The notes: generated by a model not told the origin, from the sequence alone. Shown: positions 1 through 64,000, counted from the first letter of the stretch. The stretch is DNA of 64,000 nucleotides from a virus (IMGVR_UViG_3300042402_002055:32001-96000); one strand, 5' to 3'. Translations and numbers: made by a program.

Positions 1-2
1 CT

Positions 3-569
3 ATTGTAGTTGAACCTGGAGTACATATTAACGATTTATTGGTAGGTGATAAGAATGCAATATTAGTTACAAGTAGAATGTTAGCATTTGGTCCTGATTA
101 TCAAATATCAGTTAGAGATAATGGTTCTGGACAAGATGTTGAAGTTAATGTTGATTTATCACAAATACAGGTAAAAGAAGTAGACGAATCTTTATTAAAT
201 AGACAAAATGAATACGAATATACATTACCTGTTTCAAAAACAACAATTAAATTTAAATTGTTAACACATGGTGATGAATTGGCAATAAATAAAGATATAG
301 AGGCAACCGAAAAGGTTTTAAAACAAGGTAATGAAATTACCGCAAGATATAGAAGAATTATAGTAGAAGTTGGTGGAAATAAAGATTTAGGATTTATTAG
401 TAATTTTGTAACAAATCAATTACTTGCAGGTGATAGTAGAGGTTTGAGAAAGTATATGAAATCTATAACTCCTGATTTAGATTTAACATTCAACTACGAA
501 CATTCAGACGGTGAAATGGAGGCACTAAGAATCCCATTCGGGTTAAACTTTTTTTACCCTGCCGAGTAA
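3..569 (+). CDS. T4 gp26-like baseplate hub/tail assembly chaperone (5' end lies outside the window)
   Basis: Frame is open from position 3 (IVVEPGVHINDLLVGDKNAIL...). Motifs LLVGDKNAIL..SR..AFG.DY and LPVSK..IKFKLLT, C-terminal IPFGLNFF; lies upstream of the tape measure gene. Confidence 0.7.
   Translation: MVVEPGVHINDLLVGDKNAILVTSRMLAFGPDYQISVRDNGSGQDVEVNVDLSQIQVKEVDESLLNRQNEYEYTLPVSKTTIKFKLLTHGDELAINKDIEATEKVLKQGNEITARYRRIIVEVGGNKDLGFISNFVTNQLLAGDSRGLRKYMKSITPDLDLTFNYEHSDGEMEALRIPFGLNFFYPAE
549..555 (+). other. Candidate programmed ribosomal frameshift site (T7 run in AAC TTT TTT TAC)
   Basis: Seven Ts just before the stop of the gp26-like ORF. The +1 (= -2) frame opens at 547, straight after a TAA at 544-546, and runs to 771. 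Confidence 0.55.
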
Positions 570-771
570 TTATTCAGTAGTTTTACATGAAAAAATATTT
601 CAAATGATATATTTTGCCAATGGTGGATTTAATTGGCAAGACCTATATTATATGCCTATTAAATTAAGAGAATTTTATTGGAGAGAATTGTTGAAAACAA
701 AAGAATCGGAAAAACAATCATACGAAAAGGCATCTAAAAAATCAAATACATCAAAAACATCTAGAAAGTAA
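550..771 (+). CDS. T4 gp51-like tail assembly chaperone extension (not in ORF track; frameshift product or ATG at 604)
   Basis: Manual translation: FFTLPSNYSVVLHEKIFQMIYFANGGFNWQDLYYMPIKLREFYWRELLKTKESEKQSYEKASKKSNTSKTSRK*. The W..LY.MP...R..Y pattern resembles gp51/gpT-type chaperones. Confidence 0.7.
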   Translation, partial: FFTLPSNYSVVLHEKIFQMIYFANGGFNWQDLYYMPIKLREFYWRELLKTKESEKQSYEKASKKSNTSKTSRK

Positions 772-779
772 TATTTATA
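771..779 (+). promoter_or_regulatory. Putative late promoter motif ATATTTATA
   Basis: Same 9-mer recurs just upstream of structural, virion and lysis genes, without the TTTG element of the host-type promoters. Confidence 0.45.
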
Positions 780-791
780 CTAAAGTATTTT

Positions 792-1040
792 ATGCCTAAA
801 CAAAGATTGATTGAAATGAGTGTTTTTAATAGATTATTAAATCTATTCTTAAAAGCAAAATCTAATAATAGAGAACAATCTTTTATAAGAGATATATCTA
901 AAAAAGACCCACAGTTGGGAAAGTTATATTCTATTTGGAATGATAGAATGGATGATGCATTAATTTCTATGAAAAATACTTTACAAAAGCAAGGATTGTC
1001 AACTAAAGAAATTGACAAAATTTTGAATAAAAATTACTAA
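792..1040 (+). CDS. Small hypothetical protein, probably virion-associated
   Basis: 82 aa; stop overlaps the tape measure start (TAATG); N-terminal RLIE resembles a prohead protease site. Confidence 0.6.
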   Translation: MPKQRLIEMSVFNRLLNLFLKAKSNNREQSFIRDISKKDPQLGKLYSIWNDRMDDALISMKNTLQKQGLSTKEIDKILNKNY

Positions 1041-3637
1041 TGGCAAAAGAGCAATTTTCTCAAGAGGATATAAAGGATATAAAAGAATATAGAGACTTAT
1101 TAAAAAGTACTCAAGCAGAATGGACTGCCATTAATAAAGAATTAGCAAAATATAAATATGTAACCAATCAAACAAAAGAAGATTTAAAAAATAAATTAAA
1201 GGCTTTAGTAAATGAATATGGTACATATAAAGATATTATTTCTGAATTAAAAAAATATGAAAATCTTGTCAAAAAAATAGAACAAGAACAAGAAAAGAAA
1301 CTAAAAAATTTAGAAAAAGAAAAAGACTTACAGGAAGACATTGAAGAAATAACTAAAAATCAATTAATAAATTTTGATGAATTAGATGAATTACAAAGAA
1401 GTATTACATCCGAATATAAGAGACAATATATAGATGCAGGTGCAATAGAAAAAAAGATAGATTCTACAAAAGCTTTAGTAGGTGGAATTAACACATTCTT
1501 AGAAAAAAATACAGACATACAGGGTAGACAAAAAGAATTAATTGAAGAAGCAGCTGACCAGTATAAAAATATGCCTATATCGGTTGCTGATTTAAAAAGG
1601 CAATTAAAAAGTGGTAGTATTACTCAAAAAGAATATAATAAGGCTTTATATGAAATGTCAGACACATTTGAAGAAACTATTTCAAAAATAGATAAAAATG
1701 ATGAAAGACTTAAAGGTATTTTGGAGACTTTAGAAAAGATGAAGGAAGAAACCAATGCTTTTGGAACAGCAATGGGTAAAACATCAGAAGCGGGTGAATT
1801 ATTTTTTGATAAAACATTTGGAGCTATGCCTGGAGGAATTGGTGAACTTTCCAATTCAATTAAAGAAGCAAAAAAAGAATTTAAAGAAACGGGAACTCTA
1901 TCGGATTTAACACTCGCGGGAGGAGCTTATTTAGCAGCAAGAGCTAAATTTTATGCGGGTAATGCTTTTGGTATGGTTAATCCCACCGGTGCTCAACCAA
2001 TACCAGAATCAAATGATAGTAATCCATTAATACAACTTTCTTCTCAATTAAAGTATTTAGACGCACTATCTGATAAATATAACACATTAGCATCCGCATC
2101 TGAAAAGTTTTATATGAACAATTCTGGTTTAACCAAACTATTTGCAGAATTTGATTTTCAAACACAAGTTCAGCTTGCAAGAAAAGAATTTGAAAAAACT
2201 TCTAAAACTGCATTTTTTGGTAGTGGATTGGGTAGTGTAAAATATGCGGCTGACCAATTACAAATGGCAGGAATAGGTGCAGATGTAATAGTATCTACTA
2301 TGTCAGAAATGACAACAGGTGCAAATAGTGGAATTCAAGGATTAAGTGAAGATGTTGCAGTATTTTCTAAAAAAACAGGAATAGCCGCATCAGAACTTTC
2401 CGGAATAACTGGATTATTTAGAATGTTGGACAAAACGGGTGGTGCAGATGCATTTAAAGATTTAACATCGTCTTTAAGTGCAGCCGATTTGGATAAATTC
2501 AATATTGCAGATATTTCAGGGGAATTGGCCAACTCTAGTGAAATGGCATTACTTGCCAATATAAAAAGTGGTAAAGAACTAGTTAAACAGGTTAGAAATG
2601 TAAGAGAGATGGGTGGTTCTTTTGTAAAAATTGCAGAAGCTGGTAAATCTATGGTATTAAATTACAAAGATAGTATTAAAAAAGAAATGGAATTATCTGC
2701 AATGTTGGGTGAAAATGTTGACCTTTCAGAAGCTAGAGCACTATTTGCTGCAGGAAAAGATGATGAGGGGTTTAAATCATTAAAAGATTCTGGAATATTA
2801 GAAAAAGCTCAAGCACAGGGGATTTTTGCAGTAGATTTAGTCAATAGTCTTTTTCCGGCACAACAATTAGCTAAACAACCTTTGGAAAAGGGGGCATCTG
2901 CGGGAATAAAATCAAATGAAGATTTTTTAAAAACTTTACAAAATTCTTTAAAAGATTTTGAAATAGGTAGTGCTATAATAAATGTGCAAAGAGCCGGATT
3001 GAGAGAATTATTACAATTTGCTCCTGGAAATAAAGGTGATGAATCTGTAAATCAACAATTGGCAAAATTAAGAGAAAATGCATTTTCTGATGCAATTAGT
3101 ACATTAGTAGATATTCAAAAATTTGCATTAAGAGAAGGGAAAATAATTGGTGAAGTTCCAGTACTTGGGCCCCCACTAAAATCTGCACTTGATTTAATAG
3201 AGCAACCTTCCGGAATAAATAACCCATATATAACTGGTAAATTTCCAAAAAATAATGATAAATTATTCGGAACAACACCATTTTTAAATCAAACCAACCC
3301 ACAAGGAACCCCAGCCGAACAAAAAGAGAGATTAAAAAAAGCTATTGAGGAAATTAAAAATTCAATGCCAAAAGGAGGAGTTATTAAGGGTAGTACATTT
3401 GATTTTAATATGTCTGAGGTAATTTCTCAACCATTGAAGATATCAAATACTTCACTTAAAAGTATAGATGTTCAATCAACTACACAAACTGGATTATTAC
3501 AAAATTTACAAACAATAATGGCAACACTGGCAAATTTTACAGACCCAACTTTTGGATTAAAATTGTTAATAGATGGTAAGGATGTTAAAAGTAGAATTGA
3601 AAAAATCAAAATACAAGAAAAAGGAAAAACTAAATAA
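1040..3637 (+). CDS. Tail tape measure protein
   Basis: 865 aa, helical/coiled-coil, Ala/Gly-rich core, C-terminal LLIDGKDV; position between chaperone and baseplate genes. Confidence 0.75.
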   Translation: MAKEQFSQEDIKDIKEYRDLLKSTQAEWTAINKELAKYKYVTNQTKEDLKNKLKALVNEYGTYKDIISELKKYENLVKKIEQEQEKKLKNLEKEKDLQEDIEEITKNQLINFDELDELQRSITSEYKRQYIDAGAIEKKIDSTKALVGGINTFLEKNTDIQGRQKELIEEAADQYKNMPISVADLKRQLKSGSITQKEYNKALYEMSDTFEETISKIDKNDERLKGILETLEKMKEETNAFGTAMGKTSEAGELFFDKTFGAMPGGIGELSNSIKEAKKEFKETGTLSDLTLAGGAYLAARAKFYAGNAFGMVNPTGAQPIPESNDSNPLIQLSSQLKYLDALSDKYNTLASASEKFYMNNSGLTKLFAEFDFQTQVQLARKEFEKTSKTAFFGSGLGSVKYAADQLQMAGIGADVIVSTMSEMTTGANSGIQGLSEDVAVFSKKTGIAASELSGITGLFRMLDKTGGADAFKDLTSSLSAADLDKFNIADISGELANSSEMALLANIKSGKELVKQVRNVREMGGSFVKIAEAGKSMVLNYKDSIKKEMELSAMLGENVDLSEARALFAAGKDDEGFKSLKDSGILEKAQAQGIFAVDLVNSLFPAQQLAKQPLEKGASAGIKSNEDFLKTLQNSLKDFEIGSAIINVQRAGLRELLQFAPGNKGDESVNQQLAKLRENAFSDAISTLVDIQKFALREGKIIGEVPVLGPPLKSALDLIEQPSGINNPYITGKFPKNNDKLFGTTPFLNQTNPQGTPAEQKERLKKAIEEIKNSMPKGGVIKGSTFDFNMSEVISQPLKISNTSLKSIDVQSTTQTGLLQNLQTIMATLANFTDPTFGLKLLIDGKDVKSRIEKIKIQEKGKTK

Positions 3638-3659
3638 TCTCAACAAATTATAATATAAG

Positions 3660-3668
3660 ATATTTATA
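3660..3668 (+). promoter_or_regulatory. Putative late promoter motif ATATTTATA
   Basis: Intergenic, 16 nt before the ATG at 3685. Confidence 0.45.
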
Positions 3669-3684
3669 ATAAATAAAATTATAA

Positions 3685-5349
3685 ATGGCTCAATTTCTTA
3701 GAGATTTATTAAGGAATGGATATAATGGTGTTAAACCAATAGAAACCGTTGAAAAAAAGAAAGGACTAGGTCAGAGAATTAAAGATGTCGCAACGGCAGA
3801 ATTAGATAAAAATGGCCCAAGAGTTTTATTTTACAAACGATTACCAACATTATATGGTTCAGATTTAGTTAGAATATCAACTAAAGGTTCGGTTGAACCT
3901 GCAAGAACATTGACCGTTAGAGGTGCAAGATATGTAGATACAAATAATGCAGGTGGTGGTGGATTTGCTAGATTTTTAGGTAATTTATTAGGTGGTTCTG
4001 CAAATAGACCATCCGACACTATATTCCCCGCAAATGACCAGGGGCAAGGTATTGCAAGTGAACCTCCTGTTTCAATAAATGGACAACCTATCAATGGTGA
4101 TTGGAATGGTTTAAAGTATGCAGTTGAAGCTGGTAAAAATTATGCAGTATCACAAGAGCCAGCAGGTAAAAATGCACTTACTGGATTATTAAAAGGAAAT
4201 CCATCAGACATTGCAAGAAATGCAGCTGGAGCAATTACAGGTGCTGCAAAAAATGCAGTAAAAAATATTGCAGTAAATGCATTGACTTCAAGAAGGAAAA
4301 ATGCAATTGGTGATTTATCTGATAAACTAAAAAAATCAGCAAATTTAAATACAACTGTTAGAGTACCAAATACAAAAGAAAAACCTGGTAGTAAATTTAT
4401 AAAGGTAAAAGATGGTGTATTGGGGATTCCAAAATTGATTGATGTTAAACAATTAGGATTAAAAGAAAGAAATTATTTAATTGATACGATTTTACAAAAA
4501 GAATCCTTAGTAAACTACGCAAGATTAAAAGACATAGTAGAACAAAATACAGGAAATAACTTACAATTTATAAAAATAAAAAAAGAAGGAACAGGTCCAA
4601 ACGAAGGTGCATATCTATTATTTCCGGCAACCATAACCGATGTACAGGATAATATGACACCTGAATGGTCTTCATTTAAATATGTTGGTTCACCTTTTAA
4701 TACTTACAGATATACGGGTGTTGAACGAAAGATATCATTTGATTTTAGAGTTTATTATATTGAAAATGGTGACCAGATTGTAATGCGTAATAAATTGAAC
4801 TTATTAAGAGAATTGGTATACCCGTCGACAAACGTTACATCGATAAATTTAACAGGAACAGAATATACACCAATTGTATTCAAACCAAATACTATACAAC
4901 TCAGTATAGGTGCATTATATAATAACTTAAAAGGATTTATTTCAAATTTATCAATAACGGTTCCACAAGAAGCCCCTTGGGCAACATCAAATCCAAATTT
5001 TTTGAAAGAAAATGTAAATATGGTATATCCTACTTTTGTTGATGTTTCATTTGAAATGACTATAATTGAAAATCATATATTAAATCCAAATGAGGGTATT
5101 ACATATAGATTTGATGATGTTGAAGAAAAAGACCCGAGACCTACATTACAAACTCCAAATGTATCATCATTAAATGGGGTAAGAGCTGACAATGGATATA
5201 ATGATGTTGGAATTAAAACACAGTTTCAAAAAAACAGAGAAATAGATAGACTAGCTGATTTTGCAAATCCTGGATTAACAAATTCAATTTATGGTAAAGG
5301 AGGAATAGTTAAATGGGATGCATTTAAAGATAGACCAAAAGGAGAATAA
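3685..5349 (+). CDS. Baseplate/tail tube initiator-like protein
   Basis: C-terminal half has F.A.IT...D...PEW....YVG.....Y.YTG.ERKISFDF and G.I.NLS.T....PW, a tube-initiator-type pattern; baseplate context. Confidence 0.6.
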   Translation: MAQFLRDLLRNGYNGVKPIETVEKKKGLGQRIKDVATAELDKNGPRVLFYKRLPTLYGSDLVRISTKGSVEPARTLTVRGARYVDTNNAGGGGFARFLGNLLGGSANRPSDTIFPANDQGQGIASEPPVSINGQPINGDWNGLKYAVEAGKNYAVSQEPAGKNALTGLLKGNPSDIARNAAGAITGAAKNAVKNIAVNALTSRRKNAIGDLSDKLKKSANLNTTVRVPNTKEKPGSKFIKVKDGVLGIPKLIDVKQLGLKERNYLIDTILQKESLVNYARLKDIVEQNTGNNLQFIKIKKEGTGPNEGAYLLFPATITDVQDNMTPEWSSFKYVGSPFNTYRYTGVERKISFDFRVYYIENGDQIVMRNKLNLLRELVYPSTNVTSINLTGTEYTPIVFKPNTIQLSIGALYNNLKGFISNLSITVPQEAPWATSNPNFLKENVNMVYPTFVDVSFEMTIIENHILNPNEGITYRFDDVEEKDPRPTLQTPNVSSLNGVRADNGYNDVGIKTQFQKNREIDRLADFANPGLTNSIYGKGGIVKWDAFKDRPKGE

Positions 5350-5646
5350 ATGAGATACACATATAATAAAATATTAAAAGAAAAGGCAACACAAAAACAA
5401 TATTTTGAATCAACTATATATCCAAAAGTTAAGGCAACAGATAATGATATATACATTATATCAACACAATCTGATAGATTAGACTTATTGGCTTCAAAAT
5501 ATTTTGGCAATGCATCTTATTGGTGGATAATATCGGTTGCAAACAATTTAAATGATGCATCTTTATCAATAGAACCTGGTACACAATTAAGAATACCATC
5601 CAACATAAATTCTGTATTAAACGAATTTGAAAGAATTAATAGATAA
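5350..5646 (+). CDS. LysM-domain baseplate wedge protein (gp53/TailX-like)
   Basis: DRLDLLASKYFGNASYWWIISVANNL...IEPGTQLRIP. Confidence 0.8.
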   Translation: MRYTYNKILKEKATQKQYFESTIYPKVKATDNDIYIISTQSDRLDLLASKYFGNASYWWIISVANNLNDASLSIEPGTQLRIPSNINSVLNEFERINR

Positions 5647-5651
5647 GTTAT

Positions 5652-7910
5652 ATGATTTACTTAGCACCTCTCAAAAAATGGGTAGTAGATATTTTAGAAG
5701 AAAGAGAAAATAATCCAAAACTGGCAAATACAAAAATGCCATTTGTGATTATGACTTCTGGTGCAAAGGTGATTAAATCAGGAGGCCCTGCAAATACAAA
5801 AAAAGAGGCACTTGAACGAACAAAAGAAATTATACAAAATGATACCGGAGTTGAATATAAAGGATGTATAATTGCAAATCAATTTAATCCATCTTTAAAT
5901 TATTCATTAGGCCAAACTCCTGTTGGATTTGATTTTACAGGAAAACTAATAACTGCGGTTGGTGAATTTGGTAGAAAAATATCCATGCCAATTATAGAAT
6001 CGGTTGATATCAATACCGATGGTACGAATAATACATTATTGACTGCAAACGTAAATGTTAGATGTTTTTCATTAAAACAGTTTGAAATGTTTGAATTGTT
6101 TTTTTGTAAAGCAGGTATGCATATATTGATAGAGTATGGTGATAATTCGAACTCACATACATTAATTTTAGATGAAGTAATGATTGATAAGTCGGATTAT
6201 GAAACATTTGTTAAAACTTTTAAATCATTTACTGACCCAAAAATACAACAATTTGCTAAATATTTAAAAGCTTGTGAAATATCAAATGGTTCATATGCTA
6301 GAGTTGCGGGTAAATTGATAAATTATAGTTATTCAATTGAACAAGATGGAACATATTCGGTACAATTGGAAGTTGCACAATCAAATGAATACAATTTGGC
6401 ATTACCAAAGGCATTTATTACAAAGTATAAAGCCTTCGATGCACCTTCAAAGGGTGTAACGGTATGGGAACAGTGGACAAATAAATTGGTAAATGATTTA
6501 CCTGGATTGAATAAAGATATGGTGAAAAAATTAAATGAAGCGGAATGGAAAAATCATTTTTTTAATTGGGGTAAAATCAACGAAGACGAAATAGATAAAA
6601 CTGCATCAACCGAACCATACCTATCTTTAAAATTCATATTAGAAATTTTAGCAAATAATACGGCAAATCAAGGAAACAATTCTGATTTTATATCATTTAA
6701 AAGTGATTATTTTAAAATTAAAGATTCAAATGAAAAGATAATTCCAATAACTGTACATAATAATATGATATCATCCGACAATGATATAATATTTCCAAAT
6801 GAAAATTTACCTGAATTTACATTTAATTCGGGTTCTGGCCTGATTGAAAGAAAAACCAATGGTTCGATTGATGGTAGTATTGGTGTTGGTAATGATAAAC
6901 TTTCTTTAATTCCAAATAAAGAAATAACATTTATAGACCCATTAGAAAAAAATACAATATTAAAACTTGTAGAGATTAAAGATAAAAATAATCAAACATT
7001 GGTTGATTTAAAAATTGGAAATGCACTAAACATTTTTGTATCGTATAAAGTTGTTGGGGGAGCTTGGGAAAGAAATACAAAAATCATAGATTTTATAGTT
7101 GATATATTAGATAGAATAAATAAAACTTCTTTTGGTTTATTTAAATTAAGAATTGGGTCTTTATATGAGGGTGCAAAACAAACAGTAATAGACACAAAAT
7201 TATATCCGTTAAATACGGAACAACCCAGTAATAGAAAAGAATATAGATTTAAACCAACAACCATGAATTCAAATGTTAGAGATTTCAAATTTAACTTTGA
7301 ACTAACGGACCAGGTAGCTGCAGCAACTATATTCAATTCATCTAAATTTTTGGCAAATAGAAAAGCAGTAAAAGAAGGAAATCCTGAAAATAAGGATAGT
7401 ATAAATTTATCACCAGAATTATATCAAAGTATAGATTACTCTGCATTTTCAACGGCTGACGGATATTTTTCTATAAATGAAATAGAATATCAACAACTTA
7501 TAAATACTCCAGTAAAACCAAATACTGATGATAAAAATAAGACAAAAGAAGGTGCAGATGCCGAAAAAGAAGCAAAACGAAAATCTTATGATAATTTTCA
7601 AACTAAATTCAAATTCAAAAAAGGAGATATACGAACATTGGTTTACGAAGATTATAGTTTTATAAACACAGAACTTGGATTGAATACGGAGGATGTTAGA
7701 AGTAGATTTGAATTAGTGACTCCAATAAAAGTAAATTTGACAATTGATGGTATTAGTGGTATAACCTGTGGTGAAACGTTTAAAGTAGATGGTATACCTG
7801 AACAATACAATAGATTAGGACAATTTCAAATAACGAATACCAAACATGTAGTAAGTACGGACCAGGGTTGGACTACCGAAATAGAAGGTGAATTTAGATA
7901 TGGTGTTTAA
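5652..7910 (+). CDS. Baseplate hub-like structural protein
   Basis: 752 aa; C-terminal LTIDGISGI..GETF...GIPE.Y....FQI....H......WTT.I typical of hub proteins; follows the LysM wedge gene. Confidence 0.55.
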   Translation: MIYLAPLKKWVVDILEERENNPKLANTKMPFVIMTSGAKVIKSGGPANTKKEALERTKEIIQNDTGVEYKGCIIANQFNPSLNYSLGQTPVGFDFTGKLITAVGEFGRKISMPIIESVDINTDGTNNTLLTANVNVRCFSLKQFEMFELFFCKAGMHILIEYGDNSNSHTLILDEVMIDKSDYETFVKTFKSFTDPKIQQFAKYLKACEISNGSYARVAGKLINYSYSIEQDGTYSVQLEVAQSNEYNLALPKAFITKYKAFDAPSKGVTVWEQWTNKLVNDLPGLNKDMVKKLNEAEWKNHFFNWGKINEDEIDKTASTEPYLSLKFILEILANNTANQGNNSDFISFKSDYFKIKDSNEKIIPITVHNNMISSDNDIIFPNENLPEFTFNSGSGLIERKTNGSIDGSIGVGNDKLSLIPNKEITFIDPLEKNTILKLVEIKDKNNQTLVDLKIGNALNIFVSYKVVGGAWERNTKIIDFIVDILDRINKTSFGLFKLRIGSLYEGAKQTVIDTKLYPLNTEQPSNRKEYRFKPTTMNSNVRDFKFNFELTDQVAAATIFNSSKFLANRKAVKEGNPENKDSINLSPELYQSIDYSAFSTADGYFSINEIEYQQLINTPVKPNTDDKNKTKEGADAEKEAKRKSYDNFQTKFKFKKGDIRTLVYEDYSFINTELGLNTEDVRSRFELVTPIKVNLTIDGISGITCGETFKVDGIPEQYNRLGQFQITNTKHVVSTDQGWTTEIEGEFRYGV

Positions 7911-7921
7911 ATAAAAATAAT

Positions 7922-8296
7922 ATGTATAAAGACGTTGCAAAAAATATTGAAAATTTTACATTACAAATTCCAAAAACCGTAATCCCGACTCCATCCGAAT
8001 TTGATTATGACAATGGATTTTTAAGAAGATATTTTATTCAAAAAACAAATGATTCAAATGGTTTTGTTTTTGAAGTATCCGAAGAAATACATGATGAGCT
8101 GAGAGATAACCCATTTTGGAAAGTTGCAGACTTAAAGTGGAGAATATCAGGACCAAAAGAAACGGTATATAATCAAATGGGTGAATTATCAGATGTTGGT
8201 GTTGAAATAACAAATAAACAAATTATCAATCTAACTTCTAACAAGATAAGAAATATATCATTATATCTACCAAACCTATTACAATTTCACAAATAA
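7922..8296 (+). CDS. Hypothetical protein of the baseplate module
   Basis: 124 aa in operon; P.P...DY..GF..RYF and LKWRISGP motifs. Confidence 0.6.
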   Translation: MYKDVAKNIENFTLQIPKTVIPTPSEFDYDNGFLRRYFIQKTNDSNGFVFEVSEEIHDELRDNPFWKVADLKWRISGPKETVYNQMGELSDVGVEITNKQIINLTSNKIRNISLYLPNLLQFHK

Positions 8297-8299
8297 TAA

Positions 8300-8331
8300 T
8301 TTGGTAAAATAAATTATTTTTACTATATTTA
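8300..8331 (+). promoter_or_regulatory. Bacteroidota-type sigma70 promoter (-33 TTTG / -7 TATATTTA)
   Basis: TTTGGTAA, 20-nt spacer, TATATTTA; one of 11 matching copies. Confidence 0.7.
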
Positions 8332-8351
8332 GTTATAAACAAATTAAAGTT

Positions 8352-9128
8352 ATGTCAAAATTTAAACATCTTACCACCGAAGAAATCCAACAAATGACAT
8401 TTGATTGGAGATATAGAGGTTGGACAGTATTGGAACTACTTACCGAATCAGAAGTTGATGAAATAAATGCAGAATTAGATAGATTGCGTTTAGAAAGAAA
8501 TGAATCTGAACCTGAAAAATGGCAAGAGTATGAACCATTTATGTATCCTCATAAATTATCTGATAAGTTAGAAAAACTATTTGCACATCCAAAGTTGATA
8601 GAGGCAATGGAGTTTTTAATGGAAGGTGAAATCGTAGGTATGCAAACTTGGGCATATTTTAAACCAAAAGGTGAGTTGGGTAGAGACCAACATCAAAATG
8701 CATTCTATACAGGTTGTGGCCATAATGAAATTGTAAACACTGCATTGGCATTAGATAATCACGACCCTGAAAATGGTTCAGTTTGGAATTATGAAGGTTC
8801 ACATAGATTACCTGTTTTACCTATGGAAGATAATGAGGAAAGAAAGGCAACTAACACTGCAAACTGGAGAAGTGAGAGAGGAATTAGTTGTGTAATGCCT
8901 GAAGGGCATGATTTCCGTAAAGTAGAAGGACATTTGAAAAAGGGACAAGTTGCACTTTTACACTCTCATGTTGTACATGGTTCTGACCCAAATAAAGATA
9001 CTACAAGAATGAGAAGAAATTTCTTAGGTGGTTATTTAAAGAAGGGTGCATATTTTAGACCAGGAAACCAAATGAAGAGAGAACCAATTGATATCTATGA
9101 AGTTAGAAAGAAACATTGGGGAGAATAA
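8352..9128 (+). CDS. Phytanoyl-CoA dioxygenase (PhyH)-like 2OG-Fe(II) oxygenase
   Basis: ALD....ENG......GSH, LKKGQVALLHSHVVHGS.PN.....RR; the first metal motif reads H-Q-N. Confidence 0.8.
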   Translation: MSKFKHLTTEEIQQMTFDWRYRGWTVLELLTESEVDEINAELDRLRLERNESEPEKWQEYEPFMYPHKLSDKLEKLFAHPKLIEAMEFLMEGEIVGMQTWAYFKPKGELGRDQHQNAFYTGCGHNEIVNTALALDNHDPENGSVWNYEGSHRLPVLPMEDNEERKATNTANWRSERGISCVMPEGHDFRKVEGHLKKGQVALLHSHVVHGSDPNKDTTRMRRNFLGGYLKKGAYFRPGNQMKREPIDIYEVRKKHWGE

Positions 9129-9130
9129 AT

Positions 9131-9161
9131 TTTGTAAATCAAAATATTTTTAGTATATTGT
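9131..9161 (+). promoter_or_regulatory. Bacteroidota-type promoter, near-leaderless
   Basis: TTTG-N19-TATATTGT; ATG lies 13 nt after the first T of TATATT. Confidence 0.6.
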
Positions 9162-9166
9162 AGGGT

Positions 9167-10438
9167 ATGAATCTAATTGAAGATAAACGTACCCTACTTT
9201 CGTTTTTAGGGGGTAATGTAAATATTGACCTTATCATTCCTGTATGGAGTTCTCATAGAGCACATCCGTTGGGGAATCGTTTGTCTTTTATATATTTTAG
9301 ACAAATCAATGGTGAAGATGGTATAATCAATTTCAATCACATAGATGCAAAGAAATTAGACAAATTCGACATATCAAAAATAGTCCATGTAAATACATTA
9401 GTTTTAGACAATAGGTATTTAAAGACCATAGGATTGGATTATGAGTGGGTATACTTTGAAGAGAATGGGAAACCATTTATCTTTAATGAAGTCGTAGAAT
9501 CGGTTTATAGAGGGTATAGAAACGACTTTAAGGAGTTGAATGATTGTGTACCTTTAATGAAGTGGTTGGAAATACTTAGAACAATCCCAAATATCAGTAC
9601 AAGACAAGATTGGTATAGAAAATATACATCAGCAATCAACATATTGGGAAGGCTGGAAGGGGCTGGGGTAAAAGTCGTAGAAGAAAAATTTATTGATAGT
9701 TTTACATTCAATCCACAATACATCAAAAAGGGTGGTATCGTTTACACACAATATAATCCATATACAACAACCGGCAGACCATCCAATCGTCATCTTAATG
9801 TCAACTACTCTGCGTTAAACAAATCCGATGGTACGAGAGAAATGTTTATTAGTCGTCATCCACACGGAACCCTAATTCAATTTGACTATGAGTCGTATCA
9901 CATTCGTTTGATTGCAAAAATGGTTGGGTATGAGTTTCCAACGGGTACAACGGCCCACCAACACCTTGCAAACCTTTATGGGTGTGATATAGAGACGGCA
10001 AAGAAAATAACCTTTACATACCTTTATGGGGGATTAGACGATAATGCTCGACAAATACCATTCTTTCAAAAGGTCGATGAATACATTAAGGAATTATACC
10101 AAAGGTTCGTCATTTCGGGAAAATTAACGACACTCTTATATAAAAGAGAAATACCATTCCATAGAATTGAGAGTGCCAACGAACAAAAGGTATTCAACTA
10201 TTTACTACAATCATTAGAGACTGAAATCAATTATATGAAGATTGGTGAGGTATTGGAGTATTTGGAGGGGAGAATGTCAAAAATGATACTTTATACTTAT
10301 GATGCCTTTCTTATAGACACACATCCTATTGAAAGAGAAAATCTTTTAAACGACATTAGAGAGATAATGGAGAAGGGTGGTTTTCCGGTAAAAATCGAAG
10401 AAGGAGAGAATTATAACAATTTAGAGGTTATAAGTTAA
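9167..10438 (+). CDS. Divergent family A DNA polymerase (polymerase domain, degenerate motifs)
   Basis: TTTGRPSN, motif A LIQFDYESYHIRLIA, motif B AKKITFTYLYG, NYLLQSLE, motif C LYTYDAFL. Confidence 0.75.
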   Translation: MNLIEDKRTLLSFLGGNVNIDLIIPVWSSHRAHPLGNRLSFIYFRQINGEDGIINFNHIDAKKLDKFDISKIVHVNTLVLDNRYLKTIGLDYEWVYFEENGKPFIFNEVVESVYRGYRNDFKELNDCVPLMKWLEILRTIPNISTRQDWYRKYTSAINILGRLEGAGVKVVEEKFIDSFTFNPQYIKKGGIVYTQYNPYTTTGRPSNRHLNVNYSALNKSDGTREMFISRHPHGTLIQFDYESYHIRLIAKMVGYEFPTGTTAHQHLANLYGCDIETAKKITFTYLYGGLDDNARQIPFFQKVDEYIKELYQRFVISGKLTTLLYKREIPFHRIESANEQKVFNYLLQSLETEINYMKIGEVLEYLEGRMSKMILYTYDAFLIDTHPIERENLLNDIREIMEKGGFPVKIEEGENYNNLEVIS

Positions 10439-10444
10439 AAAATT

Positions 10445-10453
10445 ATATTTATA
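10445..10453 (+). promoter_or_regulatory. Putative late promoter motif ATATTTATA
   Basis: Intergenic, upstream of putative internal virion protein genes. Confidence 0.45.
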
Positions 10454-10486
10454 TCATATAATTATATCTAAACGAAAAACTATACA

Positions 10487-11551
10487 ATGAGATTAGTAGA
10501 CTTAATGCCATTACAGGAGATTGACTTTCCAAATCAGAGAGCATTCGACCAATACAATAAAGTACATAAATTAAGACCTGATACAAAAGTAACTGTTGCA
10601 GGTAGAGTGACTACTGCAGGTAGAGCTTCTTTAAATTCTAAAGATATAAAAGGAACATCAGTTTTCGGTAAACAAAATACACCAAAAGATTTAGAATCAT
10701 CTATTGAAAATCATTTGAATAAAGTATCCGGTGGTAAAGGATATGCACAAAAAGAAGATGGTAGTGGTGCAATTGTATATAATATGGGTGATGGTGATAA
10801 TCCAACCTATACTTTATATATGGGTAAAGAAGGTGATAAACATCGTGTTACATTGGAACCTACTTATGGCAATGACCCTAAAAAACTACAAGGTAAAATT
10901 GATAAGAGTTTTGATAAAGTAAAAGATGCTGTAAAGTTTATGGGTGATGTTGCAAAGAAACATAGGAAAGAATTAGAAATGGACGATAATAGTGGTAATG
11001 CAAAAAAGAAGCCTGAACCACAAGATAATGATGTTTTCGATGGTGGTGTAGATGTTTTAGATACAGTTTCGGATTTATTACCTCCGGGTACTGGATTTAC
11101 TAACAAAAAGACAGGTGATAAGATTACCGTTCAAAGATACGATGGTGATAATATGTATGTTTCATATGACAAAGTTCCTGGAAAAGAATTAAAATGGCCA
11201 ATGAAACAATTTTTAAAAATGACGGCTAATAAAGAATTACAATTTACTCCAAAAGATAAATCAACTTCTAATCAACAACAATCATATAATCCGGCACAAT
11301 CCTTTAATACTAAGGTAAGTAAGATGACAGATGATAATCAACATTCTGCAGCCGCAGTTGAATTGGCAATCTATATGAATGACAAAGAGTCATTAAGTAA
11401 ATTACAACAAATCAAAAAGTATCACGATAATAGAGGATATTTGAGACCTGATGAAGCAAAAGAAAGAAATACAATAACAAAAGATTTATTGGTAAAAGCT
11501 CAAAAGGAATTACCTAAAAAAGATTACGATTTAGTTAGTAGTGCGTTTTAA
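10487..11551 (+). CDS. Putative modular internal virion (head-packaged) protein
   Basis: N-terminal MRLVDLMPLQE; small modules separated by charged linkers; late motif upstream. Confidence 0.55.
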   Translation: MRLVDLMPLQEIDFPNQRAFDQYNKVHKLRPDTKVTVAGRVTTAGRASLNSKDIKGTSVFGKQNTPKDLESSIENHLNKVSGGKGYAQKEDGSGAIVYNMGDGDNPTYTLYMGKEGDKHRVTLEPTYGNDPKKLQGKIDKSFDKVKDAVKFMGDVAKKHRKELEMDDNSGNAKKKPEPQDNDVFDGGVDVLDTVSDLLPPGTGFTNKKTGDKITVQRYDGDNMYVSYDKVPGKELKWPMKQFLKMTANKELQFTPKDKSTSNQQQSYNPAQSFNTKVSKMTDDNQHSAAAVELAIYMNDKESLSKLQQIKKYHDNRGYLRPDEAKERNTITKDLLVKAQKELPKKDYDLVSSAF

Positions 11552-11566
11552 TAAAAAATAATAAAG

Positions 11567-13792
11567 ATGTCAATAGATTTTCAAGAAATCCTTAAAGAAT
11601 TGGAATATCGTGTAGAACATGGTATTATCGATTTGACTAAAGAGGAACAAGTTACAAAGTTAGTAGAAATTTTAAGAGAGAATAAGATAAGTGATGCAAA
11701 TGAGATTGCACAAAAAGTAAGAGTTTATTTCTCATACTTAAATGAAGCAGGCCCTAAGAAAATGAATGCACCTAAAAAAGAAGAACCAGAGGCAATCAAA
11801 GGTTCTTTTCCCGCATTTAGTAAAGAAGCTGAGAGAATTGTTGTATTCAAAAATAAAAAGAACTTCGATGATGCAATTTCATCTGGAAAATATTCAAAAC
11901 CAACTCCACAACAAGTTAAAGCTCAAGCCGAAAAAGATAGATTAGACGGACAAGGAGAAGATGATAAGGAAACTCCAACTGGTCAACCTGGTGAAAAACC
12001 AGAACAACCTGTTTCAAATATATCTCCTGATGAATTTAGAAATGATGCAGAAAGAAATTTAGAAAAAGAAAAAAACGATAAATCTAAATTAGATAAGAAT
12101 GGTAAGTTTATTCATTTAGATGATAATGATGCTGTTGATGTGGATGGTGAAGAAATGAGTGTTGCAGATGCAAGAGAATTGGATGATGATACAGTTTATT
12201 CTGCATTATTAAAAACCAAAGCTGAAAAAGCTGCAGAAGATGCAGAAACTTCTGGTGAGAAAAAAGGAGTTGGTGCAGGTAGTCCTGAATCTAGAGCTGG
12301 TGAGTGTGCCGTTACACATGGGGGTAAAGAAATAACTAAATTGATGAAGGAAGGTGCAACATATGATGCAGCCAAATCAAAGGTTATGAAACAATTAAGA
12401 AAGGCAGTTGTGAAAAATGGTGATGACGATGATACATTCTTAACCGATGCATGGGTAGACTCTGCAGAATCGGTATTAGACTATATAGAAGATAGTATTG
12501 GATTTGAAAATATAAGAGAATTTGTATGGGATACTCCCGCAGGTAGAGCAATTGTTGATACGGAAGGACATGGTACATCATCGGATTGTTTTGTTTTAAC
12601 AAATAATGGTTCTAGAGTTGGTATATCACTTAAAAAAGATTTGAGTGTATTCGTATTCAATGGTGGTTTAGCATCTATGATTGATGAATTGAAGAACGAA
12701 GGTATGAAAATATCAGACACATCTACCGGAGAACATTATAAAAACAGAAGAACCGAAGAATTCAAAAAACTAGCTAAAGCAATTACAACAAACGAAAACG
12801 TTAAGAAAGAATTTTGTAATGAATTTAATAAAACCAAAAAAGACCCATCTGCAACATTTGGTAAAAACGGAAATGGTAGAGCACAATCTATTATCAATGC
12901 AGTTTATGAAAAACCAGGTAGAGGTGAAGTAGACAACAGGCCGAATGTTAAAAAATCAGGTGCTGCTAAAGCTTTATCTGATGTAAATTGTAATGATGTT
13001 ATCAAACATGTCGTAAATGGTGAATTGAATGGTGATAATATGAAACTTATTGCAGATATGGCAAAGGTTTCAAATAGTGCAAAACTTAGAGCTGGATATG
13101 ATGGATTGAGAGGTTTGGATAGAGAAATGACAAATTCTATTACTGAAGATTTCTTAGACCCAGAGAATAGAGAATCTCTTATCAAATTGGTAAAAGGAGA
13201 AACACATATAGACGACATTTTATTCCCAGATAATCCTAAATTGGATGAACTTAAAGTAATTTATGGTGAGTCACCTGCAATTGAAATGAAAAAGGCAAAT
13301 TTAGTTAGTTTGATAGGAATTAAAAAAGAATATGCAGAATGGGAAAATGCAAAAACTGCATCGGAGAAAACCAGATTAAGAAAAATATTAGACCAAAAGA
13401 TAGACGAAGCAATTCAAGTAACGGATAAAGGTGGTGTTATGTCGGTTGGTATCAATGTGGGTGGTAATAATATTATTCCTGTATTTGATGCAAAAGTTAG
13501 AACAAGAGGTATAGGTGCAGCACCAACTTTTGAAATGTCTCAATCTCGTTTTGGTGGATTGGCATTTAAACATGGTACAACTGACTTTGAAAAGTGGGAT
13601 GATTTTGATAGAGAAGATGCAGTAACCGCAATGTCAAAAGAATTGATGGAAGATTTGGAAAATTTAGATATGAATGACGAACAAACTAAAAAAGAAGTTT
13701 GGAATAGAATATCTAAATTAAATAAGATTTTACCTGAAGGTGCAAAGAATAGGTCATTAAAAGCAGTATACACTGCAGTAAAAGAAGGTTAA
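11567..13792 (+). CDS. Large putative virion protein with a PD-(D/E)XK-like domain
   Basis: 741 aa; YLNE/A site and acidic linkers, then ESRAGE...SSDCFV......GISLKK. Confidence 0.5.
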   Translation: MSIDFQEILKELEYRVEHGIIDLTKEEQVTKLVEILRENKISDANEIAQKVRVYFSYLNEAGPKKMNAPKKEEPEAIKGSFPAFSKEAERIVVFKNKKNFDDAISSGKYSKPTPQQVKAQAEKDRLDGQGEDDKETPTGQPGEKPEQPVSNISPDEFRNDAERNLEKEKNDKSKLDKNGKFIHLDDNDAVDVDGEEMSVADARELDDDTVYSALLKTKAEKAAEDAETSGEKKGVGAGSPESRAGECAVTHGGKEITKLMKEGATYDAAKSKVMKQLRKAVVKNGDDDDTFLTDAWVDSAESVLDYIEDSIGFENIREFVWDTPAGRAIVDTEGHGTSSDCFVLTNNGSRVGISLKKDLSVFVFNGGLASMIDELKNEGMKISDTSTGEHYKNRRTEEFKKLAKAITTNENVKKEFCNEFNKTKKDPSATFGKNGNGRAQSIINAVYEKPGRGEVDNRPNVKKSGAAKALSDVNCNDVIKHVVNGELNGDNMKLIADMAKVSNSAKLRAGYDGLRGLDREMTNSITEDFLDPENRESLIKLVKGETHIDDILFPDNPKLDELKVIYGESPAIEMKKANLVSLIGIKKEYAEWENAKTASEKTRLRKILDQKIDEAIQVTDKGGVMSVGINVGGNNIIPVFDAKVRTRGIGAAPTFEMSQSRFGGLAFKHGTTDFEKWDDFDREDAVTAMSKELMEDLENLDMNDEQTKKEVWNRISKLNKILPEGAKNRSLKAVYTAVKEG

Positions 13793-13795
13793 TAA

Positions 13796-14203
13796 ATGAA
13801 TACACAATTACTTTGCCTTTTTACAACCAAAGAGGAGTTAGAGAAATCGATTCAATTTATATTGGGAAGTTATACCTTAACCAATCCAAATGTTTTTATA
13901 TTAGAAAATAAAACACATTTAGAAGAGTGTTATATTACTTTCAATGTGGAAAAGGGTTCGATTGCAATTCCGTCTGATTGGAAAACAATTCTTGTACATA
14001 GAAAAAAACAATCTAATACAATATACACTATTAACGCTTTAAATGAAGTAGTTAAGTCAAAAACTGGTGGTATGTTGGATAATTCATATATGATTGATTG
14101 GGAAGAATTTAGAAATTGTATTCTTACAACCTCAAATTCAGGATACAAAAAAATACCTACAAAAGTATTTAAATCTTTTAATACTCAAAATTTGGAGAAT
14201 TAA
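13796..14203 (+). CDS. Hypothetical phage protein
   Basis: 135 aa, tight operon spacing, LVHRKKQSNTIYTINALN segment. Confidence 0.7.
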   Translation: MNTQLLCLFTTKEELEKSIQFILGSYTLTNPNVFILENKTHLEECYITFNVEKGSIAIPSDWKTILVHRKKQSNTIYTINALNEVVKSKTGGMLDNSYMIDWEEFRNCILTTSNSGYKKIPTKVFKSFNTQNLEN

Positions 14204-14222
14204 AATATTTTTCTTATATTTG
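14191..14222 (+). promoter_or_regulatory. Bacteroidota-type promoter, leaderless
   Basis: TTTG-N20-TATATTTG (perfect TAnnTTTG); ATG exactly 12 nt after the first T. Confidence 0.75.
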
Positions 14223-14226
14223 ACTT

Positions 14227-14541
14227 ATGTCAATAAGAAAGAGATTTAAACCAATAGAAATAAGTGCAGACGAACCTGCAGATATATTCGAAACCAATAG
14301 GAGAGAACTTGCAAAGGCAATCGTTGCCGGTATTGAGTTTGGTCTTAGGAATAAAAAGAAAAGAGTTGATTTTGCAAAAGTCTTAATCAAAGAAATTATT
14401 GTTATTACATTATCAATTGATAGTAGAGAATTTACAGACCTTTTAGAAGAACAATTACAAATCCTTATTGATTTTGAGGAGTATGAGTCATGTGCATTAG
14501 TTGTCAAATTACAAAACAAATTAAACAAACAAAAAGTATAA
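14227..14541 (+). CDS. Hypothetical protein with C-terminal UVR-like helix
   Basis: FEEYESCALVVKL resembles the UvrB/C E.YE.AA motif; has its own promoter. Confidence 0.6.
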   Translation: MSIRKRFKPIEISADEPADIFETNRRELAKAIVAGIEFGLRNKKKRVDFAKVLIKEIIVITLSIDSREFTDLLEEQLQILIDFEEYESCALVVKLQNKLNKQKV

Positions 14542-14543
14542 TT

Positions 14544-14786
14544 ATGGAAAATTTAGAGATTTACGAAGATTGTATTATGTGTGGAAAGAAAACCACAACT
14601 CTTAAAACTGCACATGTCGATTTTAGATATGGATATGTAGATGGAGCAGGACAAATGTGTAGAGAATGTTATTTAAGTGAAAATAGAAATCTAATAACAA
14701 TAGAAGGTAGGATGGTTTTAGATACTCCTAACAATGCAGAATTGGGTGAAAAAGTTAGACAAATATATTGGGACAGTAAAAAATAG
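14544..14786 (+). CDS. Small Cys4 zinc-finger protein
   Basis: CIMCG...YGYVDGAGQMCRECY; start moved to ATG 14544, just after the preceding stop. Confidence 0.65.
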   Translation: MENLEIYEDCIMCGKKTTTLKTAHVDFRYGYVDGAGQMCRECYLSENRNLITIEGRMVLDTPNNAELGEKVRQIYWDSKK

Positions 14787-14788
14787 TT

Positions 14789-15094
14789 ATGGTAGCTAAG
14801 AAAAAAGAAGAAGCAGAATTTCATATTGGAGATGGAAAACATTTAACGGTGAAAACATCAACCATTGTTCAAATGAATGACCAATTGAAATTAATGACCG
14901 GAGAAGGTAGGGGTATTACATTGGATATAGAAATTAAAGCAGACTTTGACAAAATTCCACCGGGATATCATCAGATGTTTATGCAAATGATGCAAATACG
15001 ATATGGTAGTATTGTAAACATATGGGATAATACACAACCTTTTACACCACCTGAAAAACAACCCAAAAAATGGTATCAAATATGGAAACGATAA
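14789..15094 (+). CDS. Hypothetical protein with C-terminal KKWYQIW amphipathic tail
   Basis: 101 aa, operon spacing. Confidence 0.6.
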   Translation: MVAKKKEEAEFHIGDGKHLTVKTSTIVQMNDQLKLMTGEGRGITLDIEIKADFDKIPPGYHQMFMQMMQIRYGSIVNIWDNTQPFTPPEKQPKKWYQIWKR

Positions 15095-15104
15095 AAAAAG
15101 TTAT

Positions 15105-15395
15105 ATGCCTGCAAAACCAAAAATAAGAAAAGAAGATTTATTACCGGATTTTAAACATACACCTCCGGCACCACAAAAGGAGATGGTTTACGGCCCTCAA
15201 CACTATGGGGGAGTAGACAATCCATACGAAGTAATTAAAGTATGTGAAGCATGGGGATTAGACAAAGATGCTTACCTATTCAATGTAGTTAAGTATGTTG
15301 CAAGAGCGGGTAAAAAAGACCCTCAAAAAGAACTGGAAGACCTCAAAAAAGCCGTATTTTACCTCGAAAGAAAGGTAAAAAACCTCCAAAAATAG
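15105..15395 (+). CDS. DUF3310-family protein (T7 gp1.7 nucleotide kinase-like)
   Basis: P.HY...YEVI......NVVKYVARAGKK....EDLKKAVFYL. Confidence 0.8.
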   Translation: MPAKPKIRKEDLLPDFKHTPPAPQKEMVYGPQHYGGVDNPYEVIKVCEAWGLDKDAYLFNVVKYVARAGKKDPQKELEDLKKAVFYLERKVKNLQK

Positions 15396-15396
15396 A

Positions 15397-15430
15397 TTTG
15401 GTAATGTGGAAAAAAAGTCGTATATTTATA
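15397..15430 (+). promoter_or_regulatory. Bacteroidota-type promoter overlapping the late motif
   Basis: TTTGGTAA-N-TATATTTATA, spacer 20. Confidence 0.65.
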
Positions 15431-15526
15431 GTAATAAAAGATAAAAAGGTTATATTTAGCAATAAGGAAATCGCGATAAAACCTTAAACTTTAAAACAAA
15501 TTTTTAAACCCTAAAACAACAAAACA

Positions 15527-16384
15527 ATGGACATTTCATTGGCACTAAAGAGATTTAGCTCTTTACAAAACAACACTAAAAAGTCGGATTCAATTTTCAA
15601 ACCGGCAAACGGAAAATCTCAAGTGAGAATCGTTCCTTACAAGTTCAACAAAGACATTCCTTTCATTGAACTTTACTTTCACTACAACATTAACAACAAG
15701 ACTTATTTGAGTCCAATGTCATTTGGTAGACCTGACCCTATCGTTGAGTTTGCAGAAAAACTTAAGAGAACAGGTGATACTGATGATTGGAAAGCGGGTA
15801 AGAAAATGGAACCAAAGTTAAGAACTTTTGTACCAGTTATCGTAAGAGGTAAAGAATCAGAAGGAGTAAAATTCTGGGGATTCGGTAAGACAGTTTATCA
15901 AGATATCTTAGGATATATTGCTGACCCTGATTACGGAGATATTACAGACCCAATGACAGGTAGAGATATCGTATTGGAAGTAATGTCAGCAGAAGAGTCT
16001 AACGCATCTTACCCAACAACAACAATCAGAGTTAAACCTGCAACGTCTAAATTAGCAGATTCTCCGGAAACTATCCAACAATTATTGGATGGTCAAAAAG
16101 AAATTACTGAATTATATTCGGAGTTATCTTACGCAGAATTAAAGTCAGTTTTAGAAAATTGGTTAAACCCATCAGCAGCAGTTGGTAGTGATGATATCAT
16201 TGAAGAATTAGAAGCACCAAAACCAAAAGCAATAGTTGCAACACCAAAACAATCTGATGTTTTAGTTGATATGGGTGGAACAACTGGTGAATTGGGTGAC
16301 TTACCTTGGGAAAAGGAAGAAGCTGCAAAACCAGCACAAAAGGATGATGTAGCATCAGCATTTGATGATTTATTTAACAATTAA
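15527..16384 (+). CDS. T4 gp32-like single-stranded DNA-binding protein
   Basis: VRIVP...PF.E.YFHY, GVKFWGFGK, DITDPMTGRD, acidic tail AFDDLFNN. Confidence 0.85.
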   Translation: MDISLALKRFSSLQNNTKKSDSIFKPANGKSQVRIVPYKFNKDIPFIELYFHYNINNKTYLSPMSFGRPDPIVEFAEKLKRTGDTDDWKAGKKMEPKLRTFVPVIVRGKESEGVKFWGFGKTVYQDILGYIADPDYGDITDPMTGRDIVLEVMSAEESNASYPTTTIRVKPATSKLADSPETIQQLLDGQKEITELYSELSYAELKSVLENWLNPSAAVGSDDIIEELEAPKPKAIVATPKQSDVLVDMGGTTGELGDLPWEKEEAAKPAQKDDVASAFDDLFNN

Positions 16385-16397
16385 TAATTAGGTTACA

Positions 16398-17504
16398 ATG
16401 GCCAAAAGAGAAGAGGATTTAGCAAGTATTCTTGCAGATTCATTAAACAAACAAAATAAGGATGGTAAGATTGCCTACTTTCTAAATGATGAAGGTGGTG
16501 ATGCTCCTACCAATGTTAAAGATTGGATTTCAACTGGCAATGCTATGTTGGATGTTGCAATCTCTAATAGACCTTATGGTGGCTTCCCTGTTGGACGTAT
16601 TAGTGAGATTACGGGTTTAGAGCAAAGTGGAAAATCTTTGCTCTCCGCCCATCTCCTTGCTGAAACACAACGCAAAGGTGGAGTGGCCGTATTGATTGAT
16701 ACCGAAACTGCAGTAAGTAGAGAATACTTAGAAGCAATCGGAGTAGATATTTCAAAGTTATTGTATGTTTCAGTTGACACCGTTGAAGGTATCTTTGAAG
16801 CATGTGAAACGATTATTGAAAAGGTTAGAACAGGAGATAAAGATAGATTGGTTACAATTGTAGTCGATTCAGTAGCAGCTGCATCTTCAAAGAAAGAGAT
16901 GGAAGCTGATTACGACAAAGATGGTTACGCAACTGACAAAGCTATTATTATTTCCAAAGCAATGAGAAAGATTACCAATATGATTGGTCGTCAATCAATC
17001 GCTTTAGTATTCACAAATCAATTAAGACAAAAGATGAACGCAATGTTTGGTGACCCGTGGACAACATCCGGTGGTAAGGCATTAGCATTCCATGCTTCAG
17101 TTAGATTGAGATTGAAGAATATGGGACAATTGAAACAAGGTGATAGAATTGTAGGTATTAAAGTTCGTTGTCAAGTTATTAAAAATAGAATGGGCCCACC
17201 ATTGAGACACGCAGACTTTGACATTTTCTTTGACAGAGGTATTGATAATTTCGGTGGATGGTTAGCAGTAATGAAAGACGCTAAAATCCTTAAACAAGCA
17301 GGAGCTTGGTACGAATATGTTGATATCGATTCAGGAGAAGTTATGAAGTTTCAATCTAAAGACTTTGCAAAAATGTTACAAGATGAGAAACTTAAAGAAC
17401 AAATTTATTTAAGAATTTGTGAGACTGCAATATTGCAATATAAAAACAATTCCAATTCGGATGAAGTTGAAGTAACAACGGACGAAGCAAATGAGTCAGA
17501 TTAG
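16398..17504 (+). CDS. recA: RecA/UvsX recombinase
   Basis: Walker A GLEQSGKS, VVDSVAA, FTNQLR, SGGKALAFHASVRL, KNR. Confidence 0.95.
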   Translation: MAKREEDLASILADSLNKQNKDGKIAYFLNDEGGDAPTNVKDWISTGNAMLDVAISNRPYGGFPVGRISEITGLEQSGKSLLSAHLLAETQRKGGVAVLIDTETAVSREYLEAIGVDISKLLYVSVDTVEGIFEACETIIEKVRTGDKDRLVTIVVDSVAAASSKKEMEADYDKDGYATDKAIIISKAMRKITNMIGRQSIALVFTNQLRQKMNAMFGDPWTTSGGKALAFHASVRLRLKNMGQLKQGDRIVGIKVRCQVIKNRMGPPLRHADFDIFFDRGIDNFGGWLAVMKDAKILKQAGAWYEYVDIDSGEVMKFQSKDFAKMLQDEKLKEQIYLRICETAILQYKNNSNSDEVEVTTDEANESD

Positions 17505-18549
17505 TAAAAAGTATTTAGATATACTAAAAGAAATAGATGAAGAACATAAAGGATTTGGAGATTTGCAACGCAACTCTAAAACTTTAGTAATTGATGGTCT
17601 TAATACCTTCATTCGTTCTTGGTCAACCGCTCCGAATCTTAATGATAACGGAGACCATATTGGAGGCATAGTCGGTACTTTAAAAAGTATCGGCTTTGCA
17701 ATCCGTACAATTAACCCAACAAGAGTTATCGTTGTATTCGACGGTAAAGGTGGTTCACAAAGTAGAAAAGACATATATTCTGGTTACAAATCGGAGAGAG
17801 GTAAGAACAAAATCAAAATGAGATTGAATCGTGCCGCAACTATCGAAATGAATCCTGAAGAAGAAAGTGCATCAATGAAAAGACAAATGTCTGCATTAGG
17901 TGAACTACTTTCATCATTACCTGTTTCCATTATGATTTATGATGGAATTGAGGCAGATGATGTTATGGCGTATATTGCTACAACCCTACGACAAGAAAAC
18001 GAAAAGGTTGTGATAATGAGTACGGATAAAGATTTCCTTCAATTGGTAAATAAAGATGTGAGTGTATATTCTCCATCTAAAAAGAAAGTTTACAATATTC
18101 CAGAAGTAGTAGAAGAATTTGGTATTCATCCACATAATTTCATTAATTTCAGAATGATTGACGGAGACAAATCCGACAATGTAGAAGGTATTAGTGGATT
18201 GGGTGTTAAATCAATTATGAAAGCATTTCCAATGTTAACGGAACACCAATTAGTTGACACCAACGATATGGTGGACTATGTAAACACATTAACAAAAAAA
18301 TCAAAAGCACACGAATTATTCTTAGATAATTTGGAAATTTGCGAAAGAAATCGTAAATTGATGCAGTTAGCAGAACCAACATTTAGTGGTAATCTCCGTA
18401 TGAAAATTATGGATAGATACAATGAACCAACAACAAAATTTGACAAACAAACTTTCTTAAAGTATGGTTTGAAGAATAGAATATTAGAAGGTTTCCCAAA
18501 TGTGTTGGACTGGTTACAATCAACATTCGCACATATAGCAAAATTTTAA
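17491..18549 (+). CDS. 5'-3' exonuclease / flap endonuclease (T4 RNase H, PolI N-terminal-like)
   Basis: IDGLN, VFDG, YKS.R, EADD, STDKDFLQL, GDKSDNVEGISGLG. Confidence 0.92.
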   Translation: MSQISKKYLDILKEIDEEHKGFGDLQRNSKTLVIDGLNTFIRSWSTAPNLNDNGDHIGGIVGTLKSIGFAIRTINPTRVIVVFDGKGGSQSRKDIYSGYKSERGKNKIKMRLNRAATIEMNPEEESASMKRQMSALGELLSSLPVSIMIYDGIEADDVMAYIATTLRQENEKVVIMSTDKDFLQLVNKDVSVYSPSKKKVYNIPEVVEEFGIHPHNFINFRMIDGDKSDNVEGISGLGVKSIMKAFPMLTEHQLVDTNDMVDYVNTLTKKSKAHELFLDNLEICERNRKLMQLAEPTFSGNLRMKIMDRYNEPTTKFDKQTFLKYGLKNRILEGFPNVLDWLQSTFAHIAKF

Positions 18550-18561
18550 AAACAAAAAGTT

Positions 18562-18876
18562 ATGACAAAAACAGCAGACAAATTAGCAAAACCATTAGGA
18601 GACAGAGTTCTTTTAACGGAATTAGAAGCAGAGGCTTCAAAAACTGCCGGTGGTATTATCATTCCAGATAGTGCAAAATCGGAAGATGTAAAGAGAGCAA
18701 GAGTAGACGCAGTAGGTGATGGCCTATTCACACAATCAGGAGTAGCAATTCCGATGAGTGTAAAAGTAGGTGATGAAGTAATCCTTCCACCATATCATCA
18801 AGGAGTAGAAATTAAAGTAGGTGGAAACAAATACATCTTACTTAGAGAATCAGAATTATTAATGGTTATTAGATAA
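18562..18876 (+). CDS. groES: Co-chaperonin GroES
   Basis: KPLGDRVL, KTAGGIIIPDSAK, AVGDG, VKVGDEV, LRESELL. Confidence 0.93.
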   Translation: MTKTADKLAKPLGDRVLLTELEAEASKTAGGIIIPDSAKSEDVKRARVDAVGDGLFTQSGVAIPMSVKVGDEVILPPYHQGVEIKVGGNKYILLRESELLMVIR

Positions 18877-18898
18877 CATAAAAACATGGAGGTCAACA

Positions 18899-19054
18899 AT
18901 GAAGTGTCTTAAAAGTAATAAAACAGGAAAAATTATTAGAGTTAGTGATAGAGAAGCTAACCTAGCAACGAGTGAGTGGAAGTTTATTCCAAAGAGCGAG
19001 TGGAAAACGGCAACAAGAAAAGTAAAAGTAGAAACCGATAAAACTGAAGCATAA
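18899..19054 (+). CDS. 51-aa hypothetical protein (not in ORF track)
   Basis: MKCLKSNKTGKIIRVSDREANLATSEWKFIPKSEWKTATRKVKVETDKTEA*; fills the gap, TAATG overlap with helicase, GGAGGT 5 nt upstream. Confidence 0.7.
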   Translation: MKCLKSNKTGKIIRVSDREANLATSEWKFIPKSEWKTATRKVKVETDKTEA

Positions 19055-20412
19055 TGCAAGAAGTAGATACACTAGTCAAATATGGCCAATCGTATCAATC
19101 TAAAGTTGTTGCTTCTCTTATAACAGATGTAAAGTTTTTAGAACAAGTAAGTGAAATTACTAAACCTTTATTCTTTGAGTCTCAAGCAAACCAATGGATT
19201 GTAAAAGAGGTTCAATCATACTTTGATGAATATAGAACAGTTCCGACAATGGAAGTGTTTAAGATTAAAGTTGGTGACATTGAAGATAAAGGATTGAAAC
19301 AAACGGTAGTTGAACAATTAAAGAATGTTTATTTACAAATTGGTGCAGAAGATATACCATATGTAAAAAAAGAATACCTTACATTTGCAAAAAATCAGAA
19401 AGTTAAAGAAGCTCTATTCAAATCGGTAGACCTATTAAAGAACGGACAATACGACCAGATTATAGATACGATGATGAAGGCATCCAAAGTGGGTGTTGAG
19501 TCGGATTTAGGTTTGGACTATATTGAAAACTTTGAGTCCATTTTAGAAGATGTTAAAAGAGATTCCACACCAACAGGATGGGATGTTATTGACGAACTAA
19601 TGGATGGTGGTTTAGGTCCCGGTGAATTAGGAGTTGTTATGGCACCATCTGGTATCGGTAAAAGTTGGTTCTTATCTAAGATTGCATGTTCTGCATTACA
19701 AAGAGGTATAGATGTATTACATTATACTTTGGAATTGTCAGAAAGTTATGTAGGTCAAAGATATACAACTATTCTTACCAACATTGCAACCGCAGACCAG
19801 AAAGATAGAAAGGATGAAATCATTCGTAAAATCAAACAAGTTCCGGGTAGAGTTCGTATTAAGTATTATCCACCACAATTTGCATCTGCAAAAACAATTG
19901 CAGCACACATTGAGAAAATAAAACAAACTGGATTCAATCCAAAACTAATTGTGATTGATTACGCCGATTTGTTAAAGAGTGGTAATGGTTCAAGAGATGG
20001 TTTATACGCTGAGTTGGGTGGTATCTACGAAGAACTTAGAGGGTTGAGTGGTGAACATAAGATTCCAGTATGGACTGCAACACAGACGAACAGAGCAGCA
20101 ATAGACCACGAAGTTATTCAAGCGGATAGTGTGGGTGATTCGTATAAGAAAGTCCAAACTGCAGACTTTATAATGTCAGTAAGTAGGAAAACAAAGGATA
20201 AGTTATCAAACACAGGTCGTATTCACATTGTAAAGAATAGATTTGGTCCTGACGGAATGACATTTCCTGCAAAGATTGATACATTTACAGGTACTATGGA
20301 TGTGTTTGCCGCCAATTCGGTTGACGGAATGTCATCTACAAAGGATAGTAAAAATGGTGAAGGATTAGAGAAAAAATTACTACATAAGAAGTATGTAGAG
20401 AATATGGGATAA
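19054..20412 (+). CDS. Replicative DnaB-family helicase (T4 gp41-like)
   Basis: Walker A APSGIGKS, YTLELSE, IDYADLL, ATQTNR, KNRFG. Confidence 0.93.
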   Translation: MQEVDTLVKYGQSYQSKVVASLITDVKFLEQVSEITKPLFFESQANQWIVKEVQSYFDEYRTVPTMEVFKIKVGDIEDKGLKQTVVEQLKNVYLQIGAEDIPYVKKEYLTFAKNQKVKEALFKSVDLLKNGQYDQIIDTMMKASKVGVESDLGLDYIENFESILEDVKRDSTPTGWDVIDELMDGGLGPGELGVVMAPSGIGKSWFLSKIACSALQRGIDVLHYTLELSESYVGQRYTTILTNIATADQKDRKDEIIRKIKQVPGRVRIKYYPPQFASAKTIAAHIEKIKQTGFNPKLIVIDYADLLKSGNGSRDGLYAELGGIYEELRGLSGEHKIPVWTATQTNRAAIDHEVIQADSVGDSYKKVQTADFIMSVSRKTKDKLSNTGRIHIVKNRFGPDGMTFPAKIDTFTGTMDVFAANSVDGMSSTKDSKNGEGLEKKLLHKKYVENMG

Positions 20413-20574
20413 GTATTAAAAAATTAAAAAAAGTGTGAATAAATATTTTCAAAAAAACCTAAAATTAACTAAAGAAAATGGAGTATAATGGCACTAGAGT
20501 CCATATATATCTTTACATTTCCCACTTTTTTAGGGAAAATATTTACTAACGAAAATTAAAAATTTACAAACAAA

Positions 20575-22431
20575 ATGGACATTTCAAACAAAATCTTATC
20601 TGAAATTACGGTTTATATGAAGTACGCAAAGTACAGACCAGAATTACAAAGGAGAGAAACATGGTATGAATTGGTTACAAGAAATATGGAAATGCATATT
20701 AAAAAGTATCCACAATTAGAACAAGAGATTAGAGACAATTATCAATTTGTATATGATAAAAAGGTATTACCATCAATGCGTTCAATGCAGTTCGCAGGTA
20801 AACCAATTGAAATGTCACCAAATAGAATTTACAATTGTGCATTTGCACCGATTGATGATTGGAGAGTATTTTCAGAAATTATGTTCTTACTTTTAGGTGG
20901 AACAGGTGTAGGTTATTCAGTTCAAAAACATCATGTAGATGCATTACCTGAAATTAGAAAACCAAATGCAGACAAAACTCGTAGATTCCTTATTGGAGAT
21001 TCTATCGAAGGATGGGCCGATTCAATTTCAGTATTAGTAAAATCATATTTCTTTGGTGGAAGTAAACCTCAATTTGATTTTAGAGATATTAGACAAAAGG
21101 GTGCAAGATTGATTACATCTGGTGGTAAAGCTCCAGGACCTCAACCACTTAAAGAATGTCTAATCAAATTAGAAGGTATTTTAGATGCTAAAAAGAATGG
21201 TGATAAATTATCTCCAATCGAAGTACATGATATGGTTTGTCATATTGCAGACGCAGTATTGGCAGGTGGTATTAGAAGAGCGGCATTAATTTCATTGTTC
21301 TCTGCAAATGACGAACAAATGATTAGTTGTAAGAGTGGTGCATGGTGGGAAACAAATCCACAAAGAGGTAGAGCAAATAACTCAGCAGTATTGATGAGAC
21401 ATAAGATTGATAAACCATACTTTATGGACTTATGGAAAAGAATTGAAGCAAGTGGAGCAGGTGAACCTGGTATCTACTTATCAAACGACAAAGATTGGGG
21501 AACTAATCCATGTTGTGAAATTGCATTGAGACCTTTTCAATTCTGTAATTTATGTGAAGTTAATGTAAGTGATGTGGTTGACCAGGATGATTTAAATGCA
21601 AGAGTTAAAGCAGCATCATTCATCGGAACATTACAAGCTGGTTATACTGATTTCCATTACCTTCGTCCAATCTGGCAAAGAACAACTGAAAAGGACGCAC
21701 TTATTGGTGTATCTATGACAGGTATCGGAAGTGGTGCAGTTTTGAAAATGAATATGAAAGAAGCAGCAAAAGTTGTTAAAGTTGAAAATGCAAGAGTAGC
21801 CGAAGTATTGGGTATCAATGCATCTGCAAGAACTACAACGGTTAAACCTGCAGGAACAACATCATTGACTTTAGGAACAAGTAGTGGCATCCACGCTTGG
21901 CATAACGATTACTATATTCGTAGAGTAAGAGTAGGTAAGAACGAAGCAATTTATTCTCACTTATTAGTAAACCATCCAGAATTAGTAGAAGATGAATATT
22001 TTAGACCACATGATACCGCAGTAATCGGTATTCCACAAAAGGCACCATCGGATGCAATCTTTAGAACTGAATCTCCAATTCAATTATTAGAGAGAGTTAA
22101 GAAAGTACATGGTGAGTGGATTAAACCAGGACATAGAACAGGAAACAACACGCATAATGTATCTGCAACGGTTTCAATTAGAGAGCATGAGTGGGATGCA
22201 GTTGGTGAGTGGATGTGGGAAAATAAAGAATATTACAACGGACTTTCAGTATTACCTTACGATGGTGGAACTTACATTCAAGCACCATTTGAAGATTGTA
22301 CAAAAGAAAAGTACGAAGAATTAATGAAAACACTTAATGAAGTAGACCTAAGTAAAGTTATTGAAATCGAAGATAATACAGATTTATCAGGTGAAGTAGC
22401 TTGTGCAGGAGGTGCGTGTGAAGTTAAATAA
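20575..22431 (+). CDS. nrdJ: Class II (adenosylcobalamin-dependent) ribonucleotide reductase
   Basis: YNCAF, GGIRRAA, TNPCCEI, VKPAGT.S, C-terminal ACAGGACEV; no beta-subunit gene adjacent. Confidence 0.85.
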   Translation: MDISNKILSEITVYMKYAKYRPELQRRETWYELVTRNMEMHIKKYPQLEQEIRDNYQFVYDKKVLPSMRSMQFAGKPIEMSPNRIYNCAFAPIDDWRVFSEIMFLLLGGTGVGYSVQKHHVDALPEIRKPNADKTRRFLIGDSIEGWADSISVLVKSYFFGGSKPQFDFRDIRQKGARLITSGGKAPGPQPLKECLIKLEGILDAKKNGDKLSPIEVHDMVCHIADAVLAGGIRRAALISLFSANDEQMISCKSGAWWETNPQRGRANNSAVLMRHKIDKPYFMDLWKRIEASGAGEPGIYLSNDKDWGTNPCCEIALRPFQFCNLCEVNVSDVVDQDDLNARVKAASFIGTLQAGYTDFHYLRPIWQRTTEKDALIGVSMTGIGSGAVLKMNMKEAAKVVKVENARVAEVLGINASARTTTVKPAGTTSLTLGTSSGIHAWHNDYYIRRVRVGKNEAIYSHLLVNHPELVEDEYFRPHDTAVIGIPQKAPSDAIFRTESPIQLLERVKKVHGEWIKPGHRTGNNTHNVSATVSIREHEWDAVGEWMWENKEYYNGLSVLPYDGGTYIQAPFEDCTKEKYEELMKTLNEVDLSKVIEIEDNTDLSGEVACAGGACEVK

Positions 22432-22600
22432 AGATGATAAGGAATTATATTATTTGGAAAATGGTAAAGTGGTGTTCACTCCTGAGTATCACCTTCAACG
22501 AGGTGATTGCTGTGGGAGTGGGTGCCGCCATTGTCCATATATTCCAGTTGGTATAAAAGGAAATAAAAATACAAAACAAAAACAAAATGGTAACAGTTAA
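22418..22600 (+). CDS. Small Cys-rich protein (DUF5522-like)
   Basis: YYLENGKVVFTPEYHLQRGDCCGSGCRHCPY; probable GTG start at 22418. Confidence 0.7.
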   Translation: MKLNKDDKELYYLENGKVVFTPEYHLQRGDCCGSGCRHCPYIPVGIKGNKNTKQKQNGNS

Positions 22601-22850
22601 AAAATTCTCAGCAGTATGGTGTGGCCCTTGTAGGGTGTTAGCACCGGTAATGAACGAAATCAAAGGAAATTTCTCAAATGTAAAGTTTGAAGAATATGAT
22701 ATTGACGAATATAGTGAAGTAACCGAACAATATGGAGTCCGTTCAGTTCCAACAGTAATTATCGAAAGAGATGGTGTTGAACTACAAAGGTTTACAGGAC
22801 TTTCATCTAAAATGGCATATACAAACGCAATCAATGAGGCAGTAAAGTAA
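22587..22850 (+). CDS. trxA: Thioredoxin
   Basis: WCGPC, YGVRSVPT. Confidence 0.92.
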   Translation: MVTVKKFSAVWCGPCRVLAPVMNEIKGNFSNVKFEEYDIDEYSEVTEQYGVRSVPTVIIERDGVELQRFTGLSSKMAYTNAINEAVK

Positions 22851-22851
22851 A

Positions 22852-22883
22852 TTTGGTATTGTGAGAAAAATTAGTTATATTAG
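22852..22883 (+). promoter_or_regulatory. Bacteroidota-type promoter, leaderless
   Basis: TTTG-N20-TATATTAG; ATG at +12 (22888). Confidence 0.7.
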
Positions 22884-22887
22884 ACAT

Positions 22888-23091
22888 ATGAAATTAGTAG
22901 GTGAATTACATCCAATGCATAAACTGACTGAAGAACAGGTATTGCAAATTAGGGAACTATATAAAATAGGTCATAGAAATATTAATGTAATAGCTAGGAA
23001 CTATGGAGTATCATCAGCTAATATAAAAAAAATAGTTACAAACGAAACATGGAAACACATGGTTAAGTGGCCATATGAAAGTACAAGATAA
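22888..23091 (+). CDS. Stand-alone HTH DNA-binding protein (like the C-terminal HTH of phage HNH endonucleases)
   Basis: GELHPMHKLTEEQVLQIRELY....IARNYGVSSANIKKIVTNETWKH; start placed at ATG 22888. Confidence 0.7.
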   Translation: MKLVGELHPMHKLTEEQVLQIRELYKIGHRNINVIARNYGVSSANIKKIVTNETWKHMVKWPYESTR

Positions 23092-23842
23092 ACAATATTG
23101 TGATACTTCCAAGTTTAGTGTAAGGTTAATAGAAAAGTCGGTTGCAAAGAATATAATAGTAAAATATCATTATTCTAAACAATGGACAAAAGTTAGTTAC
23201 GCATTGGGATTGTTCTACGAAAACGACACCGAACATAAATTCTTTGGTGGAGTAAATCAGGAACTAATTGGAGTGATTTGTTATGGTGACCCGATTGGTA
23301 GACATTGTGGAGCATCTATAAGTGAAACATTGGATAGAACGGAAGTGATGGAATTAGTAAGACTTTTTGTATTTGACGGTTATGGTTGTAACATTGAAAG
23401 TTGGTTTGTCGGAAAGTCTTTTGAATGGTTAAAAGAAAACGCAAAACAAATAAGAGCACTGATATCATACTCCGACCCTGTGCAAGGACATAAAGGTCAA
23501 ATATATCAGGCAACAAATTGGTTATATCAAGGAACAAGTATTAGACCTAATGACACATGGTCTTTTCGTTTTGAAGAAGGTGGTAAATGGATACATGGTA
23601 GAACTATGGCACCTTATTGGGGAACAACCTCACCTTTCAAATTACAAGAACTTATTGATAAACCATTTTGGGTAAAGAGAGAACCAAAGAAACATAGGTA
23701 TATCTACATTTTGGGCAAGGATAAAAAAGATAAAAAGGAATTATCAAAAAACATAAAACATCCTTTATATCCATACCCAAAAACATTAGAGAAATATACC
23801 GAAGAAATATTAAAATTAGAACCAATTGAAAGAGTTAAATAA
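23075..23842 (+). CDS. Mom-family (GNAT-fold) DNA adenine modification enzyme, paralog 1
   Basis: IVKYHYS, LIGVICYG.P, ELVRL, NIESWF, LISYSD...GH.G.IYQATNW.Y.G, KHRYIY. Confidence 0.8.
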   Translation: MKVQDKQYCDTSKFSVRLIEKSVAKNIIVKYHYSKQWTKVSYALGLFYENDTEHKFFGGVNQELIGVICYGDPIGRHCGASISETLDRTEVMELVRLFVFDGYGCNIESWFVGKSFEWLKENAKQIRALISYSDPVQGHKGQIYQATNWLYQGTSIRPNDTWSFRFEEGGKWIHGRTMAPYWGTTSPFKLQELIDKPFWVKREPKKHRYIYILGKDKKDKKELSKNIKHPLYPYPKTLEKYTEEILKLEPIERVK

Positions 23843-24629
23843 GTTATATTGTGATACAAGTAGAGTATCGGTTAGAGAAATAAGCAGTTCAGTTGCAAAA
23901 GAAATTATAGTTAAGAAACACTATACACATGCATGGACTGCGTGTAGATATTCATTGGGTATCTTTTACAAAACTGATGAGTCAAATGCATTGGGTGATA
24001 ATGATAAACTAATTGGATGTTTAGTGTATGGATTCCCAGTAGGTGCAAGAGCTGCAAATTCAGTTTCAGATTCAATTACAAAAGATAACATTTTAGAATT
24101 GACACGATTGTATTGTGATGATGGATATGGTTCAAACATTGAGTCATATGCGTTAGGACAATCGTTTAAGTGGTTTAGAGAAAATGATAAAGCAATTAAA
24201 ATCTTAATCTCATACGCAGATAACGGACAAGAACATTTAGGAGGTATTTATCAGGCAACGAATTGGATTTATCAAGGAATGAATACCGATATTGCATTGA
24301 TGCCAAATTACGGAATATCACTTTCAAATGACCCTTACAAATGGATTCATAGCAGAACTGTGTTTTCAATGTGGGGTAGTGGTAATTTGGAACATCTTAG
24401 GAGAGAAATTGGTAAACAGGGATATAAAGAGTTTTGGAGAAGAGAAGAACCACCAAAACATAGATACATACAAGTATTGGGTGCAGACAAAAAAGAAAAA
24501 AGAGAATTACTTAAAACTCTAAAACACGACCCAAAGTCATATCCAAAAGATACACGTGAATTTAATAAGGATATAGAAATCCATACTACAATTGCACCTG
24601 AAACCGAACTTGCAAGTAAGTTTTGGTAA
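23826..24629 (+). CDS. Mom-family (GNAT-fold) DNA adenine modification enzyme, paralog 2
   Basis: IVKKHYT, LIGCLVYG.P, ELTRL, NIESY, LISYAD...EH.G.IYQATNWIYQG, KHRYI; TTG start. Confidence 0.8.
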   Translation: MKELNKLYCDTSRVSVREISSSVAKEIIVKKHYTHAWTACRYSLGIFYKTDESNALGDNDKLIGCLVYGFPVGARAANSVSDSITKDNILELTRLYCDDGYGSNIESYALGQSFKWFRENDKAIKILISYADNGQEHLGGIYQATNWIYQGMNTDIALMPNYGISLSNDPYKWIHSRTVFSMWGSGNLEHLRREIGKQGYKEFWRREEPPKHRYIQVLGADKKEKRELLKTLKHDPKSYPKDTREFNKDIEIHTTIAPETELASKFW

Positions 24630-24653
24630 TTTGAATAATTTTTAGTATATTAC
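24622..24653 (+). promoter_or_regulatory. Bacteroidota-type promoter, leaderless
   Basis: TTTGGTAA, spacer 20, TATATTAC; ATG at +12 (24658). Confidence 0.7.
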
Positions 24654-24657
24654 ATAT

Positions 24658-25833
24658 ATGAATAAATTTTGGGATACAGGCAATGAGCCTAAAAAATCAG
24701 ACGGATTTGATTTTGAAAAAAATAAAAGAGAGTTACTTGAAAATTTAGACTATCTAATGGGTATGTCAGTACAAGAACAAACCCTCTATAAGAAGTGGGT
24801 AGAATGGAATCAGGATTTACATGGTAGTATGAAATTACTTCCTGCATTACACCAACAATACGATAAGATTTGGGAACCCACAGACATATTGGATTATGAT
24901 AAAACTGTAAAGGAAATACAAGAACTAGAACCATTTGTTGAATTGGTAGAAGATGGTGAAGCAACTCGTTGGACACATATGAGAAAGTTAATTTCCTCAA
25001 TGGAATTCAGTGCAAATCCAGGTCGTAATGTTAAAGCATTTGTGAAAGACAGAAAATCAAATAAAATATTAGGTGTTATTTCATTGGGTTCGGATATTAC
25101 AAGTTTGGGTGTTAGAGATAATTTTATAGGTTGGAAAAAAGAAGATAAATTTCAAAATGGTAAATTAAATAACACCACAATCGGAACATCCATTATAGCA
25201 ACACAACCATTGGGTTATAATTTTTTAGGTGGTAAATTGGTCGCAGCATTAACTACATCTCCTGTTTTTAGAAAACAATGGAAAGAAAAATACAATAATA
25301 TTTTAATTGCAGTTGGAACTACTGCCTTATATGGTGCAAGTTCTCAATACAATGCAATTCCACATTTTAAAACATTAGGTGAAAGTAAAGGTTTAATTAA
25401 CATTAAACCAGATGATAAGTATTATGATATTTGGCATCAATATGTTAAAAATTTAGACCCAGTGTGGTATGATAAAGCGATAAACTCCACGGGCCCAAAA
25501 CAAAATGTTTTAATGAGAGTTTTTAAAGAAATCGATGTTAAGGCTTCTCTTTATAATCATGGTTTTAAGAGAGGTGTATATTTTGCACAAATGTATGAGA
25601 ATGGTAATGATTATCTATGTTCTAAAATTGATGAGGATAAATTGATAATGAAACCAAAGTTTGTACAAGGTGACGAATATACAATCAAATGGTGGAAAGA
25701 TAAGGCAATAAAAAGATATACAACATTACATAGTGAAGGAAGATTAAAATCGGAAAAGTTATTTTATGCTGACATCATTGGAATGACATGGGAAGAATGT
25801 AAAGAAAAATATTTAAAAGAAGTGGGAAGATAA
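24658..25833 (+). CDS. DUF4338 / Druantia DruA-like protein
   Basis: PGRN, LGVISLGSD, RD.FIGW, QPLGYNFLGGKLVAAL, TTALYG.SSQYN, LGES.G. Confidence 0.7.
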   Translation: MNKFWDTGNEPKKSDGFDFEKNKRELLENLDYLMGMSVQEQTLYKKWVEWNQDLHGSMKLLPALHQQYDKIWEPTDILDYDKTVKEIQELEPFVELVEDGEATRWTHMRKLISSMEFSANPGRNVKAFVKDRKSNKILGVISLGSDITSLGVRDNFIGWKKEDKFQNGKLNNTTIGTSIIATQPLGYNFLGGKLVAALTTSPVFRKQWKEKYNNILIAVGTTALYGASSQYNAIPHFKTLGESKGLINIKPDDKYYDIWHQYVKNLDPVWYDKAINSTGPKQNVLMRVFKEIDVKASLYNHGFKRGVYFAQMYENGNDYLCSKIDEDKLIMKPKFVQGDEYTIKWWKDKAIKRYTTLHSEGRLKSEKLFYADIIGMTWEECKEKYLKEVGR

Positions 25834-25834
25834 T

Positions 25835-28390
25835 ATGTATCAAAATATATTTTACGAAAGAGCAAAAAATCTCATGCACTTGTGGGATGACAAAAATGGA
25901 TATCAAACAATGCCATACCGAAAGTATGCGTATAAAAAAGACCCACAAGGACAGCATCTTTCAATGAATGGAGAAAGACTTACAAGAATTTCAAAATGGG
26001 AAAAAGAAGACAATGATGACTTATTTGAAAGTGATGTTCCAGAAACAACAAGAGTGTTAGTGGATATTTACGATAGTGATATTCCTTCGAATGGACATAG
26101 AGTATTGACTTTTGACATTGAGGTTGAAATGATATCAGGACTCCCAAACACAAAAGAAGCACAAAACGAACTGACAGCAATTGCAGCACATGATGGTGCA
26201 ACTAAATTGTATGATGTATTCGTATTAGACAAAGACAAAATAGTTAAAAATAATGCCAAAAACTTTAATAAAGATGGGAGAGAAGTTACTCTACACATTT
26301 TCGATAACGAGAAAAATCTCTTACTTGCTTTCCTTAATTATTACGAGGAAATTGACCCGACTATTCTTACGGGATGGAATATAGATTTCTTTGATATTCC
26401 GTATTTGTATAATCGTATAAAAAATGTATGTGGAGAAGGCCATGCAAAAAGACTTTCTAGAATAGGACAATGTTTCTATTCACCATATAGAGAGAAATGG
26501 TCTTTTGGTGGTGTATCAATTTTGGATTACATCAGTTTATACAAACAATACAACTTTGGACTAGAAAGTTCATACACATTGAACCACATCGCAACAAAAG
26601 AATTGGGTAGAGGCAAAGTTGAGTATGAAGGAAGCTTGGATGATTTATTTGTAAATGATTTAGAAAAGTTTATTGAGTATAATATTGTCGATGTGGACTT
26701 AGTGGTATCAATGGATGAGAAGTTAAAGTTTATTGATTTATGTCGAGCTATATGTCACGCCGGTTATGTTCCTTATGAAGATTATATGTTTTCGTCAAAA
26801 TGGTTAGAAGGAGCTTGTTTAGCATATCTTAAAACTAAAAATATGGTTGCAACAAACAAACCGGCCGATAGGAGAGAGAGAATGCAAGCATTGAAAGATA
26901 ATGACCAAGAAAAGTTTATTGGAGCATATGTAAAAGAACCCATCGTTGGTAAGTATGATTGGATTTATGATTTGGATTTGACATCACTATACCCATCAAT
27001 CATTATGACCCTAAATATCAGTCCTGAAACAAAGATTGGTAAGATTTCAAATTGGGATGCAGAACAATATATCAAAGGTGAGGAAATCACTTATAAGTTA
27101 AAGGGTAAGGATGGTGATGAATACGAATACAATCGTCAGGAATTAGCAGATGTTATTAAAGATAGTAATTTGGGTGTAGCAGCCAATGGAGTCCTTTATA
27201 TGCAAGATAAACCAGGTTTGATTGCGGATATCCTTAACACATGGTTTAACAAAAGGGTTGAATATCGTAAATTAGAAAAGAAATATGGTGAGGAAAAAAA
27301 TACCGAATTATATGAGTTCTATGGTAAGAGACAACACGTTCAAAAGATTCTATTGAACTCAATGTATGGTGTATTAGGATTACCTGCATTCCGTTTCTAT
27401 GATGTGGATAACGCAGAGGCAGTAACCCTAACAGGACAAGTAGTAATTAAAAAGACGGCTGAAATGGCAAATAGAAAATATTGGAAAGAATTAGAAACAA
27501 CTGACGACTATAATGTTTATATTGATACCGACTCAATTTATATGATGGCAGAACCTTTGGTAAAACATAGATACCCAGAATATAAGACATTTGATGAAAA
27601 GAGGATGGCAGTTGAAGTGGATAACATTGCAACCGAAACACAAACATTCTTAAACTCATTCTACGACTTATTGGCAGAGAGATTTTTCTTTATTCCAAAA
27701 GATAAACATAGATTTGAGATTAAAAAGGAATATATCAGTAAAGCAGGATTTTGGGTAGCAAAGAAACGATATGCACAATGGATGATTTTGAAAAACGGAA
27801 TACCTTGTGATAAGTTGGATGTTAAAGGTTTGGATGTAGTTAGAAGTTCATTTCCAAAAGCATTCCAAAAGTTTATGTCGACAATGTTGAAAGATATTCT
27901 AATGGGTAAAGACCATGAATATATAGATGATACTCTATTGACATTTAAGAAAAGTTTACCAACACTACCTGTAAATACAATAGCAAAAGGTGGAGCATTA
28001 AAAGAATTGAGTAAATATGATAATGGTAGTTGGAAACCTGGAAATGCAGTAGCAAATTTTGAGAAAGGAACACCTGCACACGTTAAAGCCGGAATAACAT
28101 ATAATAGATTATTAAAATTCTTTAATTGTCCATATAAGCATGAACCAATTAGAGATGGTGATAAAGTAAAATGGGTATATCTTAAAGACAACCCATTAGG
28201 ATTAGAAACAGTTGCATTCAAAGATTATAATGACCCAAAAGAAATTATGGATTTTGTGGAAACCTATGTGGATAGAAACAAAATATTTGAAGCAGAATTA
28301 GAAAACAAATTAGATGACTTTTATAACGCATTAAAGTGGGATAAAGTTACCGCAGATACAAAAACAGCAAAAAAGTTTTTCGCATTTTAA
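25835..28390 (+). CDS. Family B DNA polymerase (T4 gp43-like)
   Basis: ExoI FDIEV, ExoII GWNIDFFD, ExoIII YNIVD, DLTSLYPSII, KILLNSMYG, YIDTDS, KKRY. Confidence 0.95.
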   Translation: MYQNIFYERAKNLMHLWDDKNGYQTMPYRKYAYKKDPQGQHLSMNGERLTRISKWEKEDNDDLFESDVPETTRVLVDIYDSDIPSNGHRVLTFDIEVEMISGLPNTKEAQNELTAIAAHDGATKLYDVFVLDKDKIVKNNAKNFNKDGREVTLHIFDNEKNLLLAFLNYYEEIDPTILTGWNIDFFDIPYLYNRIKNVCGEGHAKRLSRIGQCFYSPYREKWSFGGVSILDYISLYKQYNFGLESSYTLNHIATKELGRGKVEYEGSLDDLFVNDLEKFIEYNIVDVDLVVSMDEKLKFIDLCRAICHAGYVPYEDYMFSSKWLEGACLAYLKTKNMVATNKPADRRERMQALKDNDQEKFIGAYVKEPIVGKYDWIYDLDLTSLYPSIIMTLNISPETKIGKISNWDAEQYIKGEEITYKLKGKDGDEYEYNRQELADVIKDSNLGVAANGVLYMQDKPGLIADILNTWFNKRVEYRKLEKKYGEEKNTELYEFYGKRQHVQKILLNSMYGVLGLPAFRFYDVDNAEAVTLTGQVVIKKTAEMANRKYWKELETTDDYNVYIDTDSIYMMAEPLVKHRYPEYKTFDEKRMAVEVDNIATETQTFLNSFYDLLAERFFFIPKDKHRFEIKKEYISKAGFWVAKKRYAQWMILKNGIPCDKLDVKGLDVVRSSFPKAFQKFMSTMLKDILMGKDHEYIDDTLLTFKKSLPTLPVNTIAKGGALKELSKYDNGSWKPGNAVANFEKGTPAHVKAGITYNRLLKFFNCPYKHEPIRDGDKVKWVYLKDNPLGLETVAFKDYNDPKEIMDFVETYVDRNKIFEAELENKLDDFYNALKWDKVTADTKTAKKFFAF

Positions 28391-28392
28391 TT

Positions 28393-29139
28393 ATGAAAAG
28401 TTTAAATTTTTGGAAACCAGAAGGATTTGACATTGCCAGTTATAAGTGGCACCTAAAGGAAAGAGTAGATAAAGAAATATTAGGAAATGGTTCCGATGTA
28501 GGGAGTTGTTATTACACTTTCAATGAATTGGGATTTAGAGGAGACTCACCAAAAAAGAAAGGAACTAGAGTAATGTCCGTTGGTTGTTCACACACCGAAG
28601 GAATTGGTGTCCACAATCATCAAACTTGGTCACATTATTTGACTAGGAGCATGAAGTCCGCAGTTGATTTAAACTTAGGAATAAGTGGAAGGAGTAATGA
28701 TTATATTTCCAGAACAATAATATCATGGACAGATTATCTTAATCCTGATTTGGTTTTAGTGATGTACACATACCCACATAGAAGAGAATTTTATAGAGAA
28801 ACAGGTGAAGTTGAGCCATATCATCCAAATCCTTGGGGATACTTTGATGAGGATAAAGAAGGTAGAATGGTATGGGCAAATAAAATTGCCTCATCAAACG
28901 ATTCGGAAGATTTTATCAATTGGTATAAAAATCACCAACTAATAACTTATTTTTTGAAATCAAAAGAAATTCCTTTTATTTGGAATGGAACATTTGTTGG
29001 AACCGATTACACCGATGAAAATAGATTTGATGGTGATTACCCAAATTTACCAGACTCACATAGTCATGCATCCCCACAACAAAATGAGATATATTCCAAA
29101 AAACTTTTAAATCATATCAAACAAAATTTTGAAATTTAA
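28393..29139 (+). CDS. SGNH-like hydrolase/acyltransferase paralog A
   Basis: N.LGFRG, GCSHTEG, NLGISGRSNDYI, C-terminal HSHAS. Confidence 0.6.
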   Translation: MKSLNFWKPEGFDIASYKWHLKERVDKEILGNGSDVGSCYYTFNELGFRGDSPKKKGTRVMSVGCSHTEGIGVHNHQTWSHYLTRSMKSAVDLNLGISGRSNDYISRTIISWTDYLNPDLVLVMYTYPHRREFYRETGEVEPYHPNPWGYFDEDKEGRMVWANKIASSNDSEDFINWYKNHQLITYFLKSKEIPFIWNGTFVGTDYTDENRFDGDYPNLPDSHSHASPQQNEIYSKKLLNHIKQNFEI

Positions 29140-29158
29140 AAAATTATTCGTATATTAG
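29128..29158 (+). promoter_or_regulatory. Bacteroidota-type promoter
   Basis: TTTG-N19-TATATTAG followed by an A-rich leader. Confidence 0.6.
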
Positions 29159-29180
29159 TAAAATATAAAACATAAAACAA

Positions 29181-29894
29181 ATGAACAAAAACAATTTATT
29201 AAAATTTATTCAAAAGTATTCATTGGGTGGACTTATTGAATCAGTAGCATGGAATGCAGAAGGAACAAAGTTATCAGTTAGATTTATTTCAGATGACAAA
29301 ACATTATTAGGTGAAGTAGAGTTTAACGCTTACACATCAACATCAATGAATGTGGGTATTTACACAACATCATTATTGAAAAATATGATTGGTGTATTAG
29401 ACAACGATTTAACATTAAAAGTTGATAAAGCAGGTGATAAATCGGTATCATTAAAGTTATCGTCTGACGAAACTGAAACATCTTATCAATTAGCAGACTT
29501 AGGAGTTATTCCACCTGTACCAGATTTGAAAGCATTGCCTGATTTTGGTATTTCAATTGATATGGCATCTAATATGATTGACAAATTTATCAAAGCAAAA
29601 GGTGCATTGAGTGATGTAGATACTTTCACAATCTTTACCGAAGCTGGTGATTTGAAGATGGCAATTGGTTATTCTTCTATCTCTACAAACCGAGTTACAT
29701 TTACTGCACAAAAAGATTACGCAGAAACAGTAAAACCAATTTCCTTCTCAGCAAAGTATTTGAAAGAAATCTTAACTGCAAACAAAGAAGCAACATCAGC
29801 AAAGTTAAAAGTTTCAACCGATGGTTTATCGAATGTTGAATTCCAAATTGATGACTTTGTGTGTAAATATTATTTAGTAGAAATTTCAAACTAA
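29181..29894 (+). CDS. Sliding clamp (T4 gp45-like)
   Basis: 237 aa, two-domain beta-rich pattern, GIY...L, C-terminal KYYLV; lies between PolB and the clamp loader. Confidence 0.7.
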   Translation: MNKNNLLKFIQKYSLGGLIESVAWNAEGTKLSVRFISDDKTLLGEVEFNAYTSTSMNVGIYTTSLLKNMIGVLDNDLTLKVDKAGDKSVSLKLSSDETETSYQLADLGVIPPVPDLKALPDFGISIDMASNMIDKFIKAKGALSDVDTFTIFTEAGDLKMAIGYSSISTNRVTFTAQKDYAETVKPISFSAKYLKEILTANKEATSAKLKVSTDGLSNVEFQIDDFVCKYYLVEISN

Positions 29895-29899
29895 TAAAA

Positions 29900-30193
29900 A
29901 TGAGTGAACAATTAGAATTATTCCCACAAGAGGAAGTAAAATCAGAAATAGAACAATTACCAACAATTCAAGATGCAGAGTGGTGTTTTCAGTTTTTCAA
30001 TAATGAACCGGTAGTATTTGCATGGCAACAAGAAGGTGTAGAACCAAATCCATTGGTATTACAAATTGAACCAAAAGATGGTGATGGATTAAATTTTCAA
30101 CAAAATGGAATGTCATTTAGAATTTTTCCAAGACCAATTAGTGAAAAAACGAAACAACAAAGACAAGATGAAAGTAAAGATAAAGAAGCTTAG
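29900..30193 (+). CDS. Hypothetical protein
   Basis: 97 aa; N-terminal QLELF resembles a clamp-binding QLxLF motif. Confidence 0.6.
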   Translation: MSEQLELFPQEEVKSEIEQLPTIQDAEWCFQFFNNEPVVFAWQQEGVEPNPLVLQIEPKDGDGLNFQQNGMSFRIFPRPISEKTKQQRQDESKDKEA

Positions 30194-30602
30194 TCCGGAG
30201 GCAGTCATCCCAACTTACGCAAAAGATGGTGATGCTGGTATGGATATGGTTGCAACGAAAATTATAAGTGACAATTTAGGTGCAGTTACATACGGAACTG
30301 ATATTGCAATAGAAATTCCCAAAGGATTTGTAGGATTGATTTTCCCTCGTTCATCTATTAGAAAAACAAACTTACAATTGAGTAATTCGGTTGGTGTAGT
30401 AGATAGTGGATATAGAGGTGAAATTCAAGCCACTTTTAATAAAATTCAGGGTATTGATAATGTTGAAAGAGATAGTTATAAAATTGGTGATAGAATTTGT
30501 CAAATTATGATTATACCACATCCACCTATCGAATTTGTAGAAGTAGAAGAATTAAATAACACCGAAAGAGGCGAAGGCGGATTCGGTTCAACTGGAAAAT
30601 AA
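30168..30602 (+). CDS. dut: dUTPase (trimeric)
   Basis: DAGMD, PRSS, GVVDSGYRGEI, GDRICQ, RGEGGFGSTG; start placed at ATG 30168. Confidence 0.95.
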   Translation: MKVKIKKLSPEAVIPTYAKDGDAGMDMVATKIISDNLGAVTYGTDIAIEIPKGFVGLIFPRSSIRKTNLQLSNSVGVVDSGYRGEIQATFNKIQGIDNVERDSYKIGDRICQIMIIPHPPIEFVEVEELNNTERGEGGFGSTGK

Positions 30603-30606
30603 TATT

Positions 30607-31311
30607 ATGAAAAAAATATATTTTGATGGGTGTTCTTACACATTCGGCCAAAGTTTAGAATTATATTGTAATTCACATGATATATTTCAACATGATAGAT
30701 TGAGTAAATATAAATTTACAGAAAGTGATTTAAAATTTATAAAAGAAAACAGATATACTTCAATTGTATCAAAACATTTTGAATTTGATGAAGTAAATAA
30801 ATCGATACCTGGAAAATCAAATGGAAAAATTTTATTTGATTTGAATAAACAAAATATAGATTTATACGAACATGTTATAATTCAATTAACACATTTTGGT
30901 AGATATTTTACAAAAAATATGCACGAATGGCAAAGTCACGAAGCAACGATTGACTTTATGTTAAAAAATGGATATCTAACACAGGAAGAAATAGATTATA
31001 CAATAGAAAATATAGAAAAAATTCAACTTGATTATTTTTTACAATTAGAAGAAAAATTTAAAAACTATCCAAATAAACTTAAAATCATATTTCATAGTGA
31101 TGAGTGGGAAGAAATACTATCAAAAGAACAAATACAAAAATATGGTATAAATATTGAAGGTGAGTATATGATTAAGAAGTGGGCTGAAAAGAATAATATG
31201 TTTATAAATCAACAAGACGAATTTAAAAATAGTATCTTTGCAAACTACGATACACATTTAACACCTGCAGGACATAAAATATTAGCAGAATCAATAATAA
31301 AACAATTATGA
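30607..31311 (+). CDS. SGNH-like hydrolase/acyltransferase paralog B
   Basis: FDGCSYTFG, NKSIPGKSN, IQLT...R, DTHLTPAGHKILA. Confidence 0.65.
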   Translation: MKKIYFDGCSYTFGQSLELYCNSHDIFQHDRLSKYKFTESDLKFIKENRYTSIVSKHFEFDEVNKSIPGKSNGKILFDLNKQNIDLYEHVIIQLTHFGRYFTKNMHEWQSHEATIDFMLKNGYLTQEEIDYTIENIEKIQLDYFLQLEEKFKNYPNKLKIIFHSDEWEEILSKEQIQKYGINIEGEYMIKKWAEKNNMFINQQDEFKNSIFANYDTHLTPAGHKILAESIIKQL

Positions 31312-32255
31312 GTTTTTTCGCAAACGAAAACAATAAAAAAGAACATAGCTTGTGGGTGGAGAAATACCGTCCACAAACTCTTGCCGACTATGTTGGTAAT
31401 GAAACCATCAAAGAAACAATTCAGCAATATTTAGATGCAAATGATATACCACATTTATTGTTGTATGGAAAAGCGGGCACGGGTAAGACCACACTTGCTA
31501 AACTAATCGTAAACACAATTAAATGTGACTTTATGATTATCAACGCATCGGATGAAAACAATGTGGATACCGTAAGAACAAAAGTAAAGAACTTCGCATC
31601 ATCGGTTGGATTTGCAGGTTTCAAAGTAATCATCTTAGATGAGTTTGATTATATGACACCCGGAGCACAAGCGATTTTGAGAAACTTAATGGAAACATTC
31701 AGTAAGCATTGTAGATTTATCTTAACCTGTAATTACATTGAGAAAATCATTGACCCTATCCAAAGTAGATGTCAATCTTTCGCAATCACTCCTCCTACTA
31801 AAAAGGATGTAGCAGTTCAGGTAGCAAAGATATTAGAAGCTGAAAAGATTAAGTTTGAACCAAAGAATATGGCTGATGTGATTAATTCATATTATCCAGA
31901 CATTAGAAGGATACTTAATACTTGTCAATTACAATCTGCAAAAGGTGAATTGAAAGTAGACCATAGAGTAATGGTTGAAGCAAACTTTGCAAGTAAACTT
32001 ATTGAGTTATTGAAATCAAATGATGAAAAACGAAATGTGTTTATGGCAACAAGACAAGCCGTAGCAGATAACAAATTAAATGACTACTCCGAAATGTATA
32101 CAATGTTATATGACAAAGTTGATGAATATGCAACCGGAAATGTAGCAAATGTTATTTTGACAATTGCAGATGGTCTTTCAAAAGATGCATTGGTAGTAGA
32201 TAAGGAAATCGTATTTATGTCTACAATTATACAAATATTAAACATTATAAAATAA
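31308..32255 (+). CDS. Clamp loader AAA+ subunit (T4 gp44/RFC-like)
   Basis: WVEKYRP, GKAGTGKTT, INASD, ILDEFD, SRC. Confidence 0.93.
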   Translation: MSFFANENNKKEHSLWVEKYRPQTLADYVGNETIKETIQQYLDANDIPHLLLYGKAGTGKTTLAKLIVNTIKCDFMIINASDENNVDTVRTKVKNFASSVGFAGFKVIILDEFDYMTPGAQAILRNLMETFSKHCRFILTCNYIEKIIDPIQSRCQSFAITPPTKKDVAVQVAKILEAEKIKFEPKNMADVINSYYPDIRRILNTCQLQSAKGELKVDHRVMVEANFASKLIELLKSNDEKRNVFMATRQAVADNKLNDYSEMYTMLYDKVDEYATGNVANVILTIADGLSKDALVVDKEIVFMSTIIQILNIIK

Positions 32256-32260
32256 ACAAA

Positions 32261-32500
32261 ATGGAACAAGGACAACAATTACCAACGAATTTTAACTTAA
32301 ACGATGCAAGAGATATGGATTGTGAATGTGGTGGAAAGATATTTTTACCAGCATATAGATTTAAAAAGATATCTCGTTTATTAACAGGACAACCAAAGGA
32401 TTCGGTTATGCCTATTGAATTGTATGTATGTGCAAGTTGTGGTAAAGCATTAAACGAATTATTACCACAAGAATTACAAGAAACAAAAATCACAGAATAA
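32261..32500 (+). CDS. Zinc-ribbon protein
   Basis: CECGG ... CASCG. Confidence 0.65.
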   Translation: MEQGQQLPTNFNLNDARDMDCECGGKIFLPAYRFKKISRLLTGQPKDSVMPIELYVCASCGKALNELLPQELQETKITE

Positions 32501-32949
32501 TGGCAGCAAAATTGTTTGACCATATCAATGCAATAACTACCATACAAGACCCTAAGTATTTTGACAAACTATCTGACGAAGATGTTAAGACTTGGAGTAA
32601 TTTTATGATAAATAGATTTCTATCAATGAAGCCTGAATGGGTTGAGTTGGTAGCATCTCTATTGCCTTTAACACAAACTCTACAACCAAAAGAAATGTAT
32701 AAGTTGTATATTAGTGTTATTCCAAAAGGTAAATACTTTTTGAAATATATAAAAGGAAAATCAGAGGATAAATATGAACAATTCATAGTTGACTTATTAA
32801 AGAAAGAATATGATTGTTCAGAAAATCAAGCAATTGAATATTTGGAAGTTCTTTATTCTACAAGAGAGGGTAGGGAATATATGAAGTATGTTTCCGAAAA
32901 ATATGGTATAGATAAAAAACAAATAACAAAACTAAAATTAAAAATATAG
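32500..32949 (+). CDS. Clamp loader small subunit (T4 gp62-like)
   Basis: LFD.INAI, FMINRFLSM, IPKGKYFLKYIK, Y.CSE..A.EY. Confidence 0.8.
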   Translation: MAAKLFDHINAITTIQDPKYFDKLSDEDVKTWSNFMINRFLSMKPEWVELVASLLPLTQTLQPKEMYKLYISVIPKGKYFLKYIKGKSEDKYEQFIVDLLKKEYDCSENQAIEYLEVLYSTREGREYMKYVSEKYGIDKKQITKLKLKI

Positions 32950-33815
32950 TGTTAAATAAAAAATATTTAATAGCAAATGGCTGTTCTTTTACCGAAGGTC
33001 ACCATTTGGGAAACGAAGGGTCGTGGGCAAAATTTTTAGGTAGTAAATTGAATTTAGAGGTAATAAATTTGGCAAAAGGTGGTAGTGGAAATGATACCAT
33101 AGTATGGCGAACTATGGAATTTTGTGAAATGAATAAAGATATTGCAAACAATTCATTATATGTAATTCAATTGAGTGAATGTTTAAGATACCACTTATAT
33201 TTTGATAATGGTATGGATAAACCACAGGAATGGCAAGTCACCCCTTTATGTTTTTTAAAAGGAATGGAGTGGAATAAAGGTGGAAATGGAGTTCAAAGTT
33301 GGATTTATAAAAACAAAGAAGAGTTGGTTTATATTTACAATAATATAACATTTGCATTATATAAAACTTTTCAAAATATTTTATCAATTGTTTCTTATTT
33401 TGAATCAAAAGGATACCCATATATTATTTTTGATGGAATAAATGACCACAATCCAATAAAAGTTAATAATTCATATTATTTAAAAGAATCTTGGAATGAT
33501 GATGCAAACGAACAATTTAAAATATTAACATCATTGGATATACAATTCCCAAATGATTATAAAAAATCTTTAGTAGATAGAGATTATGGTTATTTTATAC
33601 ATGAAACATTAATAAAAAATATATTTTCAAATAAGAAAGTATTTAAAGAAATTCCAACAATGATGAAATTTGTTATGGAAATTGGTTTAAAAAATCATAA
33701 TGATAGTGAATACTATTTTAGAGAAAATGGTGGCCACCCAAATATGGAAGCGGCTGACCAATGGGCAAATGTACTCAAAAATTATATAGAAGAAATATTT
33801 GGTAAATCGGAATAA
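32949..33815 (+). CDS. SGNH-like hydrolase/acyltransferase paralog C
   Basis: ANGCSFTEG, SW, NLAKGGSGNDTI, IQLS...R, GGHPN. Confidence 0.65.
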   Translation: MLNKKYLIANGCSFTEGHHLGNEGSWAKFLGSKLNLEVINLAKGGSGNDTIVWRTMEFCEMNKDIANNSLYVIQLSECLRYHLYFDNGMDKPQEWQVTPLCFLKGMEWNKGGNGVQSWIYKNKEELVYIYNNITFALYKTFQNILSIVSYFESKGYPYIIFDGINDHNPIKVNNSYYLKESWNDDANEQFKILTSLDIQFPNDYKKSLVDRDYGYFIHETLIKNIFSNKKVFKEIPTMMKFVMEIGLKNHNDSEYYFRENGGHPNMEAADQWANVLKNYIEEIFGKSE

Positions 33816-33829
33816 ATTGTCTATATTAG
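33798..33829 (+). promoter_or_regulatory. Bacteroidota-type promoter
   Basis: TTTGGTAA, spacer 20, TATATTAG; ATG at +15. Confidence 0.7.
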
Positions 33830-33836
33830 ATATATT

Positions 33837-34721
33837 ATGGCAAGAGTATCATTTTCACAATATAGTATGTGGCATAGTTGTCCACAACAATACAAATTAG
33901 CATACATAGATAAGTTAGGTGAATCATCATCTAACATTCATTCAATCTTTGGAACTGCAATGCACGAAACACTTCAAAACTATTTGGAGAAATGTTTAAG
34001 AATATCAAAGTCACAAGCTGACAAAATGATTGACTTGCAAGAGTATCTAAAAGAAAGAATGAGAGATGCATATCTTAAAGAAACCGAAGGGGAAATAGGA
34101 AATACTACAATATGCACCAAAGAAGAAATGGTGGAGTTTTTAGAAGATGGAAATGTCTTATTAGATTGGTTTCAAAAACCCAAAAACTTTAACAAATTCT
34201 TTTCGTTAAAACACGATGAGTTGGTAGCAATTGAACAACCTATAAACACAAAGATTTCAGAGAATGTAAACTTTATGGGTTTCATAGATTTGATTATCAG
34301 AGACACATTTACAGGTAGATACAGAATTATTGACTTTAAAACTTCTACAAGAGGTTGGAGTAAGTATCAAAAATCAGACCCAGTTAAAAACGCACAAATC
34401 TTATTATACAAAAAGTTCTATGCCGAATTGATTGGTATTTCGGAAGATGTGATTGATGTTGAATTTATTATTTTGAAAAGAAAAGTAGAAGTAAGAGAGG
34501 ATATCCCAACACATAGAATTAGTAAACACATACCTGCAAATGGTAAGGTATCAGTCAACAAAGCCTGGAAGGGTTTTACGGAATTTGTCGAAAGTGTATT
34601 TGACAAAGATGGTAATTATAGAACCGATATAGAGTTCCCAAAGAATGCAACCAAACTATGTGAATGGTGTGAGTTTTTTGATAGAGGAATATGTGATAGA
34701 GGATTAAAAAATTTAAATTAA
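33837..34721 (+). CDS. PD-(D/E)XK exonuclease (RecB/AddB/Cas4-like)
   Basis: SFSQ....CP, FGTAMH, E, GFIDLI, IIDFKT, Q..LY, C-terminal CEWC......C. Confidence 0.88.
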   Translation: MARVSFSQYSMWHSCPQQYKLAYIDKLGESSSNIHSIFGTAMHETLQNYLEKCLRISKSQADKMIDLQEYLKERMRDAYLKETEGEIGNTTICTKEEMVEFLEDGNVLLDWFQKPKNFNKFFSLKHDELVAIEQPINTKISENVNFMGFIDLIIRDTFTGRYRIIDFKTSTRGWSKYQKSDPVKNAQILLYKKFYAELIGISEDVIDVEFIILKRKVEVREDIPTHRISKHIPANGKVSVNKAWKGFTEFVESVFDKDGNYRTDIEFPKNATKLCEWCEFFDRGICDRGLKNLN

Positions 34722-34746
34722 ACAATATATATTTTAAAAATAAGTT

Positions 34747-36129
34747 ATGGCAAAAAAGAAGATTCTGTTATTATCAGATGATTTAAGAATGGCAAGTGGT
34801 ATTGCCAATGTTTCCAAACAATTAGTATTAGGAACGGTTGATAAGTATGATTGGGTTCAATTGGGAGCAGCAATCAAACATCCAGAAGCTGGTAAGGTTT
34901 TAGACTTAAACGATAGTGTTAGAGAACAAACCGGTGTAAAAGATGCAAGTGTAAAAATTTACCCATCGGATGGTTATGGTAATCCGGATATTATCAGACA
35001 ATTGTTGATGGTTGAAAAACCTGATGCAATCTTACACTTTACAGACCCGAGATATTGGATTTGGTTGTATGAAATGGAACATGAAGTTCGTCAATCAGTA
35101 CCTTTATTCTTTTATCATATTTGGGATGATTTACCAGACCCAAAATACAATAGAGATTACTACGAAAGTTGTGATTGGATTGGATGTATTTCTAAACAAA
35201 CTTATGGTATTACCAAAAGAGTATATAGTTGGGATAAAGAAAAACATTGGACTAAGCCTGAAGATTGGCAAGTAAGTTATGTACCACATGGTATCAATTC
35301 GGACTTATACAAACCGGTAGAAGTTCCAAAAGATTTTAAAGAAAGTATATTTGGTGATAAAGAATATGATTTCGTATTGTATTGGAGTAATAGAAACATT
35401 CGTAGAAAACAACCAATTGATGTAATTCTTGCGTTTGACAAATTCGTTGAAGCATTGGCACCTGAACATAGAGATAAAGTATGTTTATTAATGCATACCG
35501 AACCTGTACAAGAACATGGTACAGATTTACCTAGAACAATTGCAGAATGTTGTTCATCAGAAACAAATGTAGTATTTGCACCGAACCGATACAATGAAGA
35601 ACAATTAAACTATCTTTACAATATGGGTGATGTGACAATCAATGTTGCATCTAACGAAGGATTTGGATTAGCAACCGCTGAATCGGTAATGGCCGGAACT
35701 CCAATCATCGTAACGGTGACTGGTGGATTACAAGACCAATGTGGATTTAGAGAAAACGGAACGGGTAAATTACTTACGGCAGATGATTATGTAGAGATTG
35801 GTTCTTTACACGATAGACATAGAAAAGCAGGTGTAGTTTGGGGAGATTGGGTTAAACCAATTTGGCCAGTTCGTTCAACAACGGGTTCAGTTCCTACTCC
35901 ATATATCTTTGATGATAGAGTTGATTTTGAAGATATATCTCCATTGATTATGGATTGGTATAAAATGCCAAAAGAGGACAGAGAATCGGCCGGACTAAAA
36001 GGTAGAAAACACTTTTTAGGAGAAGGTGGATTGAGTAGAGAAAATATGTGTCAAACATTAGTAGATGGTATGGAAGGTGCATTTGCAAATTGGAAACCAA
36101 AACAAAAATTTAAGTTAATAGAGTTATAA
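34747..36129 (+). CDS. GT-B (GT4-like) glycosyltransferase
   Basis: VPHGI, NRNIRRK, NEGFGLATAES...GTPII....GGL. Confidence 0.85.
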   Translation: MAKKKILLLSDDLRMASGIANVSKQLVLGTVDKYDWVQLGAAIKHPEAGKVLDLNDSVREQTGVKDASVKIYPSDGYGNPDIIRQLLMVEKPDAILHFTDPRYWIWLYEMEHEVRQSVPLFFYHIWDDLPDPKYNRDYYESCDWIGCISKQTYGITKRVYSWDKEKHWTKPEDWQVSYVPHGINSDLYKPVEVPKDFKESIFGDKEYDFVLYWSNRNIRRKQPIDVILAFDKFVEALAPEHRDKVCLLMHTEPVQEHGTDLPRTIAECCSSETNVVFAPNRYNEEQLNYLYNMGDVTINVASNEGFGLATAESVMAGTPIIVTVTGGLQDQCGFRENGTGKLLTADDYVEIGSLHDRHRKAGVVWGDWVKPIWPVRSTTGSVPTPYIFDDRVDFEDISPLIMDWYKMPKEDRESAGLKGRKHFLGEGGLSRENMCQTLVDGMEGAFANWKPKQKFKLIEL

Positions 36130-36130
36130 T

Positions 36131-37399
36131 ATGAAACCAACATTAGTATTTCAGGCACCAGTAGCAACAAGAAGTGGGTATGGTGACCACGCGAGAGATT
36201 TATTACATTCTCTTTATAAATTAGATAAGTTTGAAATTAAAGTAATTAGCACTCGTTGGGGACAAACTCCAATGGATGCACTTAATTATGACAATCCATT
36301 TCATAAGTGGGTAGTAGACAGTATTATTCCAAAAATTGACCAAAAACCTGACATTTATATTCAGGTTACTGTACCAAATGAATTTCAACCATTGGGATTC
36401 TACAATATAGGAATCACTGCCGCAATTGAAACCACACATTGTGCATTAGATTGGATACATGGTTGTAATAGAATGGATTTAATATTAGTACCATCCGAAC
36501 ATTCTAAGAAAAGTTTAGTTGATACAATTTATAATGAGGCTGATAAAAATAGTGGCCAATTGATTGCACAACATAAAATTCAGAAACCAGTTGAGATTAT
36601 TTTTGAAGGATTTGATGAGATGGATTTCGGAACAGATACAATTGAACACATTACTGAATTGGATTCAATCAAAGAAGATTTTGCATTTCTATTCGTAGGA
36701 CATTGGTTAAGAGGTGATTTGGGTGAAGATAGAAAGAATGTTGGAATGATGATTAAAACATTTGCAATGGCTTTCAAAAATGAAAAAGTTAAACCGGCAT
36801 TAGTATTGAAGACAAGTTCGGCTGGATTTAGTGTAATGGACAGAGAAAACACCATTAAGAAAATTAGAGAAGTATTGGGTAGTGATTATAAAAAAGTTCC
36901 AATTTATCTATTGCATGGTGATTTAACACCGGCACAAATGAATGGACTATATGAACATAAAAAAGTAAAGGCAATGTTAAACTTCACAAAGGGTGAGGGA
37001 TTTGGTAGACCTTTATTAGAATTCAGTTTGACAGGTAAGCCGGTTATCGTATCTAATTGGTCTGGCCATTTGGATTTCCTAAAACAAGGTGCCGTATTAT
37101 TAGAAGGTGAATTAAAAAATGTACATGAATCAGCTGCAGACCAATTCTTATTAAAAGAATCCAGTTGGTTTAATGTTAATATTTCAAAGGCATTGACTAC
37201 AATCAAAGATGTTTATAAAAATTACGACAAATATAAAGTAGATTCATCTCAATTAGGTAAACAAAATAAACAAAATTTCAGTTTAGAGAAAATGACTAAA
37301 TTGTTTGATGTAATTTTAAATCAGTATGGTATTTATACTAAGATACAACCAAAGTTTCAACAATTACAATTACCAAAATTGAAGATGTTAAATAAATAA
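36131..37399 (+). CDS. GT-B (GT4-like) glycosyltransferase
   Basis: SGYG, VPS.HSK, RKN, KGEGFGRPLLE...GKPVIVSNWSGH. Confidence 0.85.
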   Translation: MKPTLVFQAPVATRSGYGDHARDLLHSLYKLDKFEIKVISTRWGQTPMDALNYDNPFHKWVVDSIIPKIDQKPDIYIQVTVPNEFQPLGFYNIGITAAIETTHCALDWIHGCNRMDLILVPSEHSKKSLVDTIYNEADKNSGQLIAQHKIQKPVEIIFEGFDEMDFGTDTIEHITELDSIKEDFAFLFVGHWLRGDLGEDRKNVGMMIKTFAMAFKNEKVKPALVLKTSSAGFSVMDRENTIKKIREVLGSDYKKVPIYLLHGDLTPAQMNGLYEHKKVKAMLNFTKGEGFGRPLLEFSLTGKPVIVSNWSGHLDFLKQGAVLLEGELKNVHESAADQFLLKESSWFNVNISKALTTIKDVYKNYDKYKVDSSQLGKQNKQNFSLEKMTKLFDVILNQYGIYTKIQPKFQQLQLPKLKMLNK

Positions 37400-37400
37400 A

Positions 37401-37913
37401 ATGTACACAAAAATATACCAAAGATATGTAAAGTCCAAAAAGAGAGTGGCAGATGCTCTTAGAACAATGGAGAGAGGTAATTTCTATCAATTATTGGAAT
37501 ACGATTACATAGATGTAGAAGATTCTAAAACTTGGTCAGCATCAACAGCACCGATAATATATGTTCTATATGTTTCAGCAAAAGATGATTTGGTACATGC
37601 TATAAAATTATCCGATATTAATCCAGTCACTGTAAAAAGATTGTTTGGTAAATTGGTGGACGAAGCCGATGGTGAATTAGATTTAGGAAAGAAAGCTTCA
37701 TCTGCTTATGAAAATAAAATAAAAAATATGAAGTTTTTTTCAAAAAACTTTTACAGAACATACAAACTTTCGGGTATTAGGAGAGTATCATCTTTGGATA
37801 TGGATATTGCCAATTTGGTTCCAAAAGCAAAACTAAAAAATATTAAAGATGGATACGCGGTATATAGTAGAACAAATAAAAAGAGAAATATAGACACAAA
37901 TCCAAACGATTAA
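37401..37913 (+). CDS. Hypothetical protein, weakly T4 gp2 (DNA end protector)-like
   Basis: PIIYVL...HAIKL...P ... YRTY pattern; weak resemblance only. Confidence 0.4.
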   Translation: MYTKIYQRYVKSKKRVADALRTMERGNFYQLLEYDYIDVEDSKTWSASTAPIIYVLYVSAKDDLVHAIKLSDINPVTVKRLFGKLVDEADGELDLGKKASSAYENKIKNMKFFSKNFYRTYKLSGIRRVSSLDMDIANLVPKAKLKNIKDGYAVYSRTNKKRNIDTNPND

Positions 37914-37926
37914 AAAATAAATAGTT

Positions 37927-38307
37927 ATGACATCAAAAGAATTCGTTATTTGGTTAAAGGGTTTTACGGAAGGAGTCCATGAATTTGCAATTACTCCAAA
38001 ACAATGGGATTACCTAAAAGAAAAATTAGCAGAGGTTAAGGATGAAGAACCAATAGGATTTCCATTTGGAGTTCCGAATACTGCACCAATACAAACACTA
38101 CCACATATTACACCAGGTCCATTGACAGACCCATACAATCCATATAAAGTAACTTGTACACCAGGAACAACAATTACAACAACACCAGGTGTTGGTTCTA
38201 TTACAATATCTAATCCACCATTTGGATTTGGAAGTACATCAACTGCCTATGGATACCCAAGTGGTTCTGCATGGAGTTATACAACATCAAACGAAAAAGT
38301 ATTTTAA
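37927..38307 (+). CDS. Hypothetical protein with Thr/Pro/Gly-rich low-complexity tail
   Basis: N-terminal EFVIWLKGF..P.QW..LKEKL followed by a disordered tail. Confidence 0.6.
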   Translation: MTSKEFVIWLKGFTEGVHEFAITPKQWDYLKEKLAEVKDEEPIGFPFGVPNTAPIQTLPHITPGPLTDPYNPYKVTCTPGTTITTTPGVGSITISNPPFGFGSTSTAYGYPSGSAWSYTTSNEKVF

Positions 38308-38930
38308 TGAAATTAAGTTACGCGATAACGGCTTGTAATGAAGTCGAAGAAACAATTAGATTAGTAAGTCAGTTGTTAAACTACAAAGAAGAAAATTCAG
38401 AAATAGTAGTTCTGCTAGATACACCAAAAGCTCCTACGGAATTGATAGAATATTTGGAATTACAAGGTAATGCTGATAAGATTACTTTGATTGAATCCGA
38501 ATTTAATAATGACTTTGCACAATGGAAAAACTTACTAAATTCGGAATGTAAGGGTGAGTGGATATTCCAATTAGATGCGGATGAGTTTTTAGAACCAGAT
38601 TTAATTTATAATTTAGAAGATATATTGGAGACGAATGTTGATAAAGATTTAATATTAGTTCCAAGAATAAATACCGTAGAAGGTTTAACCGAATCACATA
38701 TTCAAAAGTGGGGTTGGAAAGTGGATGAAAAAGGTTGGGTAAACTTTCCTGATGTTCAAACTCGTATTTACAAAAACAAAGAAACCATTGGTTGGAGTGG
38801 TAAAGTACATGAAAGAATTGGTGGATTTGAATCTTATACAAATTTTCCATTTGAAGAAATTTATTGTATCAAACATCCAAAGACAATAGAAAGACAAGAA
38901 AGACAGAATAACTACTACGATACTTTATAA
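38307..38930 (+). CDS. GT2-like glycosyltransferase
   Basis: LSYAITACNE, DFA..KN, GEWIFQLDADE, W.GKVHE. Confidence 0.85.
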   Translation: MKLSYAITACNEVEETIRLVSQLLNYKEENSEIVVLLDTPKAPTELIEYLELQGNADKITLIESEFNNDFAQWKNLLNSECKGEWIFQLDADEFLEPDLIYNLEDILETNVDKDLILVPRINTVEGLTESHIQKWGWKVDEKGWVNFPDVQTRIYKNKETIGWSGKVHERIGGFESYTNFPFEEIYCIKHPKTIERQERQNNYYDTL

Positions 38931-39559
38931 TGGTTCACATATACTATCACATATACGCAATTGATGGTGTTGAATCTATAATAGATGAACAATTAAGTTT
39001 AATCAAAAAACACTTTGATTTTCCTTACAAATTAAATGTAGGGATTTCTATTGCAGACGATAATACCTCAATAGATTATATCATTAACAAATTTGAAAAA
39101 ATTAGAGATGTAAGGTCTAAGGGTAATGAATTTGTTACATTGGATTTAATAGAAAAAGATAAAGAAAAATTTGGAGATTCCGATTATATTTTGTATATTC
39201 ATACCAAAGGTGCTTCAAAACAAAACTTAGAAAATGTAGTAAGTTGGAGACATCTTATGAATTATTTTAATATTGAAAAATATAAAAATATATTTAAAAT
39301 TTTTGAAAAAACAGATTATAATACATATGGAGTTTTATTGGGAAGTGCCGGAAAATGGAAATTATATTCAGGTAATTTTTGGTGGGCAAAGTCATCGTAT
39401 GTAAAAACAATAAAAATGGACGGAGTTAGGAAAAATAGATTTAATGCCGAAGTTGATTATATTCAAAACGGAGTAGATTGGAAACCATACTCATCATACA
39501 ATAGAGAGGGAGAAAATCATTATTCAATTTTATTTAAAAGAGAAGAATATGCAAAATAA
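38930..39559 (+). CDS. Glycan-synthesis-associated protein (YxHTKG / SGNFWW type)
   Basis: NEF.TL, ILYIHTKG, W...M.Y, YSGNFWWA...YV, R...E. Confidence 0.55.
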   Translation: MVHIYYHIYAIDGVESIIDEQLSLIKKHFDFPYKLNVGISIADDNTSIDYIINKFEKIRDVRSKGNEFVTLDLIEKDKEKFGDSDYILYIHTKGASKQNLENVVSWRHLMNYFNIEKYKNIFKIFEKTDYNTYGVLLGSAGKWKLYSGNFWWAKSSYVKTIKMDGVRKNRFNAEVDYIQNGVDWKPYSSYNREGENHYSILFKREEYAK

Positions 39560-40448
39560 AATAACATTTATATACGATTATAAAGACGGAGAAATTTGGT
39601 CAACTCCAATGGCTTTACTGAATGAGTTTAAAGAAAGAGGTTGGGAAACCGAAATAGTGCCAATACCAAATGGAGATGATTCTCAGTTACAATTATGGAT
39701 TCAACAAGATACACCAACTGACATTGTATTATTTATGGATTGGGGTAGAATTGATTCTAAATGGTTGGACAAATCATTAAAACCCAATGCATTTTGGATT
39801 CAGGAAAGTGGTGATGACCCACAAAACTTTGAAAGAAATTATCCTAAAGCAAATCGTTTTCATTACACAATTACACCGGATAAACAATCTGCAATTGAAT
39901 ATAGAAATAGAGGTATAAATGCAGAATGGGTAAATCACTTTGCAGATACCAAAGTTCAATTCCCAATGAATTTAGAACCCGAATATACTGCAGTCACTAC
40001 AAGAGGATTTGGTAATTCGGAATTTTTAGATTATATTACAAATTGGGCCGAAGGTGCAATAGGTAATAAAAATGGTTTAGGCCCAAAAGAACACACCGAA
40101 TTTTTGAACAAAGGATTGGTAGTTATTCAAAATAGTAGATGGGGAGAAATTACTCGTAGAATTTTTGAAGGTATGGCTTGTGGTAAATTGGTTATCACAG
40201 ATAGGTTACCGGAAAGTAGAGGATTGAATGAAGTATTTGTAGAAGGTGAAGAAATTATTTTATACAATGATATGTTTGATTGTATTGAAAAGATAAACTA
40301 TTATGCAGAAAATGAAGAAGAACGAGAAAAAATTGCACATAATGGAATGATAAAAGTATTACACAATTATACACAAATTCAAGTAGTAGACAAATTAATA
40401 AAAGAATATGAAAATTTTAATAACAGGAGTAGCAGGACTATTGGGTAG
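39549..40448 (+). CDS. GT-B glycosyltransferase (CgeB/Glyco_trans_1_2-like)
   Basis: DDPQ, RIFEGMACG....TD, ERE.IA.NG...V...YT. Confidence 0.8.
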   Translation: MQNKITFIYDYKDGEIWSTPMALLNEFKERGWETEIVPIPNGDDSQLQLWIQQDTPTDIVLFMDWGRIDSKWLDKSLKPNAFWIQESGDDPQNFERNYPKANRFHYTITPDKQSAIEYRNRGINAEWVNHFADTKVQFPMNLEPEYTAVTTRGFGNSEFLDYITNWAEGAIGNKNGLGPKEHTEFLNKGLVVIQNSRWGEITRRIFEGMACGKLVITDRLPESRGLNEVFVEGEEIILYNDMFDCIEKINYYAENEEEREKIAHNGMIKVLHNYTQIQVVDKLIKEYENFNNRSSRTIG

Positions 40449-41400
40449 TCGATTGGCCGATTGGATTATTGAAAATGTACCAGATGCAGAAGTCGTTGGT
40501 ATTGATGATTTAAGTGGTGGGTATAGAGAAAATGTAAATCCTAAAGTAATATTTTGGCAACAAAATTTAGTAGAACATCCAATTGAAAATGCATTTGATG
40601 TACATAGATTTGATTATGTATTTCATTTAGCTGCATATGCTGCAGAAGGATTATCACCATTTATCAGACAATATAATTACGAAAATAATTTAGTTGCAAC
40701 TGCAAGAATTATAAACAATTGTATAAAGTATAATGTAAAAAGATTAGTATTCACATCTACACTTGCCGTATATGGTTATGGTGATGGGGGTGTATTTGAT
40801 GAAATACAAATACCAAAACCAATTGACCCATATGGAGTTGCAAAGTATGCATGTGAGATGGATATTCAAATAGCAAATGAACAACATGGATTAGATTATT
40901 GTATCATTAGACCACACAATGTATATGGTAGAAATCAAAACATTTGGGACAAATATCGTAATGTGTTAGGTATCTGGATGTATCAACATATGATTAATGA
41001 ATCAATGACTATCTTTGGTGATGGAAACCAAACAAGAGCATTTAGTTGTATAGATGATATTGTAGAACCATTATGGAAGTCGGCAATTTTACCAGAAGCA
41101 TCTAAACAAATTATCAATTTAGGTGGAATAGAAGAGTGGTCTATTAATAATGCTAATGTAGTATTAAGAGAGGTGTTAGGAGGTGGAGAGGTAAAATATT
41201 TTGAAGGAAGACACGAAGTAAAACATTCAATTCCTACATTCCAAAAGTCGATAGACATATTAGGATTTGAACATAAAACTTCTTTGAAGGATGGTTTAAC
41301 TGATATGTGGAATTGGTCACAAGAACAACCAAAAAGAGAAAGATTTGTATGGCCATCATATGAGTTAGATAATGGAATTTATTCATTTTGGAAAAAATAA
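40408..41400 (+). CDS. NAD-dependent nucleotide-sugar epimerase/dehydratase
   Basis: ITGVAGLLG, HLAA, YGVAK, R.HNVYG, GDG.QTR.F. Confidence 0.92.
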   Translation: MKILITGVAGLLGSRLADWIIENVPDAEVVGIDDLSGGYRENVNPKVIFWQQNLVEHPIENAFDVHRFDYVFHLAAYAAEGLSPFIRQYNYENNLVATARIINNCIKYNVKRLVFTSTLAVYGYGDGGVFDEIQIPKPIDPYGVAKYACEMDIQIANEQHGLDYCIIRPHNVYGRNQNIWDKYRNVLGIWMYQHMINESMTIFGDGNQTRAFSCIDDIVEPLWKSAILPEASKQIINLGGIEEWSINNANVVLREVLGGGEVKYFEGRHEVKHSIPTFQKSIDILGFEHKTSLKDGLTDMWNWSQEQPKRERFVWPSYELDNGIYSFWKK

Positions 41401-41403
41401 AGT

Positions 41404-41976
41404 ATGATAGAATTTATTATACCAACATACAATAGACCACATCAATTATTAACAATAATTGGTTCTATACTTTCTCAAAATAATCCAAATTGGAAAATTC
41501 ATATAGTAGCAGATGCAAAATATAATGGATATGATGATATAAAAAGAATATTCTCAAATATAGATAAAATAAAGTTTAGTGAATTACAAGGGCCACATAA
41601 TGATTGGGGCCACACACCGAGACAATATGGGTTGGATAATGCAACAACGGAATGGGTAGTGATGTCAGGTGATGATAATTATTATACACCAAATTTTGTA
41701 AATGAATTTATTTCAAAAATAAATAATAATATAAATTTCATATATTGTGACATGATACATAATCATATCAATTATAAATATTTTAATTCAGAACCAATGA
41801 TAAATAAAATTGACATAGGAAATTTTGCAGTTAGAACTGAATATGCTAAACTTATTAAATTTAATAAAGGAAGTTATGGAGCCGATGGTGAATTTGTTGA
41901 AGAATATGTGGATAAATTTTGCAAAGAAAAAAATAACATTGAAAAAATAAATGCAGCATTATATGTCCACAACTAA
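41404..41976 (+). CDS. GT2 glycosyltransferase
   Basis: FIIPTYNR, RQYG, GDDNYY, ADG.F. Confidence 0.8.
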   Translation: MIEFIIPTYNRPHQLLTIIGSILSQNNPNWKIHIVADAKYNGYDDIKRIFSNIDKIKFSELQGPHNDWGHTPRQYGLDNATTEWVVMSGDDNYYTPNFVNEFISKINNNINFIYCDMIHNHINYKYFNSEPMINKIDIGNFAVRTEYAKLIKFNKGSYGADGEFVEEYVDKFCKEKNNIEKINAALYVHN

Positions 41977-42613
41977 ATTCTCAGTAGTAATTCCTACACT
42001 TTGGAAATCAGATAGAACAAAAAAACTACTTTCGGATTTAAACGAATGTGAGTATGTCGATGAAATAATCGTAATAGATAATGAATACGATGGTTATCAA
42101 GATACAAAAGTTGAAAAAATTAGATTTGTTTCATTGGGAGGAAACATTTATGTAAATCCTGCATGGAACAAAGGAATAGAATTGGCAAAGAATGAATGTA
42201 TTGCATTGATAAATGATGATATAAACTTTAATCCAAACATATTCGAAGTAATAAGTGAAGATATATTAAATCAGTTTGGTATTATTGGGATGGGTGAGGG
42301 TAATTATAAATCTGTAAACATAGAGGGTGACCCAATATTAGAAGTATGGCAACCTGGTGTAAATGATTGGGGATGGGGTTGTTTTATTATGTTAAATAAA
42401 AAAGATTGGATTGATATTCCTGATAATATTAAAATATGGTATGGTGATAATTTTATAAAAGATGTAAATCCATCACCAAAATCATGTTTAAGAAACTTTA
42501 AGGTAGAAACCGAAATGTCAACAACATCGGATGGTGATGAATGGAACGATAGAAAAAAAGAAGACCATATTAACTTTATAAATTATTTAAGAAATGGAAA
42601 AACTACCAATTAG
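41963..42613 (+). CDS. GT2 glycosyltransferase
   Basis: SVVIPT, IIVIDN, AWNKGI..AK, INDD, WYGD; start could be 41951. Confidence 0.8.
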   Translation: MSTTKFSVVIPTLWKSDRTKKLLSDLNECEYVDEIIVIDNEYDGYQDTKVEKIRFVSLGGNIYVNPAWNKGIELAKNECIALINDDINFNPNIFEVISEDILNQFGIIGMGEGNYKSVNIEGDPILEVWQPGVNDWGWGCFIMLNKKDWIDIPDNIKIWYGDNFIKDVNPSPKSCLRNFKVETEMSTTSDGDEWNDRKKEDHINFINYLRNGKTTN

Positions 42614-43334
42614 TATAGGAATATTATCCTGGCATAGTGGACAAGTATTAGTAGATACATTAACCACATATCATAACAATGGATTATTTGATATGGTAAA
42701 CGATGTCACTATCTTATTTCAGGAAGTAACTCCACAAGATATCCAAATTGCAACTCACTTTGGATTAGACTTTATAGGTTTACAAAAGAATATTGGAATA
42801 GGACAGGCATTTATTAGATTAACTGAAAATGCACAACAAGATTATGTTTTAGTATTAGAACATGATTGGAATTTGATTGAAGATAAACAAACTACATATG
42901 ATAGATTAAAAAGAAGTTATCAAGCAATCGAAATGGGATTGGATGTAGTTCGTTTAAGACATAGAGCAAATCCAGGTAATCCACATTTTTCATTTAGACA
43001 TAAAGGTAAAGAACTTACCTATTATGATGATGAAATCGGATGTCAATCTCCACACTTATTAGATTCATTACATTGGTTAGACCCATCGGTTGAATTTCCA
43101 GAATATATAAAGAAAACCGAAGATATGTTTTGGACAACATCTCGTTATGGTAATTGGACAAATAACCCTTGCTTATACAAAAAACAATTTTACTTAGATA
43201 CCGTTAAACCATTTGCAGGTGAGGGAATTGCATTGGAAGGGAATATTAGTAAATGGTGGGCCCAACAAGAATATAAAGTAGGACACAACGAAGGATTATT
43301 CATGCATAACGATTGGCAAAAATATGGTAAATAA
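42594..43334 (+). CDS. GT-A-fold glycosyltransferase-like protein
   Basis: NIGIG, YVLVLEHDW, VRLR, WTNNP. Confidence 0.6.
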   Translation: MEKLPISIGILSWHSGQVLVDTLTTYHNNGLFDMVNDVTILFQEVTPQDIQIATHFGLDFIGLQKNIGIGQAFIRLTENAQQDYVLVLEHDWNLIEDKQTTYDRLKRSYQAIEMGLDVVRLRHRANPGNPHFSFRHKGKELTYYDDEIGCQSPHLLDSLHWLDPSVEFPEYIKKTEDMFWTTSRYGNWTNNPCLYKKQFYLDTVKPFAGEGIALEGNISKWWAQQEYKVGHNEGLFMHNDWQKYGK

Positions 43335-44742
43335 TATAACTGCACATATGCAAGTTCATAGAAATGAAATTGCAGTAGAGGAATGTCTTCGAAGATTTCG
43401 TATACATTTTCCAATTACCCCCATCTATTTACATGGTGATAATGGGTATGATTTTTCCGATTTTGAAAATAAATTTAAATTAAAATATACACACTCAAAT
43501 ATAAATGTTTCACCGAAGGGATTGGGAAACGGTAACTGGCCTAAATATTTGGCAAGAATACTATTGACATGTCAAACATTTCCAAACGATTGGTTATTGT
43601 TTTTAGAGGAAGATGTCAACACATTACATGGTGACATAATATTTCCAACAAAAGACTCTGGTGGTGGAAATATGCATCCATATAAACTTAAATTTTATGA
43701 AACATTATTATCAAAATATCCTGATATGGATATAACTCATGTTGGGTACAATATGGGTGGTGGTAGTATTGTTAAAATGGATGCAATGGTTAAATCAATT
43801 GTATCGGTAATAACTAATCAGTATACGGATGAATATTTGAGTGAATTGGATGATAGAATAATAATACATGGTGATACTTTAATTTCTGCATTACTACATT
43901 TAAATGGATACTCCACTTCCGAATGGGAACAATTATCAGAAAAGGCAAGTAATATATTTAAACCGAATCCTGTATTTGACCATCAATGGAAGGAATTTTA
44001 CAACCAAACCGATTATAAAAATTATTTAAATTATAAAAATATGAAAAACAATAGAGAACATTTTGACAAGTATTTAGAAACAATTCAATCCGAATTATCC
44101 CATCCGGAAAAAATGGATATTAACCATATACTAAATGAAATTTTAAACTTAAATGTTTATAATAATGATTTTATATCAGTTAATGAGGGTGATATTGTAA
44201 TGGATATTGGTGTAAATTTCGGACTATTTAGTTTAGATGCTTTACAATATAATCCAAAAAAAATAATTGGATTCGAACCAAATCCAAGATTAATTCAATA
44301 TTTTAGTAAATTGAATCTACCCAATGTTGAATTATACCAAGCAGCTGTATCAAATAAAAATGGCAAAATTACCTTTTATGAGAATTCATTCCCTGGTAGG
44401 TCTTCACTACATGCTGAAAAGAGTCCTGATACAATTAAATCTTCATATGAAGTTGAGGTATATAATATAAATGATGTATTAAAATCACATAATAAAATAA
44501 ATTATTTAAAAGTAGATTGTGAGGGAGCGGAATATGAAATTTTTGAAGCAATGAATATGGATATTCTAAGTAAGAATATTGATAAAATTGCAATAGAATT
44601 TCATAATATACCAACTGATTTGAAAGTAGTAAACTTAATATCAAAAATTCAATCTGCGGGATTTGAAACTAAATTAGATTATGTTGAGGGAAGTGGTGAT
44701 ACTGGTATGTTGTATGCTAGAAAACAATACAAAATAGATTAA
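43324..44742 (+). CDS. Fusion of a GT-A-like domain and a FkbM-family methyltransferase
   Basis: N-terminal DNG.DF, LFLEEDV; C-terminal DIGVNFG, FEPN, LKVDCEGAE, IEFH. Confidence 0.75.
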   Translation: MVNNITAHMQVHRNEIAVEECLRRFRIHFPITPIYLHGDNGYDFSDFENKFKLKYTHSNINVSPKGLGNGNWPKYLARILLTCQTFPNDWLLFLEEDVNTLHGDIIFPTKDSGGGNMHPYKLKFYETLLSKYPDMDITHVGYNMGGGSIVKMDAMVKSIVSVITNQYTDEYLSELDDRIIIHGDTLISALLHLNGYSTSEWEQLSEKASNIFKPNPVFDHQWKEFYNQTDYKNYLNYKNMKNNREHFDKYLETIQSELSHPEKMDINHILNEILNLNVYNNDFISVNEGDIVMDIGVNFGLFSLDALQYNPKKIIGFEPNPRLIQYFSKLNLPNVELYQAAVSNKNGKITFYENSFPGRSSLHAEKSPDTIKSSYEVEVYNINDVLKSHNKINYLKVDCEGAEYEIFEAMNMDILSKNIDKIAIEFHNIPTDLKVVNLISKIQSAGFETKLDYVEGSGDTGMLYARKQYKID

Positions 44743-45498
44743 ATGAAAGATTTGGTTATATCGGCAATAGCAAACTATTTGCCAGAAAAGATTAAAATAT
44801 ATGTAGAATCACTAAACGATTGTGGATTTAGTGGTGATAAAATAATGATATGTTATAATATTCCAAATGAAACGATAGAATATCTTTCAGCAAAAGGTTG
44901 GGAATGTTATGGTGCAGAATTACAAGGACATCCTCATATGAAACGATTAGTTGATATGTGGTGGTTCTTACAAAATGATGAGAGAGAATGGAATCATATA
45001 ATTACAACCGATGTTAGAGATATAGTATGGCAAACAAATCCATCCAATTGGTTAGAACAAAATCTTAAAACGGAAATACTATGTGCTTCGGAGTGTGTGA
45101 CTTATGAAAACGAACCATGGGGTTATAAAAATATACACGAAGGATACGGCCCGATGTTTTGGGAATGGATAAAACCAAATGTAATAGGTAATGTTGGGGT
45201 GATTGCCGGAAAACATAAATCAGTAAAAGATTTATTAATGTTAAATTGGTTAGTATCACAATCAGGAGATACAAGACATTTTACCGACCAAAGTTCTTTC
45301 AATTTTATCATATCAAATAATTTAGTAAAAGATAAAGTTGATATTAATTCTGATTTTGCTTTACAAATTGGAACTACTACAAAGGATTTGAAAATAGAAA
45401 ATGATATAATTATGAATGGTGACATACCTTATGTATTAGTTCACCAATATGATAGAAACACAGAATTAAATAATTTAGTTATAAACAAATACAAATGA
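44743..45498 (+). CDS. Nucleotide-diphospho-sugar transferase-like protein
   Basis: TDVRD...Q.NP, N.GV.AG, DQ...N, HQYDR. Confidence 0.65.
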   Translation: MKDLVISAIANYLPEKIKIYVESLNDCGFSGDKIMICYNIPNETIEYLSAKGWECYGAELQGHPHMKRLVDMWWFLQNDEREWNHIITTDVRDIVWQTNPSNWLEQNLKTEILCASECVTYENEPWGYKNIHEGYGPMFWEWIKPNVIGNVGVIAGKHKSVKDLLMLNWLVSQSGDTRHFTDQSSFNFIISNNLVKDKVDINSDFALQIGTTTKDLKIENDIIMNGDIPYVLVHQYDRNTELNNLVINKYK

Positions 45499-46394
45499 AA
45501 AAAATAGTTATTACAACATTTATAATGCCAAATGAAATAGATGATTTGGAAAGAACTTTGGCGGATTTAAATAAAGCATCTAAATATGTTAGAGGTGAAA
45601 ATTATGAATTATATTTAGCTCTTACGGTATCTGACTTTTTGGTAGATTGGGAAAATTCAAAATTAGATAAACAATATTTTATTGATAGATTTAATTCACT
45701 AAAATCATTAACAGAGTGGGCAGGTAAAACTTCATTTCATATAAGAGAGGATATAATGGGTTGTACCTCATTGAGAAGGATTGCACACAATGAATGTACT
45801 GATGCAACTCATTTTATTTGGTTAGATACTGATATTGTATTTGATGATAAGATATTGTTTTATGTAGAAAATTCAATCGATGCAATAGAGTCCGAAAATA
45901 TTACAAAAAAATATGTTATTAGTCCAGAGTGCGTAAAGATTTGGGATACAACTTGGGATTGTTTGGTTAATGAAAATTTCTTAAATAAAGAGGTTGGATA
46001 TTGTAGAATCAACAACCCTTTCATAGATGCAGGACAACATGGTGAAATTGGTGTAGAAACTTTATTGAATGATGTCCCAGGACAACCTAGAATGAAATTT
46101 GGTGGAGGTTGGTTTAATTGTTTATCTAAAGAATTATTAGACAGAACACCACTTCCTGAATCAATGGGACACTATGGTCCAGATGATACATTTATTATGT
46201 GGGCATCGGAAAAACTAAATCAAAATGGTGAACAAATACATCAGTTTAAATTAAAAAACTATGTAGTTTGTGAAAACTATATTTATAGAGATAGAACTCA
46301 TTACGATAAACTAATAAAAAGAATAGACAGAAAGGAAGAATTTAGAAATCAAGCCAATGAATCATTCTCAATTGAAATAAATAATATAAAATGA
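45495..46394 (+). CDS. GT-A-fold glycosyltransferase-like protein
   Basis: FIWLDTDIVF, GGWF, HYGPDD. Confidence 0.6.
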   Translation: MKKIVITTFIMPNEIDDLERTLADLNKASKYVRGENYELYLALTVSDFLVDWENSKLDKQYFIDRFNSLKSLTEWAGKTSFHIREDIMGCTSLRRIAHNECTDATHFIWLDTDIVFDDKILFYVENSIDAIESENITKKYVISPECVKIWDTTWDCLVNENFLNKEVGYCRINNPFIDAGQHGEIGVETLLNDVPGQPRMKFGGGWFNCLSKELLDRTPLPESMGHYGPDDTFIMWASEKLNQNGEQIHQFKLKNYVVCENYIYRDRTHYDKLIKRIDRKEEFRNQANESFSIEINNIK

Positions 46395-47098
46395 CAATAG
46401 AACAATCTAAAGAAAAATTAAAAAAAGAAGGATATACTTGGTTTGAACTAAATGAATTTGATCCTGAATTTTATAATTGGTTATTACCTCTAAAATGCAA
46501 TAAAGAAAATAACTTAAAAAATAAGATTAAGGAATTAAGAATGGATATGGCCCGTAATCCAAAAATTCCAAACCATCAGATAAAAGAAATGTTTGAAACA
46601 CATGATTTAGCCTCAGAAAAGAAGAATTGGATAGTAAATGAATATAAACATATAACTAACTTTTCACAAATCTGGTATTATGGTGATTTAAATACAATGT
46701 TTAATCCAAATACATCAGAAGATGATTATAAAAATTATAAAAAATATGTTAAAAATATAGTAAACCATTTTTTTGATTTTGAAAAAAACCAACAATATTC
46801 AGATTTATCTTTTTGTACTTATTATGATGAAGATTGTCACTTACAAAACCATTCGGATGGAACCGGAACTGGTAGAGTATGTGCACTACTAATTTATTTA
46901 AATGAAACATACGATGAGAAGGATGGTGGTGTATTAGTTTTAAACAATACTGAAAAAGTAATTCCGACCTTTGGTAAAGTTGCAATGATAGATTTACAAA
47001 CATTTGATATACCACATATGGTAACAAAGGTAACTGGTGGAATTGGGAGATATGCAATCCTATCCTTTGTTAAGAAAACCCAGAATGAATTCAAATAA
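46391..47098 (+). CDS. 2OG-Fe(II) oxygenase (prolyl-hydroxylase-like)
   Basis: HSD, LIYLN.......GG.L, PH.V..V, R.A. Confidence 0.8.
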   Translation: MTIEQSKEKLKKEGYTWFELNEFDPEFYNWLLPLKCNKENNLKNKIKELRMDMARNPKIPNHQIKEMFETHDLASEKKNWIVNEYKHITNFSQIWYYGDLNTMFNPNTSEDDYKNYKKYVKNIVNHFFDFEKNQQYSDLSFCTYYDEDCHLQNHSDGTGTGRVCALLIYLNETYDEKDGGVLVLNNTEKVIPTFGKVAMIDLQTFDIPHMVTKVTGGIGRYAILSFVKKTQNEFK

Positions 47099-47753
47099 AA
47101 AACTTTATATTTTTGGTGACTCTTTTTCTACAAATTTTTCTACATGTCAAACGATAGAAAAAGAAAAAACATGGCCATATCTACTATCAAATAAATTAAA
47201 TTTAAAAATAGAAGACCATGCACATTCTGGAATATCAAATCAAGGAATGTTACAAATGATATATAGAAATTTAAATATAGATGATTGCGGAATGATAATA
47301 TTCGGATTAACTTTTTTTCATAGAATATATGATTTTTACAAAAATAGTGGTATTGATTTAAAAATAAGTGATACTGAATTATTAAAAAATGGTATTAACG
47401 ATTATGAAATTAATTATTACAGAAAAAAAATGTTAGATGAAGTTCAATATGATGAATCAATAAAACAACAACTTGAACAATTTCATTTTATATTTAGAAC
47501 ATTAAAATCAACAAATAAGCCGTTTTTCTTTTGGTCATTGGATAGGTCTAATATTTATTTTTATGAAAAATTAACTAAAGATTTTAAAAAAGAATTAATA
47601 AAATCACCAGTTGGTACGGATGACTGGTTTAAACCATTTATAGATGTAAATGTTGAATGGGGACAGATGAATAGTGATAAACATTTTGGAGAATATGGGC
47701 ATAATCAATTTTTTCAATATTTATATCAGTATATACAACCAAAATTAATATGA
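47085..47753 (+). CDS. SGNH-like hydrolase/acyltransferase paralog D
   Basis: IFGDSFS, TWP, A.SG.SN, DKHFG..GH; start placed at ATG 47085. Confidence 0.65.
   Translation: MNSNKKLYIFGDSFSTNFSTCQTIEKEKTWPYLLSNKLNLKIEDHAHSGISNQGMLQMIYRNLNIDDCGMIIFGLTFFHRIYDFYKNSGIDLKISDTELLKNGINDYEINYYRKKMLDEVQYDESIKQQLEQFHFIFRTLKSTNKPFFFWSLDRSNIYFYEKLTKDFKKELIKSPVGTDDWFKPFIDVNVEWGQMNSDKHFGEYGHNQFFQYLYQYIQPKLI
47717..47725 (+). promoter_or_regulatory. Putative late promoter motif ATATTTATA
   Basis: In the 3' end of the upstream gene, 24 nt before the ATG at 47750. Confidence 0.4.
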
Positions 47754-48124
47754 AATTTCAAGTAACACATCCTAAAATTTGGAATAAATTGGCAGAAAAG
47801 AATATTCCAATGAAACACAAAATCCAAATCTACGAAAAATTAGGTGGAGCATATCGTTTAGGAGAAGATGGTGGAGAACAGGTATTTAATAAAATGACTG
47901 AATTACTTAAATATAAAGTAAATGAAGGTCCAGAATCACAAGACCATGAAGTATCTATGGCAGGTGGTCAATTAGACGATATTATAAAAAACGCAACCGA
48001 ACTTAAAGGTAAAATTGGAGAACAAGAAATGAATCTACCAGGTTGGATTTCAGACCACATTTCACAGGCAATGCAATTTATTAACCAGGCAAATACTGGT
48101 TTTCACAAATTAGACGAAAAATAA
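47750..48124 (+). CDS. Putative internal head protein
   Basis: VNE/G site followed by the module DHEVSMA..QL......LPGWI..HI..A. Confidence 0.55.
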   Translation: MKFQVTHPKIWNKLAEKNIPMKHKIQIYEKLGGAYRLGEDGGEQVFNKMTELLKYKVNEGPESQDHEVSMAGGQLDDIIKNATELKGKIGEQEMNLPGWISDHISQAMQFINQANTGFHKLDEK

Positions 48125-48438
48125 TGGAAAATATTTATTCAGTATTAATTACGGCAATAACCGTATTAGGTGGAACAGGAGCTTGGAGATACTACGAAAA
48201 GAGAGCTTTAAATAAAGAAAGAGATGAGGAGTTTATCAGACACGATTGTAAAGATAGAATCTCTAAATTGGAAGGATTATTAGAAGCTGCATCAAAAGAG
48301 AAAGATGAACTTCGTAATATGGTATTGGCACTTACAAAAGAAGTAGCAGCATTGACTGTTAAAGTAGAATTTCTTACAAAAGAAAACGATAAGTTAGAAA
48401 AGGCTCTACCAAAAACAAAGAGACAATTAAATGGGTAA
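48124..48438 (+). CDS. Membrane-anchored coiled-coil protein (holin/antiholin-like architecture)
   Basis: N-terminal hydrophobic helix (IYSVLITAITVLGGTGAW) followed by a coiled coil. Confidence 0.55.
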   Translation: MENIYSVLITAITVLGGTGAWRYYEKRALNKERDEEFIRHDCKDRISKLEGLLEAASKEKDELRNMVLALTKEVAALTVKVEFLTKENDKLEKALPKTKRQLNG

Positions 48439-49252
48439 AAACGGATTCATAGAAGGAATGTGGAATGGTTTAAAAGTTGAATTTGGAAAAGTATATTCAA
48501 ATTTAAATGCATTTGCATTCAATCCATTACATGAAGCTGGTGAACCTACTGGTAAAAAACTTAGAGTATTTGATTTTGACGATACATTGGTTCAAACAAA
48601 ATCATTCATATACATTACACATAAAGACGGAAAGAAGTCAAAATTAAACCCAGGTGAATACGCAGTATATGAACCAAAAGAAGGTGACGAATTTGACTTT
48701 AGTGATTTCCAAAAAGTAACAGACCCACAAGAAATTAAGGGAGTTACTAACTTACTTAAAAGAATAGTAAACGCATCAGGTGAAAGAACAGTTGCAATAT
48801 TAACTGCAAGAAGTGCATACAAACCTGTTAAAGATTATTTACAAGATATTGGATTGGAGGGAATATATGTTGCTGCATTAGGTAGTTCTGACCCACAAGA
48901 TAAAGCAGATTGGATTGAAGAAAAGATTAAAAAAGGATTTAATGATGTATTTTTTATAGATGACTCACACAAAAATGTAAGTGCAGTAAAAAAACTAAAA
49001 GAAAAATATCCGAATATAAAGATGAGTGTTCAACATGTAAAACATGATGTTCCAAAACCACCTAAAAACTCAAAAATGAAAAAGGACGAAAAACCAAACG
49101 ATATGAGTTTGAAATCGTTATTACCAAAGAATTTAAATCAAACAATCAAAAACCCAGATACAGGTAGAACGATTAAAGTTAAATCTGCATTAGGATATGA
49201 TAAACAATCTAAAGTATTTAAAGCAGCACAGAATTTAGTTAAAAAGAAATAG
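48431..49252 (+). CDS. HAD-superfamily phosphatase with putative virion-packaging modules
   Basis: VFDFDDTL, ILTAR, K, FIDD; N-terminal PLHE/A and C-terminal MSLKSLLPK..KNPDTGRTIKVKSAL module. Confidence 0.75.
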   Translation: MGKNGFIEGMWNGLKVEFGKVYSNLNAFAFNPLHEAGEPTGKKLRVFDFDDTLVQTKSFIYITHKDGKKSKLNPGEYAVYEPKEGDEFDFSDFQKVTDPQEIKGVTNLLKRIVNASGERTVAILTARSAYKPVKDYLQDIGLEGIYVAALGSSDPQDKADWIEEKIKKGFNDVFFIDDSHKNVSAVKKLKEKYPNIKMSVQHVKHDVPKPPKNSKMKKDEKPNDMSLKSLLPKNLNQTIKNPDTGRTIKVKSALGYDKQSKVFKAAQNLVKKK

Positions 49253-49254
49253 TT

Positions 49255-49701
49255 ATGATATACCTTTTCACAGGTCAGCCGGGAAGTGGTAAAACTACTT
49301 TGGCTAAGAAGTTACAAATGTGGTTACAAACTGATAAAGCAAATTGGAGAAAATCCGTATTTCATATTGACGGAGACCAATTACGAGAATTATTCCCAAA
49401 CAAAGACTATTCAAAAGAAGGTAGAGAAAAGAATATCCAAAAAGCTTTCGATATTGCAAGGTTTTTAGACGATTCTGGGAACGATGTTGTAATATCCTTA
49501 GTTAGTCCTTATAAACATTTAAGAGACGAATTTAAGTCTCAATGCAAGGTACAAGAGATTTATTGTCATACTAAGAAAATTAGAGGTAGAGAGGATAAGT
49601 TTGCATTAGATTATGAACCACCTACCGAATATTTTGTAGATTTAGACACATCGGAGCCATCGGACGAAACTTTTAAAAAGTTATTAAAAATTATTGTTTG
49701 A
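49255..49701 (+). CDS. Adenylylsulfate kinase (CysC)-like P-loop kinase
   Basis: TGQPGSGKTT, IDGDQLR, R..NI, VSPY...R, YEPP; shortened lid. Confidence 0.75.
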   Translation: MIYLFTGQPGSGKTTLAKKLQMWLQTDKANWRKSVFHIDGDQLRELFPNKDYSKEGREKNIQKAFDIARFLDDSGNDVVISLVSPYKHLRDEFKSQCKVQEIYCHTKKIRGREDKFALDYEPPTEYFVDLDTSEPSDETFKKLLKIIV

Positions 49702-49734
49702 TATACTTATAGTTATAATTAAATAGTTATTAGT

Positions 49735-50343
49735 ATGGAAAACGAAGAAATTCAACAAGAAGATGGTTTCTTTCCAAATTTAGAAAAAAGAAGAACTCCA
49801 AAAAGAGGAATAGGTGCAAGACCACTATTAGAATCCGAAATCAAAGATGCACAATCCAAATCTCGTTCAGCATTTGAAGCTGCAAGATTATTAGAAGTAT
49901 CTTATAACACATATAAGAAATACGCTAAACTTTATGGTATTTTCGAAGACCTTAAAAACCCGTATGGTATTGGTATTGAGAAAGCAAAAGCAATCAAAAA
50001 CAAAAAGTATAATATTGATGATATTATAAATGGTAAACATGTACATTATCCACTACATAAATTTAAAAATAAATTATTTTTAAGTGGATATGTTCCTAAA
50101 GTGTGTAGTAGTTGTGGATTTAGTGAGGAAAGAATAACGGATGGTAAGATGCCATTACTCATAGACTTTTTAGATGGTAATTTAAATAATCGTAAATTAG
50201 ATAACATTAGACCTTTATGTTATAATTGTTTCTTTTTATTAGTTGGTGACCGAAATGTTAAAAATTGGTATGCAGAAAATGGTGGACAAATTACAGAGGA
50301 AGAGGAAAAATTATTAGAACAACAAAATCAAAACAATCAATAG
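49735..50343 (+). CDS. HTH plus degenerate Zn-HNH-fold protein
   Basis: EAARLLEVSYNTYKKYA; CSSCG...LLIDFLDGN..N..LDN...LCYNC (catalytic His replaced by Phe). Confidence 0.65.
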   Translation: MENEEIQQEDGFFPNLEKRRTPKRGIGARPLLESEIKDAQSKSRSAFEAARLLEVSYNTYKKYAKLYGIFEDLKNPYGIGIEKAKAIKNKKYNIDDIINGKHVHYPLHKFKNKLFLSGYVPKVCSSCGFSEERITDGKMPLLIDFLDGNLNNRKLDNIRPLCYNCFFLLVGDRNVKNWYAENGGQITEEEEKLLEQQNQNNQ

Positions 50344-50344
50344 T

Positions 50345-50746
50345 ATGGAAAGAAAGTATTTACCTACATTAGCAGAATTGGTAGACAGACTATCAATATC
50401 TCAATTAAAAGAAGTATTCATCACAGACCACAAAGAGGAATACGCAAAAGAAATCGATGAAATTGTACATGACATCGAATTGATTCTAAGTCAAACTGAT
50501 GGTAGAATTACCGGTGAACAAATTAGAGCAATTGTCGTATTATCTCAAATGAATTTACACATCTGGCACAATGAATCTGCAGTTAGAAAAGGAACAGCTG
50601 GCCCTGCAAACTTAGCATTGACACATGGTTTGAACGGAATCAGAAACACTGCAAAGAATAAAATACAAGAAGTTGCAGGTGGTAGAAAAGATTATAAAAT
50701 TGATTGTCTAGCATCCGAATTTAAAGATTGGGAAATTAGTTGGTAA
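50345..50746 (+). CDS. All-helical hypothetical protein (DUF4254/DUF6165-like)
   Basis: AELVDRLSI.QLK, N..IWHNE..VR, N..RN..KN.I. Confidence 0.55.
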   Translation: MERKYLPTLAELVDRLSISQLKEVFITDHKEEYAKEIDEIVHDIELILSQTDGRITGEQIRAIVVLSQMNLHIWHNESAVRKGTAGPANLALTHGLNGIRNTAKNKIQEVAGGRKDYKIDCLASEFKDWEISW

Positions 50747-50772
50747 TTTCAAATATTTGTTGTATATTTATA
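50739..50772 (+). promoter_or_regulatory. Bacteroidota-type promoter overlapping the late motif
   Basis: GTTGGTAA, spacer 20, TATATTTATA. Confidence 0.6.
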
Positions 50773-50786
50773 GTAAATGAAATAAT

Positions 50787-51197
50787 ATGGCATATAGTGA
50801 TAAAGTCTTAGACCATTATTCCAACCCAAAAAATGTTGGAACTTTGGACAAATCTAAACAAAATGTAGGAACAGGATTAGTGGGTGCTCCAGAATGTGGT
50901 GATGTGATGAGATTGCAATTGGAAATCAATGATGGTGTCATAACAGATGCAAAGTTTAAAACATTTGGATGTGGTTCTGCAATCGCAGCATCATCTTTGG
51001 CAACGGAATGGTTGAAAGGTAAGAGTGTGGAAGACGCTGCCAAATTAGATAATATGGATTTGGTTGAAGAATTAAATCTACCACCTGTTAAAATACATTG
51101 TTCAGTATTGGCACAAGATGCAGTTCAAGCTGCAATCAATGATTATAGAGTAAAAAATGGTGAAACTCCATTAGTATTCGAAGAAAGTCATATATAA
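50787..51197 (+). CDS. iscU: Fe-S cluster scaffold IscU
   Basis: YS.KV.DHY.NP.NVG, GAPECGDVM, KTFGCGSA, LPPVKIHCS. Confidence 0.96.
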   Translation: MAYSDKVLDHYSNPKNVGTLDKSKQNVGTGLVGAPECGDVMRLQLEINDGVITDAKFKTFGCGSAIAASSLATEWLKGKSVEDAAKLDNMDLVEELNLPPVKIHCSVLAQDAVQAAINDYRVKNGETPLVFEESHI

Positions 51198-51198
51198 A

Positions 51199-51522
51199 AT
51201 GGTAAGTGTAACCGAATCAGCAGCAAAAAAATTAAACTCACTCATCGAAGAAAGTGGATTCCAAACACCATATGTAAGAGTAGCAGTTAAAGGTGGTGGT
51301 TGTAGTGGATTATCATATGACCTTTCATTTGATACTGAGAGACAACCCGCAGATACCCTTGCAGAAGACAAAGGTGTAAAAATCCTCATAGACAACAAAT
51401 CTCTACTTTACTTATTTGGAACCGAACTACAATTTGAGGATGGGTTGAATGGTAAAGGATTTCAATTTGTAAATCCAAATGCAAGTAGAACTTGTGGATG
51501 TGGAGAATCTTTCGCACTATAA
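51199..51522 (+). CDS. iscA: A-type Fe-S carrier IscA/HesB
   Basis: GGGCSGLSY, NPNA..TCGCGESF. Confidence 0.93.
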   Translation: MVSVTESAAKKLNSLIEESGFQTPYVRVAVKGGGCSGLSYDLSFDTERQPADTLAEDKGVKILIDNKSLLYLFGTELQFEDGLNGKGFQFVNPNASRTCGCGESFAL

Positions 51523-51543
51523 TGTGGATAAAAATAATAAGTT

Positions 51544-51744
51544 ATGTCTCTAAAATCATCTAAAGAAAACTTAAGTAAAACGGAAAAACCACAAAAATTC
51601 GAATACATATTTGAAGATGACGAATCAAAATCTATCTGGAAGTATGATTTGAAGAAATTCCCGAATGGGCCCGTTTCGGTTGAATATCATTGGAAACCAC
51701 ACTACCTAAAAGAATTGGCAATTCGTCAAAAAAGAGGAAGATAA
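51544..51744 (+). CDS. Small hypothetical protein
   Basis: 66 aa; IWKYD......GP.SVE. Confidence 0.55.
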   Translation: MSLKSSKENLSKTEKPQKFEYIFEDDESKSIWKYDLKKFPNGPVSVEYHWKPHYLKELAIRQKRGR

Positions 51745-51776
51745 TTTGGTAATATCAAAAATCTTTCGTATATTTA
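51745..51776 (+). promoter_or_regulatory. Bacteroidota-type promoter
   Basis: TTTGGTAA, spacer 20, TATATTTA. Confidence 0.7.
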
Positions 51777-51800
51777 GTTAACAAACAAAAAAACAGAATT

Positions 51801-51983
51801 ATGGGAAGTAAGAAACAACAAATCTTTGAAACAATGAAAGCATTGTTCGTAAAGTTTGAAGAAGAACACAACAAGACAACAAAAGTATCTCAAAAGAATG
51901 CACGAACGCATATCGGTGACCTAAAGAAATTGGTTACAGACTATCGCCAGGCCTCAGTAGAAGAAACTAAAAATAGTAATTAA
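51801..51983 (+). CDS. Small helical histone H1/Hc1-like protein (Bacteroidota type)
   Basis: 60 aa; K.....AR.....LKKL...YR..S pattern; own promoter and terminator. Confidence 0.55.
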   Translation: MGSKKQQIFETMKALFVKFEEEHNKTTKVSQKNARTHIGDLKKLVTDYRQASVEETKNSN

Positions 51984-51990
51984 ACCCAAC

Positions 51991-52025
51991 GGGGTGGAAA
52001 GTAATATCTCCACCCCTTATTTTTT
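51991..52025 (+). terminator. Rho-independent terminator-like hairpin
   Basis: GGGGTGGA / TCCACCCC 8-bp stem followed by TTATTTTTT. Confidence 0.8.
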
Positions 52026-52043
52026 AACAAAAAACAAACAAAC

Positions 52044-55000
52044 ATGAAGAAGGCGATTTTATCGTTGTTCCTTTCGGTATCAGTTTTAATGGGATTTGGT
52101 CAAGTAACCACTTCCACTATTTCTGGTGTTGTTAAGAACGAAAAACAAGAGGTGTTAGTAGGTGCAACAATTCACGCAACCCACACACCAACAGGTACTC
52201 AGTACAAATCAGTTACAAACAAGAATGGTGTTTATGTATTACCTGCAGTAAGAGTAGGTGGCCCATACACAATCCACGCTTCGTATGTAGGTTTTAGAAA
52301 AGGTGAAGAGAAAGATGTAAACACTCAATTAGGTGTGACATCAAATGTGGACTTTAAATTAGTAGGTGAAAGCACTTCATTAAAAGAAGTAGTTGTAACG
52401 GGTACTAAATCTGGTCTATTCTCAAAAGAGAAAACAGGAGCAGCACAACAATTCACTCGTAGAGAATTACAAACTATTCCAATTACGGGTGCAAGAACTA
52501 TCGATGGGATTACAAAGTATAACCCATTCGGTAATGGTAATTCATTCGGAGCACAAGACTCTCGTATGAATAACTTTACAATTGATGGTTCTCAATTCAA
52601 TAACAATTTCGGTTTAGGTTCATCTGCACAAGCGGGTGGTAGAACCGGAGCAAGTGCAATTTCATTGGATGCGATTGACCAATTACAGGTTAACGTAGCT
52701 CCATTTGATATTCGTCAGTCTGGGTTTACTGGTGCAGGTATCAATGCGGTAACAAGAAGTGGTACAAATGAAATTGAAGGTTCGGCATATCAAACACAAA
52801 GAGATAATAGTTCTCGTTATGTTGGTGATAATGCAAGAGGAACAAAAGTAACTGCATCTAAATTTGATGAGAAGGTACAAGGTTTCCGTTTAGGAGCACC
52901 AATCATTAAGAACAAATTATTTATCTTTGGTAACTACGAATCAATTGAGAAAACTGAACCAGGTACAACTTGGATTTCATCAGGTTCTCCTTTAACCGGT
53001 TCACAAGTAAGTAGACCAACTTTCCAACAATTAACTGACCTTTCTAAATTTATGAAAGATAAGTTTAATTACGAAACAGGTCCATTTGAAGGATATTCTA
53101 ATACCAACACATCTAATAAATTTTTAGTTCGTGTTGATTGGAATATTAACGATAAGAACAAATTAACTGCTCGTTATGTATACCATAATTCAGAAGCACA
53201 AATTGGTATTTCAAATTCACAATCTGCAGGTTTTGGTAATAGAACGCAAAACATCAACGCAATGTCTTTCCAAAATAGTGGATATACTATTCAGGATAAC
53301 ACTCGTTCGGCAGTATTAGAATTAAACTCTAAGATTTCAAATACATTATACAATAACTTAATTGTATCGTATGATAAACAAATTGAGAACAGAGGTTATT
53401 TATCTCAAATGTTCCCAACGATTGACATTAAAGAAGGTTCTACTACATTAACATCAGTAGGATTTGACCCATTCACTCCAGGAAACAAATTAGACTACTC
53501 TACAATCAATGTTACTAATAACTTAACAAAGTATTTAGGTAAACATACAATCGTAAGTGGTTTCAATTTCCAAAGTTATGAATCTAATAACTTATTCTTC
53601 CCAGCATCAAATGGTGTTTATATTTTCAATAGCTTAGCTGATTTCTATACTGCAGCTAATCAATCATTAGCAAATGGTGGTAAACCATCTGCGTTTGCAC
53701 CAGCTCGTTTCCAATTCCGTTATTCGGCGTTGCCAGGAGCAATTGAACCAATGCAAACTTTAAAATCTTATAGAACTGATTTATATTTACAAGACGAATA
53801 TAACGCAACTAAAGATTTAAAATTGACTTTTGGTATTAGAGCAAACATTATTGATTTTGAAAACAGCGCATTAGAAAATCCAGCAATCACTGCGATGACT
53901 TTTGCGAATGGTGAAAAATGGAATACAGGTGTAATGCCTAAGACTCAAGTTCTATTTGAACCAAGATTAGGTTTCAACTATGATTTAAAAGGTGAAAAGA
54001 AAACTCAATTTAGAGGTGGAACAGGCGTATTCACAGGTCGTCCTCCTTATGTATTTTTATCGAATCAAATCGGTAACAATGGAGTGTTAACTGGATTTAT
54101 CGATGTAAGTGGTACTGCAGCTGCACCTTATGGTTTCACTGCTGACCCTAACAAATACTTCATTCCTTCAACTCCAACATTACCTTCAACATTTGATTTA
54201 GCATTAACAGACCCTAACTACAAATTCCCACAAGTTTGGAAAACCAATTTGGCAGTAGACCAAAAGTTACCATTCTTCGGATTAGTAGCAACGGCAGAAT
54301 ACTTATACAACAAAACAATAAACGCAGTTCATTACTATGAAGCTAACCTAAGAAATCCAGTAGGAACTTTGGGTGGTGTAGATAACAGACCTCGTTTCGG
54401 TGGAAGTGATGCAACTGTAAGAGTAAATAACAATGTGAGTAGAGCAGCAGTTCTTACGAGTAAGAATGGTGCATACCACGAATCATTGACATTGAAATTA
54501 GAGAAACCATATCAAAAAGGTTTCTGGGGTTCATTCGCTTGGACAACTGCTAACTCAAAAGACTTTATGAGTGCAGGTTCAATCGCTAGTGGTAGTTGGC
54601 AATCAGCATTATCAGTTAATGGTAATAACGATTTAGGATTATCATTTGCAGACGCATTTGTTAAAAATAGATTCGTAGGTTTATTAGGATATAGAATTGA
54701 ATATGGTTCTAAATATGGTGGAGCAACTACATTTACATTAGGATATGTGGGACAACAAGGTAATCCATATTCTTATATCGCAGCAGGTGACTTGAATGGT
54801 GATAGAGTAAACAACAACGATTTAATTTTCGTTCCAATGAAAGGCTCTGACATCAAATTTGCAAGTTTAACTGCAGGTGGTAAAACATTTACTGAAGCTG
54901 ACCAACAAGCTGCATTTGATAAGTTTATCGGACAAGATAAATACTTATCAACTCGTAGAGGTCAATACGCTGAAAGAAATGGTGGTTTATTACCTTACTT

Positions 55001-55322
55001 ACATAGATTTGATTTATCAGTAGCACAAGATGTATTTGTTAAGATTGGTGGAAAGAGAAATGCTTTCCAAATCAGAGCAGATATCTTAAACTTTGGTAAT
55101 ATGGTTGATAATAAGTTTGGTATTTCACAAAGAGCTACGGCACCTCAAATTTTGAACTTTGTAAGCAGAGATGCAGTTACAAATGTTCCAACATTTAGAT
55201 TGGCAACACAAAGATTAACAGATGGTTCTACTATTTTAGCTAGAGATAGTTATCAGTATAACTCATCGGTATTCGATGTATGGTCTGCACAATTAGGTAT
55301 CCGTTACATCTTCGGTAAATAA
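52044..55322 (+). CDS. TonB-dependent outer-membrane transporter (Oar-like, N-terminal carboxypeptidase-regulatory-like domain)
   Basis: Signal peptide, TonB-box-like LKEVVVTG, plug ISLDAI....V..AP.D...SGFTG..INAVTRSGTN, beta-barrel, C-terminal QLGIRYIF. Confidence 0.92.
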   Translation: MKKAILSLFLSVSVLMGFGQVTTSTISGVVKNEKQEVLVGATIHATHTPTGTQYKSVTNKNGVYVLPAVRVGGPYTIHASYVGFRKGEEKDVNTQLGVTSNVDFKLVGESTSLKEVVVTGTKSGLFSKEKTGAAQQFTRRELQTIPITGARTIDGITKYNPFGNGNSFGAQDSRMNNFTIDGSQFNNNFGLGSSAQAGGRTGASAISLDAIDQLQVNVAPFDIRQSGFTGAGINAVTRSGTNEIEGSAYQTQRDNSSRYVGDNARGTKVTASKFDEKVQGFRLGAPIIKNKLFIFGNYESIEKTEPGTTWISSGSPLTGSQVSRPTFQQLTDLSKFMKDKFNYETGPFEGYSNTNTSNKFLVRVDWNINDKNKLTARYVYHNSEAQIGISNSQSAGFGNRTQNINAMSFQNSGYTIQDNTRSAVLELNSKISNTLYNNLIVSYDKQIENRGYLSQMFPTIDIKEGSTTLTSVGFDPFTPGNKLDYSTINVTNNLTKYLGKHTIVSGFNFQSYESNNLFFPASNGVYIFNSLADFYTAANQSLANGGKPSAFAPARFQFRYSALPGAIEPMQTLKSYRTDLYLQDEYNATKDLKLTFGIRANIIDFENSALENPAITAMTFANGEKWNTGVMPKTQVLFEPRLGFNYDLKGEKKTQFRGGTGVFTGRPPYVFLSNQIGNNGVLTGFIDVSGTAAAPYGFTADPNKYFIPSTPTLPSTFDLALTDPNYKFPQVWKTNLAVDQKLPFFGLVATAEYLYNKTINAVHYYEANLRNPVGTLGGVDNRPRFGGSDATVRVNNNVSRAAVLTSKNGAYHESLTLKLEKPYQKGFWGSFAWTTANSKDFMSAGSIASGSWQSALSVNGNNDLGLSFADAFVKNRFVGLLGYRIEYGSKYGGATTFTLGYVGQQGNPYSYIAAGDLNGDRVNNNDLIFVPMKGSDIKFASLTAGGKTFTEADQQAAFDKFIGQDKYLSTRRGQYAERNGGLLPYLHRFDLSVAQDVFVKIGGKRNAFQIRADILNFGNMVDNKFGISQRATAPQILNFVSRDAVTNVPTFRLATQRLTDGSTILARDSYQYNSSVFDVWSAQLGIRYIFGK

Positions 55323-55345
55323 GATTACGCAGTCAAAATATACTC

Positions 55346-55378
55346 AAATCCCTCACCCTAAAAAGTGGGGGATTTTTT
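55346..55378 (+). terminator. Rho-independent terminator
   Basis: AAATCCCTCAC / GTGGGGGATTT stem (one G-U pair) with T tail. Confidence 0.8.
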
Positions 55379-55379
55379 A

Positions 55380-55411
55380 TTTGGTAAATTAAAATATTTT
55401 TCGTATATTAG
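55380..55411 (+). promoter_or_regulatory. Bacteroidota-type promoter
   Basis: TTTGGTAA, spacer 20, TATATTAG. Confidence 0.7.
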
Positions 55412-55434
55412 AGTATAAACAAAAAACAAAATAG

Positions 55435-57057
<1,623 letters not shown>

Positions 57058-57082
57058 TAAATAAAACAATAAAACAAAACAA

Positions 57083-57289
57083 ATGGCAAAGTATTATTCA
57101 GTACAAGTGGCAATCGAAGTAGAAGATGCTAAGGGTAAGATTAAAAAACAAAAAGAAAACTATTTAGTAGACGCAATGTCGGTGACAGAAGCAGAAGCTA
57201 AGTTAGTAAACAAATTCATTGAAGAAGCAGTTAAGCTTGAATATGAAGTAGTAAAAGTATCAGAAACAAACATTATTGAAGTATTCTAA
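57083..57289 (+). CDS. DUF4494-like protein
   Basis: GKIKK.KE.YLVDAMS.TEAEA, ET.I.EVF. Confidence 0.75.
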   Translation: MAKYYSVQVAIEVEDAKGKIKKQKENYLVDAMSVTEAEAKLVNKFIEEAVKLEYEVVKVSETNIIEVF

Positions 57290-57290
57290 T

Positions 57291-57539
57291 ATGGAAAAAG
57301 AACTCAAAGAACAAAAGGAATTAGTCCTTAAAAGAGTTCCACCCGGAGATAGATGGATATTTGCTGACCTAAAAAATAGTGCAGTATATCCATCTCTCAC
57401 CGATGCTTTGGAAGCTTGGTATCAAACAAATGGTGATACTAACTTTTACATTGAAGCAAGAAAAGGAACAGTTGAAATTATTAAACAAGAAGAAGTGGAA
57501 ATACCTGTAAAAAGATTTTCACTATACGGAGAAGATTAA
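57291..57539 (+). CDS. Hypothetical protein
   Basis: RVPPGDRW...SLTDALE; start placed at ATG 57291. Confidence 0.6.
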   Translation: MEKELKEQKELVLKRVPPGDRWIFADLKNSAVYPSLTDALEAWYQTNGDTNFYIEARKGTVEIIKQEEVEIPVKRFSLYGED

Positions 57540-57541
57540 TT

Positions 57542-57862
57542 ATGAGTCATATCATCGGTAGAAAATGTGTTAGTTTTTGTGATACAGGATGTGTAAAGGT
57601 ATGTCCTGTCGATTGTATTAACGGCCCTATTAAAATAGATGGAGTTGGTGCAGAAGTAGAAGAACTAAAAAACACAGGAGAGTTTTATAATTTAGTCAAT
57701 CCACAGATGTATATAAATCCAGATGTTTGTATAGATTGTGGTGCATGTATATCCGAATGTCCAGTTGATGCAATTTTTAGTAATGAAAATGAAGCAATTA
57801 GAGAAGGAGACGAAGAATATATTCACAAAAATTATGAATTCTACGGAATGAAATTTAACTAA
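57542..57862 (+). CDS. Dicluster (7Fe-type) ferredoxin
   Basis: C..CD..CV.VCPVDCI ... CIDCGAC..ECPVDAI. Confidence 0.9.
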   Translation: MSHIIGRKCVSFCDTGCVKVCPVDCINGPIKIDGVGAEVEELKNTGEFYNLVNPQMYINPDVCIDCGACISECPVDAIFSNENEAIREGDEEYIHKNYEFYGMKFN

Positions 57863-57871
57863 AAATTTTTT

Positions 57872-57880
57872 ATATTTATA
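57872..57880 (+). promoter_or_regulatory. Putative late promoter motif ATATTTATA
   Basis: Intergenic, upstream of the 57909-59263 genes. Confidence 0.45.
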
Positions 57881-57908
57881 TTTAATTCTAAACAAAAAAC
57901 AAAAAACA

Positions 57909-58172
57909 ATGAGTACATTAGTATTAGTAGTAGTTACATTAGCAGTAGCAGGTGCAATTACTTACATCCTTATGAAAAAAGGTACAATTGCTGACGCAAA
58001 CAACAACAACATTCCAGATGCAATCGAAGAGAAAGTAGAGGAAGTTAAAGTTGTAGTTAAGAAAGCAAAAGCTAAAGCAGAAAAAGTAAAGACTGCAGTA
58101 GCTGAAGTTGCAAAAGTAGTTAAGGAAGTAAAAAAGCCAGCAACTAAGAAAGCAACTAAAAAAACAAAGTAA
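57909..58172 (+). CDS. Small membrane protein with a DxNxNxIPD loop and Lys/Ala-rich tail
   Basis: N-terminal TM helix, DANNNNIPD, tail KKPATKKATKKTK. Confidence 0.65.
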   Translation: MSTLVLVVVTLAVAGAITYILMKKGTIADANNNNIPDAIEEKVEEVKVVVKKAKAKAEKVKTAVAEVAKVVKEVKKPATKKATKKTK

Positions 58173-58200
58173 GTAAAGTAAATCGGAAAATAACTAAATA

Positions 58201-58323
58201 ATGGCAAAAGCAATTGGTTCCTCAAACAAACAAAGCTTCGGCAAAAGAAAAACAGGTAGAGCAAAAAAAAGTTATAATAAACATTCACCAAAGCCAAAAG
58301 ACTACAAAGGTCAAGGTAGATAA
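58201..58323 (+). CDS. 40-aa basic peptide ending YKGQGR (not in ORF track)
   Basis: MAKAIGSSNKQSFGKRKTGRAKKSYNKHSPKPKDYKGQGR*; C-terminal Y(R/K)GQG(R/K) recalls small phage peptides; 1-nt gap to the next ATG. Confidence 0.7.
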   Translation: MAKAIGSSNKQSFGKRKTGRAKKSYNKHSPKPKDYKGQGR

Positions 58324-58324
58324 A

Positions 58325-59263
58325 ATGATAAAATTAACGGACATTTTTAAAGAAGATGACATTGTAAAAAACAAAAAGTCAAACAATGTCTATCTCGTAA
58401 AAAAGATGGACCCGGCTAAACATATCAAACCCGACTCTAATTTACCATCTACACAAAAATTAAGTTCATCTGATTTTGAAAAACAATCGGAAAAACTTAA
58501 AGGAAAAACATCTGGTAAAGATATACAAACGGCGGATATCGGTGGAGGTAAGATATATGGTACTATTCATGGAAATACCAAAATGGTTGATGATATAGTT
58601 GACCATGTAAAATCTACTATACCACAAGAAAAATGGAAAGATGTTGTATTTGTAGGAGAAGGTGGTGCAACGAATGATATAGGTGAATTAGAATTCCACG
58701 ATGAAATGGAATATGCAGTACCTAAATTCTTAGAAATGGGTGCTGGGATAGATACATTTGATGGTGATGAATTGGATGTTCATAAGCCTAAATCTTTTTT
58801 GTATAAAACCCAAATGAAAAAAACAGGCCTTCCACATAATCTTATAAAAGCAGGTAATTGGGCTAGTATGGTTGGACAAGGTGAAGGAACGGATACTATG
58901 AATCCTTCTATATACTTAGATGATACTGGTAAACAATTCTTACAAAACTCAGCTAAAGAAGCAGGATTTCCACCAATAAGTGATTTTGACAATCCATCTA
59001 AAAAAGATAAAAAAATATTATATCGTTTATCATTCCCCGAAGATTACAATGATACAGAAACAAAAGTAAATGATATTCAGGTTGCATTCAATCAAATTAG
59101 AGATGAAAATATCATAAAGAAATCGAATGAATTGGAAAAGAAAGGTAAAATTCCAATTGTAGTTGCCGGTGAAGGTCATGTTGAATTGGTTAGAAAATCA
59201 ATGACTAAAAAATCTAAATTAAGTGAATTTTCTTTAAGAGGTATTCTTAAATCAATTAAATAA
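58325..59263 (+). CDS. Putative internal virion protein with a TraB/Tiki/EreA-fold domain
   Basis: Start placed at ATG 58325 (MIKLTDIFKE); GTIHG, FVGEGG, IRDENI, VVAGEGH; C-terminal LSE/FSLRGIL. Confidence 0.55.
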   Translation: MIKLTDIFKEDDIVKNKKSNNVYLVKKMDPAKHIKPDSNLPSTQKLSSSDFEKQSEKLKGKTSGKDIQTADIGGGKIYGTIHGNTKMVDDIVDHVKSTIPQEKWKDVVFVGEGGATNDIGELEFHDEMEYAVPKFLEMGAGIDTFDGDELDVHKPKSFLYKTQMKKTGLPHNLIKAGNWASMVGQGEGTDTMNPSIYLDDTGKQFLQNSAKEAGFPPISDFDNPSKKDKKILYRLSFPEDYNDTETKVNDIQVAFNQIRDENIIKKSNELEKKGKIPIVVAGEGHVELVRKSMTKKSKLSEFSLRGILKSIK

Positions 59264-59264
59264 T

Positions 59265-59273
59265 ATATTTATA
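59265..59273 (+). promoter_or_regulatory. Putative late promoter motif ATATTTATA
   Basis: Intergenic, 14 nt before the endolysin ATG. Confidence 0.5.
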
Positions 59274-59287
59274 TTAAACTATAAATT

Positions 59288-60127
59288 ATGTTGTTAAAGA
59301 AAGGTGATAATAATGAGAATGTAAAGTTAATGCAACAAAAGTTGGGCATTGAACCAGCTGTTACTAACTTTGGCCCAAAAACAGAAGCTGCAGTAAAAGC
59401 TTGGCAAGCTGCACATGGTTTAGATGCTGACGGAATAGTTGGTGATAAAACTTGGGCAATGATTATGGCAGAAGGCCAATCGGTTCCTGCTCCAGTAGAA
59501 ACCCCAATACCACAATCAACAGGTGGATTAAAATTAGAAAAATTAAAAGGACATATTCCAGATGCAGTAATCGCAATGATTCCTGATACTGCTGCTAAAT
59601 TCCAAATCAATACTCCATTAAGATTGGCACACTTCTTAGCACAATGTGGACATGAGAGTGGTGGATTTAGACTTACAAAAGAAAACTTAAACTATTCAGC
59701 TAAAGGTCTAATGGGTATATTCAAAAAGTATTTCCCAACTGAAGCTTTGGCAAAACAATACGAAAGACAACCTGCAAAAATTGCAAACAAAGTATATGGT
59801 GGTCGCATGGGCAATGGTCCAGAAAGTAGTGGTGAAGGTGCAAAATATTGTGGTAGAGGATATATCCAATTGACAGGTAAAGATAACTACATTGCATTTG
59901 GTAAATCAATCGGTGTAGATATGACATTTAATCCTGATTTAGTATCATCACAATACTCTTTATTATCAGCAGCATGGTTCTTTTCTAAAAACGGATTACA
60001 TAAGATGGCAGATGAAGGTGCAACCGATGCAGTAGTTACTAAGATTACTAAAAGAGTAAATGGTGGAACTATTGGATTGGCAGATAGAATCAAACACTTC
60101 AAAGAGTATTATCATTTATTGTCATAA
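59288..60127 (+). CDS. Endolysin: peptidoglycan-binding domain plus GH19 lysozyme
   Basis: FGPKTEAAVKAWQ..HGL.ADGIVG..TW; RLAHFLAQCGHESGGF, ENLNYS, GRGYIQLTGKDNY, VNGG..GL.DR. Confidence 0.92.
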   Translation: MLLKKGDNNENVKLMQQKLGIEPAVTNFGPKTEAAVKAWQAAHGLDADGIVGDKTWAMIMAEGQSVPAPVETPIPQSTGGLKLEKLKGHIPDAVIAMIPDTAAKFQINTPLRLAHFLAQCGHESGGFRLTKENLNYSAKGLMGIFKKYFPTEALAKQYERQPAKIANKVYGGRMGNGPESSGEGAKYCGRGYIQLTGKDNYIAFGKSIGVDMTFNPDLVSSQYSLLSAAWFFSKNGLHKMADEGATDAVVTKITKRVNGGTIGLADRIKHFKEYYHLLS

Positions 60128-60948
60128 TGGATAATAAAAAAAAGTTATATTGGAATAGTTGTTCGTTTCTGTATGCAGATATTATGTTTGGTAGTGATTA
60201 TATCTTATCAAAAGAAAGTCCATTATCTAAGCTATTTTATAATTTTGGTGAAGAAGGTAGTTTTATTGCATCTGGTATGGGGTCTAACAATGAGTCTATT
60301 TTTTTTAGAACTCTGATTGATTGTTCAAAAAATGATTTTGATTTTGTAATTATTGGTTGGTCACATCCTGAGAGAGCTTTGATTTTAGATAACCACATTG
60401 AGTTGGATTTCGAAAAACTAAAAGAAGATTCAGAAAAAAAGTTTTTAGGTAATAGTAGACATGCAGATTTATATGGATATCAAAATTTAATACCAACTGG
60501 TGCATCTTACAATAATCACTTATTGAAATTTGAACCAAAAGGTACTGACGATACTATTTTGTATACAATATCATTACACAATTTTTTTAAGCAAAAAGGT
60601 ATTCCACATTTATTTTTAAATATGGGTAAATTGGATACAAATGTTTTATCTGCAAGAGAAAGTTGGTTGAATGGAATTGACTCTAAAAATTATTTGTCAA
60701 TAAATGATAATGATAGTATTTTAGAAAAAATGAGTTTTTGTTTTACGGAATATTATGGTAAAAAGGCAGAAAAAATAGTAGTAAAAGATGGTGACATTCA
60801 CAAGTATAATACATTGGTTGGTAATAGTGATAAAGAATATGCAAAAACTGGTTGGATAATGGATATCGGCGGCCACCTCGGAAAATTGGCATACAATGAT
60901 TTATTTAATTTAATTTCGAATCATATACAAAAAAATAATTTGGTGTAG
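60127..60948 (+). CDS. SGNH-like hydrolase/acyltransferase paralog E
   Basis: YWNSCSF, G.GSNNESI, IIGWS.PER, GGHLG. Confidence 0.55.
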   Translation: MDNKKKLYWNSCSFLYADIMFGSDYILSKESPLSKLFYNFGEEGSFIASGMGSNNESIFFRTLIDCSKNDFDFVIIGWSHPERALILDNHIELDFEKLKEDSEKKFLGNSRHADLYGYQNLIPTGASYNNHLLKFEPKGTDDTILYTISLHNFFKQKGIPHLFLNMGKLDTNVLSARESWLNGIDSKNYLSINDNDSILEKMSFCFTEYYGKKAEKIVVKDGDIHKYNTLVGNSDKEYAKTGWIMDIGGHLGKLAYNDLFNLISNHIQKNNLV

Positions 60949-60970
60949 TTAAATTATTTTCGTATATTAG
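60939..60970 (+). promoter_or_regulatory. Bacteroidota-type promoter, leaderless
   Basis: TTTG-N20-TATATTAG; ATG at +12 (60975). Confidence 0.7.
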
Positions 60971-60974
60971 AAAT

Positions 60975-61166
60975 ATGGAAAAATTTAAAATTACATTTAA
61001 TGTTATAATTGTGACTTGTGTCATAGGATTGGCAATATCATACTTAACTCAATTAATAGAAGTAATACCAAATGTATCTTTTTTAGAAGGTGTCGGTATT
61101 TATTGTCTTTGGACTCCAATTCATCATTATTTGAATACTTTAGGCAAAGATAACACAGATTACTAA
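60975..61166 (+). CDS. Small membrane protein (1-2 TM)
   Basis: Two hydrophobic stretches; own promoter. Confidence 0.6.
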   Translation: MEKFKITFNVIIVTCVIGLAISYLTQLIEVIPNVSFLEGVGIYCLWTPIHHYLNTLGKDNTDY

Positions 61167-61185
61167 TGATTTAGGGGATTGTTTT

Positions 61186-61194
61186 ATATTTATA
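61186..61194 (+). promoter_or_regulatory. Putative late promoter motif ATATTTATA
   Basis: Intergenic, upstream of the exported-protein cluster. Confidence 0.4.
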
Positions 61195-61219
61195 TTCGTA
61201 AAGTTAAAATCGTTTATAA

Positions 61220-61870
61220 ATGAAGGCAAAATTATTAGAATTTAAAGAAAATTGGAATGATATATTGATATCATTTCTTGCATACATTGGAGTAGCATGG
61301 GTAATAGTTGCATTACTATTCCAACTTACAATGGTTGGTATGCATTATAGTGGAAGTGATATTCCTACTCAAGTTGGAAATTGGTTTGACCACAAATTTA
61401 ATGGAACATTCAAAAATAGTCCAGAAAATATTATGTATGTAGCCGAAGACCATATTTGGGTTGAGAGTGTTACAAATCAAGTTAAAATAGGAAAATTAGC
61501 TGGAAATAGAAAATTAGAATTCGGTGTAAAGAATATATTAGAAGAATATTTGCAAGATAAAGGTTATGACATCACCCCATCTGCAACTTACAAATTGAAA
61601 GTGGATATTATATTTTTAGATGTATTAACGACTAAAAAGAATGTGTCGGTATTTCATAGTAACGAACAAGAAGTTGTTATCCGTTTAAGAGGAACACTTT
61701 ACAAAGATGGTAAAAAAGAAAAAGAGGTTATGGTTGAAGAAAGTTCATCAGAAATCTCTATGTCAACTCTCATAGTAGATGAAGGTGGAAAGTTCAATCA
61801 AACTTCGTTAAGTAATGCACTTAAAAAAGGTTCCGGTCAACTTATCACCAAACTATTAGGAGAAAAATAA
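61220..61870 (+). CDS. Membrane-anchored protein with a possible CsgG/TolB-N-like alpha/beta domain
   Basis: N-terminal TM; FGVKNILEE.L...GY, beta hairpin, C-terminal SNALKK....LI helix. Confidence 0.45.
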   Translation: MKAKLLEFKENWNDILISFLAYIGVAWVIVALLFQLTMVGMHYSGSDIPTQVGNWFDHKFNGTFKNSPENIMYVAEDHIWVESVTNQVKIGKLAGNRKLEFGVKNILEEYLQDKGYDITPSATYKLKVDIIFLDVLTTKKNVSVFHSNEQEVVIRLRGTLYKDGKKEKEVMVEESSSEISMSTLIVDEGGKFNQTSLSNALKKGSGQLITKLLGEK

Positions 61871-63516
61871 TGAAAAAAATCATATTATTTATTGGGGTAT
61901 TTTTATTAGTATCCCTATCGGCATTTAGTCAATTAACAATCAGTCAGTCATTATCACCAACAACCGGATTAAAGGTAGGTGACACTATAAGTGTTAAATA
62001 TACTTTGACAAAAGGAGATACTATTGTTAATCCTCGTTATCTTTGGTTTAGATACCAATATAACAATAAGGCATTGACATATCTTTCAACTGAATTTAAT
62101 CAGGGTACATCAACTCAAACATTCTACACCGGTTGGACTAGTTATAAGTTCACTCCAAATGTGGGTGCAAGTGATAACGCTTTGAATTTACAATATACAC
62201 TGAGTCCTTGGAATTATGCAGTAAATGCAGATTGGAATATTGGTCAATTGACAATTCAAAGAGCAGACCGTTCTATCACCGGATTGTTGGCAACACAAAA
62301 ATATATCTTAAAAGACCAAAATACTTATAACAACATTTTCAAAATAGACTTAGCAACTGGTACTGATACAACTGGTGCAAATGTTGGAACTATTACTGGT
62401 GGTGGGTTTTCATCTATATCAAATGTAACGGGTAATACATCACAATTCAAAGTTAGAGTTTTGTTTCCATCGGGATATTCAATTACTGACCACAATGTTC
62501 AATTGATGAGATTGAAATCAGATGGTAGTGGTGATATAGACTGGTCACAACAACCAATTACACAAGCTGCATTGGATGCAAGTGGTGAGGTAATATTCAC
62601 ATCAGGTATTAAAGTTGGTGATAGTGTTGGTGTATTTGTATCACCTGCTTCTCAAAAGACTTGGATGAATAATGTAATCACGGTTTCAGATGCATATAAA
62701 GCATTCTTAGGACACTCTCAAACTGATATTAGTGGAACTGCAAACTTCTTTACAAGACCTGTTTTAGAAAGAAAAATAGGTAATGTAACAAAGAACGATA
62801 TGACATTCAACGAAGCTGACTCATACAATCTATTTGCATATGTAATCGGACAAGATGTATCTACAAATGCATTTATTCCAACATCAACTTCAACTTCGTG
62901 GAGATGGCATAGTGGTTTATTAAATCAAAGTTGGTTGGATGGTGTTACTAAGAATAGAGTATATGTTACAACTCCATCACAAACCGTTGATGTGGTATTT
63001 GCATGGGGTGGTGACTTAAACTGGTCACACTCATCTCATCCTGACACAATTGCAACTAGAATTACACAAGGTAATTTTACAAACTCAATAAACGATAGAA
63101 ACTTCCAATCATTTTCAGTAAAATCAATGTCATATACTCAACCTACATTTGAAAAGGCAACATTGGGTATTAACTCTACTTTGGAAAATGGTAAAGTTGT
63201 ATTAACTGCAACATTGACAAAAGAAGGGTTAGCAGGTTTACAAGTTATTATGAATTATGACGAAAGTAAATTAACTTTGGATAATGTTTCATTTGATGCA
63301 GGTTCTACAATTACAAACTTTTCAACTCGTGATGGTAATAGATTAACATTTGGTTCAATAGACCAATTAAAGACGGCAAGAATCAAAGTGGGAACACCAT
63401 ATAGATTAGTATTCACACCAAAAGAAACTTTAACAAATACTGCAGGTTTATTCTTTTTCATATTAGCAGATGCAGTAGATGGTTTGGGTAAAAAAGTTGA
63501 TTTGACAATAGAATAA
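61870..63516 (+). CDS. Exported beta-rich surface protein (cohesin/dockerin-like modules)
   Basis: Sec signal MKKIILF...AFSQ; F...YNN..L.Y beta-sandwich; paired ITVSDAY / NVT.ND..FNEADSY loops; C-terminal AGLQ....YD...L..D. Confidence 0.6.
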   Translation: MKKIILFIGVFLLVSLSAFSQLTISQSLSPTTGLKVGDTISVKYTLTKGDTIVNPRYLWFRYQYNNKALTYLSTEFNQGTSTQTFYTGWTSYKFTPNVGASDNALNLQYTLSPWNYAVNADWNIGQLTIQRADRSITGLLATQKYILKDQNTYNNIFKIDLATGTDTTGANVGTITGGGFSSISNVTGNTSQFKVRVLFPSGYSITDHNVQLMRLKSDGSGDIDWSQQPITQAALDASGEVIFTSGIKVGDSVGVFVSPASQKTWMNNVITVSDAYKAFLGHSQTDISGTANFFTRPVLERKIGNVTKNDMTFNEADSYNLFAYVIGQDVSTNAFIPTSTSTSWRWHSGLLNQSWLDGVTKNRVYVTTPSQTVDVVFAWGGDLNWSHSSHPDTIATRITQGNFTNSINDRNFQSFSVKSMSYTQPTFEKATLGINSTLENGKVVLTATLTKEGLAGLQVIMNYDESKLTLDNVSFDAGSTITNFSTRDGNRLTFGSIDQLKTARIKVGTPYRLVFTPKETLTNTAGLFFFILADAVDGLGKKVDLTIE

Positions 63517-63517
63517 T

Positions 63518-64000
63518 ATGAAACACTTATTAGTTACATTATTTTTACTTATATCATTTTTAGGGTTCGGACAGAGTGTATCTGCTCCGGACTCTAAATC
63601 ATTTATACCATCTACAAATGGACAAGATGCAAGTGGATTTGTATTGAGTGGGTTTGGTGCAACATCTACTTTACTTGCTTCAATCAGTTTAGTTAATCCA
63701 CCAACCGGTACAACATTTGTATTAAACACAACAACAGGCCTAACCGCAGCAAGTGGATTTACTTTAAGTGGTAATAAGACTCGTTTAGTAGTAACGGGAA
63801 CAATGGTAGATATTAACACCGCATTGGCATCACTTAAAGTAAACACAGGTTCTATAAAAGGAAATGTTTTATTATCTGTGGCAGCAACAATCAATCCAAC
63901 GGGATATTTCTACAATGGTGTAAACGGACATTTTTATAGACCAATATCAACCGGAGCAACTTATACAAACGCAAGAATTTTATCCGAAGCAACAACATTC
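63518..64000 (+). CDS. Exported surface protein, Ig/cadherin-like then probably a C-type lectin (3' end outside window)
   Basis: Open frame to the window end: MKHLLVTLFLLISFLGFGQSVSAP...LVVTGT..DINTALASL...NGHFY......TYTNAR. Confidence 0.65.
   Translation, partial: MKHLLVTLFLLISFLGFGQSVSAPDSKSFIPSTNGQDASGFVLSGFGATSTLLASISLVNPPTGTTFVLNTTTGLTAASGFTLSGNKTRLVVTGTMVDINTALASLKVNTGSIKGNVLLSVAATINPTGYFYNGVNGHFYRPISTGATYTNARILSEATTF

What the first reader, a model, noticed from the sequence alone, without database searches (positions are those of the whole stretch)
22852..28390. Candidate novel DNA hypermodification system: HTH + two Mom paralogs + DruA/DUF4338-like gene coupled to DNA polymerase B
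Seen: a leaderless promoter drives a stand-alone HTH gene that overlaps two tandem, mutually similar Mom-family genes (HY, ELxRL, ES, SY(S/A)D..H.G.IYQATNW). A second leaderless promoter drives a DruA-like gene (LGGKLVA, TT.LYG.SSQYN) that ends 1 nt before PolB. Known: Mu Mom is a GNAT-fold enzyme that makes N6-carbamoylmethyl-adenine to block restriction and is tightly regulated; DruA belongs to bacterial type I Druantia defence loci and its biochemistry is unclear. Inference: three acyltransferase-like enzymes act together at the replisome to install one or more unknown base modifications (heterodimer, different sequence contexts or sequential steps), with the HTH as regulator. This would also suggest DruA is a DNA self-marking enzyme, or that the phage copy is an anti-Druantia mimic.
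Basis: partly seen in the sequence, partly recalled or inferred. Interest (0 to 1): 0.85.

Follow-up and report, generated by a model that had tools for sequence, protein, structure and literature searches.

The report
Mom and DruA-like enzymes beside phage polymerase
An uncultured large phage carries, just upstream of its DNA polymerase, two copies of the DNA-disguising enzyme Mom and a third Mom-shaped enzyme of the unexplained bacterial DruA family, which probably mark phage DNA chemically and give a testable lead on what DruA does.

Summary
At 22853-28390 a small HTH gene overlaps two tandem Mom-family genes (46% identical). A DruA/DUF4338-family gene follows and ends 1 nt before a family-B polymerase. 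Both units sit behind a recurrent phage promoter motif that ends 6 nt before the ATG.

- Both Moms keep six of the eight residues named important in Mu Mom, which is now known to use Gly-tRNA(Gly).
- The DruA-like protein has no sequence or profile similarity to Mom. Its high-confidence model is a GNAT fold, and its best match among 48,161 solved chains is Mu Mom (Z 10.2). It keeps a near-canonical acyl-CoA P-loop that I do not see in Mu Mom's aligned stretch.
- Its most variable part is a helical insertion that I place where Mom has its DNA-binding insertion.
- Its gene is swapped between otherwise near-identical phages.

DruA-like genes sit among replisome genes in three myovirus groups, but they are not tied to Mom. 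A fold of its N-terminal part against the phage's PCNA-like clamp gave only weak support. No chemistry, target or regulation was tested.

This scan has reported the same module on other DNA: 51 notes in at least 42 genomes.

Verdict: a new variant of a known kind, interest about 0.6.

The parts
22853..22881 (+). Phage promoter motif TTGGTA-N17-TATATT. It ends 6 nt before the ATG at 22888.
   Evidence: It is one of 13 matches, all on the + strand, against 1.72 expected.
22888..23091 (+). Small HTH protein, 67 aa from the ATG (76 aa if the GTG at 22861 were used). Its 3' end overlaps Mom1 by 17 nt.
   Evidence: Pfam HTH_7 E 8.6e-4, below the cut-off, and Mor E 0.018. PHROG HTH parts of HNH endonucleases, E 8e-6. 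Kept upstream of Mom or DruA in 34 of 47 relatives with at least 2.6 kb upstream.
23075..23842 (+). Mom1, a Mom-family GNAT (255 aa).
   Evidence: PF25680 149 bits; phrog_1384 E 5.3e-51; PDB 8bv8 E 3.9e-7. The Mu Mom residue equivalents H32, Y33, R96, S109, D134 and Y144 are invariant in A2.
23826..24629 (+). Mom2, a Mom-family GNAT (267 aa, TTG start). Its last codons K-F-W-stop overlap the first hexamer of the next promoter.
   Evidence: PF25680 146.3 bits; 8bv8 E 2.6e-5 with a residue alignment; 46% identical to Mom1. The C-terminal KFW is kept in 46 of 46 relatives, and the promoter overlap in 40 of 46.
24623..24651 (+). Second promoter motif TTGGTA-N17-TATATT. It ends 6 nt before the DruA-like ATG.
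   Evidence: The arrangement is kept in relatives.
24658..25833 (+). DruA/DUF4338-family protein (391 aa). It has a disordered N-terminal tail with invariant F4-W5, a helical N-domain (19-112), and a GNAT core (about 86-321) with a P-loop-like Q183-P-L-G186-Y-N188 and a variable helical insertion at 253-299, followed by a helical C-terminal part.
   Evidence: PF14236 74.5 bits; PADLOC DruA E 2.2e-23. AF2 model pLDDT 93.6. VIA top hit Mu Mom, Z 10.2. Conservation.
25835..28390 (+). Family-B replicative DNA polymerase. Its C-terminus ends in KKFFAF.
   Evidence: Pfam DNA_pol_B and its exonuclease domain; phrog_262 E 4.3e-181. The C-terminal (K/Q)FFxF is kept with free synonymous change.
28393..29139 (+). 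SGNH/DUF6071-like protein with an N-terminal (F/Y)W.
   Evidence: Pfam hits are sub-threshold only. N-termini of relatives.
29181..29894 (+). PCNA-like sliding clamp.
   Evidence: AF2 pLDDT 93.4. Foldseek to PCNA chains, E 8.9e-14, TM about 0.7.
31308..32255 (+). Clamp loader large subunit (context).
   Evidence: phrog_168 E 7.2e-85.
32500..32949 (+). Clamp loader small subunit (context).
   Evidence: phrog_225 E 2e-18.

Best explanation
This is a DNA-modification cassette inside the replication gene block of a large uncultured myovirus. It is transcribed as two units from a phage-specific promoter class: HTH-Mom1-Mom2, and DruA-like-PolB onward.

The two Mom paralogs are most likely active Mom-type enzymes. 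By homology with Mu Mom they would transfer glycine from Gly-tRNA(Gly) to N6 of adenine in duplex DNA, which then rearranges to N6-carbamoylmethyl-adenine. They probably act in different sequence contexts, because they differ most, with indels, in the stretch beyond the part that aligns with Mu Mom. I take that stretch to correspond to Mu Mom's DNA-binding insertion.

The DruA-like protein is a third, Mom-shaped GNAT that keeps an acyl-CoA-type P-loop. I infer that it puts a different (acyl) mark on a nucleic-acid target, most likely nascent phage DNA. I also infer that its hypervariable helical insertion sets the target, and that its conserved N-terminal FW tail may dock it on the PCNA-like clamp.

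The pay-off would be protection of phage DNA from host restriction-type defences.

Shown here: the genes, the families, the fold, the conservation and the synteny. Inferred: every activity, the substrate, the donor, the clamp docking and the role of the HTH.
For: Family membership:
- Both Moms score far above the Pfam cut-off and hit PDB 8bv8.
- The equivalents of Mu H58, Y59, R111, S124, D149 and Y159 are invariant in 17 of 17 aligned Moms (residue list from PMC13219725 section 13).
- All 5 near-complete relatives have at least 2 Moms.

The DruA-like protein as a Mom-shaped GNAT:
- AF2 model pLDDT 93.6, pTM 0.90.
- Best of 48,161 chains is Mu Mom: Z 10.2, rmsd 3.4, 164 residues aligned. Ordinary GNATs follow at Z 8.8 and below.
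- Foldseek gives GNATs and 8bv8 at probability 0.99, though with E above 1e-3.
- Q183, P184, G186 and N188 are at least 90% conserved in 44 diverse homologues, directly after strand 173-181. They fit the GNAT P-loop Q/R-x-x-G-x-G/A except at the last position (PMC4964394 passage).

Links to DNA:
- Homologues are fused to ParB_N and to GIY-YIG/NUMOD3 modules.
- DUF4338 is called a GNAT fused to DndF in PMC10853773 (passage).
- Relatives insert GT1-like and GmrSD_N-like genes at the same spot.

Diversification:
- In backbones with Mom1 at 98-99% and PolB at 89-98% identity, DruA is only 65-74% identical.
- Its least conserved blocks are 261-300, inside the helical insertion.

Replisome context:
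- 29 of 80 loci have DruA within 30 nt of PolB, and 24 of 80 have it directly behind the clamp.
- In 8 of 9 cyanophage records examined it lies between the two clamp-loader genes.

Clamp docking:
- F4 and W5 are invariant in 40 of 40 orthologues, in a tail with pLDDT below 50.
- Complex prediction on three clamp copies plus DruA 1-120 returned the verdict 'weak support': score 0.59, best of 3 controls 0.00, partner pLDDT 44-47, runs agreeing in at least 60% of contacts. The tool's calibration is that 58 of 80 solved complexes and 2 of 110 mismatched pairs reached the mark. At 0.60 or under, only 7 of those 80 solved complexes did, as did both mismatches that passed.
Against: - No modification, donor, substrate or transcript start was measured.
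- The DruA-like protein shows no sequence or profile similarity to Mom: BLASTP E 2.0 and hhalign probability 0.4%, E 0.17.
- The Z margin of Mom over generic GNATs is only 1.4, and Foldseek found no match at E 1e-3 or better.
- By strand register its beta-4 (173-181) holds no arginine where Mom has the essential R111. Mom-type chemistry is therefore unlikely, and no residue-level superposition could be made.
- In both Moms, Mu's essential R151 aligns with V or G, and the dimer residue W48 is not kept.
- Mom and DruA-like genes are separable.
- 22 of 80 loci have other genes between DruA and PolB. In pelagiphages and in S-B68 the gene is not in the clamp/polymerase block.
- The FW tail could be a nucleotide-level signal. 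Mom2's KFW-stop codons are the first promoter hexamer in 40 of 46 loci. F is TTT in 152 of the 156 F-W motifs counted (DruA 77 of 78, GT-like 31 of 31, Mom2 44 of 46), against 75% window-wide and 14 of 16 before W.
- The complex score is weak by the tool's own calibration, and the partner's fold was uncertain.
- GNATs also acetylate proteins and small molecules.
Confidence: 0.5

Rival explanations
1. The cassette is real, but its position is incidental. The Trx-PolB interval would be a hot spot where accessory (anti-restriction) genes are inserted and exchanged. The enzymes would act post-replicatively as free proteins, as Mu Mom does, with no physical link to polymerase or clamp. The terminal FW/KFW would reflect promoter or other nucleotide-level signals.
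For: - Content of the interval varies among 80 relatives: one, two or no adjacent Moms, an extra short DruA-like or Mom gene, and 0.4-3 kb inserts (GT1-like, GmrSD_N-like, unknown) between Mom2, DruA and PolB.
- Mu Mom acts post-replicatively on dsDNA (PMC13219725; the title of section 6 in the outline and the abstract).
- Mom2's KFW-stop equals the first promoter hexamer in 40 of 46 loci.
- TTTTGG is nearly fixed at the motif.
- The complex score is weak.
Against: - DruA-like genes sit next to polymerase, clamp or clamp-loader genes in three distant myovirus groups.
- KFW is kept with TTC in two loci where the promoter has moved downstream, and in four loci where my pattern finds no promoter.
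- 5 of 8 ORFs with a terminal F[WF] lie in the block of 11 of 71 ORFs (post hoc P 0.0016).
Confidence: 0.3
2. The DruA-like protein does not act on DNA. It would be a protein or small-molecule acyltransferase, for example acetylating a replisome or host defence protein, a nucleotide or a tRNA. Only the two Moms would modify DNA.
For: - Most GNATs that match the model at Z 7.6-8.8 are protein, aminoglycoside or polyamine acetyltransferases.
- It keeps a CoA-type P-loop-like motif that I do not see in Mu Mom's aligned beta-4/alpha-3 stretch.
- It has no arginine on beta-4.
- It occurs without Mom in 4 of 5 other phage genomes.
Against: - The closest solved structure is the DNA modifier Mom.
- Homologues are fused to ParB_N and homing-endonuclease DNA-binding modules and, per PMC10853773, to DndF.
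- The family belongs to a helicase-based DNA defence system (PADLOC DruA).
- A hypervariable helical insertion is present. By strand order I place it where Mom has its DNA-binding insertion.
Confidence: 0.15
3. The DruA-like protein is a decoy or mimic that disarms host Druantia type I.
For: Only the family membership and the fast evolution of the gene.
Against: - Enzyme-like invariant motifs are kept across 44 diverse homologues.
- The family is spread over phages of cyanobacteria and SAR11 and over giant viruses.
- The gene is embedded in replisome operons.
- No data show that the hosts carry Druantia I.
Confidence: 0.05

Closest known systems
Bacteriophage Mu Mom (Pfam PF25680; PDB 8bv8; Silva et al., Nat Commun 2026, PMC13219725)
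   Same: Mom1 and Mom2 are full-length family members with the H-Y, R, S, D and Y residues kept. The DruA-like protein shares the fold and, by strand order in the model, a helical insertion between the last strands. Mom is its top structural match.
   Different: - There are two tandem paralogs instead of one gene.
- There are no Com or C-type regulators, only a small HTH gene.
- Mu's R151 and W48 are not kept.
- The genes sit in a lytic phage's replisome block, not at a Mu-type genome end (the Mu layout is recalled, not from a call).
- The DruA-like protein has no detectable sequence similarity to Mom, has a P-loop-like motif, and has extra helical N- and C-terminal parts.
DruA (DUF4338, PF14236) of bacterial Druantia type I
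   Same: The core domain matches the Pfam and PADLOC DruA models.
   Different: It stands alone in a phage, with no DruB-E. No MZB/DUF1998 marker was found in the record. The neighbours are polymerase and clamp genes, and the function of DruA itself is unknown.
DruA-like genes of T4-like cyanophages (S-PRM1 and five others in the Phold preprint 10.1101/2025.08.05.668817; S-SCSM2R ORF152, called 'methylcarbamoylase mom' in PMC12801897)
   Same: They are homologous at 26-29% identity over residues about 120-366. They are also embedded among replisome genes. In print they are noted as DruA-like by structure and, separately, as Mom-like by structure (passages).
   Different: There the gene lies between the gp44 and gp62 clamp-loader genes, mostly without Mom. 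It lacks the N-terminal FW tail and ends in (D/E)IIR.
Clamp-tethered DNA-modifying enzymes such as eukaryotic Dnmt1 with its PIP box (recalled, not from a call)
   Same: Only the idea: a short aromatic terminal peptide on a DNA-marking enzyme, next to a PCNA-like clamp gene.
   Different: Here the binding rests on one weak prediction. The motif is at the extreme N-terminus and is not a canonical PIP box.

Membership tests
Mom (PF25680) | Full-length match to the family model above the curated cut-off | tested here: met
   Mom1 scores 149 bits and Mom2 146.3 bits against 27.1, covering profile positions 2-202 of 202.
Mom (PF25680) | Residues shown important in Mu Mom: H58, Y59, R111, S124, D149, Y159 | tested here: met
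   From the phmmer alignment of Mom2 to 8bv8 (chain number + 9 = native number, checked on W48 and S124A) and from A2. H32, Y33, R96, S109, D134 and Y144 are invariant in 17 of 17 sequences.
Mom (PF25680) | Essential R151 and dimer residue W48 of Mu Mom | tested here: not met
   R151 aligns with G in Mom2 and, through A2, with V in Mom1. An invariant His lies 3 residues on. W48 aligns with Ser in Mom2. This is a sequence alignment only.
Mom (PF25680) | Gly-tRNA(Gly)-dependent formation of N6-carbamoylmethyl-dA in dsDNA | not testable with these tools
   This needs biochemistry. No tRNA gene was found in the window.
DruA / DUF4338 (PF14236) | Match to the family model above the cut-off | tested here: met
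   74.5 bits against 27, residues 79-320. PADLOC PDLC00002 E 2.2e-23, residues 88-329.
Druantia type I system | DruA together with DruB-D and the DruE helicase | tested here: not met
   The neighbours are Mom, PolB and clamp genes. No MZB/DUF1998 match was found in the 118,406-base record, which is estimated to be 63% complete.
GNAT superfamily | GNAT fold | tested here: met
   The model (pLDDT 93.6) matches Mom at Z 10.2 and many GNATs at Z 7.6-8.8. Foldseek gives probability 0.99 to SpeG and others.
GNAT superfamily | P-loop Q/R-x-x-G-x-G/A between beta-4 and alpha-3 (acyl-CoA pyrophosphate site) | tested here: inconclusive
   Q183-P-L-G186-Y-N188 follows strand 173-181 and is conserved in at least 90% of 44 sequences, but its last position is N, not G/A. 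No ligand test was made.
Clamp-binding proteins (terminal aromatic peptide) | Binding of the terminal peptide to the sliding clamp | tested here: inconclusive
   Complex prediction gave weak support: 0.59 against a best control of 0.00, with partner pLDDT 44-47. The motif is invariant in 40 of 40 orthologues, but a nucleotide-level reading is not excluded.

The most novel reading that the evidence does not exclude
DruA-family proteins are DNA-marking acyltransferases. They would be Mom-shaped GNATs that use an acyl-CoA-type donor and read DNA through a swappable helical insertion. In these phages they would ride the PCNA-like clamp through an N-terminal FW peptide, together with other tagged enzymes (glycosyltransferase-like, SGNH-like), as a 'toolbelt' that marks DNA as it is made. 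By extension, bacterial DruA would be the self-marking arm of Druantia type I, making that system a modification-dependent defence.
Probability: 0.15. Interest if true: 0.85.

Novelty: new variant of a known kind. Interest (0 to 1): 0.6.

Why it matters
- Mom was until recently a single-phage curiosity. Here it is duplicated and fixed in a widespread group of large aquatic phages, which suggests that tRNA-dependent adenine modification is common in nature.
- DruA is the unexplained signature protein of Druantia type I. Its closest solved relative is the DNA modifier Mom, it keeps a CoA-type loop, and phages place it among replisome genes and exchange it like a specificity gene. Together these give a concrete, cheap experiment: express it, then read nucleosides and sequencing kinetics.
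- If the terminal FW peptide is a clamp tag, this would be a phage case of replication-coupled DNA marking.

Tried and rejected
- **Sequence link between the DruA-like protein and Mom.** BLASTP found nothing. Profile-profile comparison of 44 DruA-like against 17 Mom sequences gave probability 0.4%. PDB by sequence found nothing for the DruA-like protein.
- **Close DNA relatives in phage records.** Only PolB fragments matched.
- **Residue-level superposition of the model on 8bv8.** Not possible, because no coordinates are handed out (one search shows only FASTA files). Statements on equivalent strands and insertions therefore rest on the order of secondary structure.
- **Mom1-Mom2 heterodimer.** Not sent to complex prediction. 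Mu Mom is a solved homodimer, so a pass would come from likeness. Also, 4 of the 47 relatives with enough upstream sequence carry only the Mom2 type, and one carries none next to DruA, so a heterodimer cannot be obligatory.
- **RNA evidence for transcript starts.** 7 metatranscriptome runs held 5-9% of the sampled words. The 4 runs laid are contigs of relatives at 88-99% likeness. They cannot show starts or strand, and nothing can be said from them about expression or habitat.
- **Codon test of the FW motif.** Inconclusive. F is TTT in 152 of the 156 F-W motifs counted, but also in 14 of 16 F-before-W codons in the window, and the sequences are related.
- **Literature.** 'DUF4338' gave 4 papers and 'DruA' as a whole word gave 29, mostly unrelated. 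'Druantia' with 'GNAT' gave 0 papers. One search was badly framed and returned only general GNAT papers. I found no paper in the held library that states the DruA-Mom link, the tandem Moms, or a clamp tag. Subscription journals are not covered. The similarity network and homologue lists of Silva et al. may include these proteins.
- **The look-up of encoding contigs.** It was closed, so the long metagenome contigs behind P0012, P0047 and P0120 were not seen.

Full report
**What is there**

The window is part of a 118,406-base virus record, estimated to be 63% complete. It has about 31-34% G+C and nearly all genes on the + strand. The region of the finding lies in the replication block. The gene order is:
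- DnaB-like helicase
- ribonucleotide reductase
- a small DUF5522 protein
- thioredoxin
- HTH
- Mom1
- Mom2
- DruA-like
- PolB
- an SGNH-like protein
- a PCNA-like clamp
- clamp-loader subunits

. The clamp was confirmed by a model with pLDDT 93.4 that matches PCNA chains at E 8.9e-14 and TM about 0.7.

**Checking the observation**

- The HTH ORF overlaps Mom1 by 17 nt, and Mom1 overlaps Mom2 by 17 nt.
- The DruA-like stop lies 1 nt before the PolB ATG.
- Both Moms score about 146-149 bits on Pfam Mom (cut-off 27.1). The DruA-like protein scores 74.5 bits on Pfam DruA (cut-off 27), and E 2.2e-23 on PADLOC's DruA model.
- The Moms are 46% identical.

The promoter motif TTGGTA-N17-TATATT is a real class. 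It gives 13 matches, all on the + strand, against 1.72 expected, and none of 100 shuffles reached 13. At both units its second hexamer ends 6 nt before an ATG. The same spacing before the DruA-like gene is kept in most relatives. This moves the likely HTH start to ATG 22888 (67 aa), because the GTG at 22861 lies inside the promoter. 'Leaderless' remains an inference.

**The Moms**

Mu Mom is now known to transfer glycine from Gly-tRNA(Gly) to N6 of adenine in dsDNA, followed by rearrangement. It is a GNAT with an HTH-like insertion and forms a dimer. The paper names H58, Y59, R111, S124, D149, R151, Y159 and W48 as important (PMC13219725; abstract and section 13 read).

I aligned Mom2 to PDB 8bv8 and checked the numbering offset on W48 and on the S124A change. 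The equivalents of H58, Y59, R111, S124, D149 and Y159 are kept, and they are invariant in 17 of 17 aligned Moms. R151 and W48 are not kept.

The two paralogs differ most, with indels, after residue about 153. That is beyond the part that aligns with Mu Mom, and I take it to correspond to Mu's insertion. All 5 near-complete relatives examined have at least two Moms. I read both as active enzymes with different target contexts. This is inference.

**The DruA-like protein**

It has no detectable sequence or profile similarity to Mom. A model built on 44 diverse homologues is confident, with pLDDT 93.6 and pTM 0.90.

An all-against-representatives structure search put Mu Mom first of 48,161 chains. 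The match has Z 10.2, rmsd 3.4 and 164 residues aligned, over model residues 86-321. Ordinary GNATs follow at Z 8.8 and below. Foldseek listed GNATs and 8bv8 at probability 0.99, but none at E 1e-3 or better. The fold claim is sound. The special closeness to Mom rests on a margin of 1.4 Z units.

After strand 173-181 comes Q183-P-L-G186-Y-N188 and then G191-G192-K193. These residues are at least 90% conserved or invariant. This fits the GNAT pyrophosphate loop Q/R-x-x-G-x-G/A except at the last position (PMC4964394 passage). I do not see the motif in Mu Mom's aligned stretch.

Strand 173-181 has no arginine where Mom has R111. I therefore expect a different donor and chemistry from Mom. An earlier follow-up note in this scan reached the same view on another genome, and I checked it only by strand register.

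Between strands 238-242 and 306-311 lies a helical insertion (253-299). By strand order I place it where Mom has its insertion. It contains the least conserved blocks of the protein: 261-300 show 37-42% identity to the window across 79 orthologues, against 66-88% in the core blocks.

**Relatives and synteny**

The family is large.
- 2628 proteins at E 1e-3 or better in one search.
- 1036 representatives in the other.
- Members in cyanophages and pelagiphages and in giant viruses.
- Some homologues are fused to ParB_N, DUF3102, GIY-YIG/NUMOD3 or LAGLIDADG modules.

Among 80 viral contigs with orthologues at 57-95% identity, the downstream context falls into these classes:

| Context | Loci (of 80) |
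|---|---|
| DruA within 30 nt of PolB | 29 |
| 0.4-3 kb of other genes between DruA and PolB | 22 |
| DruA directly behind the clamp | 24 |
| Other, or cut by the locus end | 5 |

Upstream context, among the 47 loci with enough sequence:

| Upstream of DruA | Loci (of 47) |
|---|---|
| HTH-Mom1-Mom2 | 29 |
| HTH-Mom2 only | 4 |
| HTH only | 1 |
| Mom1-Mom2 without the HTH in the locus | 2 |
| None of these | 11 |

Some relatives add a short DruA-like gene or a short Mom gene. The inserts include a GT1-like protein and a GmrSD_N-like protein, both below the Pfam cut-offs.

In 8 of 9 cyanophage records examined, the homologue lies between the two clamp-loader genes. In one of these the flanking genes carry other names but hold the same positions. 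S-B68 and the two pelagiphages place it near recombination genes instead. Of five such phage genomes, only one has a Mom gene, and it lies about 70 kb away. So the DruA-like gene is tied to replication genes more than to Mom, and the four-gene 'system' is a lineage-specific arrangement.

**Allele exchange**

In contigs whose Mom1 is 98-99% and PolB 89-98% identical to the window, the DruA-like protein is only 65-74% identical. For example, L021 shows Mom1 98, Mom2 98, PolB 96 and DruA 66. This fits cassette-like replacement of a gene under diversifying selection. With the variable insertion, it is what one would expect of a specificity determinant. This is inference.

**The terminal FW peptide**

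Another first-reader note pointed to K-F-[F/W] ends.
- F4 and W5 are invariant in 40 of 40 orthologues, in a tail modelled as disordered.
- The GT-like inserts start M-x-F-W, and the SGNH-like protein has (F/Y)W at positions 6-7.
- Mom2 ends in KFW in 46 of 46 relatives.
- PolB ends in (K/Q)FFxF.
- In the window, 5 of 8 ORFs with a terminal F[WF] lie in the replication block, which holds 11 of 71 ORFs (post hoc P 0.0016). One of these may have a false start.

A fold of three clamp copies with DruA residues 1-120 returned the verdict 'weak support'. The score was 0.59, the best of 3 controls was 0.00, the partner pLDDT was 44-47, and the runs agreed in at least 60% of contacts. By the tool's own calibration a pass at 0.60 or under is more often wrong than right unless the guess was likely beforehand.

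Against a protein reading:
- Mom2's K-F-W-stop codons are themselves the first hexamer of the next promoter in 40 of 46 loci.
- F is TTT in 152 of the 156 F-W motifs counted, while PolB's phenylalanines change freely between TTT and TTC.

For a protein reading:
- KFW survives with TTC in the two loci where the promoter has moved.
- It also survives in four loci where my pattern finds no promoter.

I leave clamp docking as a hypothesis at about one in four.

**What is in print**

- DUF4338 has been called a GNAT domain (PMC10853773, passage).
- Six Synechococcus phages were noted to carry DruA-like proteins by structure (preprint 10.1101/2025.08.05.668817, passages).
- One cyanophage homologue was annotated as Mom by structural similarity (PMC12801897, passages).

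I found no paper in the held library that joins these points, describes tandem Moms with a DruA-like gene at the polymerase, or proposes a clamp tag.

This scan itself has reported the same module many times on other DNA: 51 notes in at least 42 genomes, several with follow-ups that reached like conclusions. What I add here:
- the promoter overlap as a caveat on the Mom2 tag;
- the P-loop reading;
- the hypervariable insertion with allele exchange;
- the gp44-gp62 position in cyanophages.

**Verdict**

The cassette is best read as a DNA-modification module: two Mom-type enzymes plus a Mom-shaped, probably CoA-using DruA-family enzyme, expressed with the replisome. All chemistry is untested. 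It is a new variant of a known kind. It is of real interest mainly because it makes the function of DruA testable.

Noticed in passing
window, 13 sites: 8301, 9131, 13446, 15398, 22853, 24623, 33799, 40009, 50740, 51746, 55381, 60940, 61335 (all + strand): A phage promoter class, TTGGTA-N17-TATATT. At five sites (9131, 22853, 24623, 33799, 60940) an ATG follows within 6-9 nt, which suggests leaderless or near-leaderless mRNAs. At the others the leader is 19-28 nt or no nearby ATG is evident.
   Followed up: partly
L029, L032, L048 (between DruA and PolB); L025:4893-5996 and L025:3120-4874 (between Mom2 and DruA); L048:7326-8867: Relatives insert a 370-aa GT1-like protein (Pfam E 7e-5, below the cut-off), a 367-aa paralogue with no Pfam hit, a 584-aa protein with no family, and a GmrSD_N/DUF262-like protein (E 3.6e-6, below the cut-off) into the same interval. 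The GT-like proteins start with M-x-F-W like the DruA-like protein.
   Followed up: partly
L008:3684-4415, L010, L049; L021:1090-1689, L005; L061:4645-5256: Some relatives carry an extra short DruA-family gene (243 aa) between the HTH and Mom1 genes, or an extra short Mom gene (199-203 aa) upstream of the reductase or between PolB and the clamp.
   Followed up: partly
proteins P0359, P0371, P0374: DruA-family domains are followed in one ORF by GIY-YIG/NUMOD3 or LAGLIDADG plus HTH_7 modules. These may be homing-endonuclease or intein insertions, or true fusions.
   Followed up: no
BFVD hits to the DruA-like model: Confident structural relatives occur in giant viruses: Faunusvirus E 3.1e-19, Yasminevirus E 9.5e-15, Dasosvirus E 5.2e-9. 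The family therefore reaches eukaryotic viruses.
   Followed up: no
window 28393-29139, 30607-31311, 32949-33815: Three SGNH/GDSL-like paralogues are scattered through the replication block. Two give sub-threshold DUF6071 hits and 30607-31311 has no family hit. Their role among replisome genes is unexplained.
   Followed up: no
L086 (Synechococcus phage S-T4) 3341-3739: In S-T4 a small gene annotated 'methyltransferase' sits directly upstream of the DruA-like gene, between the clamp-loader genes.
   Followed up: no
window 22403-22600: A 65-aa Cys-rich DUF5522 protein (E 6.2e-18) overlaps the end of the reductase gene and the start of the thioredoxin gene.
   Followed up: no
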